Notes: generated by a model from the letters alone, not told the origin. Numbered from the stretch's first letter, positions 1 through 64,000 are shown. The stretch is DNA of 64,000 nt from Vampirovibrionales bacterium (GCA_035285025.1 JAYKHY010000003.1:35533-99532); one strand, 5' to 3'. Numbers and translations are program-made.

Positions 1-1
1 T

Positions 2-673
2 AAACAGGGCAGCCCGCCTGAGCGAATTACCTACAGCGCGCTGGTGCCAAATACAAAAGGGCTTGCGCGTGCGCTCGAAAGCGGTATAAAGCGCATTGCG
101 GTTTTTACGGCCGCTAGCGATGCGTTTAACACCGCCAATATTGGCATGACCGTTGAAGCCTCGTTGCAGCAATACCAGGCTGTAATTCAAGAGGCCCTTG
201 CGGCGGGCGTGAGCGTGCGGGGGTATGTTTCTACGGCGTTTGTGTGCCCTTATGCAGGGTTAATCGCAAAAACACAGGTTCGCCCCGTGATAGAAGCTTT
301 GTTGGCCATGGGCGTTGATGAGGTTTCGGTGGGCGACACGATTGGGGCGGCTGTGCCCACGCAAGTGACGGACACCCTGGCTTACGTGCTGGAGCGTATA
401 CCCGCACACCAGCTTGCCCTGCATTGCCACGATACCTATGGCTACGCGCTGGCCAACACGCTTGCGGCCCTGCAATTGGGTATTACCCGGCACGATAGCT
501 CGATTGGCGGCTTGGGCGGATGCCCTTATGCACCCGGTGCATCCGGAAATTTAGCCACCGAAAAACTGGTCGGCTTTTTAAACCGCATGGGCATTCAAAC
601 TGGCGTTGATACTGAGAAACTCAACGCGGTTGCCCAGTGGGTCAAGCAACACGACAACCCATGCGCAAAATGA
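2..673 (+). CDS. hmgL: Hydroxymethylglutaryl-CoA lyase (5' end outside window)
   Basis: Frame is open from base 2 (…YSALVPN…). Motifs GYVSTAFVCPY, GDTIG, LHCHDTYG and GGLGGCPYAPGASGNLATE. Confidence 0.93.
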   Translation, partial: KQGSPPERITYSALVPNTKGLARALESGIKRIAVFTAASDAFNTANIGMTVEASLQQYQAVIQEALAAGVSVRGYVSTAFVCPYAGLIAKTQVRPVIEALLAMGVDEVSVGDTIGAAVPTQVTDTLAYVLERIPAHQLALHCHDTYGYALANTLAALQLGITRHDSSIGGLGGCPYAPGASGNLATEKLVGFLNRMGIQTGVDTEKLNAVAQWVKQHDNPCAK

Positions 674-809
674 GTAAGAGGATAATGCAAGTTAAATAAA
701 ATTATGTTTGGCCAGAACGTTTTCTGAACACGCAACGCCTCTAAATTCAACAACGATTTCCTGCAGGGTTCGATTACCCAGCATCCCGTTTTTGTGAGCA
801 ACCGTTTAC

Positions 810-1640
810 CTAAAGCGTAATCAGCTCGTTTACGCGCTCAATGGCGGTACAGGCGCCCGATTTAAGATTAAGCGTGAACGACACCGCATTAATTTGCGCA
901 ACCGTTGTTTCCATCACCTCGAGTTTAACGGGCAAATGCGTGGTCATCCTTGCAATCGAGGTTTTGGGTTCCATACCAATAATCGATCCGTACGCGCCGT
1001 TAAAACCAGCATCGGTTAAAAACCCGAGCTTGCCCGCAAAAATCCGGTCATCTGCGGTTTGCACGTGCGTGTGCGTGCCAACCAGCGCGCTTAAGCCCCA
1101 CTTAAGCCCCAAATGCGCCATCACCGATTTTTCGGCCGTGGTTTCGGCATGGATATCCATAAAAATTAGCGGGGTGGCCTTGCGCGCCTCGTGAATGCAG
1201 CGCTCGGCCTCGGGCCACGGCGGCGGAAAATTACCCATAAACGCGCTGCCAATAACGTTAATCACCGCAAGCTTAAAGGGCTCGCCGGTTTGGCGGTGTT
1301 TAAACTCAAACACGCGCATGCCGGTGCCGGGCGTGCCGGGGTGCATGTTGGCAGGGCGCAGCAAGGCGTCCGCGCGATCAATAAATTCGACGAGATCCTT
1401 ACGGTCAAAGCTGTGATTACCGCCGGTCATCACATCGATGCCCGCATCTCGCAAATCGTGATAGTGTTTTTCGAGCAGGCCAAAGCCGTGAGAGACGTTC
1501 TCGACGTTGGCGATAATCACATCGGGCATGGCAGGGTCGGGCTGCGCACGACGTTTTTGCAAGTATGCCTTGACCGCCTGACGGCCAGTTTTGCCTACAA
1601 TATCACCAAAAAACAGCAGCGTAATCGTGTCGAGACTCAT
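810..1640 (-). CDS. ymdB: YmdB/TIGR00282-family metallophosphoesterase
   Basis: Motifs GDIVGKTGR, ANVEN, TGGNH, LRPAN, DIHAETTAEK, VGTHTHVQTAD and TDAG. Confidence 0.92.
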   Translation of the reverse strand: MSLDTITLLFFGDIVGKTGRQAVKAYLQKRRAQPDPAMPDVIIANVENVSHGFGLLEKHYHDLRDAGIDVMTGGNHSFDRKDLVEFIDRADALLRPANMHPGTPGTGMRVFEFKHRQTGEPFKLAVINVIGSAFMGNFPPPWPEAERCIHEARKATPLIFMDIHAETTAEKSVMAHLGLKWGLSALVGTHTHVQTADDRIFAGKLGFLTDAGFNGAYGSIIGMEPKTSIARMTTHLPVKLEVMETTVAQINAVSFTLNLKSGACTAIERVNELITL

Positions 1641-1950
1641 ATAAGGGCAAGTGTAGCACTATAGCGATTTAATCCGCAAATGGTACACTCACGCATTAAA
1701 AAAGCTTGATTTGGCATAAAAAATGCTGCTCAAAAGCGTCTTGTTCAAATGCCTCGTAAACAGACTCGAGGGGGGCGTTTTTCAGACCTAAAGTTGCTGC
1801 ACAACTTGGCTCTATTGCTTCAGGTAAGGCGACGAGCAGTAATCGGATCAGTTTGGATAAATCAATGTCTGATGGCGAGGCTCTATACAGCCTAGAGCGT
1901 ACCTGACGCGCACCCCGACTGATGTGCTTGTCCTGTGCTCAGACGCCCAT

Positions 1951-2345
1951 TTAAACGGCCTCGCACGGCTAGGCTTACTACTGCTGGCACGCCGGCGATT
2001 GAATCGCCTTAAACGGCCTCGCACGGCTAGGCTTATTACTGCTGGCACGCCGGCGATTGAATCGTCTTAGACGGCCTCGCACGACTAGGCTTATTACTGC
2101 TGGCACGCCGGCGATTGAATCGCCTTAAACGGCCTCGCACGGCTAGGCTTATTACGGCTGGCACGCCGGCGATTGAATCGCCTTAAACGGCCTCGCACGG
2201 CTAGGCTTATTACTGCTGGCACGCCGGCGATTGAATCGCCTTAACGGCCTCGCACGGCTAGGCTTACTACTGCTGGCACGCCGGCGATTGAATCGTCTTA
2301 AACGGCCTCGCACGGCTAGGCTTATTACTGCTGGCACGCCGGCGA
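1951..2345. repeat. Tandem array of a 58-bp unit: 6 near-full copies plus 1 partial copy
   Basis: Unit TTAAACGGCCTCGCACGGCTAGGCTTATTACTGCTGGCACGCCGGCGATTGAATCGCC starts at 1951, 2009, 2067, 2125, 2183, 2241 and 2298. The last copy overlaps the 3' end of the GNAT gene. No spacers. Confidence 0.98.
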
Positions 2346-3377
2346 GGCCTTGCCCCCAAACAGTGCCATTACGCCTTGCAGCCCGTTCAACGCGGCAGGC
2401 TCTTGCTCGCCCGGCTTGAGCGTTGCCCAGTAATCCCGAATCAACACTTCGGTGCTGCTGTACCAGGTAAAGCCTTGCGCGGCAATCGCCACCTGCAGCT
2501 CTTTCTGGAACTCAAACGCCCGTATATGAATTGTTGGCCGGCTCGCCCCCTGGAGGATTTTTTTTATCGCCATCTCGAGTAAAGACGCTGCGTAGTTTTC
2601 GTAACCCGGCAGAATCATCAACCCCAAATGCACTTCGCGCGTGCTAATGGTTAGTAAATCAATGCAGCCCATTGCCACCCGCCGTTTATCGGGTGAATAA
2701 ACCAGCCAACGCCGGTAACTCAGGCCGCTCATCTGATCAGCGATTCGGTTTAGCCAGCGCCGTTTAAAATCGTGCTTTGTGCGGTGCAAGCTATTTCTGG
2801 CTTCTACGGGCAGCATCGCGTTGTACATCTCGGCCATCAGGGCGGCATCGCGTGGCTCTACACTATGCAACATCAAGCTAGAGTGAGTCGCGCTTGCTGC
2901 TGCTGGATGACGGGGCTCGTTAATGGCGAGCTGATAATGCTGCAAACGGGCCGCTTGACGAAAGCCTTCGGCCTTGAACAAGGCCAGTACAGGCATACAC
3001 GTGCTTTCGATACGCGCAATAAACGTTCGTACGCCCGCTGCCCCAAAATGATTAACAGCATAGCCAATCAGCTTTTGGCCAACTTCATGCGCCGACTCTG
3101 CAGGATCGACGATGAGTTGTTCAAAACGCCAGCGCGTGTTATCAGCACCATCGGGGCTTAGCCACAACAGGCCCAGCACGCGAGCCTCTTTGACAGCAAC
3201 AATAAGCTGCGGCAAGGGCTGCTTAAGCACAGGCAACAGGCGGCACGCGGCAGAAACCGGCACAAACAATTGCTGCATCAACCAAACAGGCGAATATACA
3301 TAAGCGCCATCGCCGTATTGTTGCAAGAGCTGAATCGCCTGGTCATAATCCGGCAGCGTTATGGGTCGAATATGCAT
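2325..3377 (-). CDS. GNAT-family N-acetyltransferase-like protein (probably two domains)
   Basis: ~350-aa ORF. GNAT-like elements IRP…D, LIVDP…VGQKLI and LALFKAEGF, with a second AAQGF motif near the C-terminus. Confidence 0.65.
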   Translation of the reverse strand: MHIRPITLPDYDQAIQLLQQYGDGAYVYSPVWLMQQLFVPVSAACRLLPVLKQPLPQLIVAVKEARVLGLLWLSPDGADNTRWRFEQLIVDPAESAHEVGQKLIGYAVNHFGAAGVRTFIARIESTCMPVLALFKAEGFRQAARLQHYQLAINEPRHPAAASATHSSLMLHSVEPRDAALMAEMYNAMLPVEARNSLHRTKHDFKRRWLNRIADQMSGLSYRRWLVYSPDKRRVAMGCIDLLTISTREVHLGLMILPGYENYAASLLEMAIKKILQGASRPTIHIRAFEFQKELQVAIAAQGFTWYSSTEVLIRDYWATLKPGEQEPAALNGLQGVMALFGGKASPACQQ

Positions 3378-3748
3378 CAACGCATCGTATCCATTACTCG
3401 ATCTTCTGGATTCTTCTGCATTCGCCTATACAGTAGCCAGCGACTTAAGCATAATAAAAAAAAGGAATTTTCTGACCCTCGAGAATCAATTCCTCGATAA
3501 ATCTCGATAAATCGCATTTACGCATGTAAACCTGTTATACGGCCCGAACCCGAAAATCCTGACCTTCTGGCAGCGCGCTTAAGATTACACCATTAAAAAT
3601 CACGCTTGTAACGGGGTCTGCATCAGTTTATTCGCCGTTCGCCGATGAGTCTCGTATCAGCTGTTACTGTTACAGTCAATGCTTCTTTTAAAACTGCGTT
3701 TAGCCTAGTTTTATTGCTTTTTCCTGATTAGCCCTTGCCCTAAAAAAA

Positions 3749-4261
3749 ATGAAAGCCAGACCGACCCAGCAACAACCCAGCAAGCCCAAATCCGGGCCTC
3801 ACGCCCCGCAGGTTAAAACGCTCGCGGTTAACCGCAAGGCACGGCATAACTACGAGGTGATTGAGACCTTTGTGGCGGGGCTCGTCTTGACTGGCACCGA
3901 AATTAAAGCCATCCGCGCCGGGATGTTCTCGTTGAGCCAGAGTTTTGCACGAATCAATAACGGCGAAGCCTGGTTACACGGCATGGCGATTCAGCCGTAC
4001 GAGCAGGGGAATCGTTACAACCACGAGCCCGAGCGCGTGCGCAAGCTGTTACTAAAGCGCGGCGAGATTGCAAAACTGATTGGCAAAACCCAAATCGAGC
4101 GTATGACACTGGTGCCCACCCGCCTGATGATGGTGCGCTGCTGGGTCAAAATCGAAATCGGCCTTTGCCGCAGCAAACAGTTACATGACAAGCGCGAAAG
4201 CATTAAAGCCCGCAATGCCAAACGAGAACTTGCGCGCGCCGTCAAAAAGTTCAAAGACTAA
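3749..4261 (+). CDS. smpB: SsrA-binding protein SmpB
   Basis: Motifs NRKARHNY, AGLVLTGTEIKAIR, NHEPERVRKLLL and HDKRE. Confidence 0.97.
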   Translation: MKARPTQQQPSKPKSGPHAPQVKTLAVNRKARHNYEVIETFVAGLVLTGTEIKAIRAGMFSLSQSFARINNGEAWLHGMAIQPYEQGNRYNHEPERVRKLLLKRGEIAKLIGKTQIERMTLVPTRLMMVRCWVKIEIGLCRSKQLHDKRESIKARNAKRELARAVKKFKD

Positions 4262-4527
4262 AGCGCGATAGTGCTTATTTAAAGCGCTTCGATTGATTCT
4301 GCAATAGTTAATGATTAACAAACAAAAAGCCGCAAGTAAGTACCAGAAGCTCCCTTAGGGAAGGAACGCGAGGAAGGTGACGGCTATCGAGAAAATGCAA
4401 TCAAAAACCGTTCAGCTCAGTGCTTCTTAGCCCAGCGCAAGCTTGAGCTGCATATAAATCGCTTAAGCGAGCGTCACTAAGCATTAAAAGCGATGTCGCG
4501 TTAATCTTAATCAACCCAGCGTAACGG

Positions 4528-4890
4528 CTAATCGTGAAACGCCCGCGCACTGGACGCATTTTGCTTACTGATTAAAAACGACATCAGCATCGATAATCCG
4601 CTGATTTGCCAAGGCGCAGAAACCTTAAAGAGGCCCGCAATCACCAGCGGAAGCGCGGCGGTTTTCGCATCAAAACGCGCTTCGGCGTCTGCCACCTGAC
4701 GGTTCAACGCGATGGTTTGCCGGGTTGCCAGCTTCAGCGCATCGCGCCAGCACGGGCTTTGCGCTTTAAATACCGCCTGCAAATGCTTGACCTTACGGTT
4801 TAAACGCAGCAACACCGAAAGCGCAAACAGCTCAATCACGGTCACGCCCAACCAAAGCCACGGACTGTTCAAGATTGCAGGGATTAGCAT
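4528..4890 (-). CDS. Hypothetical membrane protein
   Basis: 120-aa ORF just downstream of the BcsB-like pair, with an N-terminal hydrophobic helix. Confidence 0.55.
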   Translation of the reverse strand: MLIPAILNSPWLWLGVTVIELFALSVLLRLNRKVKHLQAVFKAQSPCWRDALKLATRQTIALNRQVADAEARFDAKTAALPLVIAGLFKVSAPWQISGLSMLMSFLISKQNASSARAFHD

Positions 4891-4915
4891 ACGTTTTAGC
4901 TAGACCTTTTGTCGT

Positions 4916-7195
4916 TTATCGCTTCAACAGCAAACGAATTGTGCTAATGACGCCGACAATGGCAAAGAATCCTGCCAAAACCACCGTCCATAACGGCCAT
5001 CCGCTCGAAGCAGACTTGGGGCCAAGCTCGTTCTCGTATACAAACCCGGTTTCGTCTTTTTTAATGTGCGTTGCGGTTTGCACTTTATATTGGCCGTTGC
5101 TAAACTGCCGCACGACGGCTAAATTACCGCTGCCTAACTGATTAAACAACGCTTCGTCTTCAAACACCTGACCCGCAGCGGCCAGGGCGTCGGCATCGTG
5201 GCCGGTCACCACAACCAACTCGCGCGATTTATTCCAGGGAGAGCGCATCGCTTCGAGTAAACCTTGGTTTTGATCCAAACGCATGGTTTGCAAACTGGCT
5301 TCGTCTTTTTCGGTTAAACCGGTTTGCCCGTCGCTGCCCACCAGCAAATGGAACCGTCCCTTCAGTCGTTTGGTCAAAGCGTTCTCGTCGGGCGTGCCGA
5401 TTAAAATCAAATGATGCCGACTGCGGTCCGCGTCCGAAAGCTCGGAAGCTTTGACTACCTTAAGCTGGTGTGTTTTTGCACCTTGGAGCTGACGCCCCAA
5501 ACGATTACTAACGCTGGCCAGCACCTGCAAATCCGTCTGTGAAGGTGCATCCGGTAACACTATTAGGGCTTCGCTTAGGTTATTAAAGGCCGTAAACGGA
5601 AACCCGCCATCGTTAAGCAAGCCCAAATCCGGCATCGGCGTACGGACTTCGGCCGGAATTTGCAAAATAGAACTGTTGTGTATCGTGCCCCAGACGTGAA
5701 CATCCGTTACAAATTTACAGGTGTCCACTTTTTCGGGGAAGGTATAAAACTGAAATACCAAATCGTTGTAGTTCAGCACGTCGCCCGTGGGAATCGTTAC
5801 GGCAAGTTCTTCCTGCATGGCGCCTTCGGGCTTGTTGAGCGGCACGCTCTTGATGCTTTTGCCGTTCAGCAAGATTTCGAGCTTACTCTGAGACGCATCT
5901 AGCTGGGAGCTATAGCTATACACCAGTTTTAAATTGGCTTTAGAGCCCTGCTGCCCGCGATTCGGCACAAATAAATCAGGCATGATTTGCCATTTGTAAA
6001 AAATGGGCGGGGCGGTAAATCCGCGCGCTGTCTGGGTTTCCCAGCCCATATCGGCAAACGTGGTTTTAACATCGCTCTGGTAACCTGGCCAGTTGCGGTA
6101 TGCATTAGGCAAATTTTTAGGCCAATCGGCGTCAGTTACAACTGCATAAGGGCCGCTTAAAAGCTGGCGCCCGGGCAGGGTTGCAAACAGTTTGGCCGCC
6201 TTAGCCACGCCCTCAGGCGATTCGCCCGTAACAATCAAAACGCCACGCCCTGTGTATTTAGGGTTCGGGGCCAGCATCAGCAACCCATCGTTCTTGTTTA
6301 ACTTTACATCTGCGGGCAGTTTAAACTGCGCAATCGCGGGGTTATTTTGCGGCGTGCCCACCAGCACGAGATTCCCGTCAAACGCTAACGCAGTATCCGG
6401 GGTGAGCATGTGCGTATGCCCCGGCCGCCAATGCTGCGCCGCGCCCAACGTCGTCAGCGTTTGGCCAAGGGCCGTCAGCGAGTCTGCATCGCTTTTAGCA
6501 TCGATTGAGACGCCCAACTGAGCTGGTCTCGCGTCACGAGTATCAATAAACGGAAACGGCAAACGGGCCAAATCGGCAACAAATGGCTTTGGTGCAAAAT
6601 TCAAGTCCAGTTGCGTCTCGGGCAGCAGCGTGGTCCAAAGTTCGGGGCTAAACGGATCCTCGCAATCGTTGGTGTAGTGCTGATCCACCTGAAACGAAAG
6701 CGTGTTCTCGGGCTTAAGCACGCTGGGCGGAATGGGGATGCTTAAGGTTGTGGGCGCAACATTGCCCTTATTAAGCGGAATGGTTTTAAGCACCCGGCCA
6801 TTCAGCAGTACGTTCAGACTCGAGCGACCTTCGAGTAGTTGCGGCGAATGCTGAAACGCCAGCTTGACCGCAGAACTGGGCAGCACCTGCCAGGCATCCG
6901 AGCGCATAAAATTCATGGTGTATTCCGAGCGCACCGTTTTTAGCGTACGGCCTTGCTCATTCAAGCCGTTGCCGTAGGCCTTTAGCGTTTGCGTAAACCG
7001 ATTGGCCTGAGGCGCTAAGCTCAGGTTGCTTGGCTGAGCAGACGGGGCCTCTGCAGGTTTAGCTTCTGGATGAGGTTGAGCAACAGATTTTGCCTGCGCT
7101 TGCGCCGCCGGCAGCAGTAAGGGCTGCATCAGGGGCACTACAGGCGACACCAGCAGCGTACCGGCCAGCATCATCGCAAGATTCAAGCGCTTCAT
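4916..7195 (-). CDS. bcsB: Cellulose synthase subunit BcsB-like periplasmic protein with C-terminal TM anchor
   Basis: Signal peptide MKRLNLAMML after a GGAG RBS. BcsB-like motifs SSLNVLLNG, CEDP…LW, DLARLPFPF, S-LEILLNG and PDLGLL…GFPFT, plus a C-terminal TM helix. Confidence 0.75.
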   Translation of the reverse strand: MKRLNLAMMLAGTLLVSPVVPLMQPLLLPAAQAQAKSVAQPHPEAKPAEAPSAQPSNLSLAPQANRFTQTLKAYGNGLNEQGRTLKTVRSEYTMNFMRSDAWQVLPSSAVKLAFQHSPQLLEGRSSLNVLLNGRVLKTIPLNKGNVAPTTLSIPIPPSVLKPENTLSFQVDQHYTNDCEDPFSPELWTTLLPETQLDLNFAPKPFVADLARLPFPFIDTRDARPAQLGVSIDAKSDADSLTALGQTLTTLGAAQHWRPGHTHMLTPDTALAFDGNLVLVGTPQNNPAIAQFKLPADVKLNKNDGLLMLAPNPKYTGRGVLIVTGESPEGVAKAAKLFATLPGRQLLSGPYAVVTDADWPKNLPNAYRNWPGYQSDVKTTFADMGWETQTARGFTAPPIFYKWQIMPDLFVPNRGQQGSKANLKLVYSYSSQLDASQSKLEILLNGKSIKSVPLNKPEGAMQEELAVTIPTGDVLNYNDLVFQFYTFPEKVDTCKFVTDVHVWGTIHNSSILQIPAEVRTPMPDLGLLNDGGFPFTAFNNLSEALIVLPDAPSQTDLQVLASVSNRLGRQLQGAKTHQLKVVKASELSDADRSRHHLILIGTPDENALTKRLKGRFHLLVGSDGQTGLTEKDEASLQTMRLDQNQGLLEAMRSPWNKSRELVVVTGHDADALAAAGQVFEDEALFNQLGSGNLAVVRQFSNGQYKVQTATHIKKDETGFVYENELGPKSASSGWPLWTVVLAGFFAIVGVISTIRLLLKR

Positions 7196-7311
7196 CTTGT
7201 TAAACTCCAGAGAGATTTCGTGTCGAGGCACGATAATAACGTGAATATAGTGTTGGCAGGGGGTAAGGCCATTGCAGGGCATCCAGAATCATTGGCTCAG
7301 CCACGCCCATG

Positions 7312-9555
7312 CTAGCGAGACCACATGCCGCTAAGGCTGTTAGACGACGATTGCCAAAGCCCCGTGAACCAGTTACCCAGACCAGCCCAAAAACCAGGCT
7401 CAGAGGCTTGCGTGGACGACTTAGACGAATCGCCGCGAGGTTGGCGCGCGTTATCTACGCCCGCAAGGAGCATCACCGGCTCATCGCCAGAAAGCTGACC
7501 CACCGGGCCTTCTGCAAAGCCAACATCTAGCTGCGCGGGCTGGGCAAGCAGTGCCTGCAACTGTTTTAGCGCTGCTTCGTTACTGGCAGCAAGCAGTGTC
7601 GTCAGCCCGTTTTTGTTGGTTTGAGACGCCAACAAGGCATTCCATTGCGGGGCGAGTTGCCATTTAAAGCCCTCCCAGCCTTGCGGACGCGCGGCAACGC
7701 CCCAATCCAGCGCCATGGGGGCTTGCGCCAGAACAATGCTAGCAGGCGTAGTCGTGGGCAGGGCGTCCTTTGCGTGCCACAACTGGGCGTGTAGCCCAGG
7801 TATTACGCCGGCAGGCAAATTACGGCTCAACCGATCTGTAAGGCTCAGAAGCGTTTCGAGTTGAATCGCGGAAGGGCCTGATTTTTTTTGAGGCGATTCA
7901 GTCGCATTAACCGCTAAAATCAAGGTCAAATCAGATAAATCTGCCTTTTGTGTTGCCGGATACCCCGAGCCGGGTAGCAACATAGACAATTTAGGCCAAA
8001 GCGTCTCGCTGGCGCCTTCGAGCCTGAAGGCAGAATCGGCGTGGAGCTTGCCCCAGCCTTCATCTTTGTAATTATCGACGCAAAAGCCGTATTTATCGGG
8101 CATTAAATGGAATTGCGCGACCAGCGCGTTGCTCACACCCAGCAATTCAACCGGCACGGGTATCGTAACCGCTTTGCGAGCTTCGCCTTCGGGGTTAGTG
8201 AGCGGAATATTGGCAATGCTACGGTCGTTCAACCTAAACTCTAACGATGAATAGCGCGGATTCAGCTTTGGGCCGTAACTCAGCACGGCATCTAAAAACA
8301 GCTTTTGTTTACCCGGCGCCAGTTGGTGCACATTGTATAGCTTGTGCGTAATGGGCGGCGCAACAATTTTTTCGACCGAGGCCGTTTTTAAGCCCAACTG
8401 CTCAAACGTGGTTTTACCGGGCATAATATACGTCGCATAGGCATTGTTGGCAGTGGCTTTGGGCGACCAGTCGGCCGAAACCACCAGCGATTTGACAGCG
8501 GCTTGCGTGAGGGATTCTTTTTTCGGCTCAACTTGCCCTTCGGGCGCAGCCTCGGCGAGTTCCGGAACGCGCAACTGCTGAGAAACCGCATATTGCGCGG
8601 CTTTCAGAACGCCCTGCGCGTGATTTCCGGAGACGATCATCACGGCGCGGGTTTGGTTTGCGTTGGGCGCAATCAGCAGAACGCCTTCATCCTTCGATAG
8701 CACCCGGCCCTCAAGCTGCCATTGATTTTCAACCAGCGCAAGCCTGCCCGACGGCGTGTCCAGGGTTGATTTGGCCAGTCGGGTTTGCAGCGACTTGGGC
8801 AGCTTTTCGGCAACCGAAACGACCATCCAATGTTGATCTTCTGAAAGATTGCCCGACAAAAACGCAACATTTACGGGCAATTTAGCCTGCGTATGCGCTG
8901 TTTTAAGCCCCACCGCCTGAGACAACCTGGCTTGCAGTATCAGCATCGCCTCCAGCGTCTGGCTATCCAGCGATTCAGGCAAAGCGTAGGTTATGGGAGC
9001 ATGTTCAAACGCCAACGAATCTACAAAAGGCGCGGGAAACTGGGCTAAATCCAGTGCAGGCAGGGTATATGTGCCGTTAATTGCAAGCGTGGAATCCGGT
9101 AAAATTTGGGTCCACAGGGCGGCATCCAGCGGGTCTTCGCACTTGTTCGGAATATGCTGCTCGACACGAAGCGCCAGGCGGTTAATGGGCTTCAAGGCAC
9201 CGGTTAACGGAATCGAGACCTTGGTCGCTTCGGCGTTGGCGGCCGTAAGCGGCAGGGTTTTAACGACGGTATTGTTTAACAGTACCTCTAGCCGCGAGCG
9301 TGATGGATCGAGTTGGTTTGAGTGCTGGAACGTTAAATTGAGCATGGGCGAGCCCGAAACCTGATAGGTTTTGGGCACCGTCAGTAATACTTCTTGTTGG
9401 GAGCGAATCGTTGGCAGTAGAATCAGCGGCTGCGTCACGCCTAAATCCTGCAAGCTTAAAGTTGCAGCGCCTAGCGGCACACCCGCCTGAACACCCATTA
9501 ACGCGGCCAATAGCCCTACAATACAGCGTTTTTTTGTAACATCAATAGCAGCCAT
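7312..9555 (-). CDS. Second BcsB-like protein (paralog)
   Basis: Signal peptide. Motifs FQHS…SRLEVLLNN, CEDPLDAALW, DLAQFPAPF and SSLEFRLND parallel those of the neighbouring gene. Confidence 0.7.
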   Translation of the reverse strand: MAAIDVTKKRCIVGLLAALMGVQAGVPLGAATLSLQDLGVTQPLILLPTIRSQQEVLLTVPKTYQVSGSPMLNLTFQHSNQLDPSRSRLEVLLNNTVVKTLPLTAANAEATKVSIPLTGALKPINRLALRVEQHIPNKCEDPLDAALWTQILPDSTLAINGTYTLPALDLAQFPAPFVDSLAFEHAPITYALPESLDSQTLEAMLILQARLSQAVGLKTAHTQAKLPVNVAFLSGNLSEDQHWMVVSVAEKLPKSLQTRLAKSTLDTPSGRLALVENQWQLEGRVLSKDEGVLLIAPNANQTRAVMIVSGNHAQGVLKAAQYAVSQQLRVPELAEAAPEGQVEPKKESLTQAAVKSLVVSADWSPKATANNAYATYIMPGKTTFEQLGLKTASVEKIVAPPITHKLYNVHQLAPGKQKLFLDAVLSYGPKLNPRYSSLEFRLNDRSIANIPLTNPEGEARKAVTIPVPVELLGVSNALVAQFHLMPDKYGFCVDNYKDEGWGKLHADSAFRLEGASETLWPKLSMLLPGSGYPATQKADLSDLTLILAVNATESPQKKSGPSAIQLETLLSLTDRLSRNLPAGVIPGLHAQLWHAKDALPTTTPASIVLAQAPMALDWGVAARPQGWEGFKWQLAPQWNALLASQTNKNGLTTLLAASNEAALKQLQALLAQPAQLDVGFAEGPVGQLSGDEPVMLLAGVDNARQPRGDSSKSSTQASEPGFWAGLGNWFTGLWQSSSNSLSGMWSR

Positions 9556-9869
9556 GTGCGCAAAGCAACTCCGTTGGGGCTTGGGGTGGTTAAGGGCGCG
9601 GGTGCGAGAGCGCCCGTAAAAACCGTTTACGCCATTGTACCCGCAAGCGAAAAAAAAACAAATCGTTACAAAAGCAGTAAAATTGTTTATAAAAACTAAA
9701 AAACCGGTTTTATGCTACTAAGTTGGATTTTTTAAGCATGGTTTAAGCGCCCATAAAGGCGCCCTATAGCACGACTTACATTAATTTTTAAATTTGTGTG
9801 GGGTGGATTCATACCGGCACGGCGGAGCCTAAATGGGCGCGCTGCAACGGTTTAGGGAGACGTTTTAAG

Positions 9870-12500
9870 ATGATTACCGATAAAAAACTACAAACAGCGG
9901 CAACGCAGCAAAAGCTGAGTGCCCCTAAAGCGCCTAGCGTTAAAAAAGAGACGCAGGTGACGGCGACGTTTGCCAATAACCAAGAAATCTCTCAAAAAGA
10001 CAGCGGTGACAAAGATAAAAACAAAGCCTCGCACGAGGTGGTGTTTAATATTGCGCGCGGCCAGGATGAAAAACTGGGCGCGGCCAAAGGCCAGACCCAG
10101 AGCGTCTCGGTGCAATTATCGAACCAGGAATCCCAGAAAATTCTGGAGTCTGCGGTCAAGATTAACCAATTGCAGTGGAACGATAACGAGAAAGAAACAG
10201 CGCGCGAATTTAAAAACGCTGGCGAGGGCTACCAAGCGGCTGCGCTAAGTAACGAAGATCGCAAAGCCATTTACAATGGCAACCGCAACGATTTTAAACT
10301 GACGGGTAAAAACAAAACCCTGATGAAAACGCTGGATACTGCGCTGGACGCCCTGACCAGCGACGATAAGCTGAACGATGACACGCTCAGCGAGCGCGAG
10401 CTTGACGTTATAGCAGCTTACATGAAGGTGCAAAAAGCGTACCTTGCACAAAACGGCCGCGAAGCTGCAATTGAAGCACAAACCCAAAAAGACCTGAGCG
10501 AAGCCAGCCTTGAGGTTAAAGACGCCACCACCGAAGCCACGGGCGAAGCCGTGGTGATTAACAAAGGCATGGATGTGGCCGTTAATGCTAATGGCAACGC
10601 TGTAGAAAAAGGCAACGTAGAGCTGAGCGTGTATAGCAAAGGCTCGGTTGTCAGTGGCGGAAAAAACACGGGCCTGCTGGTGACCAACGGCGATGGCGTG
10701 CAGTACGGCAAAAGCATGGATGGTAAAAACGCAGCCGAAGACGACGCCACGATGCAGATTGCCAGCAAGGAAGAAACCGATACCCTGGCGATTGACACCG
10801 CTACCAAGAATGGCATGGCCGTCGATCAAGATGCGATTCAAACGCTTACCGAGCTTCAGCAAACTCAGGCGGCTCTCCAAGAGCGAGTTGCGACACTCAG
10901 AGCCGACGGCGTAACACTCAGCGCTGAGGCCGAAAAAGCGGTTGCCGAAATGGAAGCCAAAATTGCAGAACAGCAACAGGACATTGCAGCGCGGACTCAA
11001 AAACTAGCCGAACAAAGCTACAGCTTTTTACGCAGCAAGGGCATTAACCTGGCCGAATCGATTTACGTTGCCAAAGATACCAATGGGCAAAATGGCGTCT
11101 CGGAGGCTGAAGCTCAAACACAGGTTACTGAGCTAGACCAGAAGCAACAGGCCAAGTTTTTAACCTCGGCAGAGGTGCAACGCAACAACACCGCAGCCAA
11201 ACAACAAAAGCAAGAAAACAGCACTTGGTATAATCAGGCAAAAAATATTGGCGATACCATGAGCTGGGCCGGCTTAGGCAGTTTAGGCCTTGTGGCCGTG
11301 GGTGCCGCACTAACGGCCACAGGCGTAGGTGCGCCCGCAGGTTTGGCCATAGCCGCCACTGGGTTGGGTTTGATTGGCTCTGCCGGTGCTGGCATACATT
11401 TGGCTGGTAAACTCGGCGAATTAAACGAGCGTGGTATTAAAACAACCAATGCCGGTGATGTGGCTACAATTGCATTGGATACCGTAGCATTATTGCCTGC
11501 AATTGGCTCCCTCACTAAGCTGAGACAAGTGGGTCAAGCAGGTACAGCAATGACTCAAGCATCGAAAACCACATCTCAGCTTATGCAAAGCGCCGACGAG
11601 TTATCTAGCACCGTTCAAACGCTTTCAAGCGGTGCAGATCATGCTCAGGATTTGAAAAATGTATTGCAACCATTTACGGTTGCAGATGAAGCTGCCAATA
11701 CGTTTAAAGGGGCCATTGCTTCGCCAGTCAACGGCACGCTAAGCAAAAATACTATTACTAGCCCTCTCACGCCCTTTACTGCAAGTTTAGATGAAACTGT
11801 TAATACATTTACTGGGGCCACAGTTCCACCCGTAAATGGTTCACCCTCTAGCACAATTAGTCACACAGTAACTTCTGCAATTGCTGACAATTCAGATGAG
11901 GTAATCAAAAATGCTGAAAACCCCATGCAAGCATTGGGGCATCAAACCTCATTCGCAAAATGGTCTAAAGCAGCAGATCAAATCAGCACTGCCAGCAATA
12001 CAGCTTCGACAGCAGCAAGTAACACCAACGAAGCGGTTAAAACGGCCAATAAATTCCAGTGGCTTAAAAACGCCGGAAAATCGCCCATTATTCAAAAACC
12101 ACTAGGGTTCGCAGATAGTCGTATTGCGCCAATGATACTTGGAGGCAAACCGTCTAACGTGTTACCTACTTTCATTAATACAACTCCCGGACAATATATC
12201 GATGAGTTTACTGCAGCGAGCAAAAATTTAGCCTCTAGTAGCACTGTTGCTCAGGCAAACGCCAGTCTATTCGATAAAGCTAAACATTTAGGTGGCAGCT
12301 ACTTCAGTAATTATAAAACGTTAGCTGATGAAACTAGCTTAGGAACACTTGCTAAAGTTCAAAGCTGGCGTGGCATTGAAAACATTTTGAGCGGTTTGAC
12401 GGAAGCTTCAGACCATACGAAAACAACTTCATTAGAAGAAAAACTATCAGAAATTCAAGCCCGAGAAACTGCAGAGACGCAATTACAGCCCACCAGCTAG
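9870..12500 (+). CDS. Large hypothetical protein with coiled coil and Gly/Ala-rich hydrophobic hairpin
   Basis: 876-aa ORF with AGGGAG RBS before ATG 9870. Central coiled coil, hydrophobic segment SWAGLGSLGLVAVGAALTATGVGAPAGLAIAATGLGLIG. Confidence 0.85.
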   Translation: MITDKKLQTAATQQKLSAPKAPSVKKETQVTATFANNQEISQKDSGDKDKNKASHEVVFNIARGQDEKLGAAKGQTQSVSVQLSNQESQKILESAVKINQLQWNDNEKETAREFKNAGEGYQAAALSNEDRKAIYNGNRNDFKLTGKNKTLMKTLDTALDALTSDDKLNDDTLSERELDVIAAYMKVQKAYLAQNGREAAIEAQTQKDLSEASLEVKDATTEATGEAVVINKGMDVAVNANGNAVEKGNVELSVYSKGSVVSGGKNTGLLVTNGDGVQYGKSMDGKNAAEDDATMQIASKEETDTLAIDTATKNGMAVDQDAIQTLTELQQTQAALQERVATLRADGVTLSAEAEKAVAEMEAKIAEQQQDIAARTQKLAEQSYSFLRSKGINLAESIYVAKDTNGQNGVSEAEAQTQVTELDQKQQAKFLTSAEVQRNNTAAKQQKQENSTWYNQAKNIGDTMSWAGLGSLGLVAVGAALTATGVGAPAGLAIAATGLGLIGSAGAGIHLAGKLGELNERGIKTTNAGDVATIALDTVALLPAIGSLTKLRQVGQAGTAMTQASKTTSQLMQSADELSSTVQTLSSGADHAQDLKNVLQPFTVADEAANTFKGAIASPVNGTLSKNTITSPLTPFTASLDETVNTFTGATVPPVNGSPSSTISHTVTSAIADNSDEVIKNAENPMQALGHQTSFAKWSKAADQISTASNTASTAASNTNEAVKTANKFQWLKNAGKSPIIQKPLGFADSRIAPMILGGKPSNVLPTFINTTPGQYIDEFTAASKNLASSSTVAQANASLFDKAKHLGGSYFSNYKTLADETSLGTLAKVQSWRGIENILSGLTEASDHTKTTSLEEKLSEIQARETAETQLQPTS

Positions 12501-13478
12501 GGTGACAAACACGTCTTCCAGGCTGGGCTCTATGGCCCGCAAACTATTTACCACAACGCCCTGCTTGGCCAAATCGTTGCGCAACCGCGCTTCCATCTCG
12601 GCTTCCGGGGCGTTTAGGTCAATGACCAAATGCAGGCTCTGGCCAAAGATCGTGACCTCATGCACGTAGGGCAAGGGCTTGATTTTGTTAAACGCCTGCA
12701 CCACGGGTTTGCAATACAGCTCGTAGCGGCGCTGGTTATGCGCCTGCACGGCGGGCAAATGCCGCAGCTCGTCGGGTTCGCCGCACACCAGTAATTTAGA
12801 ATTTGCAATATAGCCCACCCGCGTGCAGCGTTCGGCTTCGTCCATATAATGCGTGGTCACAAACAACGTAATGCCACCGCTAGCCAGGCTAAACAACAAA
12901 TCCCACAACTCACGCCGCGCCACCGGATCCATCGAGGCGGTGGGCTCATCCAGAAAAATAATGCTGGGCTCGTGTACCAACGCGCAAGCCAGGGCCAGCC
13001 GTTGCTTCCAGCCACCCGAAAGCTGCTTGGCCAGATACTTGGTATATTTTTCTATACCCACCAGCTCAATCACCGCCTCGTAACGCGCTTTGGCCCGCCG
13101 CCCCTGAACCCCGTACAAGTTTGCACTAAAGCTCAAATTTTCAAGCACAGTCAAATCTTCATAAAGGCTAAATTTCTGCGGCATGTAGCCAATCTGCTGA
13201 CGAATCCCCTCGGCGTGCTCGCTAACATTCAAGCCGCAAACCGTAGCAATGCCACTGGTCGGGCTTAACAGGCCGCACAGCATTTTAATTGTGGTCGATT
13301 TGCCCGAGCCGTTAGGCCCCAAAAACCCAAAAATTTCGCCGCGCTGAATGCACAAATCCAGATGATCCACCGCCACTTTTTGAGAAAATCGACGCGTCAA
13401 CCCCTCGGTCAAAATTGCGGGTTCTTGCGCGTCAATTAAATTGGCTAAATCGGGCAGGTCTGGTGTCGCCGTTTTCAT
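12483..13478 (-). CDS. ABC transporter ATP-binding protein (YbhF/DrrA-like)
   Basis: Walker A GPNGSGKST, signature LSGGWKQR, Walker B LDEPT, TTHYMDEAE, and C-terminal PSLEDVF. Confidence 0.93.
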   Translation of the reverse strand: MKTATPDLPDLANLIDAQEPAILTEGLTRRFSQKVAVDHLDLCIQRGEIFGFLGPNGSGKSTTIKMLCGLLSPTSGIATVCGLNVSEHAEGIRQQIGYMPQKFSLYEDLTVLENLSFSANLYGVQGRRAKARYEAVIELVGIEKYTKYLAKQLSGGWKQRLALACALVHEPSIIFLDEPTASMDPVARRELWDLLFSLASGGITLFVTTHYMDEAERCTRVGYIANSKLLVCGEPDELRHLPAVQAHNQRRYELYCKPVVQAFNKIKPLPYVHEVTIFGQSLHLVIDLNAPEAEMEARLRNDLAKQGVVVNSLRAIEPSLEDVFVTLAGGL

Positions 13479-13518
13479 GGTTGGTCAAGTCCGTTTAGCA
13501 TTGGCATCATCGCAAAAA

Positions 13519-14766
13519 TCAGGGCTCCAGAACCACTTTTACATCCAGCTTCATGCCGGGGCGCAAGCGCACCTTGGCCTTGGTATCCATCGCCGCCAGC
13601 AGTACCTTGACCCTAAAGTTGGATTCTTCCGAGAACGAAGCCCGACCGGAGCCCGACGGGACAAACTCGCTTTTAGGGCTAATAAACGCTATTTTGCCGT
13701 TAAAACGCGCTTTTGGGTAAACGCTGGCCGAAGCTTCAACTGGCATTTTGGGCTTCAGGCCACCCAGACTGGACTCCGGGACGTAAACATCGCTCCACAA
13801 GCGCTTAGTATCGATAATCGTAACCACTGGCCGGCCCGGCGGCACCAGCTCACCAGGCTTAGCATTAAGCACGGTAACCACGCCATCAATCGGTGCCTGC
13901 ACCGAAAGTTCATCAAGCTGATCGCGCACCGCTTGCAAGGCGCTTTGCGCTTTGTCAACATCGGCCTGCGCCATAATTAAATCCTCGGCCTGGCTGCCTT
14001 TAGCCAGTTTTTTATAGGCGGCTTGCGCGCTGTTAACCTGCGCACGCGCAATGGCAATCTCTTCGGACGAGGTGCCTTTTTTAAGCTGGTTTAACCGGGC
14101 CTGGGCTGCATCCAGCGCACTGCGAGTACCCTGTGCCTGGGCCCGCAACGAATCGAGCTTCTGAGACGAAATCACCCCCGAGGCCAGTAGTGATTCTCCT
14201 TTTTGCAAAGCGTCCTGGGCCAACTGGTTTTGCGCGCCTGCCTCTTGAACACTTGCCTGCGCCTGCTTAAGGGTATCTATGGTGCTTCCGCCTTTAAGCA
14301 GCTGGAGCTTTTCGCTCGCCTGTTGCACCTGAGATCTTGCCTGGCTTAAATCCTCGGGTTGCGCACCACGTTTAAGCAAGGTATAGCGCGCTTTAGCCTG
14401 CTCAAGTGTCGCTTCTGCTTCAATCACTTGCGCCGCCAGCGCATCGTCTTCAAACTCAATTAAAATCTGGCCCGCCTCAACGCTATCGCCCTCCTGAACC
14501 CAGATTTTACGCACGCGTCCGCCCAGCTTAGAGGCATTAGACACCTCTTGCGCCTGGACTAAACCGGGTAAATTAAGCACTACAGGGCGTGGCCAAAACA
14601 AAAACAGCAGTAAAACCGCTGTCGAAAGCACAATAAGCGTAGAATACAGCCGCTTGCGCGCGTAAAACGCGGCAGCCATCTGAGAAACCTGCTGCTGTAT
14701 GTTTTTTTGCCAATCGGATGCGGTAAAAACAAAACTCATAAACGTGTTTAAAATCCTGCAACGCAC
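13519..14766 (-). CDS. HlyD-family membrane fusion protein (start uncertain)
   Basis: N-terminal TM helix, GGRV…V-EGD-V-AGQ-L lipoyl-like half motif, long coiled coil, APIDGVV and ISPKSEF. Confidence 0.88.
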   Translation of the reverse strand: MRCRILNTFMSFVFTASDWQKNIQQQVSQMAAAFYARKRLYSTLIVLSTAVLLLFLFWPRPVVLNLPGLVQAQEVSNASKLGGRVRKIWVQEGDSVEAGQILIEFEDDALAAQVIEAEATLEQAKARYTLLKRGAQPEDLSQARSQVQQASEKLQLLKGGSTIDTLKQAQASVQEAGAQNQLAQDALQKGESLLASGVISSQKLDSLRAQAQGTRSALDAAQARLNQLKKGTSSEEIAIARAQVNSAQAAYKKLAKGSQAEDLIMAQADVDKAQSALQAVRDQLDELSVQAPIDGVVTVLNAKPGELVPPGRPVVTIIDTKRLWSDVYVPESSLGGLKPKMPVEASASVYPKARFNGKIAFISPKSEFVPSGSGRASFSEESNFRVKVLLAAMDTKAKVRLRPGMKLDVKVVLEP

Positions 14767-14949
14767 GATTTAAATCATTAAAACGCCGATAAAACCTTAC
14801 TCGAACGCAAAGCTTGTAAAAAAGCCTACCCTTCATCATACCGCAACTTCAAAATTGGCATCATTAAAGGATTCTTTAAATTTTTAAATGCTTTGCCCGT
14901 CTGCGGCGAGCTTTAAAAACCAACGCAGCAAGTTCATTCACCCGTATGT

Positions 14950-16002
14950 TTAATCCAAAAGCGCTTGCCATAGCGCAGATTCCTCTGCGGAGGCGTCGCC
15001 CATAAACAGGTTTTCGGGGTGCAGTTTTATGCCGTAAGCCTTTTGCACAGCCTGTTGCATTCGGGTCATCAGCTTTAACACATCGGTCGAGGTGCCATTG
15101 GCCACGTTGACAATAAAATTTGCGTGTTTGAGGCTGACGCGTACGCCGCCTTCGGTCCACGCTTTTGCGCCAAGCGCCTCGAGCATTTTGCCCGCGTAAT
15201 GAATTTTCGGCGTCTCAGCCCCCGCTACATCCAGTGGGCTGGTTTTAGACGGCTCGGCATTCAAGGGCTGGGGCAATGGTTTTTCAATAAAATTCCTGAA
15301 CACGCTGCCGCCGTTGGGCTCAATCGGATGGTGCGTCTGCCGAAACGTGCGATTAAACGCCATTCGCTCGGCAATGTCTGCGCTTTCGCCAGGCTCAAAA
15401 GCCAGCTCTGCGGCCAGCACCACGTATTTTTGCGGATCAATCGCACTGTGACGGTATTCAAACGCCAGCTTATCGTGCGGCCAAACTTGCAGCGCACGCG
15501 CGGGCAAGCTGTACACCCAGGCTTTTTGCACTAACGGCGCGGTTTCTTGCGCGCTTGCACCGGCGTTCATACGCACCGCCCCGCCCACCGTGCCCGGAAT
15601 CCCGACCATAAATTCCGCGCCCTTCAGGCCATGGTCCAGCGCTGTTTTTGAGACCTTCGCCAAATGAACGCCCGCCCCGAATTTAAACGCGCGCCGGCCA
15701 TCGGGCAGGCTTTGCGTAGGCTCTATACAGGTAAGTTTTCTGAAAATCACGCACGGCAAAGTAATCCCCGCGCTTGCAATGACGCTATTACTACCCCAGC
15801 CTAGTAAATTGAGCCTGGGCAAGGGGGGCTCGACCTCGCAGAACCAATCCAGCAAGCGCACCGCATCATCTAGATTCGTGGGCAAATACGCCTGACGAAT
15901 CGGCCCGCCCAGACGATACGTGCTGAATTGCGCACCGGTCCAGGTGGTGTAGGGCTGAATGGGGGGCGGCGGTAAAAACGGCATAGGCCCATGATATAGC
16001 AA
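14950..16002 (-). CDS. murB: UDP-N-acetylenolpyruvoylglucosamine reductase
   Basis: Motifs YRLGG, GWGSN, GIPGTVGGAVRMNAGA, FEYRHS, GSVFRN and VSLKHANFIVN. Confidence 0.95.
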   Translation of the reverse strand: MLYHGPMPFLPPPPIQPYTTWTGAQFSTYRLGGPIRQAYLPTNLDDAVRLLDWFCEVEPPLPRLNLLGWGSNSVIASAGITLPCVIFRKLTCIEPTQSLPDGRRAFKFGAGVHLAKVSKTALDHGLKGAEFMVGIPGTVGGAVRMNAGASAQETAPLVQKAWVYSLPARALQVWPHDKLAFEYRHSAIDPQKYVVLAAELAFEPGESADIAERMAFNRTFRQTHHPIEPNGGSVFRNFIEKPLPQPLNAEPSKTSPLDVAGAETPKIHYAGKMLEALGAKAWTEGGVRVSLKHANFIVNVANGTSTDVLKLMTRMQQAVQKAYGIKLHPENLFMGDASAEESALWQALLD

Positions 16003-16309
16003 ATTAGCCGTTGAGCGCGCGATCTAAAGCTGAAGGTATCGCGTCAAAACAAACGCCTTGATTTGCACATAAGCGGCGTCTAGGCAGCGCCAATTAACAT
16101 ATGAATGAGTCGTCTCATCCAGCAGCATTTTTTCAAGCAGCGGCGGTTTTTTACTCAAAAATTTATCATTTAAGAGTTAAGCGAGCACGCCCCCTGAATA
16201 AGGCGTTGTAACAAGTTGTATTAAAATTAATCGTCCTCTCGCACATTCAACTTTTGCCAAGTTTTGATAATAATAACGATGCAAGAGCTAAAAAAAATTA
16301 AAAACCGAT

Positions 16310-16337
16310 TTGCATTCAATGTTTTTTAAGCCATAAT
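16310..16337 (+). promoter_or_regulatory. Probable sigma70 promoter of tRNA-Asp
   Basis: TTGCAT-16 bp-CATAAT, preceded by an A-rich UP-like tract, about 40 bp upstream of the tRNA. Confidence 0.5.
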
Positions 16338-16376
16338 GCATAGCATCGACCCAAACGCAAAGCACTCTGGTTCACT

Positions 16377-16453
16377 GGGGTGGTAGTTCAGCTGGTTAGA
16401 ATACATGCCTGTCACGCATGAGGTCGCGGGTTCGAGCCCCGTCCACCCCGCCA
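16377..16453 (+). tRNA. tRNA-Asp(GTC)
   Basis: GGGGTGG acceptor stem pairs with CCACCCC. Anticodon arm CATGC-CTGTCAC-GCATG, T-loop GGTTCGAGCC, encoded CCA. Confidence 0.98.
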
Positions 16454-16521
16454 GTTTTTTACCGAGTGCTTTCTCTGCGAATCAACACGCGCCGTGTTCA
16501 GGCTTAAGAACGCGCCTAAAC

Positions 16522-16636
16522 ACGCCTGAGCGCCAGCGAGGTCAGCGTGTTTAGATCTAAAGCAAACGCCTGAGCGCCAGCGAGGTCAGCGTGTTTACAT
16601 CTAAAGCAAACGCCGCCTGTAGCAAACGCCGCCTGT
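16522..16636. repeat. 44-bp tandem duplication followed by a 16-bp tandem duplication
   Basis: ACGCCTGAGCGCCAGCGAGGTCAGCGTGTTTA(G/C)ATCTAAAGCAA at 16522 and 16566. AGCAAACGCCGCCTGT at 16605 and 16621. Confidence 0.93.
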
Positions 16637-16752
16637 GCAAACTTCCCTATCGAGCTTGAGCCATACAACGGCACAGTTCAGAAGCCAACATTAAGCCCTT
16701 TAAAGTCTGAGCATCTGAAATTCAAGCTTAATGCACAAGCAACTAGCCGCCC

Positions 16753-19509
16753 TTAAGGGCACAACACCGCCCGGATTTGTGCCATTGCCTGCGGCAACGC
16801 GCTTGCGTTTTTGCCGCCTGCCTGCGCGAGCGTAGGCTTGCCGCCGCCGCCGCCATCGCACAGTTGGGCCGCTTGCTTGACTAACTCGCCCGCCTTCCAG
16901 CCGCGCGCCTTAACGACGCTCTCGCTAATCGCGCAGGCAAACTGTACACGGTCTTGCTGCGCTAACGCCAAAAACAGCGCGTAATGTCGGCCCATCACCA
17001 GTGCCGCAGCCTCGCTCATCAGCTTGAGCAAATCGCCCGCGTTCGGTAAATCGGGCGAAAGCTCGGCAACGAGCAGCTTAGGCGTCTCAGGCGAATCGCC
17101 GGAACCGGCACCGCTTTTGGTCAAAAGCGCCTCAAGTTGCTGACGAGCCAGCGAGGCCGTTAAAGTCTCGGTCTGACGCCGCGCCAACTTGAGATCGTCC
17201 TGCAATTTTTCGATACGCTCTGAAAGAGCGCTTTTAGGCGCCTTTAGCAGATCTGCAATGCGCGATAATTCGGCAGATTCCTGACGGACATACCTTAGCG
17301 CCGCTTCGCCTGCCAGCATCTCGATTCGACGAACCCCGGCCGCAATCGCAGATTCTGAAACGATTTTGGCAAGCCCGATGTACCCCAGGCGCTCCAGATG
17401 CGTGCCGCCGCAAAGCTCGTGGCTAAACAGGCCGTAACGCACTACGCGCACAGAATCGCCATATTTTTCGCCGGCCATCATTACCGCGCCTTCAGCTTGG
17501 GCCTGCGCTATCGGCATCACCTGCACATCGCGCACCGGATCAGACTGAATCCAGTGGTTCATCAGCCATTCCACTTTTGCTAACTGCACCGGCGTCAACG
17601 CCGCTGCGGCGGTAAAATCGAATCGCGCCCCTTCAGGGGCGACCCGAGAACCCGCCTGCGCAACATCTGCGCCCAGCACCTGCTTAAGCGCTGCGTTAAG
17701 CAAGTGTGTTGCAGTGTGATGCACCGCCGCCGCGTGCCGCGCAACGGGTTCGACTTGCGCGACGAGGGATTCACCCACCCGCAAAGACGTGCCGTTATCG
17801 AACAGGCATTTATGAATCACCAGATCGCCAACTTTTTGGGCATCTTCCACCACCACCGTCAGGCCGTGGTGTCCTTCATCACGAATAAACGTGCCGCGGT
17901 CGCCCACCTGGCCGCCGCTTTCGGCATAAAACGGCGTTTCGGCTAAAACCGCCTCAAACGGCGTGTTCGTCCCAGAAACCTCGTCTACCGGCTCACCATC
18001 AAGCAGTAACGCCAATACCTGCGTCTTGCAGGTCAGCGTATCGTAGCCCACAAAGCGCGTCTCGGGGAGCGTTTCGGACAGTTCGGCATAAACCGGGCTT
18101 TCGACCATTGCGGTCGCCTTACGAGCGCCTCGGGCGCGCGTTTTTTGCGCGGCCATCGCCGCAGCAAAGCCGTCTGCATCCACGCTCAAGCCAAATTCAG
18201 CAACGGCGTCCTGCGTCATCTCAAGCGGAAAACCATACGTATCGTAAAGTTTAAACGCGTCCTCGCCTGCGATTGTTTGCTCACCGGCGTTTTTACAAGC
18301 GTCGATTAACGCTTCCAGATGCTTTTCTCCTCGCTCCAGGGTTTCGTTAAAGCGCGCTTCTTCTCGGGCAATCACCGGAGCCACCTTGGGCATCGCCGCC
18401 ATCAGTTCGGGGTAGGCCGGCGAAAGATGGGCCGCAACGCGCTCGGCAAATTCGGCAAGCAGGGGCGTCTGGCACCCCAGAACTCGGCGCGCAAAACGTG
18501 AGGCCCGCCGTAAAATCATACGCGCAATATAGCCACGCCCCTCGTTGCTTGGCGTCACGCCATCGGCCAGGGCCAATACTAAAAACCGCGTATGGTCTGC
18601 CACGATTTTTAGAGCCGTATCCGTTTGCGGCGATTGTCCGTAGGCCACGCCAACCCTTTGAGCCAACTGATGAATCAAGGGCAAAAACAAATCCGTCTCG
18701 AAGGTGTTTTTTGCCCCCTGAAGCACCAAGCTTATGCGCTCAAGCCCCATACCGGTATCCACGTTTTTTTGCGCAAGCGGCGTACGATGACCTTGGGCAT
18801 CCTGGAAGTATTCCATAAACACCAGGTTCCAAACCTCCAGGTAACGGGGCTGATCCAGATTGATTTCGCCCGACTCTGGGGTATACGGCGCATCAGGGGT
18901 ATCAGGGGTATCAGGGGTATCCAGAGCGTCAAGATCACCAAAATCAAAATAAATTTCGGAGCAAGGCCCGCAAGGACCTGTAGGGCCAGGCGGGCCCCAA
19001 AAGTTATCCTTCTCGCCGCAACGTACAACACGGCTTGCGGGGACCCCAACCTGTTGCGTCCAGATGTTAAAGGCTTCGTCGTCTGTCTCAAAAACGCTTA
19101 CCAGCAAGCGTTCTGCAGGCAAGCCCAAATCCTCGGTTAAAAACGTCCACGCCCAGGGGATCATCTCGGTTTTAAAGTAGTCGCCAAAGCTAAAATTGCC
19201 CAGCATTTCAAACAGCGTATGGTGGCCACGGGTTCGCCCCACCGAATCCAAATCGCTGGCCTTGCCGCTCACGCGCGCGCATTTTTGAATACTCAACAAC
19301 CTTGGCGGCTCGGGCGGCGATTGCAGCCCCAAAAAATACGGTACAAACGGCAGCATGCCCGCGGGCGTCAGCATCACGGTCGGGTTATTCACCGGAATCA
19401 GGCTTGCACTGGGCACGTGCGTGTGTGGCTTACCCAGCGAGGCCAGTTTTTGCGTAAAAAAGGCGACAAATTTATCGCGAATTTGCTGACTTGAAAGTGG
19501 GGTTATCAT
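16753..19509 (-). CDS. alaS: Alanine--tRNA ligase
   Basis: Motifs HHTLFEMLGNFSFGDYFK, GPCGPCSEI, WNLVFM, DTGMGLER, HHTATHLL, ELCGGTH and GGGGG…AQAGG. Confidence 0.99.
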   Translation of the reverse strand: MITPLSSQQIRDKFVAFFTQKLASLGKPHTHVPSASLIPVNNPTVMLTPAGMLPFVPYFLGLQSPPEPPRLLSIQKCARVSGKASDLDSVGRTRGHHTLFEMLGNFSFGDYFKTEMIPWAWTFLTEDLGLPAERLLVSVFETDDEAFNIWTQQVGVPASRVVRCGEKDNFWGPPGPTGPCGPCSEIYFDFGDLDALDTPDTPDTPDAPYTPESGEINLDQPRYLEVWNLVFMEYFQDAQGHRTPLAQKNVDTGMGLERISLVLQGAKNTFETDLFLPLIHQLAQRVGVAYGQSPQTDTALKIVADHTRFLVLALADGVTPSNEGRGYIARMILRRASRFARRVLGCQTPLLAEFAERVAAHLSPAYPELMAAMPKVAPVIAREEARFNETLERGEKHLEALIDACKNAGEQTIAGEDAFKLYDTYGFPLEMTQDAVAEFGLSVDADGFAAAMAAQKTRARGARKATAMVESPVYAELSETLPETRFVGYDTLTCKTQVLALLLDGEPVDEVSGTNTPFEAVLAETPFYAESGGQVGDRGTFIRDEGHHGLTVVVEDAQKVGDLVIHKCLFDNGTSLRVGESLVAQVEPVARHAAAVHHTATHLLNAALKQVLGADVAQAGSRVAPEGARFDFTAAAALTPVQLAKVEWLMNHWIQSDPVRDVQVMPIAQAQAEGAVMMAGEKYGDSVRVVRYGLFSHELCGGTHLERLGYIGLAKIVSESAIAAGVRRIEMLAGEAALRYVRQESAELSRIADLLKAPKSALSERIEKLQDDLKLARRQTETLTASLARQQLEALLTKSGAGSGDSPETPKLLVAELSPDLPNAGDLLKLMSEAAALVMGRHYALFLALAQQDRVQFACAISESVVKARGWKAGELVKQAAQLCDGGGGGKPTLAQAGGKNASALPQAMAQIRAVLCP

Positions 19510-19754
19510 GGCAGGGTGTCTCGATTTAAAGAGTTGCGTGACTCAATTTGTCTAAAAGGTGCAAGCAAATCAGCGTTTAATCAGGGCGTAATCGCCTCAA
19601 ATAACCTTTAGCACCACTGTTTTACGAGCATAAAGCTATGATTTGCATTTACAAATACTATACTAAACGCGGCTTAGTCCCGACAGAAGAAATTAACTTG
19701 AGGCAAATCAACTTCAGGTCAGGTTCTGTGCAAGGCCCTGACCTTAAAACACAC

Positions 19755-19790
19755 AAGCCGCCGGCATTAGCCAGCGGCTTATTGTGTTAG
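19755..19790 (-). terminator. Probable intrinsic terminator after the HEAT-repeat gene
   Basis: Inverted repeat AAGCCGCCGGC-ATTA-GCCAGCGGCTT just past the stop codon. Confidence 0.5.
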
Positions 19791-19808
19791 TTATTTTCCG
19801 GCTCAAAT

Positions 19809-20675
19809 CTAGGCTTTTTTACCGGCTGCGGCAGGCGTAGAACCTTTCCAGCTAGAAGCCATGATGACTTTGAACGCTTTGAGCGCGGTGTCGGCCACTT
19901 CGTTCAAATCATCAGAGAGCATAATCATTTCGCGCAGCGGCAGCAGGGCGCGGGCATCTTTTAACATCCCGAGCGAGGCCGCAGCACCAGCGCGCACCAG
20001 ATCGTTTTCTTCCTTGTTTTTCAGCACGTCAATCAGGGCTGGCACAGCAGATTTTTCGCCGATTTTGCCAAGCGATTGAACTGCGTAAATGCGGACGTTG
20101 ACCCACTCGTCTTTTAGCATGTCAACCAACGCATCCACAGCGCGGGGGTCACCCAGTTCGCCCAGGGCACGGGTGGCATCGCATCGGACGTTCACTTTAT
20201 CGTGCTTCAAAATTTCCATCAGCGGCTTCACCGAAATTGGGCCAATTTCGATTAAGGCATCCGCGGCCGTCATGCAAACCTGGCTGTTGCAATCGCTGAG
20301 CGCTTCGACCAACGGCAGAACAACTTCTTCGCCGCCCAAACGGCCCAAGGCACGCGCTGCACGAACGCGAACATCCACGTTTTTATCGAGGCGTAACGAA
20401 TCAATCAACGGATCAACCGCGCGGGCATCGCCAAGTTCACCCAGGGCACGCGCCGCGTATAACCGTGCCGAACCGTTTTTATCGTTTTTAAGGCTATCAA
20501 TCAACGGCTCAACGGCGGTGGGGTCACCCATTTCGCCCAACATACGGGCCGCATTGTAACGCACTTTTTCGGATGGGCTGTTGTGCAAGTCATGCACGAG
20601 CTCATCAAAGGTTTTAACGCTGGATTTTTTGGTTGCGGGTTTTGCGGATTGGACGGTTTGCTCGGAAGTAGCCAT
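19809..20675 (-). CDS. HEAT-repeat (PBS-lyase-like) protein
   Basis: About 8 repeats of VR..AA.ALG.LGD..AV.PLI..L.D. AGGAG RBS before MATSEQ. Confidence 0.92.
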   Translation of the reverse strand: MATSEQTVQSAKPATKKSSVKTFDELVHDLHNSPSEKVRYNAARMLGEMGDPTAVEPLIDSLKNDKNGSARLYAARALGELGDARAVDPLIDSLRLDKNVDVRVRAARALGRLGGEEVVLPLVEALSDCNSQVCMTAADALIEIGPISVKPLMEILKHDKVNVRCDATRALGELGDPRAVDALVDMLKDEWVNVRIYAVQSLGKIGEKSAVPALIDVLKNKEENDLVRAGAAASLGMLKDARALLPLREMIMLSDDLNEVADTALKAFKVIMASSWKGSTPAAAGKKA

Positions 20676-21626
20676 AAGGCGATGACGTCTCCTATAAGGA
20701 TTGATAAAAATCAATAACTGGCAAAATAACGGATAACTTGCTACGCGTTTAACGAAACTTATTTAAAAAACTTGATTAAAACATACTGAATAAACTATCT
20801 GGCGGACTCAAAGCGCTTACGCGCACCGATGCAGCAGGATCTTAAATCGCGTTGAATACAAGCTGATTTAAGTGGGTTTGCTTGTGCTTGTTTAGCAAAT
20901 GCAACAGAGCACAAATTGAGCCTTTGGATGCTAGAACGATACGTGATAGACGCTTGGCCTGAAATAATTCGATACTAGAAGATTCGATAGGTGATGAATA
21001 CCGGCAGAACTCTAATCTGGATAATGATGGTTTAACCTGAACTAAACTTAGCCTATGAATGCCTGACGTTAATTTTTTCTTAAGACTTACGCTGTTTGCA
21101 TAAACGCGTTTAGCGCAGTGTTTTGTGTTAGCAAGCCAAAGGATTCATGTTTTTTGTTACAGAGATGAACGTAGTCTGTTTAAAGCGTAAAGTCTGGGGT
21201 GCAGACGCAAAATAAACGCTTAAACAATACGCGATTTGCAGGCAAGTACTGTTTACCGACCGAATTATGGTTTGAGCTGGCAGATGTCTTTAACAGGCTC
21301 AAATAGAATGTGTGCGTTGGTGATGAAAACGCTTGGCGAAAGCGACAGACCCTGATGATGCGAAACTTGAAGCTTAATTGATATATGCTTTATATGAGTT
21401 TCTTAAAGGATTCTGAGGAAATTGTGCCAAGGACAAGAACCAACAAAACTATACTAACATATTTTTTGCATGGCGCACAAATCAGAAAAGAATCTTAACA
21501 TTTAGGCTGCGTAAAAGGATTAGCCCACGCACGTTGATTCATCACGCGCCATACCAAAACAGCGCACCCGACCTAGGCCAATTACGCTGTTTTAACCAAA
21601 TCCAAATTACGCAATGCTAAAGCGCA

Positions 21627-23375
21627 TTACACAGCCGAAGCGGCAGACAACGGTTGCTTTTTGTACCAGCGATAATCCACCGACGGGAACGGGTTATCAA
21701 TGGCTTCAATCGCTTCTAGCGCATCCGCCTCAATCGATTGTGACTCGAGCATTTTATACAGTTCGTTGAAACGTTCAACGTGTCCGTTAAACCGCTCAAT
21801 GGCGTAATCCTTCGCCTGGAAGGTCGTGACCAAAAACGGCCAATCGCTCGCCTGCAATAAAAACAGTTCGCGCAACGCCTGATTCAGCGCACGTTCGTAA
21901 AGGGGGCGCGTTTCGTTAGGGTATTGTGCGCATAAACGCAGCATTTTGTCTTCGGCTTCGTGAATCACGGGCCACATCCAGTCTGTATTCTGGTTTTGCC
22001 AGACCCAGTAATGGCCGCCCTGACCCCAAGTACTCTCGGGCAATTTGATTGCGGTTTTGGGCGTGTGTTCACGTAAATAAACACTCGCAGGCTTGAGGCG
22101 GGCTTTGGCGTTTTTGTCCAACCCACGAATCACGTGCCCAAGCCATTCGACGCCTTCAAACCACCAATGGCCAAACAGTTCGGTGTCAAACGAGATTTCG
22201 AGCAGCACATGCTCGCCATGTTTGTTTGCCGATTTTTCACTCGCCAAATCGCTTAACAGGCTAACATAGTGGTTCGCGTGCTCGCGGGCTTTTTCTAGCG
22301 CAAGCGCAGGGTCATAGAGCATTTTTTCGCCCATGCCCACATCTTTACTGGTTAAGCGCCAGTAGTGCATCCCGGAATCCACATCTTTTTGGTGAAACTC
22401 CCGGTAAAGCCCATCACCCGGGTAACCATACGTTGCGGACCAGACCTGGAAGCTTGCACGGTGACTGCGCCCCATCACGGCAACCGGATAGTCTCTCATC
22501 CAGTAAGCTTCATCGGTATTTAAACCGGTTTGCTGTTGCGGCATTTGCGAGGGCAAATACTGCACCTTAAAATCATAAATCCCAATTACCCGGCGTGTAT
22601 CTGAGCTTTCGCTGCCCTCCAGGGCAGAGTATTCAGTAAAGAAGTACTCGAGATTATTCTGGAATAAAAACTGATCGATACCCGGCCGCGTGTAGGTTTC
22701 GCCGGTTTCTGGGTCTTTAATCTGCCACGCCGGACGGTACGCGCACTCCGGCAGCCAAACGCCTTTGGGCGCTCTGCCAAAATGGCGTTTGTAGGTTTCT
22801 ACCCCGGCTTTAAGCTGCGCGCTAATGCTTTCATCTGTGCCAAGCAAAGGCAAAAAGCCGTGTGTGGCCGCAGATGTTGTAATTTCGATGCATCCGGCAT
22901 CCTGCAATTCGCGGAACGCGCCCAGTAAATCCTGATGATAGCGCTCGTTAAAATCCTTGACCAGGCTGCAGAACCAGGCTTCGTAATACTTGGCCAGGTA
23001 CAGCAAATGCGCAGCATGCGGTAAATCTGGCTGAGACTGGTATTTAACAATATCTTTGCGCACGGCAACCAACCGCGTCTCAATGTAATCAACAAAGCCC
23101 TGCTTCAAGTGCGCGTCAGCCAGTTGTTCGGCCAGAATGGGCGTAATCCCTAGTGTAATGTTCGCCGGGATGCCCTCGGCCCGCAATTGATTAAATAGAT
23201 TTAACAGGGGCAGGTACGTTTCTGCCATGCACTCGTAAAGGTTTTCTTCGCCAAAGGGCCACATGCCCGCCATTCGGTAAAACGGCAAATGGCTGTGCAA
23301 CATTATTACGATTGAGCCCAATGGGTTGGACTCTTTACCGGGCAGTGTGGGCGTTAGGCCTTGTTCAACCGTCAT
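21627..23375 (-). CDS. GH57 1,4-alpha-glucan branching enzyme (DUF1957 C-terminus)
   Basis: Motifs HSHLPF, ETYLPLL, SAATHGFLPL, GVWLPECAY, DTELFGHWWFEG and LLQASDWPF. Confidence 0.95.
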   Translation of the reverse strand: MTVEQGLTPTLPGKESNPLGSIVIMLHSHLPFYRMAGMWPFGEENLYECMAETYLPLLNLFNQLRAEGIPANITLGITPILAEQLADAHLKQGFVDYIETRLVAVRKDIVKYQSQPDLPHAAHLLYLAKYYEAWFCSLVKDFNERYHQDLLGAFRELQDAGCIEITTSAATHGFLPLLGTDESISAQLKAGVETYKRHFGRAPKGVWLPECAYRPAWQIKDPETGETYTRPGIDQFLFQNNLEYFFTEYSALEGSESSDTRRVIGIYDFKVQYLPSQMPQQQTGLNTDEAYWMRDYPVAVMGRSHRASFQVWSATYGYPGDGLYREFHQKDVDSGMHYWRLTSKDVGMGEKMLYDPALALEKAREHANHYVSLLSDLASEKSANKHGEHVLLEISFDTELFGHWWFEGVEWLGHVIRGLDKNAKARLKPASVYLREHTPKTAIKLPESTWGQGGHYWVWQNQNTDWMWPVIHEAEDKMLRLCAQYPNETRPLYERALNQALRELFLLQASDWPFLVTTFQAKDYAIERFNGHVERFNELYKMLESQSIEADALEAIEAIDNPFPSVDYRWYKKQPLSAASAV

Positions 23376-24035
23376 GTTGCTTATCCCTAAATCAAGTAAA
23401 AACTAAAAAAACAGTACAGCATTAACAACAAACCGAGTGCAAAACAGCTGGATAACCGTGCAGTCGCCAAAAAGCGCAGGAGTCAGGAATAATGTGCAAT
23501 AAGCCAGCGCATAAACAGGACACAGGGCTGAGTCGGGTTAGACTTCTGATAATCGGCGCCGCCATCTATATTAATTAGGCAAGCTGACGAGGATATTAGT
23601 GACACTTTTTAATTTTTTTGTGCGGCATTTGTAAGCGTGCGTTACAAATCTTGTCCAAAAACGCCTGGGCCAACAACGCAAACTGATGAAACGTATTTTT
23701 TAAAACTGATTACTAAGATTTATTTCGGTGCTACAGATCTTATTGTTTAAAGAGATTTAGCTATTACGCACTACGCTTACATCTGTGTTGTGTCGCGTTA
23801 CCGGCCTGGATTTGACTTGGACGCTAAATGCCGCGAAGAAGCCCCTGTCATTTTAAGAGCTTTAAAAATAGGCTAACAGAACAACTTTCGAGAAACAATG
23901 CCCAACTGACTAAAACGTCCGGGTTCCGCACAAAAATGTTTAGCCAGTGCTCCCATCTACAGCAGCGTTAATTTTTAAAACTGCGTCCGCCTGTTTATGC
24001 GCTAACCTGAACCCTGAGACGCAGCACAGTCTGGA

Positions 24036-24081
24036 ATGTTTCTGGGGCATGTTTCTGGGGCATGTTTTTGGGGCATGTTTC
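24036..24081. repeat. 13-bp tandem repeat, about 3.5 copies
   Basis: ATGTTTCTGGGGC twice, then ATGTTTTTGGGGC, then ATGTTTC. Confidence 0.9.
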
Positions 24082-24548
24082 CGCAGATTTTACTCAAGCA
24101 GTTTTTTGGCCAACAGGCACGTGCAGATAAACACAGACCTGGTCGCCATAACGCTTTGCCTGTCGGTTTTAGACAGTGGGGCAATGGGCAGTTTGTTAGA
24201 GTGAACGCCTTAGAGTGAACGCAGTTTGGTGGAGTTAACATCTTGAAGCAAGAGAGAGCTCGCTTTTTACTGATAGAAAGCGCTTTTTCAAGCGTCATCT
24301 CTAGCGCTTCCTCGTTGCGGCAAAATACCCGCCACAGTTTTTGTGATAGGTCATATTGCGGCCTGACTTTAAGAGCGTGAACTTTCGTCTAGCCTAGGGG
24401 CTGTGATTAACAAGCCAATAATCAGCGCAAGAATTAGAGAATAAATACATTAAAAAACGTCATTTCATTCCGCTAAAGCGCCAGACTTGCAATTGTTGGC
24501 CCAATTAAAGTCCTTGCCTGCAAGCATCGTTAACGCGGGCGACGGGCA

Positions 24549-25412
24549 TTAACCGGCAATCGCGTAAAGTGTGTTGGTGGCTGTATCTTTAAACGTCACG
24601 CGCAGCTCGGGCACGGTGCCGCCTGGCGCAAGCACTTTAAAGGTAACGCGCTGGCCGCTTTGCAACATGCCTTGGGGCACGGTGCGCACAAACTGGTTTG
24701 CCTCTTGCGCAGTTCGATTGTTTTGCGCCTGCGTGCTGCCTTGGCTCGCCATGCTCATCGCAGAGGTTGCGCCCAGCACAATGGCGCCAATCGTGTTCGT
24801 GGTGCCATCGCCGCCAAATACGCCACCCACCAGACCTTTAGGCCGCTTAACCGAACTCAGGTACCCGTGCTCCGGATCGACACTGCCCACCACCTGCGTT
24901 TGCAAAAGCTCGACGGGTGCGTGCCAGTGATTTTCAATCGAAAACTCATAGGCAACAAACTGGTGGCGCAAGTTGCTTTGCAACACCACCGGGGTTTTAA
25001 GAATATACACCTCGGCCTGCGCCGTTGCGGCAATGCGCATGGCGTTAGGATCAATCGTGGTGAGCTTGGGTATTCCGCTAACGTCCTCCGCTTGCGCGGC
25101 ATCCGGGGCTTCGGGTAAAAACTGGGATGACTGCGGCGTGGTTTCGTAAACGTTGGTTTCGTCAATTGCAGGGTCAGGGTTGTCCATCACAAACCCAGAC
25201 GATAACGGCGTCAGCTCAACAGCTTCTTCATGCTCAATCAGCGATTCATCTGTGGGTTGCGGTTGCGGCTGCGCGGTTTCAAGCTGTGCCGCATCGGTGC
25301 CGTCAAACGTCTCTGCCAGAGCAAGCGAACTTGTTTGCGTACCCACTTGCGCAATAACAAGCAGCAAAGGCAACATTAAAGCTAATAGCCGGCCAGAATT
25401 AAAACAGCGCAT
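24549..25412 (-). CDS. Hypothetical exported protein
   Basis: Signal peptide, acidic disordered linker, then a beta-rich C-terminal domain containing a Gly/Ala-rich segment. Confidence 0.75.
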   Translation of the reverse strand: MRCFNSGRLLALMLPLLLVIAQVGTQTSSLALAETFDGTDAAQLETAQPQPQPTDESLIEHEEAVELTPLSSGFVMDNPDPAIDETNVYETTPQSSQFLPEAPDAAQAEDVSGIPKLTTIDPNAMRIAATAQAEVYILKTPVVLQSNLRHQFVAYEFSIENHWHAPVELLQTQVVGSVDPEHGYLSSVKRPKGLVGGVFGGDGTTNTIGAIVLGATSAMSMASQGSTQAQNNRTAQEANQFVRTVPQGMLQSGQRVTFKVLAPGGTVPELRVTFKDTATNTLYAIAG

Positions 25413-25575
25413 AAATCAAAAACCATTCTGCGTTTTGGCTTGAAACAACCCTGTCTAGGGTTATATCAAATCGTGATTCACAAAGCAAAAATAACAAACA
25501 CCACGTAAAGCATGGGCTGATACAAATTCAAAACCACTGAAAACCAGAAATTGCCCCGCGCGCTAAATTTTGTAT

Positions 25576-25612
25576 AAAAAAACGCCCCGAGGCTTCACCT
25601 TAGGACGTTTCT
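25576..25612 (-). terminator. Probable intrinsic terminator after the YtxH gene
   Basis: Hairpin AAACGCCCCGAGG…CCTTAGGACGTTT followed by a T-run on the minus strand. Confidence 0.55.
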
Positions 25613-25630
25613 TTAAAAAACTACCGTACG

Positions 25631-26044
25631 CTAGTTGCTGCTACCATTAGCCGACATGCCCTCAAACGCATCGCGGCCTGCTTTTTCAAGCTCGCTCGAG
25701 CTTTCTTTAAGCGCGCTTGCAATCACGCCCGCTTTGCTTTTAAGCGCGTCGCGCACAGAATCCAGCGAATGCTCGGCGCGCTCTTTAACCGTACCGGCAC
25801 GGTTTTTTAACGCTTCAACCGAAGTCGAGACTTTATCCGTTACCAGCGTGCGCGTGTCGTTATAGCGGGTTTTTACGGTATCCACCGTACGGCCCACTTC
25901 GTCATCCATTTTAGATTTTAAAATAGCGCGCGTTTCTTGTCCGCTGCGTGGCGCAAAGAGCAACCCCAGCAGCGTCCCCACGCCTAAACCCGCCAGCAGC
26001 GCGACCATAAATTTGGTAAACGAACCCGAGTTTTGAGTGCTCAT
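25631..26044 (-). CDS. YtxH-domain protein
   Basis: GLGVGTLLGLLFAPRSGQETR followed by a helical tail. GGAAGG RBS. Confidence 0.9.
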   Translation of the reverse strand: MSTQNSGSFTKFMVALLAGLGVGTLLGLLFAPRSGQETRAILKSKMDDEVGRTVDTVKTRYNDTRTLVTDKVSTSVEALKNRAGTVKERAEHSLDSVRDALKSKAGVIASALKESSSELEKAGRDAFEGMSANGSSN

Positions 26045-26627
26045 AAATAACCACCTTCCTGCAATTGCAATTCAATCAAAATAAACGATTAAAGCCAAAA
26101 AGTAGATGCAGCATGCTAACCGAATAACCCCTGGAACCTTTTTAGCGAAAAATTAAAAACAAAATTTAAACGCTAGGCCATTTACTGTTAGCGGACAAAA
26201 AACCCGCATTAAAATGCTTGTAATTTTTAGTGTAATGCCTAACGCGGCTCATCCGCTCAAGCATCAAGCAAAACTTAACAACTCCCGTCATGTCTCGACA
26301 TATTTTTAGCCTCAAAACAGGCTAAGGGCGCAACCAGTTTTAAGTTACAAGGCTTAAGCATTTAACAAACACAGCTAGCGTGTTAGAGAACTGCCAACAG
26401 TGACATGGAGACAAAAATTTATGCCATTGCAAACCGTTGAACCCTAAAAACTAGACGATGGAGGCAATTTTATCAATAAGTCCATGATCCATGCCGGCTT
26501 CAGAGAACAAGTTCACAAAGCACGTCATTCTGTTCCCCGCCAGCGCGGGCAGGACGAATTTGAAACAGACCCCCTTGCCCAGCAAATTAAAAAGCTGACC
26601 TGCCTTAATCGCTTACTTATTAGCCTG

Positions 26628-27290
26628 TTAACTGCCTTTTAAAGCGCGAATCGCCTGGGCCCAATCTGACGTGCCAAACACGGCAGAGCCTGCCACCAAT
26701 ACGGTCGCGCCGGCCTGGGTTAACACCTGCGCATTATCAGGAATCACGCCGCCATCCACCGAAATCTCAATGGGCCGGTCTGCAACCATTTGCTTGAGCG
26801 CGTTTAGTTTAACCAGCGTGGCAGGAATAAACCGCTGGCCGCCAAAGCCCGGATTCACGGACATTACCAGAATCAAATCCAGGTCGTCCAGCACGTAATC
26901 AAGCGCCGTAAGCGGCGTTGCCGGATTCAGCGAGACGCCTGCCTTGGCCCCGGTGGCTTTAATGGCCTGCAGGGTTCGGTGCAAATGCGTGCAGGCCTCT
27001 GCATGCACGGTAATCCAGTCCGCGCCTGCATCTCTGAATGCCTGCAGGTGGCGGTCAGGTTCAACAATCATTAAATGCACATCAAACGGCAGCGTACTAT
27101 GCGACCGAATCGCCTTAATCACGGGCGGGCCAAACGTCAGGTTAGGCACGTAGGCCCCGTCCATCACGTCCAGATGAATCCAGTCTGCGCCAGCCTGCTG
27201 AACGTTTTGCACCGCAGCGCCTAACGCCGCAAAATCGGCCGAAAGCACAGACGGCGCAATTTTAGGGGGCATAAGCTTTGTCGCGGTCAT
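26628..27290 (-). CDS. rpe: Ribulose-phosphate 3-epimerase
   Basis: Motifs [32 protein letters not shown] and VDGG. Confidence 0.98.
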
Positions 27291-27641
27291 TGTGTTATAA
27301 GGCTCAAATCAAAAAACTCAAATAAAAAGCGCTAACTTGATTTTATGAAGCAGAAGCTATTGCAGTTGAATCGTAAAAACAACAGTCTAGCTTAAACGGA
27401 CGCATTTAAGTGCGCTTAAAACGGCTCGGGCCCGGTTTGGTGTTTAACGCGCTATTCGGATTAATTAAGCCTTAATGCAACAAAAAAGACGCTGCCGAGC
27501 AGACATCACCTGCTGCAACCCGCCTTATTTTACTCAGTCCGGGCTAGCGCACCTCGGTTTAAACCGATTTGCCTACGTTTGCCCACAGCGCTTTTTGCAA
27601 AAACCCTTGAAAGTTTGAAACCCTTACCGGGATTCAAAAAA

Positions 27642-27717
27642 TGGAGCGGAGGACGGGGCTCGAACCCGCAACCTTCTGCTTGGAAGGCAGAAGCTCTACC
27701 AATTGAGCTACCTCCGC
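27642..27717 (-). tRNA. tRNA-Gly(TCC)
   Basis: Reverse complement reads GCGGAGGTAGCTCAATTGGTAGAGC-TTCTGCCTTCCAAGCAGAAGG-TTGCGGGTTCGAGCCCCGTCCTCCGCTCCA. U73 discriminator and encoded CCA. Confidence 0.98.
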
Positions 27718-28191
27718 TTGTTTTTATTAGCAAGGCTTTCAGCAGTTAAACTGTTCTATTTTTATCATTTTTGTCCAATTTTGTTCCAACAACTTAAAAT
27801 CAAGCCATACTAAAATCAAGCCATACGTAGAATAACCCCGTCTGGACCAAACGGCAACAGCTCGGTGTGTGGGTAGTGGGTCAGTTTGCTTCAGGGAGGG
27901 AAGGGAGGAAGCACGAGGGAGGGAACGGCCCACGCCTTAGGATGTTGAACTCACCAAACTCACCAAGCTGACCCACTATCGACTTATGAGCTATCTCGCC
28001 ATCGCCCGGCGTATTTATGGCGCACAAATCGCTTGCTTAAGCTTTGCCTGTAACGCGCACGTTAAGGGGCAAAAGTTACTTATATATAGCCGTTTCTGGC
28101 TTTTAAAGGTTTTAATGCAAGCTTAATTCAGGTTTAATTCAAGGCGCTTAACAGGTGCGAATTGATTGGGGCCGCGTTATGATGCTGATCT

Positions 28192-29337
28192 ATGCCAGCC
28201 CCTTACAAATTACCCGCGCCGCCACCCGCCAGCCTACCCGCGATTAACAGCAATCGCATTCAGAACAGCCTTTACGGCTTTATGACGAGCCAACTGCTCT
28301 TTGTCGCGCTGGATTTAGACGTTTTTACCACCATTGCCCACGTGCAAACCCCCACGGTCGAATCGATATACGCCCGCCTGAGTACTCAAGGGCGGTATCG
28401 TCCGCATTCTGCGGATATGCTCGAGGCGTTTCTGGATGGATTGGTCGGCTGCGGGTTCCTGTACAAATCTGCGCAAGGCGTATACCAATTACCTGCCGAT
28501 GTGACCCGCTACCTGGTGGCAACACTTCCCCCACAGCCCCAGCAGGAACACGAAGCGCAAAACCCGAATTTCATGGGCGGCATGGTGGCCCATTGCAGAC
28601 GACTTTACGATTTGTGGAACATGCTGCCCGATGTCATCCAGACTGGCATGCCCGCAGGCGGGGCCCAACAGCTGGCCGAGGCCGAACTGCGCTACGCTGA
28701 GCTGGCCCAGGCCCTGTACGCCAGTAACATTGCGCCCGCAAAAAAGCTGGCCCATTGGCTTAAGCAATTACTGGCCAGCCATAATCCGCAGGCAAAAACC
28801 ATTGCCGATTTGGCAGGCGGAACGGGCGTATGGTCAATTGCCTTGCTCAGCGCATTAAAAGCGCAAGCCGATGCGAAGGCCCTGGCTGACATAAGTGTGG
28901 ATATTATTGATTACGAGACTGTTTTAACGGTCACCGGGCAATTCGCCGAACGCAGCGGCTACGGCGAGCATATCAAGCTGATTTGCGGCGATCTTGAAAC
29001 CATGACTCTGGCCCCCAACCGGTATGACGTAGTATTTTTGGCGCATATTTGCCACGTTTTGGGCGAAGAAGCCAGCCAGCGCCTACTGCAGCAAGCCGCC
29101 AACAGCCTAACGCCCAACGGGATTATTGCCATTGTAGACTTTTTAAGCGATCCGGCGCGCAGCAATGCAACCTGGCCGATGATTTATAACCTGAACTTGC
29201 GCATTACCACGCCCACCGGCCGCGTAATACAAAGCGAGCAGATGGATGCCTGGCTCAATCAGGCGGGGCTTAAAGCCATTAGCCGCTTTGAGCTTGAGCC
29301 TGACGTTTGGGCCACAATCGCAGCCCATAACAGCTGA
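28192..29337 (+). CDS. SAM-dependent O-methyltransferase (Methyltransf_2 type with dimerisation domain)
   Basis: N-terminal L..AL.LDVF dimerisation segment, motif I DLAGGTG, GD, and YDVVFLAHICH…L.P.G.I.IVDF. Confidence 0.88.
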   Translation: MPAPYKLPAPPPASLPAINSNRIQNSLYGFMTSQLLFVALDLDVFTTIAHVQTPTVESIYARLSTQGRYRPHSADMLEAFLDGLVGCGFLYKSAQGVYQLPADVTRYLVATLPPQPQQEHEAQNPNFMGGMVAHCRRLYDLWNMLPDVIQTGMPAGGAQQLAEAELRYAELAQALYASNIAPAKKLAHWLKQLLASHNPQAKTIADLAGGTGVWSIALLSALKAQADAKALADISVDIIDYETVLTVTGQFAERSGYGEHIKLICGDLETMTLAPNRYDVVFLAHICHVLGEEASQRLLQQAANSLTPNGIIAIVDFLSDPARSNATWPMIYNLNLRITTPTGRVIQSEQMDAWLNQAGLKAISRFELEPDVWATIAAHNS

Positions 29338-29350
29338 TTTAACGGCTCTT

Positions 29351-29926
29351 TCAGGAATTTCCGAGGCGCATGTCACGTTCTGCGGCGGTTTTAATAAAGG
29401 TTCCCGGGCCAGATTTTGCGTGATAATGCACTTTTTCTGCAAAACGTTCACGCACCTCGGCTAAAAACCGACGAGCTTCATCTTTACCGCTACGCAAATA
29501 CGAACGCGTCAGCACGCCAATATCATCGGACATAACCGCGCTTTTTGCCAGCTTACACGATTGTAAATACTCGGCGATAAAGCCAATCAGCTCCATCATG
29601 TTCGCGCTCATCACCTTGCGCGCACTCACCGAGAGCAACATCATGTAATTGCTGATTTTAAGGAACGAAGCCACGCGATCTGGCACGCGGCGACGCTTTT
29701 GCGACTGGAATAACGCCAAAACCTTGGGTGCGCCGAGCGTACGGCGGTTCTGCTGGAGCTCTTTGGCCTTAAACTCGCGTTCGGCAAAATCGACCAGTCC
29801 CTCGGCAATAATGTGCAAAATATCATCCGGAAACTGCTGTAGCGCGTTAAACGCCTGACTGACTTCGGGTTCCAGGTCGTACCAACGGCGTTTTTCGGTG
29901 GTATTGGTTGGGTTCGGATTCGTCAT
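29351..29926 (-). CDS. Hypothetical alpha-helical protein
   Basis: 191-aa ORF with an RRWYD motif and a degenerate internal repeat (KRRRVPD). Confidence 0.75.
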   Translation of the reverse strand: MTNPNPTNTTEKRRWYDLEPEVSQAFNALQQFPDDILHIIAEGLVDFAEREFKAKELQQNRRTLGAPKVLALFQSQKRRRVPDRVASFLKISNYMMLLSVSARKVMSANMMELIGFIAEYLQSCKLAKSAVMSDDIGVLTRSYLRSGKDEARRFLAEVRERFAEKVHYHAKSGPGTFIKTAAERDMRLGNS

Positions 29927-30709
29927 ATTCTGAAATGGTTCTTTCTTTATTTATAAAAACAATGCTTTGATTCAAAAATTTGCCTCTCGTACAGCAAATT
30001 ATTTTCGAAAAAACGTGCTTTCTACCTGTTTATTTTGCGTTTTTAACGCGTTTTAAACGTGTTTTTTGCGAGTTTTTAACGTCAAACTTTTTTACCCCTT
30101 AACCTTTGTAATTTTGTTTGCCTTCCAGGTTTAAATCCCTGCGTTTAAAAATTGTTCATCACTAGCAACAAGCGGGTAGTGCAGCAAACTTGGCTTTGAC
30201 CTTGGGAGCGCTGCCAAGCTCAGTGGTACCTAAGCCCAAGTGCTTGATTTGCATTTAGAAACAACATGGCCTAAGGTAACCATCCTTGACACCAAGGCAA
30301 GCCTCGTCAAAACTCCCTTCAGGAATGGATTTTAGCCATCTCAACTTGTCTTGTTGATAAGCTTATCGGCCGGCATTACGGCCCGGCCCCACTTATCAGC
30401 AGTTTGGGGTTCGGCGGGCCCTCTGACGAACGTCAAATCCTCCTTGAAAACGCTAATAATATTTACAGTATCGGATGCGGCGAGCTGAGCCTTAATTTTG
30501 GGCTAAAAAGCTGATATTTCGGCAGTTTGTTCTGAAACCGCTGCCTAAAGGGGTAAAACTCCGTTTTTTGAACGAGGCACGCCAGCCGCGTCATCGGTTA
30601 CGGTTATTCAAGAACAACACGATTTTGAAAAAGTTTATTGGGGATAACGTAATTTTGCGATTGATGCGGCTGATGCCCATCAAAGTAATCAAACGCACGA
30701 GGGACTGCA

Positions 30710-31162
30710 GTGCATAAAAATGGCAAACCCCCTGCCCGGTTCCCGCTAGGGTCTGTTTTAAAACTGCGAAGCCACATTGTGGAGCGCAAACAAATGGTGC
30801 TGGCGCAGCGCCTGCAAGCCCTGAATGATACCCGCCAAAAAATAGACATGCTGGACACGGCCATTACCCACGCCTACGCAGAACCTGTACTGCCAGCAAT
30901 GGCCATGTGGCACCACCGCGCACTAAGTGCCTACACGCAACGGATACGCAGTGTACAAGCCCAGTTAAGACAACAAGCTGTACAACAACAACACCAGGCC
31001 GATGAAGCCCAACGAGACCTTACCTTAGCCCTACAAGGGCAAAAAGCGATTGAAAAGCTAAAAGACAAATGGCAAACCGCACGGACGCAGTTTGAATGGG
31101 GCCAGGAAGAGGCAATGCTTGCGGATATTACTAACCACAAGCAGCGCATTAGCCCCTATTAG
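30710..31162 (+). CDS. fliJ: Flagellar export protein FliJ-like
   Basis: F-L..VL.LR start, coiled coil, K.IEKLK.K…EE..L.D tail. GAGGGA RBS. Directly upstream of fliK-flgD-flgE. Confidence 0.8.
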   Translation: MHKNGKPPARFPLGSVLKLRSHIVERKQMVLAQRLQALNDTRQKIDMLDTAITHAYAEPVLPAMAMWHHRALSAYTQRIRSVQAQLRQQAVQQQHQADEAQRDLTLALQGQKAIEKLKDKWQTARTQFEWGQEEAMLADITNHKQRISPY

Positions 31163-31238
31163 TGCTTTTGAACGATTTTGCCCTAATTTGCTAATTTTTA
31201 ATCTGCTTTATTTGGTTTTTCAGGAGCGTTAACCCTGC

Positions 31239-33545
31239 ATGCAAGCAAGCCCCTTGCCAGTGCAACCGACTGCGGTAGATATTTTAAAGCCTGACCCGAT
31301 CCAAGCCAACAAAGAGGCTTTTGCTAACCTTCAGAAGCAGTTTTCCGGGTTATTAAGCAGCTTACAGCAGGCCTTATCAGCGCTTAAGCCCTCATCAACA
31401 ACCGCGCAGGAAGTCCACGCAGCCATGGCGAATGGTTTAACATCTGCAGAAACATGCCCCGACGTCGCCACTGAGACGACTCAGGACGCTGGCGGGCCGC
31501 TTGGCGAGGCCACGCACGGGCTCTCGCGGGGGGAATGGCTACAGGCTGCGCTGGCTGACTTTAAAGCAGCTAAAGACGCTGACACAAGTGAGACGCCCGT
31601 TTACGAACTGCCTGAAAGCAACACCAGCATGCAGGCCGCGCTGGCCGAAGTTATGCAACTATTACAGGGTTCTGCGCCTCAATCAATGCCAGACACGCCC
31701 GTAGAAAATTTTCTTGAGGCGAATTTACTTGAGGCAAATCCTGCAAATACCCTGAACCCCGAGCAGCCTGGTGCAAAAATGGAGCCCCCTGCAGGGCAGC
31801 TTACTGCAACAGGGCGCGAATCCATTGCCAGCACTTTAATGCAAGGCCAAGGCGCGCTGGGACTAAATAACACTAATGGCAAACGCTACGGGCAACGTCC
31901 GGATCTACCCGCGCAGCCAGACGCCACGCAAACAGCGCAAGCGGTAAACGGCATAAAAACCGCGAACCCCAACGCGAGCGAGGCGGCCGTAAACGCGCTG
32001 CAAAATGCCCCCGGAAAAGCGACTTTAGCCCAAAACCCAGGGGAAACACCGCAGACGACGTTTGCCGACAAATTTGAACTCCCCGAGCAAGCCAACGCAG
32101 CATCGCGCGCCATGGCGCAAATGCAAACCCTAAACGAGCGCATGCTGAACCGTGATGCGCTGCAGGCGGCAACACTAACGACTCAGGCACCTGCTGAGAA
32201 TGCTTTGACAGGTAAAGGCAGTGCTTTGGAGGCTGGACGCCTGGCCGAGACGCTCTCGAAAACGTTTCCGCCGTTAACGCCCGCAGAAACAGCTGCTGAA
32301 GAGGCTGCGCAAGCGCTAAAAACAGGACGCAGCACAATATTGGGCCAAAGTAACCCTTTGGCGCAAGCACTTGCTAAAACCGGCGTGCGTTTACCCTATG
32401 GCGCGGCGCAAACCTCTCTAGCCGAAACCAATGCCGGTAAGTTGGCGCGCGGTAAAAGCGCAAGCGCAGAGGCTCAGGTAGTACCGCTCAATCAAGCACC
32501 GCTTACCCAAGCCGAATTAAGACTTGACGCCTTAAAAGATTTAAATATTCAGGAAGTTACAGACACTCAGCTTAACCCGCAACTTGAGGCAACTGGCCTG
32601 CCCAGCGTGAGCCAGCAGGTGGGCGAAGGGTTTGCGCAAGCCCTGGAACAATTTAATCTGGCGCAATTTAATTTAGAACAATCCAGTCAAGCGCAAAACA
32701 CGCAGGCGCCCCCAGGCAATACCCTCAACGCCAATAACTCCCCGCAAGGCGGCGCAGAAACCGTTGACGGCGCAGATGCAACCCAAGCTGTAAGCGGACC
32801 CGAGCGCGCGAACGGCCAGCCCGCAGGCGCGGCAGGACGCGAAGTAAGGATTGTGTTAAACCCCGAATCCTTAGGAACGGTGCGCATCCGCATGCATCAG
32901 TTAGGGCAAAGCGGTAAAATTGCCGGCCGTGTTGTTATCGATAACACCGCGGCTGCCAGCCAGATTCGTCAGCAACTTGGTTCTTTATCTGACTCGCTGG
33001 CGCAAAAAGGTATCACGCTGGAGCGCTTACAAATTGTGACCCCTGGCAACGGCGAGACAATTCAGCTAAGTGGCGAGCAACTCTTAAGCCTTCGGGATTC
33101 ACAATCTCGAGGCCCTGAAGGCCAGGAGCGCAGCTCGGTTTCGGATCTGTTTGGGCAAAAACTAACTAATGAAGCTTTAAACAGCGCAGCAAGGATTAGT
33201 GCCAGCGAAAACTCAAACAATTCGGCCGATCAACAACGCTTCGAGCGCAACGCGCAATCTGAGGCTAACGACAACAACCCGTTTATGGCAGGCGGCAACG
33301 ACGCCCGTCAGCAGCAAAATTCCGGGCAAACCATGGCTCAAACCTTCGAGATGCTCCAGCAAAATGCGTACCAACACCCCAATGGCCACCGCAATACGGA
33401 TGCTATGGGCGTGAATAAGCCCAATTATGCATCGCCAACAGATGAAGGTGAATTGCTCACGGAGTCTGCGCAAGAAGGCGCGCTGGATAAAGCCTCTGAA
33501 GCAGCCCAAAACGGACGAAACCCCCGCGTCAATATTGTGGTTTAA
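31239..33545 (+). CDS. fliK: Flagellar hook-length control protein FliK
   Basis: Long Ala/Gln/Pro-rich disordered region, then VRIVLNPESLGTVRI…L..SL.QKGI.L (Flg_hook domain). Immediately upstream of flgD. Confidence 0.88.
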   Translation: MQASPLPVQPTAVDILKPDPIQANKEAFANLQKQFSGLLSSLQQALSALKPSSTTAQEVHAAMANGLTSAETCPDVATETTQDAGGPLGEATHGLSRGEWLQAALADFKAAKDADTSETPVYELPESNTSMQAALAEVMQLLQGSAPQSMPDTPVENFLEANLLEANPANTLNPEQPGAKMEPPAGQLTATGRESIASTLMQGQGALGLNNTNGKRYGQRPDLPAQPDATQTAQAVNGIKTANPNASEAAVNALQNAPGKATLAQNPGETPQTTFADKFELPEQANAASRAMAQMQTLNERMLNRDALQAATLTTQAPAENALTGKGSALEAGRLAETLSKTFPPLTPAETAAEEAAQALKTGRSTILGQSNPLAQALAKTGVRLPYGAAQTSLAETNAGKLARGKSASAEAQVVPLNQAPLTQAELRLDALKDLNIQEVTDTQLNPQLEATGLPSVSQQVGEGFAQALEQFNLAQFNLEQSSQAQNTQAPPGNTLNANNSPQGGAETVDGADATQAVSGPERANGQPAGAAGREVRIVLNPESLGTVRIRMHQLGQSGKIAGRVVIDNTAAASQIRQQLGSLSDSLAQKGITLERLQIVTPGNGETIQLSGEQLLSLRDSQSRGPEGQERSSVSDLFGQKLTNEALNSAARISASENSNNSADQQRFERNAQSEANDNNPFMAGGNDARQQQNSGQTMAQTFEMLQQNAYQHPNGHRNTDAMGVNKPNYASPTDEGELLTESAQEGALDKASEAAQNGRNPRVNIVV

Positions 33546-33661
33546 CCCGCACAAAAACCCAGAATAATTAAACACTAAACGCCCAAAATAGCCTCAGGCC
33601 AGCTTACTTAAACAGCCTGAACCGTCTTAAACCAAACCCCAACAATAAGGAGTCGAGCGCG

Positions 33662-34102
33662 ATGTCTACCATTAACACCGATAGCATACTGACCCAGCTG
33701 CAAACCGAAAGTTCTAAGGCGAACTACCTGAAAGGCCAGAAAAACCTGGGCTCGGACGCCATTGGCAAAGACGGCTTTTTACAGCTCTTGATGACGCAAC
33801 TGCGCAATCAGGACCCGCTAAACCCTACCGATAACAAGGAGTTTATTGCGCAACAGGCCCAGTTTACGCAAATCGAGAAACTGGACAACTTAACCAGCGC
33901 CATTGGCCGCAGCAACTTTTTACTGGAAGCCAGCGGTCTGGTGGGCAAACAGGTGCAATACAAAACCGGCAACGGCGCGCAAACCGCAAGCGGCGTTGTA
34001 GATAGCGTATTGCTGGGTGCCAACGGAACGGCACTTAATATTGGCGGCCAAACCATTTTAAGTAGCGATGTGATTCAGGTGTTTAAAAATAACGCAAATT
34101 AA
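33662..34102 (+). CDS. flgD: Flagellar hook capping protein
   Basis: Motifs GKDGFLQLLMTQLRNQDPLNP…FIAQ.AQF and AS.LVGK.V. Confidence 0.96.
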   Translation: MSTINTDSILTQLQTESSKANYLKGQKNLGSDAIGKDGFLQLLMTQLRNQDPLNPTDNKEFIAQQAQFTQIEKLDNLTSAIGRSNFLLEASGLVGKQVQYKTGNGAQTASGVVDSVLLGANGTALNIGGQTILSSDVIQVFKNNAN

Positions 34103-34194
34103 CGCAGACAAGCCCCAAAAAAGTTTTAGCGTTTAAAAAATAGATTTAAAAAATTTGCGATCTGCACGAGCGAGAGAAAGAGGACACACCCCCT

Positions 34195-35370
34195 ATGACC
34201 CGTGGATTTTTTACCGCGATGTCTGGCATTCGTGCCAACCAAACCCGTTTAGACGTTATCTCGAGCAATTTGGCCAACATTAACACGATTGCCTTTAAGG
34301 GCGCTCGCGCTAACTTTTCGAATGTATTCTCAGATGTTATCTCATCGGGTACGGCACCCAATGGAACCCTGGGGGGGACCAACCCGATTCAGATTGGCTC
34401 GGGTGCCAGCGTGAGCGATATTCAGACCAACTTTAGCCAGGGTGGTACGCAGTTTACCGGCCAAAGCACCGACCTGATGATTAACGGCGAAGGCTTTTTT
34501 GCCATTGAGCGCCCATCGGAGACGGCCAACAGCCAGTTTTACCTGACACGCGCTGGCAACTTTACGCTGGATTCGGCGGGTGGCCTGGTAACCTCGGCGG
34601 GTTATAAAGTACGGGGTACCTCGCAAACATCGGGCAGCGGCCCAACCACGCTTTCGAGCATTCAGATTCCGCAGCAGCTTATGATTGCGAAAGATTTGGA
34701 CGCCTCGAACACGGTGATTGGGTCTCACTTTGCCATTGTGGGCACCGCTACCACCGACTTTACGGCTGCGCTCACCACGGGCGCCACATCGCAAACCATT
34801 GAGACGGTAAACCTGACCAACTTCTCGATTGGGAACGACGGCGCGATTACGGCAACCTATTCTAACGGAGACCGTATTAGCGTCAGAACCGATGCCGGCA
34901 CCATTACCACGGGCGACCCTACGACCACTCGTCGAGAAATTGTCCACCTGACCTCGGAAGGGTATATTTTGGGGGCCGATAACGACGGGGATGGTAACTC
35001 ATCGCAAGCGACGGATGCCGGTATTGTTGATCAGATTGGCGGGGCCGAAGTATTTTCGGCACCTTCGGGCGGTACGGCGATGGAGGGCATGCAGTTACAA
35101 CTGCAAACGCTGACCGTAACCAACCCGGCCGGTTTGGTTTACGGCGGTAATAGTCTGTTTACCATTGGGGCCAACAGCGGTAGCAGCTTCTTTGGTGTGC
35201 CAGGCTCCGACAGCCGAGGCGTCGTGCAGGCTGGCGCGCTGGAATCCTCGAACGTAGATTTGGCGAACGAATTTACCAACCTGATCATTACCCAAAGGGG
35301 TCTGGAAGCCAATACACGGGTTATCCAGACGCAAAGCCAGGTGCTACAATCCATTATTCAGATTCTCTAG
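34195..35370 (+). CDS. flgE: Flagellar hook protein FlgE
   Basis: Motifs SG..ANQ..LDVIS.NLANINT.AFK, DL.INGEGFF, TRAGNF and GALESSNVDLANEFTNLI..QRG. Confidence 0.93.
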   Translation: MTRGFFTAMSGIRANQTRLDVISSNLANINTIAFKGARANFSNVFSDVISSGTAPNGTLGGTNPIQIGSGASVSDIQTNFSQGGTQFTGQSTDLMINGEGFFAIERPSETANSQFYLTRAGNFTLDSAGGLVTSAGYKVRGTSQTSGSGPTTLSSIQIPQQLMIAKDLDASNTVIGSHFAIVGTATTDFTAALTTGATSQTIETVNLTNFSIGNDGAITATYSNGDRISVRTDAGTITTGDPTTTRREIVHLTSEGYILGADNDGDGNSSQATDAGIVDQIGGAEVFSAPSGGTAMEGMQLQLQTLTVTNPAGLVYGGNSLFTIGANSGSSFFGVPGSDSRGVVQAGALESSNVDLANEFTNLIITQRGLEANTRVIQTQSQVLQSIIQIL

Positions 35371-35470
35371 TCCGCCTGTCTAGCGCTTAGGATAAACCCA
35401 AAGGGCTTCAATCATCTTTGTTGGATGATTCGCCAAGCGCCTAGACAACGACGAAACAAAAAACCGTTCG

Positions 35471-35501
35471 AACCGCTTGGGACGTTAAGCCCTAAGCGGT
35501 T
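35471..35501. terminator. Probable bidirectional terminator between flgE and the convergent small gene
   Basis: AACCGCTTGGG…CCTAAGCGGTT hairpin flanked by A and T runs. Confidence 0.5.
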
Positions 35502-35575
35502 TTGGACGTTTTACAGGCATTGTCAGTACGGGGGGGGTAAAAGGCGGAATAAACACCTAGAAAACCCAATTGAGC

Positions 35576-35851
35576 TTAGGCAAATATCCAGCCATTCTGG
35601 ATACGCTTGCGCTGCTTGGCAAAATGCTGCTGAGTCATGTCGATCACGCTATTAAAATGGAGCTCGCTGGCTTTTTGCCCGTGCTCTTGCACGATTTTTT
35701 GCTGCGTGAGTTTTTTTTCTTGCGCGCTAATTTGCACCAGCTCTGCAGGCGAGGTTTTATGGGTCACCCGATTGGCCAACGCCATTAAGCCTTCGTTATT
35801 TGACCCCGCGGCAATGTTTTTTACCCCAAGTAACGGGCCTTGAATCATCAT
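35576..35851 (-). CDS. Small hypothetical helical protein
   Basis: 91-aa ORF with a strong GAGAGGAG RBS. Gln/Lys-rich helical composition. Confidence 0.7.
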   Translation of the reverse strand: MMIQGPLLGVKNIAAGSNNEGLMALANRVTHKTSPAELVQISAQEKKLTQQKIVQEHGQKASELHFNSVIDMTQQHFAKQRKRIQNGWIFA

Positions 35852-36337
35852 AGATATCTGCTCCTCTCAGGTTCACGGTTCGGCAAAGCGCGTGTCGAAA
35901 CGCAAAAATACAGTTTTAGTTTTAAAACGGGCTCGGGATGCAGCTCTGTATTGTCTTTTTACCTTTAAAAATAAAAACAACTAAACAGCGTTAATGACCC
36001 AAAGTCAGCGGCTAACGCCTTAATCTTTTATTAAATCGATTTATACCGCGTGCGCATGCGCCACAAAGCCCGCAATAAAACCTTGCCTCAGGGCGTTTTG
36101 ATTTGATAAGTTGGTTGCCGGCGCATTAGAGCGTGATAACGCCCCTGAGTTTGTCCGCAGCCATCTGCGCAATTTCGAGATTACGCCCTGCAGCAGACGA
36201 GCACACTAGCAAGGCCTTAAAACACTAGAAATTGCCGAAAAATGCGCTATAATACACATACAAACAATGTCTGTTTAGTATTTCGATGCACCTTGATTTA
36301 GGAGCTGCGTATCGCCAAGACACTGGCACCCAAGGTT

Positions 36338-37111
36338 TTGACTGACACCCGCTCTGCTTTAGACGCAGCCGCCTCTGAAGCACCTACGTTTAGTGACGTC
36401 AACGCCCTGGCAGAATTCTTGGTTTTAGACACAGACCCGCAAGACGCACGCTTGACTGAGGCCGAGGCGGAAGCCTTTTTGCGCCTGTTTTTAACGCTGG
36501 ATCAAGCGCTTCGGGAGACGATCTCGCAGAAGCGCTATTTGCATAGTTTTGGCGTGGCCGAGGCGGCCATCACCCTAGCAAGGCATTACGGCTGGCCCGC
36601 ACCCAAACTTAGGCAAGTTGCAATCGCCGCATTAATGCACGATTTTGCCCGAGAAACTGACTTTGAAACCTTGCTGCAAGAAGCCGCCCGACTAAACGTA
36701 CCACTAAGCGCGCTGGATTATAAGATTCCGTTGGTGTTGCACGCGCGCGTGGGCCCCGCATGGCTAAAAAGCCGCTTTGACATAACCGACCCCGAAATTC
36801 TGGCGGCGGTAGCAGCGCATACAACCTGCGGCCATGGCATGGCGCCCGATATTGCCCCAACCAGCTTATTAATCTACGTAGCCGATAAAATTGAGCACCG
36901 TACGCGCGATACAGCGTGGCACGCCCCCGCTTGGCGCATTGCCTGCGCGGGCGAACCAGACGCCTTAGCCCGGGCGGCGTTATGGTGCCTGGATGAGTCG
37001 GTCAAGCACCTGATTCGTCGCGGCGTCCTGATTCATCCAGAATCGGTGATGGCCCGCAATAAACTGCTTTTACTGTTACGCACCCCTAACACAGGAGACC
37101 CGAACCGCTGA
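36338..37111 (+). CDS. yqeK: YqeK-family HD-domain Ap4A hydrolase (start uncertain)
   Basis: Motifs KRYLHS.GV, AALMHDFARE, LHA.VG, HTT.G and IYVADKIE. Adjacent to rsfS. Confidence 0.88.
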   Translation: MTDTRSALDAAASEAPTFSDVNALAEFLVLDTDPQDARLTEAEAEAFLRLFLTLDQALRETISQKRYLHSFGVAEAAITLARHYGWPAPKLRQVAIAALMHDFARETDFETLLQEAARLNVPLSALDYKIPLVLHARVGPAWLKSRFDITDPEILAAVAAHTTCGHGMAPDIAPTSLLIYVADKIEHRTRDTAWHAPAWRIACAGEPDALARAALWCLDESVKHLIRRGVLIHPESVMARNKLLLLLRTPNTGDPNR

Positions 37112-37566
37112 TGCCGAAACGCCCTGCTCGCAATTTTCGCCGCAATCAATCTTCGTTACAGCCGTTTGCCATTGCCGCCTGGGCCGCATGCGCAGCGCAG
37201 CAGAAGCTGGCTCGAGATATTCAGATTTTGGCGTTTGATAGCGCAGGCGGGAGCGCCGTGCCGGCCTCGTACTTTGTGCTGTGCAGCGTGGATTCTTCGG
37301 CGCAACACCGCGCGGTAACCCGGGCCATTAGCGGACTGATGCAACAGTGGCACGGCTTAATGCCCGAAAACAGCGATCAGGATGCCAGCGCGCGCTGGAC
37401 GGTGCTGGATTACGGCTCGGTATTAATCCACGTAATGCGCGGTAGCGACCGCGCCTACTATGATTTGGAAGCCGTTTGGGCCGACAATGCTTCTCGGGTG
37501 CCCGCTGCCTTCTGGGAGACGCTGGAGCCGCCCCAATCGGATGATTCGGTTCGTATTGCATCGTAA
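37111..37566 (+). CDS. rsfS: Ribosome silencing factor (Iojap)
   Basis: Motifs K.ARDI, YFVLCS and WTVLDYG.VLIHV…RAYYDLE.VW. Confidence 0.92.
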   Translation: MPKRPARNFRRNQSSLQPFAIAAWAACAAQQKLARDIQILAFDSAGGSAVPASYFVLCSVDSSAQHRAVTRAISGLMQQWHGLMPENSDQDASARWTVLDYGSVLIHVMRGSDRAYYDLEAVWADNASRVPAAFWETLEPPQSDDSVRIAS

Positions 37567-37648
37567 CCGTGCCGGGTTGCGCTACACTGGGGCTAAGACT
37601 GTTTTACAGCAAACCGATACCCTTGGCTTGCTAAAGCCCGAGTGAGAC

Positions 37649-38299
37649 ATGCTCAAGCTTAAAATTTACACCCTGGGTGCGTTCCAGGTGCATACCTACC
37701 TGGTTTGGAACCCCCAAACCCGCAGCGCAATTTTAATTGATTCTGGCGAAGCACCTGATGCTGCGCTGGAGACGCTGACACAGGAGAACCTGACGCTGAA
37801 GGCGCTGGTTTACACGCACGTGCATATTGACCATGTGCAGGGTCAGTCCGTAATTTTGGACAAATACCCGGATTGCCCCGTTTACATGCACCCAGAGGCA
37901 TCGTTCTGGTTAGAAAAACTGCCCCAGCAAGCGGCGGCTTACCGGCTTAAGCTAACCGGGCCGGTAATACAAGGGCAAGCGCTCAACCACGGCGATGAGC
38001 TGACGTTTGATGGGATTCGGCTGCAAGCGCGCTATTGCCCGGGGCATTCGCCCTGCAGCCTGACGCTTTACCTACCCGACGCCACGCCGGAGGCCGGTTG
38101 GGCGTTTGTGGGCGATGTGATTTTTGCAGGCGCAGTCGGGCGAACGGATTTTCCGCGAGGTGACTGGCTAACGCTAAAGCACAGCATAGAAACCCAGGTT
38201 TATACCTTGCCGCCGCAAACGCGGCTGTTTTGCGGCCATGGCCAACCGACGACCGTGGGGCACGAGAGGGCGACCAATCCTTACGTCAGGCTAGATTAA
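37649..38299 (+). CDS. MBL-fold metallo-hydrolase (YcbL/GloC-like)
   Basis: Motifs THVHIDHV, PGHS, GDVIFAGAVGRTDFP and GHG.PTTVG.ER.TNPY. Confidence 0.93.
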   Translation: MLKLKIYTLGAFQVHTYLVWNPQTRSAILIDSGEAPDAALETLTQENLTLKALVYTHVHIDHVQGQSVILDKYPDCPVYMHPEASFWLEKLPQQAAAYRLKLTGPVIQGQALNHGDELTFDGIRLQARYCPGHSPCSLTLYLPDATPEAGWAFVGDVIFAGAVGRTDFPRGDWLTLKHSIETQVYTLPPQTRLFCGHGQPTTVGHERATNPYVRLD

Positions 38300-38315
38300 G
38301 CCTTAAGGTTAAAAC

Positions 38316-38642
38316 TCAGTCGACATTTTCGACAGGCCAGATGGCCTCGACGTTCTCGAGGTTGACCTGTAAAAACGGCAGCCTGTGCCGCTCCAGTGCC
38401 TGGCACGTGCCACGATCTTGCACCAGCACTTGCGTCATGGCTAAAAAGTCTTTATTGCTCTGCAGCAGCGCCGTCAGGCGGCGTTCTTGCTTACCCACTT
38501 TTGCCAGATGAATATTGCCCACCAATCGCAGCGAAGGCGTTAAGATACACACGCGCAATGGCTCCGAGGGCGGATTACCAGACGCATCTAGCGACAGGTT
38601 ACGCATGGGCGGCGTATTGCGAGGATTTGAGGAACGGCTCAT
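38316..38642 (-). CDS. Small beta-rich hypothetical protein (DUF6812-like)
   Basis: Pattern I.T…L.G.IHL…RL..LL…DFLAMT.V…FL.VN…V recalls DUF6812. Confidence 0.65.
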   Translation of the reverse strand: MSRSSNPRNTPPMRNLSLDASGNPPSEPLRVCILTPSLRLVGNIHLAKVGKQERRLTALLQSNKDFLAMTQVLVQDRGTCQALERHRLPFLQVNLENVEAIWPVENVD

Positions 38643-38841
38643 AGGTTAAATAAGGCTTGCGGTTATAAGCGCAACATTTAACTTTGGCGCGCAAAATCTG
38701 CGACAAAAGTCATCTTGATGATTATAACAAGGCTCATCGCGCCTGGCATCCACTGGCTGGCTGATGGACGAGCGGATTTAACCAACCAAATCGATTCGCG
38801 TTATTTTGCCCTGAGGCTTATAAATTAACGCAGGTTTACGC

Positions 38842-39735
38842 TTAGCCCTCTTGCTTCAGCAAATCAAGCAGCTCGGATTTAAGGCGCACGCGGGATTCCT
38901 CGTGGCTGACGACTTTTTTAAGCATGGATTCTTTCTGATAGCGCTCAACGTATAGTTCATCGAGCATAAACTGGGCCAGCAGAATGAGTTTTCGGGCCTC
39001 GAGATCGGTGGACTCTTTAATCAGGCCGGCTTCGCCTTCCATGTTGCAGCCAATGGTCAGGCTGGTACTGCTAGCGGCAAGTTCTCGAGATGCTGCTACG
39101 CCCGCACCGGGTAAGGTTGGCGTTTGCTGGCCGGTGGGCAAGGTCATCATGTTCTGGATAACTTTATAAATAATGGGGTCGACTTTATCGCGAATTGCAA
39201 TGAGTTCTTGCCGCAGCGTTAACTTTTGAATATTAAAAACGCTGCGAACAATACGCTGAATACATTGGCGCGACAGGGCCGCAGAGGCACGCGGGCTAGC
39301 ATTAAGCGTGCCGACAGCCTCTTGATAAAGTTGTCTGATTTCGGCAGGAATAAAAATGGGATACGCTTTACCCGTGCCTTCGGGCAGCAAATTCCACTGC
39401 TTAATGACGCAATGAACGGGCTCGGTGGCTTGGCCCGCGATGCGAACCTTGTTTTTTTTCTGACCAAAAAGGGTAACTGATAACGAAAACCGAATACATT
39501 CTGGGTTGGTGCACTGCACAACGGTCATTTCGATGTGCGAAGGGCGCGTGCCGCTTTGCTCGATGGGAGAAACCGCGTGTTCAGAAAGCTCTATATCACG
39601 AGACAACGAAACTTCGGGCAAGTATAACCGGTGTTTACAGTAAGGACACTCTTGGCTGACCTCAGGAGCTTGAGGTTCTTGGGTCGCACCAGGCTGAATT
39701 TTAATCGCCTGCATATTACGAAAATTGACAGACAT
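38842..39735 (-). CDS. DUF4145 (HEPN-superfamily) domain protein with N-terminal Cys motifs
   Basis: CPYC…CTNPEC, then IP.EIR..Y.EA…SPRASAALSR.C.Q and EA..LI…L..LYV.R. Confidence 0.75.
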   Translation of the reverse strand: MSVNFRNMQAIKIQPGATQEPQAPEVSQECPYCKHRLYLPEVSLSRDIELSEHAVSPIEQSGTRPSHIEMTVVQCTNPECIRFSLSVTLFGQKKNKVRIAGQATEPVHCVIKQWNLLPEGTGKAYPIFIPAEIRQLYQEAVGTLNASPRASAALSRQCIQRIVRSVFNIQKLTLRQELIAIRDKVDPIIYKVIQNMMTLPTGQQTPTLPGAGVAASRELAASSTSLTIGCNMEGEAGLIKESTDLEARKLILLAQFMLDELYVERYQKESMLKKVVSHEESRVRLKSELLDLLKQEG

Positions 39736-39920
39736 AGCGATGCCTTTGGCGTTTATGATTTGGGAAGGTTGAGTAACGCTGAACTAAACGGCATATGAGC
39801 AATAAATGATACAGTCATAGTAAATCAACTTTAGATTGGGATACTTTGATGTTCAAAATACAGTCAGGACAAGCGTTTTCCTAGCCTAAAGTATATGATT
39901 TACTTTTTTAAATAATATAG

Positions 39921-42900
39921 TTAGGCAACTACCTTGACTAAATTACCCAAATGGGCCTCGAGTTTTTGTTTGAGGGATGCAATAGCGTCCTGGCTTACCC
40001 AGTAGCGTGCGTGGGGTTTGATTTTGGTCTGATCCGGCAGGAGAACAATCATGGGCGTCTGGCCGGTTTCGCCGTGGCTTTCGGCAAATAGCTTCTGGAC
40101 CATGGCCACCTGCTGGTAGGTGGGGATTTGCGTAAATTGCAGCGCTAAGGTTGCTGCAGGGGCAAGCGGCATAACGCGCTTGACCACAATACTAACCATA
40201 TCGGCATCGTCGCCCCTAAACTGAAGTGTGCCCGCAAGCCGAACCTTTTGCCCGCTCATCAGCATATCGTCGTATTGCCCCAGCGCCTCGCTAAAGGCAA
40301 CAAACTCGATGTTGCTGGTTAGATCTTCGAGTTTACCGACGCACAGGGGCTTGTTGTTTTTGCTGATTTTACGCTGAGCCTCGATGATTAACCCGCCAAC
40401 GACGACCTGGGCGCCATCTTTTAAATCGGGTAACTGCAGAATGCTATGACTGGTGAGCATGGGTAAAACGTCCAGCACGTCATCAAGCGGGTGGCTGGTC
40501 AGGTAAATTCCGAGCAGGGATTTTTCGAATTTCTGGATTTCTTCCGGGCGGTAATCATCATCGGGATTACCTGAAAGCACTAGCCCAGACAGGTGATGCA
40601 CGCCCGCCGATGCGTCATCGCCAGCGCCCGCGGCACCCAGTAAATCAAACAAGCTGGCTTGGCCGGTTTCTTGCTGTTGGCGCAATTGTTCGCCGTAGCG
40701 CGCCATGGTCTCGATGTTTTGCGCCAGATATTTGCGGTTGGGTTCAAAGGCGCTCAACGCCCCGCAGGCAATCAGGCTTTCGAGGGTTTTTTTGTTAAGC
40801 ACCTTGGGATCAACGCGTTTGATGAAGTCCTCGAGGTTGGCAAACGGGGCTTCGGCACGCGCCTGTAAAATGCTTTCGACCACGCCTGTGCCCACGTTTT
40901 TTATGCTACCAAGGCCGAATCTTATGGCTTTAGTGTTGGGTTGATCAGCTCCGTTGAAAGCTTTCTCTTCGGGGTCCGTTCCCTCCCCCGAACCCATTGC
41001 ATGCATTGGAGGCCCTTCACTGGGCGAAAAATCCAGTTCGGATTGCGTGACATCCGGCGGTAAGACCTGAATGCCCAACTGCTTGGCAACGTTGATGTAA
41101 AGCTGAATCTTGTCCAAATCGCTACTGACGCTGCTGAGCAGCGCCGATAAGTAAGCAACCGGATGATGCGCCTTTAAATAGGCCGTTTGGTATGCTACCA
41201 GCGCGTACGCTGCCGAGTGCGAACGGTTAAAACAGTACGCCGCAAACTCGGTCATCGTATCAAACAGCGTGTTAGCCAAGGTTTCATCGACGCCGTTCTT
41301 GATTGCGCCCGCCAAAAAGCCGTCGCGCTCCTTGGCCATTACCTCGGCCTTTTTCTTACCCATCGCACGGCGCAGTAAATCTGCTTGCCCCAACGAATAG
41401 CCCGCCAGGTGTTGCGCAACTTGCATGATCTGCTCTTGATACACAATCGTGCCGTAGGTTGCGCTTAAAATCGGCTCCAGCGCCGGGTGATCGTAGCGCA
41501 CTTGCTCGCGCCCGTGCTTACGATCAACAAACTGCTTGACCATGCCCGAATTAAGCGGCCCCGGCCTGAACAGCGCCACCAGCGCGTTAATATCTTCGAA
41601 CACGTTGGGCTTTAAATCGCGCACCAGCGCCTTCATCCCGCCGGATTCGAGCTGAAACACGCCGTCCGTATCGGCCCGCGTGAGCATCTGATATACGGCG
41701 GCATCATCCAGCGGCAGTTTATCCATGTTGGGCGGAGGGGTGCCCGATTTTTGAACCAGATTAAGGGTGTTATGGATAATCGTGAGGTTGCGCAGGCCTA
41801 AAAAATCCATTTTAAGCAGGCCAAGCTGTTCCAGGTCGCCCATTGTCATCTGACTGACAATACCGCCCTCTTTGCTGCCGCCCTCTTTGGCGCGTTGCAG
41901 CGGAATAATGGTTGAAAGGGGATCTTTGGAAATCACCACGCCGGCGGCGTGCACGCCCACGTTAAACGTGAGGCCTTCGACGCCCAGCGCCAAATCCACA
42001 ATCTCGCGGACTTGCTCATCGCCATCGTAAAGTGCTTTGAGGGGCTGGCCTTTTTCGAGCGCATCGTTCAGCTTGGTACCGGGCGTCGCCGGAATCAGCT
42101 TGGCCCATTTGTCGCTGTCGGCGTAGGGGATTTCCCGGACTCGCGCGACGGCTTTAAGCGCGGCCCGGGCCGCAAGCGTACCAAAGGTCGCAATCTGGCA
42201 CACGCGCTCGCTACCGTATTTTTCTCGTACGTACTGGATGACCTCCTCACGGCGATCGATGCAAAAGTCGATATCAATATCAGGCATCGAGACGCGCTCT
42301 GGGTTTAGAAAGCGCTCGAACAGCAAATTATGCTCAATCGGGTCGATGTTGGTAATACCCAGAACAAAGGCCACCAGGCTACCCGCCGCCGAACCCCGCC
42401 CAGGGCCAACGGGAATGCCGTTTTTACGCGCGTAATCAATAAAATCCCAGACGATTAAAAAATACGTCGGGAAGCCCATCTGGTTAATAATGCCTAGCTC
42501 AAAGTCCAGACGGTCTTGGACGGCTTTAAGCAGCGCCGCGCTCGCCCCGTCGTATTTTTGGCGCGCCAACTGCTCGGCAATTTGTTTGAGATACCCCGCA
42601 GCGGTTTCGCCGGCGGGCAGAGGATAATCTGGGAGCAACGTTTGTCCTAAGGGTAGTTCTAGTTTGCACAATTCGGCTACGTCAAGCGTCGCATCCAGGG
42701 CCCGGTTCACGCGGTCGGCGTCGTTTAAAAATCCAAACTGATCGAACAGTTCGCCGCGTGATTTAAGGTAAAACTCGGGGCCGTAGTTGTTGGGGCGCTG
42801 CATAAACTCGGCCATGGTTTTGCCCTGCTGCAGGCATTGCAAAATATCGTGCGCCTGAGTATGTTCTGGTGCAGTAAAATGGCTGTCATTGGTAATCACC

Positions 42901-43517
42901 TGCCGCAGGCTAAGCCTATCCGCAATCTCAATCGCGCTTTGCGTGTATAGGCGCTCGGCATCGCGGCCATGGTCCTGAAGCTCGATAAACAGTCGTTCGG
43001 CTGAGAATACTGTTTTAAGCCGCGCGGCGCGCTCAAAGGCAACGTCTGGCTGTGCGCGCAATACAGCGTGGGCCAACGGGCCGTGCAAGCCGCTGGTGAG
43101 GCACACCAGCCCTTCGGCGTGATTTTCGAGCAAGTCCCAGTTAATGCGCGGACGGTAATAAAAGCCTTCCAGATGCGCCGTTGTGAGCAATTGGCACAGG
43201 TTACGCCAGCCCGTCATATTTTGCGCGAGCAGCACAATATCGTATGTATCGCGGCGCGTTTTTTTGTCGGTAATATCGCCTTCGATGAGCGCAATCGTGG
43301 TGCCCAGAATCGGCTGTATGCCGGCGGCTTTAGCTTTGGTGTAATGCGAAACGGCGCCGTAGAGATTACCTTTATCGGTAATGGCTACAGCGGGCCACTG
43401 ATGGGTTTGGGCGGTTTTAATGAGTTGATCGAGCTTCGTGGCCCCTTCTAGCACACTATATTGCGTGTTAACGTGCAGCGGGACAAACGCTTGCGAAGCA
43501 GAAGATGAGGCAGCCAT
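39921..43517 (-). CDS. dnaE: DNA polymerase III alpha subunit (single chain, no intein)
   Basis: Motifs FVPLH…YS.L, GPGRGSAAGSLV, FERFLNPER.SMPDIDIDF, HAAGVVIS, KMDFLGL and YQEQIM. Confidence 0.99.
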   Translation of the reverse strand: MAASSSASQAFVPLHVNTQYSVLEGATKLDQLIKTAQTHQWPAVAITDKGNLYGAVSHYTKAKAAGIQPILGTTIALIEGDITDKKTRRDTYDIVLLAQNMTGWRNLCQLLTTAHLEGFYYRPRINWDLLENHAEGLVCLTSGLHGPLAHAVLRAQPDVAFERAARLKTVFSAERLFIELQDHGRDAERLYTQSAIEIADRLSLRQVITNDSHFTAPEHTQAHDILQCLQQGKTMAEFMQRPNNYGPEFYLKSRGELFDQFGFLNDADRVNRALDATLDVAELCKLELPLGQTLLPDYPLPAGETAAGYLKQIAEQLARQKYDGASAALLKAVQDRLDFELGIINQMGFPTYFLIVWDFIDYARKNGIPVGPGRGSAAGSLVAFVLGITNIDPIEHNLLFERFLNPERVSMPDIDIDFCIDRREEVIQYVREKYGSERVCQIATFGTLAARAALKAVARVREIPYADSDKWAKLIPATPGTKLNDALEKGQPLKALYDGDEQVREIVDLALGVEGLTFNVGVHAAGVVISKDPLSTIIPLQRAKEGGSKEGGIVSQMTMGDLEQLGLLKMDFLGLRNLTIIHNTLNLVQKSGTPPPNMDKLPLDDAAVYQMLTRADTDGVFQLESGGMKALVRDLKPNVFEDINALVALFRPGPLNSGMVKQFVDRKHGREQVRYDHPALEPILSATYGTIVYQEQIMQVAQHLAGYSLGQADLLRRAMGKKKAEVMAKERDGFLAGAIKNGVDETLANTLFDTMTEFAAYCFNRSHSAAYALVAYQTAYLKAHHPVAYLSALLSSVSSDLDKIQLYINVAKQLGIQVLPPDVTQSELDFSPSEGPPMHAMGSGEGTDPEEKAFNGADQPNTKAIRFGLGSIKNVGTGVVESILQARAEAPFANLEDFIKRVDPKVLNKKTLESLIACGALSAFEPNRKYLAQNIETMARYGEQLRQQQETGQASLFDLLGAAGAGDDASAGVHHLSGLVLSGNPDDDYRPEEIQKFEKSLLGIYLTSHPLDDVLDVLPMLTSHSILQLPDLKDGAQVVVGGLIIEAQRKISKNNKPLCVGKLEDLTSNIEFVAFSEALGQYDDMLMSGQKVRLAGTLQFRGDDADMVSIVVKRVMPLAPAATLALQFTQIPTYQQVAMVQKLFAESHGETGQTPMIVLLPDQTKIKPHARYWVSQDAIASLKQKLEAHLGNLVKVVA

Positions 43518-43804
43518 AGCTCTATTTCAACAAAGGCAAGCCTCGGGGGCAACGTTTAGGTTTTGTAACACTTAAAACGCTACACCTGTAAGGGTTATAG
43601 CTTTCTTAAACGCATGTTTAACTTTCGTATTTGACATCGACGACCCATGCGCGCTAGGGTTTATAAGTGAACAGACAGTTAGTTTAGTAGAGAAACTTTG
43701 GTAAATAAAAATAATTGGTAGATAAAGAAAAGTTGATAAAAAATAGTTGGTTGGATTCAAATTGCTTTCAGCATGCTTTGCACTAACAAACGTTAAAGCG
43801 GTTA

Positions 43805-43830
43805 TATATGCCGTTATTGAACGGCATATA
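43805..43830. promoter_or_regulatory. Perfect 11-bp inverted repeat, candidate operator
   Basis: TATATGCCGTT-ATTG-AACGGCATATA, about 60 bp upstream of ATG 43892. Confidence 0.45.
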
Positions 43831-43891
43831 CTATAAAAGCACACAGCAGTTGAGCATACGCATACATTACTTAAAAAGGAGTATAACGACG

Positions 43892-44221
43892 ATGACAATT
43901 TCTCGAACCGGTTTAACATCCTACAAGCCCACGCCAGGATCCAATGTAGCTGCATTGTTTCAAAAACCTCAGCAACGCCATACTTTTAGTTTGACACCTA
44001 GTGCCGCCCCTAAGCATGTTTTCCGCTCGGAAGATAATAAGCCATCTGATGCTAAAAGTGACGATTCCCAGAAAGAAACACCCTGGGCAGAAAAAACTTT
44101 GACAGAAAAAGTTATTACTGTTATAGCCGGTGCATTAAGTGCAGCAGGCGGCGATGGTGGAGCGTTCAGCTCAAAAAAAATTACACCTAAAAAAGACTCG
44201 CTGATCAGAATTGAGGCTTAA
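43892..44221 (+). CDS. Hypothetical protein (109 aa) with acid-free N-terminal leader
   Basis: AAGGAG RBS before ATG 43892. AT-rich. Followed by a terminator hairpin. Confidence 0.75.
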   Translation: MTISRTGLTSYKPTPGSNVAALFQKPQQRHTFSLTPSAAPKHVFRSEDNKPSDAKSDDSQKETPWAEKTLTEKVITVIAGALSAAGGDGGAFSSKKITPKKDSLIRIEA

Positions 44222-44248
44222 ATTTTTAATAGTTCTTATTATTTGTCT

Positions 44249-44280
44249 GCGCCAGCCCCTAAGGGCTGGCGCTTGGTTTT
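44249..44280 (+). terminator. Intrinsic terminator
   Basis: GCGCCAGCCC-CTAA-GGGCTGGCGC followed by TTGGTTTT. Confidence 0.75.
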
Positions 44281-44358
44281 GCGTGCGTTTGGATTGGCCT
44301 AAATTTTAAACTAATCTGACTTTTTAGATTAGCCTGACTTTAAAGTAAACTAGCGGCT

Positions 44359-45240
44359 ATGACTGCCCCCTTGACCTTGCCCCTAACGCTCATAGACACC
44401 CACTGCCACCTGGATTACATCGTGGATGGCTTGCTCAAGGTGGATAAACCCACGCCCGGCCCTACCGATGCCGACAGCGTCCTTGCCCGCGCCGCAGCAG
44501 CCGGCGTGCATCATCTGATAAACCCTGGCACCGAACCGGCCCGCTTTGCGCGCATTGTCCAGCTTGCCGAGCAGTACCCCAAACAGGTGTCGTTTGCGCT
44601 CGCCATTCATCCCACCGATGTGCAAGCCGTTAACGGCTTGACACCCGAAACCGCCGAGGCGCGGATTAGCGAGCTGCTTGCGCCATTTTTGCAGCATCCG
44701 CAGCTTGTGGCTTTGGGCGAAACCGGGCTGGATTATTACCATAACGATGCGCCCGATTTAAAAACGCTTCAGCAAGCCTGTTTTAGCGCGTTTTTAAAAC
44801 TTGGGCAAGTGCATCAGCTTCCGGTAATTATCCACGATCGCGAAGCGCACGAAGACGTGGCTAAAATGGTGGATGAAACACTGGGGCCGTATCAGGTCGG
44901 CGAACGCCTGAGAGGCGTTATGCATTGTTTTAGCGGCGACGCCGCGTTTGCGCAAACCATGGTGGCGCGCGGATTTTTAATTAGTTTTGCGGGCAACACC
45001 ACGTTTAAAAAAGCGCAACCGTTACGAGACGCGGCGCGCGCGCTGGCGTTGGAATCGATACTGGTTGAGACTGACGCGCCGTTTTTAAGCCCCGAGCCTT
45101 ACCGCGGGCAACTGAACGAACCGGGCCGCACACGGCAGACGGCACAGGTTTTAGCCGACGACAGACAAATCTCGCTTGAGGCACTCGCGGCCGCCACCAC
45201 GCAAAACGCCCGAAGATTGTTCACCCGGCTATTTTTTTGA
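44359..45240 (+). CDS. tatD: TatD-family hydrolase/DNase
   Basis: Motifs IDTHCHL, IHP, GETGLDYY, PVIIHDREA, GVMHCFSG and ETDAPFL.P. Confidence 0.95.
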   Translation: MTAPLTLPLTLIDTHCHLDYIVDGLLKVDKPTPGPTDADSVLARAAAAGVHHLINPGTEPARFARIVQLAEQYPKQVSFALAIHPTDVQAVNGLTPETAEARISELLAPFLQHPQLVALGETGLDYYHNDAPDLKTLQQACFSAFLKLGQVHQLPVIIHDREAHEDVAKMVDETLGPYQVGERLRGVMHCFSGDAAFAQTMVARGFLISFAGNTTFKKAQPLRDAARALALESILVETDAPFLSPEPYRGQLNEPGRTRQTAQVLADDRQISLEALAAATTQNARRLFTRLFF

Positions 45241-45312
45241 ATTTTTCAAAGTAAGTGGCCATGACCAGAGACTCCAGCAAGATCTTAGCCAAAGAAGGTG
45301 CGCCAGAGCGCG

Positions 45313-46032
45313 TTAAGGTAACGAATAAAGACGTGTTTTGGTCTGATCAGAAACAATCTGGCCATCGAGCAGGCTAATGATGCGATCCGTTTTTTCAGAC
45401 AGGGCCTGCTCGTGAGTCACAATCACAAACGTTACACGGTCACTCTGGTGGATTTCCCGCATCAACTCATACACGGCCAGGCTGGTCTGGGAATCCAGGG
45501 CACCGGTGGGTTCATCTGCAAACACAATTTTAGGCTTGTTAACTAGGGCCCGAGCAATCGCGACCCGCTGATTTTGCCCGCCAGACAGTTCAAACGGCTT
45601 GTGATGCATGCGATCGCCCAGCCCAATGCGCTCCAGTAGGGTTTTGGCATGCGCGCGTGCGGCAGGGGTGTATGTTTTACCAATGTGCAGGGGCATCAAC
45701 ACGTTTTCAAGCGCTGTGAACTCTGGCATTAGCATGTGCGCCTGAAAAATAAACCCCATTTGCCGATTACGAAACCGAGAGCGCTGCCGCTCGGACCAGT
45801 GGACGGTGTCTTCTCCAAAATAGCGCATTATGCCGCGGGTGGGGGTATCCAGCAGGCCCATCATGTTCATCAGCGTGCTTTTGCCCGAGCCACTGGGGCC
45901 AATGATACTGAGAAACTCCCCTTGCTGGATAGAAAAAGAGACTTCTTTCAGGGCGTATACGGGCTCAATCTGGCCATAAACCTTTTGCAGCCCTTCAGCC
46001 TGAAATAACAGTTGCTCTTGGGGTACGCTCAT
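45313..46032 (-). CDS. ABC transporter ATP-binding protein (LolD/MacB-like)
   Basis: Motifs GPSGSGKST, LSGGQNQRVAIARAL and ADEPTGALD. Confidence 0.95.
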   Translation of the reverse strand: MSVPQEQLLFQAEGLQKVYGQIEPVYALKEVSFSIQQGEFLSIIGPSGSGKSTLMNMMGLLDTPTRGIMRYFGEDTVHWSERQRSRFRNRQMGFIFQAHMLMPEFTALENVLMPLHIGKTYTPAARAHAKTLLERIGLGDRMHHKPFELSGGQNQRVAIARALVNKPKIVFADEPTGALDSQTSLAVYELMREIHQSDRVTFVIVTHEQALSEKTDRIISLLDGQIVSDQTKTRLYSLP

Positions 46033-47297
46033 GGCTGATTCATGGCCTTGACAGGGTCCAGCCGACTGGCGTACCAGGCAGGGAACAGGCTCGCTAAAAA
46101 ACTGCTAATCATGGCATAGACGAAGGCTAAAACGGTGTATTCCCCGTTAATCACTGTGGGCGGGCGCTCAATGCCCAGCACCGTGGCCCCCTGACTCAAG
46201 GGGGATGCGTTGTAAAGCATAATCAGGCCAAGCGCGCCAAAAAACCCGGCAATGCAGCCAAAGACGCTTAAACAGAGCCCCTGAGAAATGAACAATCGCA
46301 TGATTGCCCCGGGCGATAGCCCCATCGCCTTCAGAATGCCGATTTCTCGAGATTTAGCCGCGACCATCATCACCAGAATACTGGTAATACTGGTGGCGGC
46401 TGCAAACACAATCAGAAAGTTAATAATGCCCACGATGACCCGAAAATTCTGAATCTGATCCAGAAACACCTTGCTTTCTAACATCCAGCTTTTGGCCTTA
46501 AGCCGATACGCCTGTGCCAGCGTTTGGGCCACGGTGTCGGCCGCATAAATATCGTCTATTTTCAGGCCAATGTCGGTGACGGTGTTTTCTAGTTGCAGCA
46601 GCTTTTGGGCTGATTTTAATGGCATATACAGCAACGAGAGATCGGCGGTGGCCATCCCGGTCTGGATGAGGCCTGCGACTCTAAAGCTGCGTTGGCCATA
46701 GGCGGTGACGATCTTTACGCGACTGCCAGGGTCGACATCCAGCTCGTCGGCGAGCTCTCGGCCTAAAAAGACATCTTGCGGGCCCATTTTATTGAACTGG
46801 CCGGCAATCACATGCTCGTTAATGCGCGCAATGCGATCTTCTCGTTCGGGCAAGACGCCCTGAAGCCCGGCCGAGCGACTTTGACTGCCGTGGACGATAA
46901 TCACCTGCTCTCGAATCGTGGGGGAAACGATGGTGACCCCTGGAAAGGCTTCCAGTTTGTTTATCAGCGGACGATAGGCCTGAATCGTGCGGCGTCGTTT
47001 TTGGGTCTGGTCCGAAAAAATCAGCCGAGGTTGGGATACCGTTTTTTTAAATGCTTTAAAGTGCGCCTGCAAGAGGGCTTTATCTTGCGGCATCGTTTCC
47101 AGTTCTCGAGTCAGTTTGATATGCGGATTGGTTTCGACCGTTTTGATAAGCAGGTAATTAAAAAAGCCGATGTTTAGTGAGGGAATAAAAATCGTCAGCG
47201 CGACCCCAATGCCCACGGCGAGCATAATAATCAACGATTGCCGAAGATTGGCCTTCACATAGCGTGCGGCAATGGCGTATTCAATTGGAATCGTCAT
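46029..47297 (-). CDS. ABC transporter permease (FtsX/LolE-like)
   Basis: TM1, large periplasmic domain, K.REIGILKAMG, and PAW.ASRLDPV.A tail. Confidence 0.93.
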   Translation of the reverse strand: MTIPIEYAIAARYVKANLRQSLIIMLAVGIGVALTIFIPSLNIGFFNYLLIKTVETNPHIKLTRELETMPQDKALLQAHFKAFKKTVSQPRLIFSDQTQKRRRTIQAYRPLINKLEAFPGVTIVSPTIREQVIIVHGSQSRSAGLQGVLPEREDRIARINEHVIAGQFNKMGPQDVFLGRELADELDVDPGSRVKIVTAYGQRSFRVAGLIQTGMATADLSLLYMPLKSAQKLLQLENTVTDIGLKIDDIYAADTVAQTLAQAYRLKAKSWMLESKVFLDQIQNFRVIVGIINFLIVFAAATSITSILVMMVAAKSREIGILKAMGLSPGAIMRLFISQGLCLSVFGCIAGFFGALGLIMLYNASPLSQGATVLGIERPPTVINGEYTVLAFVYAMISSFLASLFPAWYASRLDPVKAMNQP

Positions 47298-47311
47298 GCT
47301 TTTTGCCCTAC

Positions 47312-48670
47312 TTAAGGCGATTGAATGGGATGAACGCGCTTTTTATCCAGCAGAGTCACGTTGGCCACCGTCGCCACCCATTCTCCCGCCTGGAGCCCTG
47401 AGGTAACCTGCACCGACGTGGTGGACAGAGGCTTAATCGTTACGGCTTGCTGCTGCAAATGATTGCCCTTAAACACCAAAACGCTGCTCGATGCTTCAGA
47501 GGCGCCCTGCGGGCCTTGACCTTTCAAAATCGCCGTACTGGGCAAAACCAATGCCTGCTTTAACCGCGCGGTGACGATGTTGACATCAGCCGTCATCCCC
47601 GGCAGCAACTGGAGGGTTTTTAGTCCGGCCAAAGCCTGCGGCTGCAGGCGCACCCGCACCGTAACGGTCCCGTTTTCTGGATTCACCTGGCTGCCCACGC
47701 GCGTGATCCGCCCTGGCAGCAGGCGATCGGGCAGGGCATCCAGCACCACATGGGCAACCTGGCCAACCTGTAATTGTCGCAAATCACTTTCTTCCACATC
47801 GCACAAAATTTCGAGCGTGGCTGGGTCAATGGCCGTCAAGACGGCTTCGCCTGGCTGCACCAGATTGCCTGGCTCTTGTAAGCGTTGCGTGATGACCCCA
47901 TTGAGGTTGCTCAAAATTTGATAATCTTGCTGCTTGAATCGGGTGGCGTCCGCAAACGCATGCGAGGCCTGCGTCGCCGCGGCCGACTGTGCTAGCTGGG
48001 CGGCGGTTCGTCCCGCTTGGGCTTCCTGATATTGTGCGTCGATTTGATTAAGTAGTTGACGGCTTCCGCGCACATCTGCCTCGAATCGGGCCACGACTTG
48101 CTCGGCTAAATCGGCTTGAAGTTTAACGTTGTCATACTCTTTTTCGCTAATCAGGTCGTCTTGGCGCAGCTGTAAAAACCGGTTGGCGTTTCGTTTGGCC
48201 TCTGCGGCGCGGAGTTTGGCTTCAGATAGGGCCAATTGAGCCTGCTGAAGGCGCTGTTGGGCTTCTCGTTGACGCGATTGCCACAATTGCAACTGCTCTG
48301 GGCGTGTCCCTTGGCGAGCCTCTCGTTCTGCCGCTTGAGCTTGTTTGGCCAAGGCTTGCGCCTGCTGAAACTGGGCGTTTACTTGAGCAGGGTCCAACTG
48401 GGCGAGCAGCTGGCCGGGGACGATACGGTCCCCTTCTTCCACCAGCACCGCCGTGAGACGCCCCGTGGTGGGCACGCCAAACGCGACGTTCGATGCGGCG
48501 TGGACTTCGCCCGTAACAGTCAGTGTTGCCACAACCGATTCGGGCTTGACCTGAATAGCCGATACCCGTTCAGATTGATTGAGTTCTAGCCAGAACCCCA
48601 CCCCTGCCAGAATCAACAATACCCCACCAGCCAGTAGCCAGTTTAATAGCCTGGATTTTTTTGTGGACAT
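47312..48670 (-). CDS. Efflux periplasmic adaptor (MFP) subunit
   Basis: N-terminal TM, V.VEEGD.I.PGQLLAQLD, coiled coil, L.PGMTADV.I and GL.AGE.V. Confidence 0.92.
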   Translation of the reverse strand: MSTKKSRLLNWLLAGGVLLILAGVGFWLELNQSERVSAIQVKPESVVATLTVTGEVHAASNVAFGVPTTGRLTAVLVEEGDRIVPGQLLAQLDPAQVNAQFQQAQALAKQAQAAEREARQGTRPEQLQLWQSRQREAQQRLQQAQLALSEAKLRAAEAKRNANRFLQLRQDDLISEKEYDNVKLQADLAEQVVARFEADVRGSRQLLNQIDAQYQEAQAGRTAAQLAQSAAATQASHAFADATRFKQQDYQILSNLNGVITQRLQEPGNLVQPGEAVLTAIDPATLEILCDVEESDLRQLQVGQVAHVVLDALPDRLLPGRITRVGSQVNPENGTVTVRVRLQPQALAGLKTLQLLPGMTADVNIVTARLKQALVLPSTAILKGQGPQGASEASSSVLVFKGNHLQQQAVTIKPLSTTSVQVTSGLQAGEWVATVANVTLLDKKRVHPIQSP

Positions 48671-48809
48671 GACGATAAGTATAGATCAAACGCAGGTAAG
48701 CTTTATGAAAAAAATGGAAATCCCTAAAGAGACTGAGGAGGACGCCTAAAGCGTACTACTTAAGCTGAGGGCCAATCCGGAAAATCTATAAATCTGGAAA
48801 TAATATAAG

Positions 48810-48839
48810 CAAAAGCTCTCTGTAAACAGAGAGCTTTTG
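48810..48839. repeat. Perfect 14-bp inverted repeat
   Basis: CAAAAGCTCTCTGT-AA-ACAGAGAGCTTTTG. Confidence 0.85.
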
Positions 48840-48865
48840 AGAGAGAGACCAGAGCAATAGCAATC

Positions 48866-49270
48866 AGATTTTGAGATTAAAGGATGCTTATTATAAGTAA
48901 AGCTTTCGCGGTTAATTCCAGCACCAAAAGAACTTGTACGTTCGCCCAAATGCGACCGTAACTGCTTTGAAGCATTGATTTTTCTGCTTTGCACAGGGAG
49001 ACAGTACGAAGCACATCCGTCGAGTTGCCTACCCATAAGTACTGCTCAAGATGCATTAAAGCGCTGTACTGAACGCGGTATTCTTAAAAAAATGTGGGCC
49101 ACGCTGCTTGAAAAACTGCACGACACAAAAGGACTTGCCTCTGCAAGGCTAAGTGCAGAAGGATGCGTGACTTAAATCCCTCTGGCACAGGAGGGTGGAG
49201 GCAAAAAATTCAAGAGACCGAACGAAAGCAGTCACAAAAAAGCATCTGTTGTTGGCATGTATAGAGAATT
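48866..49270 (+). pseudogene. Decayed IS5-family transposase fragment
   Basis: LIP…DR.CFEALIFLL.TG.QY…P…STA…L.R..E.G.LKK.W..LLE, then EG.VT*.PLAQE, resembles the DUF4096 N-terminus of IS5 transposases. In-frame stops, no DDE core. Confidence 0.7.
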
Positions 49271-49403
49271 ATTTTGAGACGAACTCCATGTCAGTATGAT
49301 GGCGCTTTTTATTGAATTTACTTTGCGCTGACAGAAGCGACAAATAGATCGTATAGTATACAGCCACCCAAGCAACAGTTTTCTAGCTGTACCCAAAATT
49401 CGT

Positions 49404-50261
49404 TTAAAGAGGTTTTTTTGCTGGGATGCCGGGTTTTCTCGGGTAAATTTTTGGCGTATTGGCCAGCTTCTGGATGCACAGCACAACGCTCTTCGAATCA
49501 AGAACGGGTATAGTGTGCGTTTCGCGGTGCTTAACCTTGCAATTTAATTCGGCCAGGGCCGTTTGGGCCTGCTCAAGCTCTTGCTGAACGCCCGGCCCTT
49601 TTAAAAACAATGCGCACCCCCCCGGCTTTAACAGGGGCGTTGCAAGCTCTAGCAGTACCGGCAGGCTGGCCACTGCACGCGCGGTCACCACGTCGTACTG
49701 CTCGCGCATGCCCGCGTCCCGGCCAGCGTCTTCGGCGCGCATGGCAAACACTTGCACCGGCACCCCCAGCGCAGCCGCAGAGGTTTGTAAAAACGTGGCT
49801 TTTTTTTGCGTGCTTTCAATCGAATGCCAATGCAGGGGCGCCGAAACCTGCGCAAGCGGGAACAGCGGCACGCCACCACCCGAGCCTAAATCTAGCGCCA
49901 AACCTGCTTTAGGTAATTTAGGGTAAAGCAGCAACGCGTCCAGCATGTGCTTAAACCAGAATTCTTCGGGCGAAGTCAGCCGCGTCAGGTTCATTTGCGC
50001 GTTACCCGCCTCGAGCAATTGATAATACAGCTCAAAAGCGTCCAGCATTGTCTGTTGCGGCGCAATACCCATGGCGTTTACGGTTTTAAGCCACAGTTGC
50101 GCCTGAGCCTCATCGAGGCCCCTTAGGCTTTTCGGGCTGATGCCAGGATCGAAAGTTGTCATATTGAACGTACTTGCCTTGTAATCCGGTAGTGCCTGCG
50201 CTAAAACAGACATATTCATCGCCATGATATATACCGCTTGTTTGCGACAAGTATACTGCAC
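49404..50261 (-). CDS. rsmG: 16S rRNA m7G527 methyltransferase (true start probably further downstream)
   Basis: Motifs MNLT…KHMLD, LDLGSGGG.P, IES..KK..FL, RAE, YDVVTARAVA and YPRKPGIP.KKPL. Confidence 0.96.
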   Translation of the reverse strand: MQYTCRKQAVYIMAMNMSVLAQALPDYKASTFNMTTFDPGISPKSLRGLDEAQAQLWLKTVNAMGIAPQQTMLDAFELYYQLLEAGNAQMNLTRLTSPEEFWFKHMLDALLLYPKLPKAGLALDLGSGGGVPLFPLAQVSAPLHWHSIESTQKKATFLQTSAAALGVPVQVFAMRAEDAGRDAGMREQYDVVTARAVASLPVLLELATPLLKPGGCALFLKGPGVQQELEQAQTALAELNCKVKHRETHTIPVLDSKSVVLCIQKLANTPKIYPRKPGIPAKKPL

Positions 50262-50328
50262 ACGCGTTTAACTTTTTAAATGAATTGAAAATCGAATTAT
50301 CTGACGCTGATTCTGGAGTCTTGCACGG

Positions 50329-51132
50329 ATGAGTACCAGTTACCCTGTGAACCCCAACCCGACGCTGATTTCGACGGGCACGCTGGGCAATACTGAACGC
50401 ACGGACGCCTGGTGGCTAGAGCCCACACTGGTGGTGCTGGCGTTAATTGTTTTCGGGATTTACGGCATGTGGGCGGGCCTGCAAGGGGTCAATTTTCAGG
50501 TGCTGACGCCCAGCGGCCACGAGCTGTATTTATCGCCGTTTTATTCGCCGCTGCTGGTTCAGAATTTTCCGGTTTCGCCCGCGATTTTGGTGATGTGGAT
50601 TCCGCTCGGCTTTAGGGCGACGTGTTATTTTTACCGCCGGTGCTACCACCGCGCGTTTTTTATGAATCCGCCCAGCTGTGCGGTAACGGGGATGTGCACC
50701 AAGAAACCCGGCCAAGAGAGCGGCTACACGGGCGAGCAAAAGTTTCCGTTTATTTTAAATAACCTGCACCGGTATTTTTTATACCTTGCGATTATTCTTA
50801 CCGCGTTCCACTGGTACCATACGGTTAACGCGTTTAGTCATCTGCCCGAAGTTGGCTTGCGTGCGGGCATGGTGGTGTTTTTAATCGACGCGATTTTCTT
50901 GAGCCTGTACGTGTTTTCGTGCCACTCGTGGCGGCACTGGCTGGGCGGTAAGCTCGATAAATTCACGGCCAACGCCTTTAGCAAGTTGCGCTACGCGGGC
51001 TGGTTGCGCGTGAGTCATCTCAACGAGAATCACGGGCTGTGGGCGTGGATTAGTTTGTTTACCGTAGGGTTTGCTGATTTTTACGTGCGCATGGTGGCCA
51101 GCGGCGCGTGGCAGGATATCAAGTTGTTTTAG
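50329..51132 (+). CDS. sdhC: Succinate dehydrogenase membrane anchor (Rv0249c/Sdh1-type)
   Basis: Motifs RTD.WW, YLSPFYSP, FRATCY.YR..Y.RAF…PP.CAV, N.HRYF, SCHS.RH..GG and LN..H..WAW.SL. Upstream of sdhA/B. Confidence 0.85.
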   Translation: MSTSYPVNPNPTLISTGTLGNTERTDAWWLEPTLVVLALIVFGIYGMWAGLQGVNFQVLTPSGHELYLSPFYSPLLVQNFPVSPAILVMWIPLGFRATCYFYRRCYHRAFFMNPPSCAVTGMCTKKPGQESGYTGEQKFPFILNNLHRYFLYLAIILTAFHWYHTVNAFSHLPEVGLRAGMVVFLIDAIFLSLYVFSCHSWRHWLGGKLDKFTANAFSKLRYAGWLRVSHLNENHGLWAWISLFTVGFADFYVRMVASGAWQDIKLF

Positions 51133-51177
51133 AAGATATTTTGTAAGCACTAAACTTAAAATAGGTTTTATTCATCA

Positions 51178-51711
51178 ATGATTCAATCTTTATTGTTTGG
51201 TCAGCGTAGCCCTGCTGCCAGAAACAAGCCTATTAAGATCGGGAAAGAAGCGCTGAGCGGATCAAGAGCCAATCAGCTAATTAACTTACCGCCTGAAAGT
51301 GTCCAGTTCTTGCTCAAACAAGCCGAATCGCAGAAAGCCGAAATTACGCGAGAAACGTTGGGAAACCAAATTGTAAGCGCGCTTCAGCTTTTTTTAAACC
51401 GACAGCAGACACAAAAGATTCTGAGTTTCCGCTTGAATGAAACGTTAAAGGAAGATTTAGAACAGGCTTCTGACAAAGCTGGAAGGAGCTTTGCGGAGAT
51501 TTTAACTCCAATTTTGTACAAAGGGCTGGATAACATTCCGGTCAATCAAACTATTCGTGTGCCCATTAGTCTGCCTAAGGCGCTGGTTCCCGAGCTTGCT
51601 AGAATCACGGAAATCAAACAAATGGCCTCTATTCGCCAACTCATTCATTTTGCTTTAAAGCATCAGCAAAAAACCTTAGAAAACGCCTCTGTTCGGATGC
51701 CTAACCCATGA
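51178..51711 (+). CDS. Hypothetical protein with tandem ribbon-helix-helix-like repeats
   Basis: Segments ILSFRLNETLKEDLEQASDKAGRSFAEIL and VPISLPKALVPELARI…SIRQLIHFAL. ATGA overlap with sdhA. Confidence 0.7.
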   Translation: MIQSLLFGQRSPAARNKPIKIGKEALSGSRANQLINLPPESVQFLLKQAESQKAEITRETLGNQIVSALQLFLNRQQTQKILSFRLNETLKEDLEQASDKAGRSFAEILTPILYKGLDNIPVNQTIRVPISLPKALVPELARITEIKQMASIRQLIHFALKHQQKTLENASVRMPNP

Positions 51712-53465
51712 CCCTTAACTTTGAAACTCAAACCCACGACGTGCTGATTATCGGTGCCGGCGGTGCAGGCTTGCGCGCCGCGATTGAAGCCTCGGCGCAA
51801 GGCGGCCCCGATTTTAAAGTCGGCCTTGTCTGCAAATCGCTGCTGGGTAAAGCGCACACTGTAATGGCCGAAGGCGGCGCTGCCGCGGCCATGGGCAATG
51901 TAGACAGCGAAGACGGCTGGCGGACGCACTTTAAAGACACCATGCACGGCGGTAAATTTGTAAACCAGTGGCGCATGGCGCAACTGCACGCGCAAGAAGC
52001 GCCCGACAGAATCCGCGAGCTTGAGCGCTGGGGTGCCGTGTTTGATCGCACCGCCGATGGCAAGATTATTCAGCGCCCGTTTGGCGGGCACACGTACCGT
52101 CGCTTGTGCCATGTGGGCGACCGCACCGGCCTGGAGTTGATTCGGACCCTGCAAGACAAGGGCGTCCACAGCGGCATTGATGTGTTTATGGAATGCACCA
52201 TTACGCATCTGTTTCGGGATGGGCACCGCATTAGCGCCGCGCTGGGCTACTGGCGCGAAACCGGCAAACTGGTACTGTTTAAAGCCAAAGCCATTGTGCT
52301 GGCTACGGGCGGTATTGGCAAAGCCTACAAAATTACCAGCAACAGCTGGGAGTACACCGCCGATGGCCATGCGATGGCCTTAAAAGTGGGTGCGGAACTC
52401 ATCGACATGGAATTTATCCAGTTTCACCCCACCGGCATGGTCTGGCCGCCGGGCGTGCAGGGGATTCTGGTGACCGAGGCCGTGCGCGGCGAAGGCGGCT
52501 TGCTCACGAATAGCGAGGGTAAGCGCTTTATGGAAAATTACGACCCCAAGCGCATGGAACTTTCGACGCGCGACGTGGTTGCCAAAGCCATTAACAGCGA
52601 GGTCAAAGCCGGACGTGGCAGCCCGCACGGCGGCGTGTTTTTAGACATTTCGCACCGGGGCGCAGAATACATCAAGAAAAAACTCCCCAGCATGTACCAC
52701 CAGTTTAAAGAGCTGGCGGATGTGGATATTACGACCGGCCCGATGGAAGTAGGCCCGACGACGCACTACACGATGGGCGGGATTCGTGTGCACCACGAAA
52801 CGCAGGAATGCACCACGGTGCACGGCCTGTTTGCCTGCGGCGAAGTGGGCGGCGGCTTGCATGGCGGCAACCGTTTGGGTGGAAACTCGCTAAGTGATTT
52901 GCTGGTGTTTGGCCGACGGGCCGGGTTATACGCTGCCGATTTTGCCAAGAAAAACCCGCTCCCGCTGCTTGATGAAGCGTTGGTTAAAGCCGCTGTTGCC
53001 GAATTGGCCGCACCGTTTGAGCGCCAAACTGGCGAAAACCCGTTTGCGATTCACGCTGACTTACAGGTGATGATGCAAGCGAAGGTCGGTATTGTGCGAC
53101 GCCCGGAAGAACTGGAAGAAGCCATTGCTGACTTGCAGGCCCTGAAAAAACGGGCCGAAAATTGCATGGTACTCGGCTCCATTCAATTTAATCCCGGCTG
53201 GCACATGGCCATGGACTTGCAGTCGATGATCTGGATTAGCGAGTGCGTTGCGCGGTGCGCCCTGCAACGCAAAGAGAGCCGTGGCGGCCACACGCGGGAA
53301 GATTATCCGGGTTACGATCCGGTGTGGGGCAAGCAGAACAGCCTGGTGAAGCTGAATAGTCTGGATGACCCGACGTTGAACGTGGGCGTGATTGAAACGC
53401 CGCAGTTGCCCGATGATCTCAAGGCGTTGTTTGACCCCGGCGAAGTCGAAAAATACCGGGGGTAG
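51708..53465 (+). CDS. sdhA: Succinate dehydrogenase/fumarate reductase flavoprotein
   Basis: Motifs IGAGGAGLRAA, AHTVMAEGG, QFHPTG, TEAVRGEGG, HYTMGG, HGGNRLGGNSL and ESRGGH. Confidence 0.97.
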   Translation: MTLNFETQTHDVLIIGAGGAGLRAAIEASAQGGPDFKVGLVCKSLLGKAHTVMAEGGAAAAMGNVDSEDGWRTHFKDTMHGGKFVNQWRMAQLHAQEAPDRIRELERWGAVFDRTADGKIIQRPFGGHTYRRLCHVGDRTGLELIRTLQDKGVHSGIDVFMECTITHLFRDGHRISAALGYWRETGKLVLFKAKAIVLATGGIGKAYKITSNSWEYTADGHAMALKVGAELIDMEFIQFHPTGMVWPPGVQGILVTEAVRGEGGLLTNSEGKRFMENYDPKRMELSTRDVVAKAINSEVKAGRGSPHGGVFLDISHRGAEYIKKKLPSMYHQFKELADVDITTGPMEVGPTTHYTMGGIRVHHETQECTTVHGLFACGEVGGGLHGGNRLGGNSLSDLLVFGRRAGLYAADFAKKNPLPLLDEALVKAAVAELAAPFERQTGENPFAIHADLQVMMQAKVGIVRRPEELEEAIADLQALKKRAENCMVLGSIQFNPGWHMAMDLQSMIWISECVARCALQRKESRGGHTREDYPGYDPVWGKQNSLVKLNSLDDPTLNVGVIETPQLPDDLKALFDPGEVEKYRG

Positions 53466-53470
53466 AAGAG

Positions 53471-53971
53471 ATGAGCCTTAGCTCTGATGAAAAATTCGAA
53501 ATTGAAATAGAAGAAAAATTTTCGCATCTACTTATAAAAATATCAGCATTTTTCATTGTCATTTTATTTGCAGGATTTCAGGTTGACTTTTTTTCAAATA
53601 AACTTGACTATTACTATCTGCCTATCGTTTTTTTCTGCTTGTGTATATTCTCGTTATTTTTAATTAGATTTCTTATCTTATCTGCTAAAAATAGGCGCTA
53701 TATTAATTCTGTACCTTCTTTACTGTTTTTAGTAGGAATCGGCTCATCGGTTTTTCTTTTCATTAATACTACTGACTTTCAAAGAAGCAAAGGATTGGAT
53801 GGATTCTCTATCTATTCACCTGATGATCCTGATTTTGAGGGAATTTCTGCAAAGTCTATTTCGATTGAGCAGGACATGACTACAATTGCGGATAAACTAG
53901 AGAGCATTGCTGACAGCTATACTTCAGTCGAGCAGAATCTATATGAAATTAATAATAAACTCGGCTATTAA
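53471..53971 (+). CDS. AT-rich orphan membrane protein (about 3 TM plus coiled-coil tail)
   Basis: 166-aa ORF starting 5 bp after the sdhA stop, with three hydrophobic segments. Confidence 0.75.
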   Translation: MSLSSDEKFEIEIEEKFSHLLIKISAFFIVILFAGFQVDFFSNKLDYYYLPIVFFCLCIFSLFLIRFLILSAKNRRYINSVPSLLFLVGIGSSVFLFINTTDFQRSKGLDGFSIYSPDDPDFEGISAKSISIEQDMTTIADKLESIADSYTSVEQNLYEINNKLGY

Positions 53972-53998
53972 ATAAGAATGTCAAAAAAGGTTTTTAAA

Positions 53999-54031
53999 TT
54001 ATGACTCAAACTGCGACATTCAAGGTTCTTC
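53999..54031 (+). repeat. Copy of the sdhB 5' end
   Basis: TTATGACTCAAACTGCGACATTCAAGGTTCTTC vs TTATGACTCAAACTGCAACATTCAAGGTTTTTC at 55144-55176 (31/33 identical). Confidence 0.95.
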
Positions 54032-54037
54032 CTGATA

Positions 54038-54074
54038 TGTTTGAATCCGGCGAAGTCGAAAAATACCGGGGTAG
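54038..54074 (+). repeat. Copy of the sdhA 3' end
   Basis: TGTTTGAATCCGGCGAAGTCGAAAAATACCGGGGTAG vs TGTTTGACCCCGGCGAAGTCGAAAAATACCGGGGGTAG at 53428-53465 (2 substitutions, 1 deletion). Confidence 0.95.
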
Positions 54075-54104
54075 TTCACTCAAGTTCTTCCAGGAGTTTC
54101 AAAA

Positions 54105-54611
54105 ATGTTATCATCAGCATCATTGCGATTAAAAACGGTCGGCTTTAGTGCTGCAAATAGACCTACCCCCCCCATTCTGAACCATAAGCCGCAAAGACAA
54201 ATGTTTGCATTGATTCCACTGAGTGAAGTTAATGCTACGCAAAGGCCTTGCTATCAAAATTTAGCGTCACACGCACCAGAAGAGACCTTCCCTGAAGCGC
54301 AAAGAGATTTTCACCAAGCGGAGAATACCATTGGCGGGTATGTTATCAGCCAAAAACCTAACTGGTGGCAAGATAGACCTCCTGCCCATGTTAAAGCAAC
54401 CATTGATGGTCCATTCTGCTATATCAACGGATCTCGTTCTTATTTAAGGTATTGTCACTACGCCCAGCCCGGCCAAAAAGGCATCGCCTATAATTCTTCT
54501 GGCGCTAAAGTCGGCGAAGGTGTTTTTGAAGTAAATTCTGATCCCAAAACACGCCGTTATCAACCGTTCACGTTTAAAATTCTTGAAGATCTTGTTAAAA
54601 ATCTTGTTTAG
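54105..54611 (+). CDS. Orphan hypothetical protein with acid-free N-terminal leader
   Basis: 168-aa ORF with CAGGAG RBS. Confidence 0.78.
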   Translation: MLSSASLRLKTVGFSAANRPTPPILNHKPQRQMFALIPLSEVNATQRPCYQNLASHAPEETFPEAQRDFHQAENTIGGYVISQKPNWWQDRPPAHVKATIDGPFCYINGSRSYLRYCHYAQPGQKGIAYNSSGAKVGEGVFEVNSDPKTRRYQPFTFKILEDLVKNLV

Positions 54612-54628
54612 CTTTAAAGGCTTAACCC

Positions 54629-54646
54629 ATGACTCAGACTGCGACA
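54629..54646 (+). repeat. Second, shorter copy of the sdhB 5' end
   Basis: ATGACTCAGACTGCGACA (MTQTAT), 16/18 identical to the sdhB start. AAGGCTTA lies just upstream, as it does upstream of sdhB. Confidence 0.85.
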
Positions 54647-54653
54647 GTCTAGG

Positions 54654-55049
54654 CTATTTTGGCTTAATAAATTTTGTTGCAGGCTGTTGGATGGTTTCTA
54701 TTGGAAAATTATCAATCTGCCGACCTTTGTATATCGTTGATTTTCCGTATGTCTCACTCCATTCGGTGACAGGCTTTTCTCGCTTGTAAAATGTTTTGGT
54801 AACCCCTTCTAAGCCAAATTGGTATTTAAGATTAGTTTCGCCACCATTAATGCTTACGCCAAAAGAACTCAAAGGCTCTGAACCATATCCTGTTCCTCGA
54901 CTAGATCCTACCCATTCTGGCCCCAATGAATTGTGATCTAACAAATAATATTTTTCATTTTTCTTTTGCAAGATATCTAAATGTCCATTATCTCGATTCC
55001 GTCTCAGGAAAATACCCGGCGTTATCGTTTTCAAAAGCTCATCACCCAT
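54654..55049 (-). CDS. AT-rich orphan hypothetical protein, antisense within the sdh operon
   Basis: 131-aa ORF with a GGGGG RBS-like tract. Confidence 0.7.
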   Translation of the reverse strand: MGDELLKTITPGIFLRRNRDNGHLDILQKKNEKYYLLDHNSLGPEWVGSSRGTGYGSEPLSSFGVSINGGETNLKYQFGLEGVTKTFYKREKPVTEWSETYGKSTIYKGRQIDNFPIETIQQPATKFIKPK

Positions 55050-55145
55050 AAAATACCCCCAGTTAGGCTAAAAAACACTAGTATTATTAATAAAACAATT
55101 ATTTATGTTTTTGTGCTATTTAGTTGACTTAAGGCTTATGCTGTT

Positions 55146-55919
55146 ATGACTCAAACTGCAACATTCAAGGTTTTTCGTGGCGAAGCTAGCGAAAACGCAA
55201 CGCCTAACGCGTTTATTTCCGCCGACAACCACAAAACCTACAGCGTCGATGTGACGCCGGGGATGGTGGTGCTGGATGCGATTCATGCGATTCAGCGCAC
55301 CCAGGCGCCGGATTTAGCCGTACGCTGGAACTGCAAAGCCGCCAAATGCGGCTCTTGCGCCGCCGAAGTCAACGGCAAACCGCGTTTAATGTGCAAAACA
55401 CGCCTTGATGATATCGATCTGAGCCAACCCGTCGTCGTCACGCCGATGAAGGCGTTCCCGCTGATTCGGGATCTGGTGACCGATGTAAGCTGGAACTACG
55501 AGGTCAACAAGACGATTCAGCCGTTTACGCCCGCCAACGAGGACACCGAGAGCTGGCGCTACTATCAGGAAGATGCCGACCGCGTCCAGGAATTCCGTAA
55601 ATGCATTGAGTGCTTTATGTGCCAGGATGTGTGCCACGTGCTGCGCAACAACCAAAAGCACGCGCAATACGCAGGCCCGCGCTGGTTTGTACGCCTTGCA
55701 AGCCTAGAGATGCACCCGATGGACGTTGCAGACCGTATGCAGTACGTCAAAGATCAGGCCGGCATTGGGCTGTGCAACATCACCAAATGTTGCACCGAAG
55801 TTTGCCCCGAAGAGATTCATATTACGGATAACGCCATTATTCCGCTCAAGGAGCGCGTCGTGGATCGGTTCTACGATCCCGTGCAGTGGCTGTTCAGAAA
55901 ATTCGCGGGCCAAGCGTAA
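55146..55919 (+). CDS. sdhB: Succinate dehydrogenase iron-sulfur subunit
   Basis: Motifs CKAAKCGSC…C, FPLIRDLVTD, CIECFMCQDVC and CNITKCCTEVCP. Confidence 0.97.
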   Translation: MTQTATFKVFRGEASENATPNAFISADNHKTYSVDVTPGMVVLDAIHAIQRTQAPDLAVRWNCKAAKCGSCAAEVNGKPRLMCKTRLDDIDLSQPVVVTPMKAFPLIRDLVTDVSWNYEVNKTIQPFTPANEDTESWRYYQEDADRVQEFRKCIECFMCQDVCHVLRNNQKHAQYAGPRWFVRLASLEMHPMDVADRMQYVKDQAGIGLCNITKCCTEVCPEEIHITDNAIIPLKERVVDRFYDPVQWLFRKFAGQA

Positions 55920-56043
55920 AGCTGACGCTTGCTGGTTTCAAAATTCATCTAATTTAGCGCTTTTTACAGCAATTTTAGCGGTATCAAGCGCTATTTTATA
56001 TGGATTTTATCTGACTTAATCGCTTGCAAAATGAGCCGCGGGG

Positions 56044-57636
56044 TTAAAGCGCTGCGCTAGCGGCCTTAAACTGTACCCAGGCTTGCTCTAAGCCCACACG
56101 CTCATCAATCACTTTAAGCTGCGCCTCTAGCGCTGCACGCTCACGTTGATTAAGCAGAAACAGGGTACTATCGCCTAGATCAAAGCGCGTGCGTTCGCCA
56201 TCCTGGAGCGTTTCGGCCAATGCAGCCTCGTTTTGTGCTGCACCAAGTTGCATCTGCGCAGCCTGAATTGCGGACACGGCGTCGTCAACTTCGATCAGAA
56301 TTTTTTGCAGCAGCAGCCGCTGACTTAGATCCAGCTTTTGCAGCTTAAACCGGGCCGCCTGAATTTGCCCGCTGGCGGTGCGCTGGCGTAACGGAACGAT
56401 CAGCTGAACACCTGTTTTGACGGTAAAACCAATCGAATTCTCGCCGGTATCCATGCCCGGAACAATGTAAGCATCTAAAACAGGCAGGCGTTGCGTATCG
56501 GCCAGTTTTTTATCGAGCGTGATAATTTTCTGCTCCAGGTTCAGGCTACGGATCTCGGGGCGCTGTTTTATCGCCGAAAGACGCGCATCGGCATATAGCT
56601 CTGGTATAAGTGACTCGGCACTCGTAAATTTTTCGGGCAGGCGTGCTTCTGGCACATAGGCATCTGGTGTGCCATCGGGCTGCCATAAGTATTGGGCCAA
56701 CTTAAACGTAGCTTTTTCAAGCTCACGTTGCGCCTTGGCCAATTGTCCCTGACGACGGAAAATCTCTTGCTCAGCTTCCGAGATATCAATGGCGGGCAGC
56801 TCGCCGGCCTCGGATCGGGTTTTAACCGCCTTGACCCTAAATTGCGCCACGGCCAGCATTTTTTGGGTGGCAATGCGCTTTTGCCCCGCGCCCACCCACT
56901 GCCAATACGCCTCGGCGGCGGCTTTTAGAACGTCGAGTCGTGTTACGCCCAGTTCGGCATCGGCCTTAGGGATGCCAAGCTCGGCTTGCTGCAAGGCCAC
57001 AGATTTTTCGTTAATGATTAGCCCGCGCAACAGAGGCATTTTAAGCCCCATAAAATATTCGCCGCCGGTACCGGTGGGGTAGAGGGGCGGCTTAACATCA
57101 CCGGTATTAAAACGGTAGCCGGATTCAAGCTTAATGCCCGTGTTGTTGGTATAACTTAGCACCGCTTCGTTATCCCAAGTTTCGCTAACTTTACCCTTAT
57201 CGATAAAGTCGTTGTAGCGCAAAAACTCGCTATCGCCACGAATGACCGGATCAAACGCGCCCTGTTTTTCGAGCGCTTTAGCGGCCGCGATATTACGCTC
57301 TAACGTGGCCCCCAATAACTTGGGATGATACGTGCGCACGCGCGTCAAGACATCGTTTAGCTGTAAGGGTTCAAGCGCAACCGGTAAATTAGCAGAAGCT
57401 TGATTTTTAGTGCCAGAATTCTCCGATTGCGTTTGCGCCTGGACTTTTGTTTGCACTTGAGCTTGATTGCTTGGCGGCGAAGCGGCCCACGCGGTGTAAC
57501 TCAGGCCAAAACCAAGCGCCAGCGCGCACAGCGTTGCGCGCATGGGCCAATAGGCAGGCGTTTTGGTAACCGATAAGCGTTTAACCATCATTAATGCGTG
57601 TCGGGATTCAGGATAAAAAACTATGCACCTATACAA
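56044..57636 (-). CDS. TolC-family outer membrane protein
   Basis: Signal peptide, GAFDP, PLLRG, and GERTRFDLGDSTLFLLN.RE. Confidence 0.9.
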   Translation of the reverse strand: MYRCIVFYPESRHALMMVKRLSVTKTPAYWPMRATLCALALGFGLSYTAWAASPPSNQAQVQTKVQAQTQSENSGTKNQASANLPVALEPLQLNDVLTRVRTYHPKLLGATLERNIAAAKALEKQGAFDPVIRGDSEFLRYNDFIDKGKVSETWDNEAVLSYTNNTGIKLESGYRFNTGDVKPPLYPTGTGGEYFMGLKMPLLRGLIINEKSVALQQAELGIPKADAELGVTRLDVLKAAAEAYWQWVGAGQKRIATQKMLAVAQFRVKAVKTRSEAGELPAIDISEAEQEIFRRQGQLAKAQRELEKATFKLAQYLWQPDGTPDAYVPEARLPEKFTSAESLIPELYADARLSAIKQRPEIRSLNLEQKIITLDKKLADTQRLPVLDAYIVPGMDTGENSIGFTVKTGVQLIVPLRQRTASGQIQAARFKLQKLDLSQRLLLQKILIEVDDAVSAIQAAQMQLGAAQNEAALAETLQDGERTRFDLGDSTLFLLNQRERAALEAQLKVIDERVGLEQAWVQFKAASAAL

Positions 57637-57638
57637 AA

Positions 57639-59069
57639 CTACTTGGCCTTTTTACGCTTAATGGGCTTGTTCCCTTTTTCAGCTTTTTCGCTGGCACCCT
57701 GGGCAGACGGTGCCTCGGCCAGATTCGGCGGAAAGCCATTAAACTGTCGCCATAACTCATACCCTAGCGGTACGGTATTAAGCATCATCCAGCCCGTAGC
57801 GCCAGAGCCGGCGCGTAAATAATGCGGGCTCGGCCAAGGCTGTTCGCGCTCGTAATCGGCAATAGCTTGGCGATCTGGCCGTACCAGCACGCGGTATTTC
57901 CCGGCCTCGTCGGCCACCGCATCAACCACAGCCACGCGCCCGGCAAAGGTGCCGGTGGCAACCATCGGCCAACCCATAAACTGAATTGCAGGCCAGCCAT
58001 CAAACTGCAACCGAACCGGCGCACCGATGTGAACCAGCGGGGCATCCCAATCGGTAATGTAAAGGGCAACGGCTTGTTCTGCCATTGGGTCCGGGGTATC
58101 CGGTACAATGGTTGCCAGCACGTCGCCTTCCATCACGGTTTCGCCGACGCCCGCCTGCATTAGACGCACAATGCGACCACTAGCCGGTGCTTTTAGTGCG
58201 CGTTGTTCGGCGCGCAAGTTTAGATTTTCGATATCAACAGCCAGTTTGGCCAAATCGCTGTTAACCGTAGCAAGCGATTCCTGCGCGCTGGCCAGCGACC
58301 CTGAGACGCTCGCCAGACTGGCGGCGGTATCGCCGGTAACTTTACCCTGTTCTGCGCGCGCAATGCCTATATCTTGTTGCGCGACGGATTTCGACGCCAG
58401 GGATTGCTGATAGGCCGTGTTGGCCTGTGCCGCAGTCAGCTCGGCTAATTCTAAATCGCGTTTGGATTTTAATCCCTGACCGTAAAGTGTGCGGGTCCGC
58501 TCCAGGTTTAACGAGGCCGTGAGTCTGTTCTGTTCTGCCGCAATGACTGTTTGCGTTGCGGCGTTTTGCTTTTGCGCACTTTGGGCAATTTTTAACTGCG
58601 CGCCGGGCAACTGAGACGCACGCGAAGCACCGACGCTAGCCAGTTGTGCCTGCAACGCCGAAATACGTTGTTCTGTGGCGCTTTTTTTTGCTAATAGGGC
58701 TTCTTTCTGGCTTAAAAGCAGGGCCTGTTGTTGCGGATTCAAGAATTTAGGATCTAAATCCGCAAGCTCAACAAGTAAATCACCCTGCTTGACCTGTGCC
58801 CCTTCAATCACATGCCAGCGCTTGATTCGGCCATTAATGGTAGCCTCCAGGGTTTGCGGACGCGCCCCCGGTGAAAACACCGTAACTTGCCCCGAGCCCA
58901 CCACGGTTTGTTGCCAAGGCACAAAAGTAAGCGCGAGAATCGCAAGCAACAACAGCAGTAGGCTCCAGAGCGCCCATCGGCTTAACAGCCCAGGCGCACG
59001 CATTAACCTTAAAGCGCGGGACTGGGCAAACTGCTGCGTAGCGTTAGCAAGAAACATGAGAAAACTCAA
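57639..59069 (-). CDS. HlyD-family secretion protein
   Basis: PWQQTV.G.G.V…RPQT, coiled coil, VRLQFDGWPAIQF.GWP…GTF.G and VPLGYELWRQFNGFPP. Confidence 0.92.
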   Translation of the reverse strand: MSFLMFLANATQQFAQSRALRLMRAPGLLSRWALWSLLLLLLAILALTFVPWQQTVVGSGQVTVFSPGARPQTLEATINGRIKRWHVIEGAQVKQGDLLVELADLDPKFLNPQQQALLLSQKEALLAKKSATEQRISALQAQLASVGASRASQLPGAQLKIAQSAQKQNAATQTVIAAEQNRLTASLNLERTRTLYGQGLKSKRDLELAELTAAQANTAYQQSLASKSVAQQDIGIARAEQGKVTGDTAASLASVSGSLASAQESLATVNSDLAKLAVDIENLNLRAEQRALKAPASGRIVRLMQAGVGETVMEGDVLATIVPDTPDPMAEQAVALYITDWDAPLVHIGAPVRLQFDGWPAIQFMGWPMVATGTFAGRVAVVDAVADEAGKYRVLVRPDRQAIADYEREQPWPSPHYLRAGSGATGWMMLNTVPLGYELWRQFNGFPPNLAEAPSAQGASEKAEKGNKPIKRKKAK

Positions 59070-59096
59070 AAAACGGTTACGTGGGAACGAAAATAT

Positions 59097-60854
59097 TTAG
59101 AGTTTGCTTGCGATGACAAGCGCGACAACTTCGGGGAAGAGTTTGGCAAAGGCGCTACTGGCATTACGGGCCAATTCAAGCGGCTCGCCAGATTCGACGA
59201 TGTGGCCGCCTTCGAGTACCAGCACCCGGTCGCAGCGCAACACAACGTCGGCATCATGAGAAATATCGATCACCGTCCAAGGCAAATCCGGCGCAAGCAA
59301 AGCCTGCAACATGGCAAGCTTGGTGCGCTCGTCGATACCGCTAAACGCCTCATCGAGAATCAGCAGGCGAGGGCGATCGACAATGGCGCGCGCAATTAAT
59401 AGGCGCTGGATTTGGCCCTTCGAGATGTTCATGCCGGCGCTAACCAGGCGTGTTTGCAGGCCGTCTTCGAACAGTGCCACATCTTCTTCAAGCTGGGTCA
59501 CTTTAAGCGCCCAGCGCAAGTCCTCGTTACTAATGCCCTGGCGTCCGACGGTAATGTTTTCTTCGAGGGTGCCTTCAAAAATAGAATCGCTGTCATCGAC
59601 CAGCGCCGCAATATCGTAGAGCGTCGATAAATCGGCCTCTCGCACATCCACGCCGTTGAGTTCGATGACGCCCGACGTTGGGGTTAGCAAGCCGCAAATC
59701 ATGGCCGCCAAGGTTGATTTACCACTACCACTTGCGCCAACCAAACTCACGCGCTCGCCTGGGATAATCCTGGCATTGAGTTGTTTAAGCACAGATTTTT
59801 GGCCAGAGTAGCCAAACGTCAGGTTTTTGCACGTTACAGCAGCCGCGCCTTCTGGCAATTCCGGAATCGGTTTGCCGCCGCTGCGCTCCTGTGGCAAATC
59901 TGCCACCGTGCCAATTTTATCGAGCGAGGTCAGCAAATCGTACCAATCTGGCGCCATCATCACCAGTTTATCAATTGCGGCAAGCAAAATCACCATCACT
60001 AATTCTGCAGCTACTAATTGGCCCAGCGTCAGCTGATTATGGATCACGAGCCAACCACCAATGGCAAGAATCCCCGCGTTGGCAAACGCCTGAAAGAGAT
60101 AATTCGCTGAGGCTTGACGAAAAAGAATCCCGAAATGCTTGCGCCGCGCAGCCAAATAATCCAGGACGGCATCGTCGGTTTTGGTAAACAGAAAATCTGC
60201 TGCACCATCAATTTTTAAGCTCACGTGGCAGCGCGCAATATCCTCGAGCCAGCCCGCGACATGATACTTCTCTTGTGACTCCATTAAGCTGGTGCGCACC
60301 CCGCGATACCCGAGTACAAAGGCGCAAAAAAACAAAAACGCGATAATCAACAAATCAAAGCCCAGCAAAAGCGGGCTATAAATCGCCATTAGCATTAGGC
60401 CAATCACAATTTGCAGCATTGCCGCGGGCCCTTCGAGGAGGAGTTTGGCCAGCGATTTTTGCAGTTTAATGACGTCGAAGAAGCGGTTAATTAACTCGGG
60501 TAAATAACTGTATTGCAGCACATCGTGCTGCACCCGCGGAACGCCCGCAGCCAACTGAATGGCGACACGAGCAAAAACGCGCTGCTGCAAAAGTTCGACC
60601 AAATAAAATTGCGCAACCCGCAGCAAACCTGTCAGGAGCAACCCGGTAAAGAGCAAAGTGGTTAAAACCACCAACGGCTGCACAAATACGCCTGCGGCAA
60701 TTGTGTTTACCAAGGCTTGCGCCGCAAGGGGTATTGCCAGTGTAAGCAAGCCCGCAAGTGCTGTGTAGATAAAAACAACCGCAACGTCGCGCCTATCTAG
60801 CTTGAGCAAGCGTAAAAGTCTACGAAACGGTGATATTTCTGCGTGACCAGCCAA
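59097..60854 (-). CDS. Type I secretion-like ABC transporter (TM domain plus ATPase)
   Basis: Six-TM domain, GASGSGKST, variant signature ISKGQ, and LILDE. Confidence 0.92.
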   Translation of the reverse strand: MAGHAEISPFRRLLRLLKLDRRDVAVVFIYTALAGLLTLAIPLAAQALVNTIAAGVFVQPLVVLTTLLFTGLLLTGLLRVAQFYLVELLQQRVFARVAIQLAAGVPRVQHDVLQYSYLPELINRFFDVIKLQKSLAKLLLEGPAAMLQIVIGLMLMAIYSPLLLGFDLLIIAFLFFCAFVLGYRGVRTSLMESQEKYHVAGWLEDIARCHVSLKIDGAADFLFTKTDDAVLDYLAARRKHFGILFRQASANYLFQAFANAGILAIGGWLVIHNQLTLGQLVAAELVMVILLAAIDKLVMMAPDWYDLLTSLDKIGTVADLPQERSGGKPIPELPEGAAAVTCKNLTFGYSGQKSVLKQLNARIIPGERVSLVGASGSGKSTLAAMICGLLTPTSGVIELNGVDVREADLSTLYDIAALVDDSDSIFEGTLEENITVGRQGISNEDLRWALKVTQLEEDVALFEDGLQTRLVSAGMNISKGQIQRLLIARAIVDRPRLLILDEAFSGIDERTKLAMLQALLAPDLPWTVIDISHDADVVLRCDRVLVLEGGHIVESGEPLELARNASSAFAKLFPEVVALVIASKL

Positions 60855-61758
60855 GACTGAACCTCAAATTCGTGGGGGGGGCAACCCTAGCAAACGGAAT
60901 CTTGCTTTTATTATGCCCTAAACACACCGATGATGATGAACAGGATTGCTTAAAACCATACCATAACGTATGATAATCAGACATCTAGAAGCAATCCGGG
61001 AGAAATAATAGAGAAATACCAGAAAATATACATCCATACCAACACCCTGGCGCTGTCTTGGCTCACAAAGCGCAGCGTGGGACTTTATCTTGTTCGGGAA
61101 GCTTTTGAGAAGTCCTCTTTAGTCTGCTTATAGCGTCTTGCGTCGCGCAGAATCGTAATAATTGCCATTACGCATCGATCGCGGTCGCTCTTTTTAATGA
61201 CATAGACCTGAAGTTTCGGTTGTTTTAATTTGCTAATCCTGTTTAAACGCTCTGAATTCTGTAAAATTCTGGCGATTTTAGACACAAACCCAGCACTGAC
61301 GCATAAAAACTTTGCCTTTGGTGTTTTATACACTAGCACGCGCGCCCTCATGTAAAGCTTATGCGCCGAAGAATCGCATTTGTAATGATTGACTTGCGAG
61401 ATAAGCGTTTTTTTGAAGATAATACAAACAATTTAAATATTTTTTTATAGTTCACGTTTAACACTCAAACTGCGTCAACGCGTAGTCGTGTATCTTAAAT
61501 CTCAATTTGTTTTATTTTAATTTACAGCCCTAACTGCCCCCTATCACCAGACGCTAAAGGACTTACCGTAACGGTTTTGCCTAATTATCGACAGCACTGA
61601 TTTTAAACCGCCCCGAGGAGATTGTTTTGCGCTCAACCCGAATCCATACCTTACAGGCAGACCTTACGTTGCCCGCCGCCCATAGCCCTTCGCCTGGCAT
61701 GTCGGCACCACTTAGCTCGCCCCCCATAAGCAAGGATGTGAAGGAAGTAATAGACGCC

Positions 61759-63063
61759 ATGCAGACCACCACCGCAAACACGCCGCTTCAGGAGCGCTTA
61801 TTTATTGAAGGGGGCAAACCGCTTAAGGGCGAAGTAACAACATCGGGCGCTAAAAACTCGGTGCTTAAATTGATGGCAGCAGCACTACTTAGCCCGCACC
61901 CGGTGCGCATTAGTAACGTGCCCCGCCTGAGCGATGTTGCCGTAATGCAAGATGTTTTAGAGTACCTGGGCGCTAAAGTCGAAACGCAGCAAGATGCGAA
62001 CGGTACGGATGCGGTTTTGATTGACTGCGCCGCAATTCACTCTTGCCACGCCCCCTACGAACTGGTAAGCAAAATGCGGGCCAGTTTTGTGGTTTTAGGC
62101 TCCCTATTAGGCCGGTTTGGCGAAGCCAAGGTCTCGTTACCGGGCGGTTGCACCATTGGTAAGCGCGGCGTAGATTTGCACATTAAGGGTTTAACCGCGC
62201 TGGGTGCCGAAATTCAGTTAAACCACGGCTACGTTGAAGCCAAAGCCGCAAAACTGAGCGGTGCCACCATTGTGCTGGATACACCCAGCGTGGGCGCAAC
62301 CGAGAACATTTTACTTGCGGCTGTTCTGGCCGAAGGCACTACAGTGCTGTCTAACGCGGCGCAAGAGCCAGAAATCGTAGATTTAGCAAACTTTTTAAAC
62401 GCGATGGGCGCGGATATCCACGGCGCCGGCAACAACGAGATTGTGATCCATGGCGTAAGCCCCAAAGACCTGCACGCGGCAGATTACGCGGTGATGCCGG
62501 ATCGCATTGAAGCGGCAACCTACATTATGGCGGCCATTGGTACTGGCGGTAGCGTAGTGGTTAAACAAGTGCCGCTACGCGGGCTAGATGCCGTACTGGG
62601 TAAGCTGGCCGAAATGGGCGCGGAGATTCAGATGCTGTCGCGCAGTTCGGTTAAAATCAAGTCGCATAAAGCGCGGCTACAACCCGTTTCGCTGATTACG
62701 CAGCCGTTTCCGGGATTCCCGACGGACTTGCAGGCACCGCTGATGACGCTTGCCACCGTTGCAGAAGGCAGCAGCGTGATTACCGAAACGCTATACGAGA
62801 ACCGCTTTAAGCAAGTTGGCGAACTGAGCCGAATGGGTGCCCAAATTGAGGTGCAGGGCAATGTTGCCATTGTACAAGGCATCGAGCGCCTTGCGGGCGC
62901 GCCCATTAAAGCCCATGACTTAAGAGCTGGCGCGGCCATGTTGATTGCAGGGCTGATGGCAGACGGCAAAACCGAAATTTTTGACCTGCACCATCTGGAC
63001 CGTGGCTATGAGCGCCTGGTAGAAAAATGCCAGGGCCTGGGCGCGAATATTCAGCGCATTTAA
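61759..63063 (+). CDS. murA: UDP-N-acetylglucosamine 1-carboxyvinyltransferase
   Basis: Motifs SGAKNS, MRAS, LPGGCTIGKR.VDLH, SVGATEN, PDRIEA, PFPGFPTDLQ and DLRAGA. AAGGAAG RBS before ATG 61759. Confidence 0.98.
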   Translation: MQTTTANTPLQERLFIEGGKPLKGEVTTSGAKNSVLKLMAAALLSPHPVRISNVPRLSDVAVMQDVLEYLGAKVETQQDANGTDAVLIDCAAIHSCHAPYELVSKMRASFVVLGSLLGRFGEAKVSLPGGCTIGKRGVDLHIKGLTALGAEIQLNHGYVEAKAAKLSGATIVLDTPSVGATENILLAAVLAEGTTVLSNAAQEPEIVDLANFLNAMGADIHGAGNNEIVIHGVSPKDLHAADYAVMPDRIEAATYIMAAIGTGGSVVVKQVPLRGLDAVLGKLAEMGAEIQMLSRSSVKIKSHKARLQPVSLITQPFPGFPTDLQAPLMTLATVAEGSSVITETLYENRFKQVGELSRMGAQIEVQGNVAIVQGIERLAGAPIKAHDLRAGAAMLIAGLMADGKTEIFDLHHLDRGYERLVEKCQGLGANIQRI

Positions 63064-63083
63064 CACCAATAGGCGAAACGGTT

Positions 63084-63410
63084 ATGCAGTCACCGGTTTT
63101 AGTTGTGCTGGTTTCGTGCCCACCCGATGATGCAGAACGTTTAGCCAAAGGCCTGGTTGAGGCTCGGCTGGCCGCCTGCGTAAGTATTATCCCCGCGGTG
63201 CGCTCAATTTACCGCTGGCAAGAAGCTGTTTGCGACGCAATTGAGGCTCAACTGCTGATTAAAACCACGGTCAGCGCCCTTGAGCCCATCAAGCAATGGC
63301 TCGCACAAGAGCACCCCTACGAGTGTCCGGAATGCTTGGTGCTGGAGACCACATTAAATAGCCTTGAAGCCTACGCAACCTGGGTACACCAGAACGTGAC
63401 CGTGCCCTGA
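63084..63410 (+). CDS. cutA: Divalent-cation tolerance protein CutA
   Basis: Motifs LVE.RLAACV, SIYRWQ, L.IKT, HPYECPE and Y..WV. Confidence 0.95.
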   Translation: MQSPVLVVLVSCPPDDAERLAKGLVEARLAACVSIIPAVRSIYRWQEAVCDAIEAQLLIKTTVSALEPIKQWLAQEHPYECPECLVLETTLNSLEAYATWVHQNVTVP

Positions 63411-64000
63411 GTCATTAGGACCACCAAAGCGCACAATTAAGGCCACGCATAAGCCACTGCCTGGACTAAACTTTTTGAGGCTAAGACCAAGTTATCAAGA
63501 GCTTTACGTTTGCGCTTGGCCGCCCCTTAAACTGCCGCGCTTGAACATCTCTATTTGTAAGTCGCGCCTCGCAAACCGCAAAATCTGAACAAAAGATTGA
63601 GATTACTTGAAATCAGGCAATTTTGAGATGCACGCGTTTTTTATTGAAGTAAGCCTAATCAAATTAAAAAAACTGACACTTGGGGTTTACGATAACTAAG
63701 TATTTAACGATTTTTGCCACTAGACTGATGCGTGGGATTTAACTTGCAACTGCAGCAAAAGATGCTGAGCGCCCTCACAGGCCAAGCATGACGGCTCAAG
63801 CTTGTAAGTATCCTCCAACCAGGGTCTTGAGCAGGAATCTTGCTGAATGAGTAAACCAACTATTACAACTATGATTCAACACGATTGTTATTCGAACTGA
63901 CATCTAATTACTAAGGGGTCTATCAAGCATCATGGGGTTTACAGGAAAGGACTTTGAAATGTTGAACTGGCTATTTGGCAGCCATGCCGACGCAGAGGAT

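Follow-up and report, generated by a model that had tools for sequence, protein, structure and literature searches.

Organization of the sdh operon and of its insert

The window, i.e., the whole stretch of 64,000 nt that was analysed, contains an sdh operon in which sdhA and sdhB are separated by an AT-rich insert of 1.68 kb. Within it are three orphan ORFs; the sdhB start is copied twice and the sdhA 3' end once. The order is sdhA (A), ORF1, B', A', ORF2, B'', ORF3 (minus strand) and sdhB (B), as follows:

50329-51132, plus strand: sdhC-like membrane subunit, 267 aa, first gene of the operon
51178-51711, plus strand: orfX, 177-aa orphan between the sdhC-like gene and sdhA
51708-53465, plus strand: sdhA/frdA-type flavoprotein subunit, intact, 585 aa (Pfam)
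53428-53465, plus strand: A, true sdhA 3' end including the TAG stop; original of repeat family D2
53471-53971, plus strand: ORF1 (cargo 1), 166-aa orphan
53999-54034, plus strand: B', copy of the sdhB start (family D1)
54001-54132, plus strand: 43-codon frame (translation), overrunning the start of ORF2
54038-54074, plus strand: A', copy of the sdhA 3' end (family D2)
54105-54611, plus strand: ORF2 (cargo 2), 168-aa orphan (136 aa if from Met33)
54627-54662 as aligned, 54627-54652 as a feature, plus strand: B'', shorter copy of the sdhB start (family D1)
54654-55049, minus strand: ORF3 (cargo 3), 131-aa antisense orphan
55050-55143, no strand assigned: AT-rich spacer sequence 5' of ORF3 and sdhB
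55144-55179, plus strand: B, true sdhB start; original of family D1
55144-55919, plus strand: sdhB, intact, 257 aa, ATG at 55146

sdhA matches FAD_binding_2 (E 5e-87) and Succ_DH_flav_C (E 3e-23) and is 86% identical over its full length to that of the closest relative (G001); sdhB matches Fer2_3 (E 1e-25) and Fer4_8 and is 82-83% identical to its counterpart in the same genome. The sdhC-like gene is named from its position, no match being found in Pfam or NCBIfam; it shows 47-61% identity (tblastn) to the gene located 5' of sdhA in four relatives.

B' is 92% identical to the true sdhB start, with 11 codons from its ATG (54001) and an AAGG Shine-Dalgarno-like motif 5' of it. Over 36 nt, B'' shares 72% identity with B', including 19 of the first 21 bases from the ATG (counted on the sequence); from its ATG (54629) it reads MTQTATV, then a stop. 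In B'', bases 54636-54650 pair into a 6-bp hairpin with a T-rich run 3' of it, a terminator-like element between the convergent ORF2 and ORF3. A' is 94% identical to A over 34 nt and a one-base deletion within the G run before TAG has displaced this stop. Each copy stops exactly at the stop codon, or starts at the Shine-Dalgarno motif or ATG, of the gene it mimics. The repeat search and the ORF calls agree with the initial annotation on the positions of the repeats, on the order of the elements and on the nature of the boundary repeats, i.e., copies of the termini of the flanking genes.

B' and A' abut, 2 nt apart (2-3 unassigned bases, 54034-54038). The 43-codon frame joins them in phase: residues 1-11 of SdhB and one Asp are followed by an SdhA-like C-terminus. 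Chance alone may account for it (1 in 3). The spacer 5' of sdhB terminates in a AAGGCTTA motif that is also found 5' of B''; no promoter-like site above the scan threshold was found in this spacer.

The terminus repeats at the sdh array exceed chance. Over the genome, local direct repeats amount to 362 matches at distances of 150-4000 nt vs. 3 at the control distances of 20-24 kb. For 13 of the 1461 ORFs of at least 150 aa, the final 36 nt recur (27/36 or better) no more than 3.5 kb downstream, vs. none on the control strand, where the maximum is 24/36. A start copy located upstream was found for sdhB only (31/36), the next best value being 25 and the control maximum 24.

Properties of the cargo ORFs

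ORF1 starts 5 nt past the sdhA stop and its N-terminal half is hydrophobic (by eye); it has no family in Pfam, PADLOC or NCBIfam and weak PHROG matches only. ORF2 is preceded by an AGGAG motif and belongs to no Pfam family (one sub-threshold, chance-level match, E 0.089). Its search against 1.84e9 representatives (HMMER) returned itself and two multi-repeat proteins only, one of them with 9 kringles, and its AlphaFold pLDDT is 36. ORF3 has no Pfam family, and its Atlas model (pLDDT 0.50) gave no usable match. Each of the three matches only itself in a collection of 5.8 billion proteins and has no counterpart in any of 48 further genomes searched within the order (49 with its own). In each cassette a single ORF occupies the available interval; ORFs of such length were reached in 0 (ORF1), 0 (ORF2) and 1 (ORF3) of 2000 shuffles.

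GC3 is 0.29-0.36 in the insert (0.29 for ORF1) vs. 0.67-0.68 in sdhA and sdhB; in 200-nt windows, GC is 0.27-0.45 in the insert vs. 0.53-0.62 in sdhA. The repeat search found no repeat connecting any two of the ORFs. The three ORFs are thus AT-rich and unrelated to each other, as had been judged earlier by eye.

The sdhA|sdhB junction in relatives and in an independent assembly

The flanks sdhA/sdhB, as well as trpB/trpA (see below), are conserved in relatives. The two sdh genes are adjacent in 29 of 29 relatives' loci, with a spacer of 11 nt in G001. Judged from the GC3 contrast, from this adjacency and from the short spacer in G001, the insert is foreign. The array is real and specific to its own genome at this junction. 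Variable cargo among relatives, expected from the initial annotation, was not found at sdhA-sdhB: all 29 loci are compact and show the empty state only. Among 70 distant metagenome loci, three have sdhA-sdhB gaps of 417-584 nt that contain other small ORFs.

The evidence comes from a single MAG (68 contigs, from a metagenome), and an assembler might have concatenated three strain alleles of the sdhA|sdhB interval. In Logan, an independent assembly of the likely source run, a contig of 10.6 kb covers 52600-54199 (sdhA, ORF1, B', A' and the start of ORF2) and a contig of 13.3 kb covers 54192-56000, both with 0 differences and at depths (9.45 and 9.12) equal to those of the flanks; the junctions are thus crossed by contigs from another assembler. 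The two contigs meet inside ORF2 (54192-54199) with an overlap of 8 nt only, so that no one independent contig runs across the whole array; ORF2 is a continuous 168-codon frame across this break. Because the copies differ from their originals, they share with them exact stretches of at most 25 and 16 nt, less than a 31-mer. The B'/A' joint is a unique sequence that must exist in the reads, and among the contigs listed in one contig-level look at Logan there was no circle, collapsed or joined form. On these grounds a chimeric assembly is very improbable.

Other loci with cargo and gene-end copies

As anticipated in the initial annotation, terminus copies beside cargo occur elsewhere in the genome, namely at two further loci. 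Together with the contigs that cross the junctions, these loci run counter to the outcomes that the initial annotation had named as refuting its reading. On contig C62 the order is trpB, orf103, a copy of the trpB end (~76 nt, stop retained), hicA, hicB and trpA; on contig C36 a SNF2 helicase gene is followed by fic, by a 68-nt copy of the helicase gene end (97%) and then by more low-GC genes. orf103 has no Pfam family; the other cargo consists of Fic and HicA/HicB. The sdhA end copy measures 34-38 nt, and the end copies of the three genes all end at the stop; over the cargo loci, copies of gene ends or starts are 24-80 nt long. At the three loci further cargo lies 3' of every end copy. It must be noted that only 3 cargo loci of this type exist in 2.16 Mb.

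At trpB|trpA, the predicted difference in cargo between relatives is observed: G001 has a LOG-like ORF in a gap of 833 nt vs. orf103 and hicAB in the present genome (G000). In 14 further relatives whose locus includes both genes, the gap is 48-337 nt.

The fic gene has a homologue (47% identity) in another genus (G026); this homologue lies in a unit of 1.6 kb, with a tRNA 3' end repeated perfectly over 52 nt on either side. This mini-island bears the classic signature of an integrase and weighs against an origin by the host's recombination alone. It favours another reading, in which the units would be integrase-less mini-islands (CIME-like) accreted in tandem, with an att site that mimics the target 3' end and a tyrosine recombinase acting in trans; B' would have been acquired when an element left an earlier sdhA|element|sdhB site by imprecise excision. 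Target 3' ends that recur as direct repeats up to the stop codon are again the classic signature, and the genome has 4 tyrosine recombinases, one of them ~15 kb downstream on the same contig, beside low-GC islands. Several points argue against this reading: (i) there is no recombinase inside the sdh, trpB or SNF2 units; (ii) no common core is evident by eye among the three target ends, so that one enzyme would need three specificities; (iii) the sdhB-start copies require an extra ad hoc step; (iv) units of 0.5 kb are far below the size of known islands; (v) the repeats differ, mostly at synonymous sites, and are not identical crossover cores. Mini-islands are thus an unlikely origin for the array.

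Divergence of the copies from their originals

The copies differ from the originals by 8 synonymous and 7 non-synonymous codon changes, and 12 of the 20 base differences are at third codon positions (rough P 0.017); the synonymous bias is modest, GCA>GCG being counted twice, in B' and B''. For B' alone there are 1 synonymous and 2 non-synonymous changes with reference to the sdhB start, while the SNF2 end copy differs by 2 synonymous changes and TAG>TAA only. Since the differences lean synonymous, the copies could be former functional alleles, which weakly suggests that they were once-working gene ends in related genomes. The trpB-end copy agrees with G001, against the resident end, at 8 states, a three-way comparison that also fits an old in-situ duplicate; the same comparison for sdhA is uninformative.

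An in-situ origin would start with a tandem duplication (slippage across the sdhA stop and sdhB start, ~85 nt), unrelated DNA being inserted later. TRF gives 32 arrays of period at least 30 in the genome: 13 straddle the stop of a long ORF, 0 a start, 14 are intra-ORF and 5 elsewhere. The period ranges from 30 to 170 nt and the copy number reaches 6.8; the units have hairpins overlapping the gene end. With so many stop-straddling repeats, an in-situ origin is available for the end copies; moreover, the ancestral A-spacer-B unit (~85 nt) is within the range of periods and the trpB counts are compatible with an old duplicate. Yet three independent insertions in adjacent short spacers would be needed, and again at trpB and SNF2. 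Unlike the sdh array, none of the 13 arrays straddles a start. Copies leaning to synonymous changes and a stop-to-stop change at SNF2 are not expected for non-coding duplicates, and G001 has no duplicate at either junction (sdhA|sdhB, trpB|trpA). Duplication in place followed by insertion is quite unlikely.

Comparison with known systems

No integron integrase was found with TIGR02249 on the whole genome: the best score is 69.9 bits vs. a cut-off of 265 (0 above it), the same as in integron-free controls. No attC-like palindromes lie at the boundaries, the inverted repeats found in a search at distances of up to 150 nt being weak AT-rich pairs located elsewhere. The array has no Rfam family (0 matches, E up to 1) and no IS ends were found at it. 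No tyrosine recombinase (PF00589) was found within the window; the nearest is at C3:105382-105876, ~5.8 kb past the window end. These searches are in agreement with the earlier remark that integrase, attC-like site and IS ends are missing at the array.

As in integron arrays, compact, mostly single-gene cassettes, unrelated, often orphan and AT-rich, stand in tandem at one site, and two of the three share the orientation of the upstream promoter side. Unlike in integrons, there is neither IntI nor attC, the boundaries are copies of host-gene termini and one cassette is antisense. The initial annotation had proposed an integron-like hotspot: the array and its tandem units with terminus copies stand, but the hotspot is overstated because the sdh loci of relatives are compact, the ORFs match themselves only, no circle form was found and the cargo loci number three. 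The evidence fits rare additive recombination events and not a dedicated, active accretion system.

Islands inserted at the 3' ends of tRNA or protein genes have direct repeats that copy the target 3' end, accrete in tandem and include integrase-less, CIME-type derivatives. The array shares with them repeats that run to the stop, several tandem units and a relative's fic mini-island. It differs by units of 0.5-1.5 kb without recombinase, by three unrelated targets, by the additional copies of the start of the downstream gene and by repeats diverged mostly at synonymous sites.

Among the minimal mobile elements (MMEs) of Neisseria, one alternative takes the place of another, to our knowledge without leaving duplicated gene termini. 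They are described as small whole-gene sets between two conserved genes, as alternative unique loci at syntenic locations across genomes without mobility genes, and DNA uptake with recombination in the flanks is given as the cause of their movement (Saunders & Snyder 2002, as cited in PMC1797815). Here too, whole-gene cassettes lie between conserved genes and have neither mobility genes nor terminal repeats of their own, and the trpB|trpA cargo differs between G000 and G001. Unlike MMEs, the alleles are stacked with end copies of 24-80 nt between them, the sites are within operons and, at the sdh site, no alternative allele is seen in another genome.

In fungal mitochondria, an account of cob and atp6 describes the gene followed by foreign ORF(s) and a partial C-terminal copy, with free-standing homing-endonuclease ORFs (PMC6279837). 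The layout is the same here, on a bacterial chromosome and with start copies in addition; searches of ORF1-3, orf103 and Fic gave no GIY-YIG, LAGLIDADG or HNH domain.

The illegitimate junction of homology-facilitated illegitimate recombination typically has a few bases of microhomology. At the B'/A' joint there is no clear microhomology; the topology fits this mechanism, the homologous junction being locatable only with a donor. In this recombination, linear DNA is reported to integrate by one homologous and one illegitimate end (PMC3240628); transformation-triggered tandem duplications are reported in the laboratory at 100-900 kb (PMC3784515). Both would give the topology of the array, but both are known from the laboratory, from other species and from other scales.

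Proposed origin of the array

The observations to be explained are the anatomy of the array, its presence in this genome only, the same pattern at two further loci and the different trpB|trpA cargo of the nearest relative. Additive stacking of alternative «gene end|cargo|gene start» alleles, driven by recombination and without dedicated recombinase, has about an even chance of being the right explanation. By analogy, it resembles Neisseria MMEs, with footprints left. The sdhA|sdhB junction would have received three unrelated AT-rich single-gene cassettes in successive events. We infer as donors related genomes with each cassette already at the same junction; the copies of the sdhA end and sdhB start would then be relics of the ends of the incoming DNA. 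Each event would be additive, instead of a clean double crossover replacing the resident allele: on one side, homologous recombination in the conserved gene; on the other, an illegitimate join located some tens of bases within the terminus of the resident gene (homology-facilitated illegitimate recombination). An identical topology would also result if a circularised fragment were integrated by a single crossover; such an intermediate, proposed earlier, is one possible route and is not required. An intact sdhA would be kept at the left and an intact sdhB at the right, so that the operon genes survive. No dedicated recombinase would be involved, the «address» being homology to host genes. The order of the events, their route and any function of the cargo are likewise presumptive.

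The genome encodes ComEC and DprA families, so that DNA uptake is possible; both are widespread and their presence is no proof of competence. It also weighs against stacking that relatives show only the empty state at the sdh site. The units do resemble separate «sdhA end|cargo|sdhB start» alleles in tandem, as first suggested; since one genome only is concerned, and neither a donor allele nor a homologue of ORF1-3 was found anywhere searched, they are alternative alleles by reconstruction and not by observation.

A bolder and decidedly improbable reading is a cassette system without recombinase, in which small selfish genes would travel with short copies of host termini as homing arms. If so, the cargo would consist of addiction-type modules (hicAB, fic) and orphans moving between related genomes and settling at junctions within operons that are essential or central (sdh, trp) and in which a deletion is costly. 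Arrays would accumulate because recombinants that replace a resident addiction cassette die, additive integrations alone surviving. An integron-like array would thus be made by the host's own recombination, and the tandem repeats across stop codons could have arisen in the same way, without cargo.

A second insert, without terminus copies, is found in the same operon, namely orfX. It occurs in 1 of 49 genomes of the order, its own, the sdhC|sdhA junction of G001 being compact without it. Its GC is 0.41-0.47 and its GC3 0.44, and it has a weak ribbon-helix-helix/Arc-like match (PHROG 582, Arc-like repressor, E 1e-5).

Organisation of the sdh locus

The MAG under study (2.16 Mb in 68 contigs, 93% complete) contains an insert between sdhA and sdhB in which three orphan cargo genes (ORF1 to ORF3) alternate with short copies of the ends of the two flanking genes. 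A and B designate the true 3' end of sdhA and the true start of sdhB, A' is a copy of A, and B' and B'' are copies of B. The window covers positions 35533-99532 of the MAG's contig C3. The order of genes and copies, re-read on the sequence, matches exactly that given by the initial annotation.

Features of the sdh locus (window positions)
Head of the gene run around the array, minus strand: gidB-like gene
50329-51132: sdhC-like membrane subunit
51178-51711: orfX, an orphan of 177 aa with a weak Arc/CopG-like ribbon-helix-helix match
51708-53465: sdhA, 585 aa
sdhA to sdhB: insert of 1.68 kb
53471-53971: ORF1
53999-54034: B', sdhB-start copy (92% identity to B)
54038-54074: A', copy of the sdhA end, 94% over 34 nt; a one-base deletion displaces the stop
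54105-54611: ORF2
54627-54652: B'', shorter copy of the sdhB start, with an ATG at 54629
54654-55049: ORF3, opposite strand
55146-55919: sdhB, 257 aa

B' and A' are separated by two bases, and their in-frame fusion gives on translation a 43-codon frame extending across the start of ORF2. B'' translates as MTQTATV followed by a stop; its bases 54636-54650 form a 6-bp hairpin, then a T-rich run. A Shine-Dalgarno-like motif, AAGG(C/T)TT, lies 5' of every sdhB-start copy, and AAGGCTTA is common to B'' and the true sdhB start. Between ORF3 and the latter there are 94 AT-rich bases. The stop codon of orfX overlaps the ATG of sdhA, and no terminus copies were found at orfX.

Reality of the array and frequency of gene-end copies

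Of the sampled words, 0.99 occur in one public sequencing run, which may represent the source sample; in X2 and X3, two other runs of its study, the stretch is almost wholly absent. Two Logan contigs of the first run, made by a different assembler yet not from independent DNA, cover the array with 0 differences: (i) a contig of 10.6 kb spans 52600-54199, i.e., sdhA, ORF1, B', A' and the start of ORF2; (ii) a contig of 13.3 kb spans 54192-56000. The flanks have the same depth as these contigs (9.45 and 9.12), and the Logan contigs listed for this run include neither a joined nor a collapsed form of the array. An assembly chimera, for which the shared DNA and the overlap of only 8 nt between the two contigs could be invoked, is thus very improbable: the contigs meet within ORF2, which continues there as one long frame, and the copies are too diverged from their originals to have any 31-mer in common with them.

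Direct repeats at short distance are abundant in this genome, with 362 seed-extended matches 150-4000 nt apart versus 3 at a control distance of 20-24 kb. Copies of gene ends were searched for 1461 ORFs of at least 150 aa, a copy being defined as at least 27 matches upon the 36 terminal nucleotides, at most 3.5 kb downstream and in the same orientation; the control was that stretch in reverse complement. The last 36 nt are copied in 13 of the 1461 ORFs, and in none in the control (maximum 24). Among the same ORFs, sdhB alone has an upstream copy of its start (31/36), the next best value being 25 and the control maximum 24. In 866 kb of loci from other genomes, which are a biased sample, an end copy (at least 27/36) occurs in 1 of 645 genes, and this one is unrelated. 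A 34/36 match in a metagenome locus (L085) was discarded as an unrelated repeat around a kinase gene.

Other loci with gene-end copies beside cargo

The initial annotation had called for a genome-wide scan for terminus copies flanking orphans, and two more loci were indeed obtained.

Additional loci
Contig C36: SNF2-family helicase (1069 aa), Fic-domain gene (391 aa, GC 0.36), 68-nt copy of the helicase end (97%), more low-GC genes
Contig C62: trpB-like gene, 103-aa orphan, trpB-end copy (about 76 nt, stop kept), HicA-like gene, HicB-like gene, trpA

The HicA-like and HicB-like genes are both above Pfam cut-offs. In the three loci (3/3) the stop codon is precisely where the end copy finishes, and additional cargo comes after it. 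The trp locus has no copy of the trpA start. A peptide-level scan (last 14 residues plus stop) yielded no additional cargo locus in the genome, its candidates on contigs C32 and C60 being at chance level; a genome-wide list of 581 low-GC islands was too unspecific for finding cargo loci.

Composition and homologues of the cargo

The AT-richness of the three ORFs, judged by eye in the initial annotation, is borne out by their GC3 (0.29, 0.36 and 0.33 for ORF1, ORF2 and ORF3, versus 0.68 for sdhA and 0.67 for sdhB). In windows of 200 nt, GC is 0.27-0.45 in the insert versus 0.53-0.62 in sdhA. One ORF nearly fills each cargo segment, and its length was reached in 0, 0 and 1 of 2000 shuffles for ORF1 to ORF3, respectively.

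Pfam, PADLOC, PHROGs and NCBIfam gave nothing usable as to their function, and a word-based search of 5.8e9 proteins returned only the ORFs themselves (15, 3 and 46 candidates). Atlas searches with ORF3 and ORF2 gave no usable feature match (model pLDDT 0.50 and 0.36), and the AlphaFold model of ORF2 has a pLDDT of 36. With HMMER against 1.84e9 representatives, ORF2 matched itself and two multi-repeat proteins, one of them with 9 kringles: positions 54402-54509 (ORF2 residues ~100-135) align weakly to each of the nine kringle repeats of this 917-aa protein (summed E 1.5e-13, 34% identity). This score was taken as a sum of weak repeats and not as homology, the kringle relationship being unproven.

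The junctions in relatives

The initial annotation proposed testing relatives for variable cargo at the sdhA-sdhB junction. No such variation was found: in 29 of 29 loci from relatives in the same taxonomic order (the thirtieth locus of the set, that of the studied genome itself, being left out), the alignment ends of the SdhA C-terminus and SdhB are -1 to 181 nt apart, without cargo. In the closest relative among the compared genomes (G001), the spacer from the sdhA stop to the sdhB ATG is 11 nt. Since the sdhC/sdhA junction is compact there too, orfX is a second insert specific to the studied genome. Among the 49 genomes of the order, only the studied one was found to contain any of ORF1, ORF2, ORF3 and orfX.

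A more distant set comprised 80 metagenome loci with an SdhB relative (all at most 73% identity), 70 of which contain both genes: in 66 of these the gap measures -26 to 203 nt, in three it is 417-584 nt and contains other small ORFs, and the remaining one is arranged differently. Gaps in relatives and in these distant loci thus indicate that the junction is normally tight and that insertions there are rare. It must be noticed that the three loci with small ORFs (L050, L102 and L070) have one each, of 138 aa in one case and of 126 and 128 aa, mutually related, in the other two; we take the 138-aa product to resemble the four-helix-bundle «23S rRNA intervening sequence» proteins.

The same metagenome scan with SdhB, regarded as a search for donors or alleles, gave no locus above 73% identity. 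A degenerate sdhA-end pattern found nothing in the metagenome contig collection and, in the genome contig collection, only G001 and, by chance, the interior of a transposase gene on each of two unrelated MAG contigs.

Between trpB and trpA lie 1125 nt in the studied genome and 833 nt in G001, where the cargo is another one, a LOG-family (PF03641) ORF. The 14 other relatives' loci with both genes have gaps of 48-337 nt, and trpB is not adjacent to trpA in 14 further ones.

Origin of the copies

Compared codon by codon, the five copy/original pairs show 8 synonymous and 7 non-synonymous changes, 1 stop-to-stop change and 1 gained stop; third codon positions account for 12 of the 20 base differences and second positions for 2. 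The synonymous excess (P ~0.017 against a rough 25% expectation) is a modest signal, since GCA>GCG enters the count twice, with B' and with B''. The only changes in the copy of the SNF2 helicase end, relative to the resident one, are TTT>TTC, CTC>CTG and TAG>TAA (3 of 69 positions); the G001 end differs at about 12 of 69 (manual count). For trpB, upon 57 columns aligned three ways, copy and G001 share a state not found in the resident end in 8, resident end and G001 share one not found in the copy in 5, and G001 stands apart from both in 7. The trpB-end copy thus did not arise by recent duplication and decay of the present end; it is either another allele or an old duplicate. Given this pattern of divergence and the unrelated cargo between copies, we read the copies as probable ends of alleles formerly functional in related genomes.

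Tandem duplication in situ followed by insertions is a rather doubtful alternative, even less likely than the mobilised islands considered below. The genome does contain 32 tandem arrays with a period of at least 30 nt: 13 straddle the stop codon of a long ORF, none a start, 14 are inside ORFs and 5 elsewhere. The stop-straddling units measure 30-170 nt and are present in up to 6.8 copies; they take in the final 1-44 bases of the coding sequence together with what follows downstream, and their hairpins overlap the gene end, the 5' arm being in its coding part; one such array is in the window (1951-2345, i.e., C3:37483-37877). These arrays could arise by slippage at terminators, or could be cargo-free products of the same additive recombination. 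Duplication in situ would however require DNA to have been inserted independently, several times and at three loci, into short spacers next to one another, and leaves the synonymous-leaning differences unexplained.

A possible mechanism

The best reading of the array, on the sequence of one MAG, is that of stacked alleles joined through the termini of the host genes themselves. This part of the initial interpretation is retained; its «integron-like hotspot» overstates the observations. The initial annotation saw no integrase or attC-like site, and profile and palindrome searches agree: no integron integrase was found in the genome, and neither attC-like palindromes nor Rfam families at the array. 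No recombinase was found within any of the three units or in the window.

DNA of the type «sdhA end/cargo/sdhB...» from another genome would recombine by homology on one side, and an illegitimate joint would form a few tens of bases into the resident terminus on the other, leading to A/c1/B'A'/c2/B''/c3/B (c1 to c3 being the cargo genes). The integration of a circular unit, as initially proposed, would yield the same topology by a single crossover of a circularised fragment. Each route would need one illegitimate joint, but the linear one needs one event fewer. ComEC and DprA families are present in the genome. Only short copies may survive, because longer direct repeats would presumably delete the cargo by recombination. 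The identifiable cargoes elsewhere in the genome include two addiction-type modules, hicAB and fic; this suggests, more speculatively, that replacing a resident cassette is lethal and that additive products alone persist. GGCGAAG, common to the sdhB start region and the sdhA end, was considered as a microhomology joint and rejected since the real joint is elsewhere; there was no support for a casposase- or Cas1-like enzyme having made a long target-site duplication.

Repeats matching the 3' end of a target gene are the hallmark of integrase-less mini-islands. Such islands, mobilised in trans, would account for the direct repeats at the array, which equal the 3' end of the target gene. They have a parallel in another genome of the order (G026, contig C23, locus L133), where a fic homologue 47% identical to that of C36 lies with a short upstream stretch in a 1.6-kb unit, without integrase, between perfect 52-nt direct repeats (1358-1409 and 2987-3038) that look like a tRNA 3' end. 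This explanation is nevertheless unlikely: the three targets are unrelated, with no common core of their ends by eye, the units are only 0.5 kb and devoid of recombinase, and copies of the sdhB start are present. At the other 10 fic loci of relatives, no end repeats were found except this tRNA case and a CRISPR array.

Comparison with known systems

Among known systems, the minimal mobile elements of Neisseria come nearest; they are described as clusters of up to three genes, with alternative unique loci in syntenic positions of different genomes (PMC1797815, citing Saunders & Snyder 2002). The present case differs from them in its stacking, its terminus relics and its position inside operons. 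Integron arrays are similar in form, but the sdh array lacks both of their defining features that were tested. The layout gene/foreign ORF/C-terminal copy, reported for fungal mitochondrial genes invaded by homing-endonuclease ORFs (PMC6279837), is also that of the present loci; in contrast with the case related there, the present cargo has no endonuclease domain. Homology-facilitated illegitimate recombination (PMC3240628) and transformation-triggered tandem duplication (PMC3784515), as presented in these sources, are known processes that could produce such an array. A limited literature search found no description of stacked cassettes bounded by terminus copies of both flanking genes.

If the reading as stacked alleles is correct: (i) terminus copies are natural footprints of cassette addition, and not just swapping, at conserved gene junctions; (ii) host recombination builds small integron-like arrays without integrase; (iii) the idea of minimal mobile elements extends past Neisseria, to an uncultured cyanobacterial sister group and to core metabolic operons; (iv) a short, synonymous-diverged copy of a gene end or start adjoining AT-rich cargo is a signature for finding such events in other genomes and tracing donors; (v) the link between addiction modules and cassette stacking becomes testable. 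If these are instead one-off rearrangements in one MAG, they are a curiosity of limited reach.

Additional observations

A 50-nt direct repeat (86%) at C62:2537-2586 and 4736-4785 (L122) is in frame within trpB and trpA, with no other copies found in the genome; it encodes a similar Ala/Ser/Gly-rich peptide in TrpB and TrpA and interrupts the Pfam match of the latter. A tandem duplicate of about 45 nt lies directly 5' of fic (C36:43224-43300), and a similar duplicated AT-rich motif is found 5' of the fic homologue of L133 (2650-2790); these may be operator-like repeats. In a further genome of the order (G045, contig C22, L132), another fic homologue adjoins a CRISPR-like array (1-900, repeats of ~36 nt at 66-nt spacing). 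Past the end of the window, 12-20 kb downstream of the sdh array, three low-GC islands and a short tyrosine recombinase (210-aa frame, C3:105382-105876) lie within C3:103039-110482, up to the contig end.
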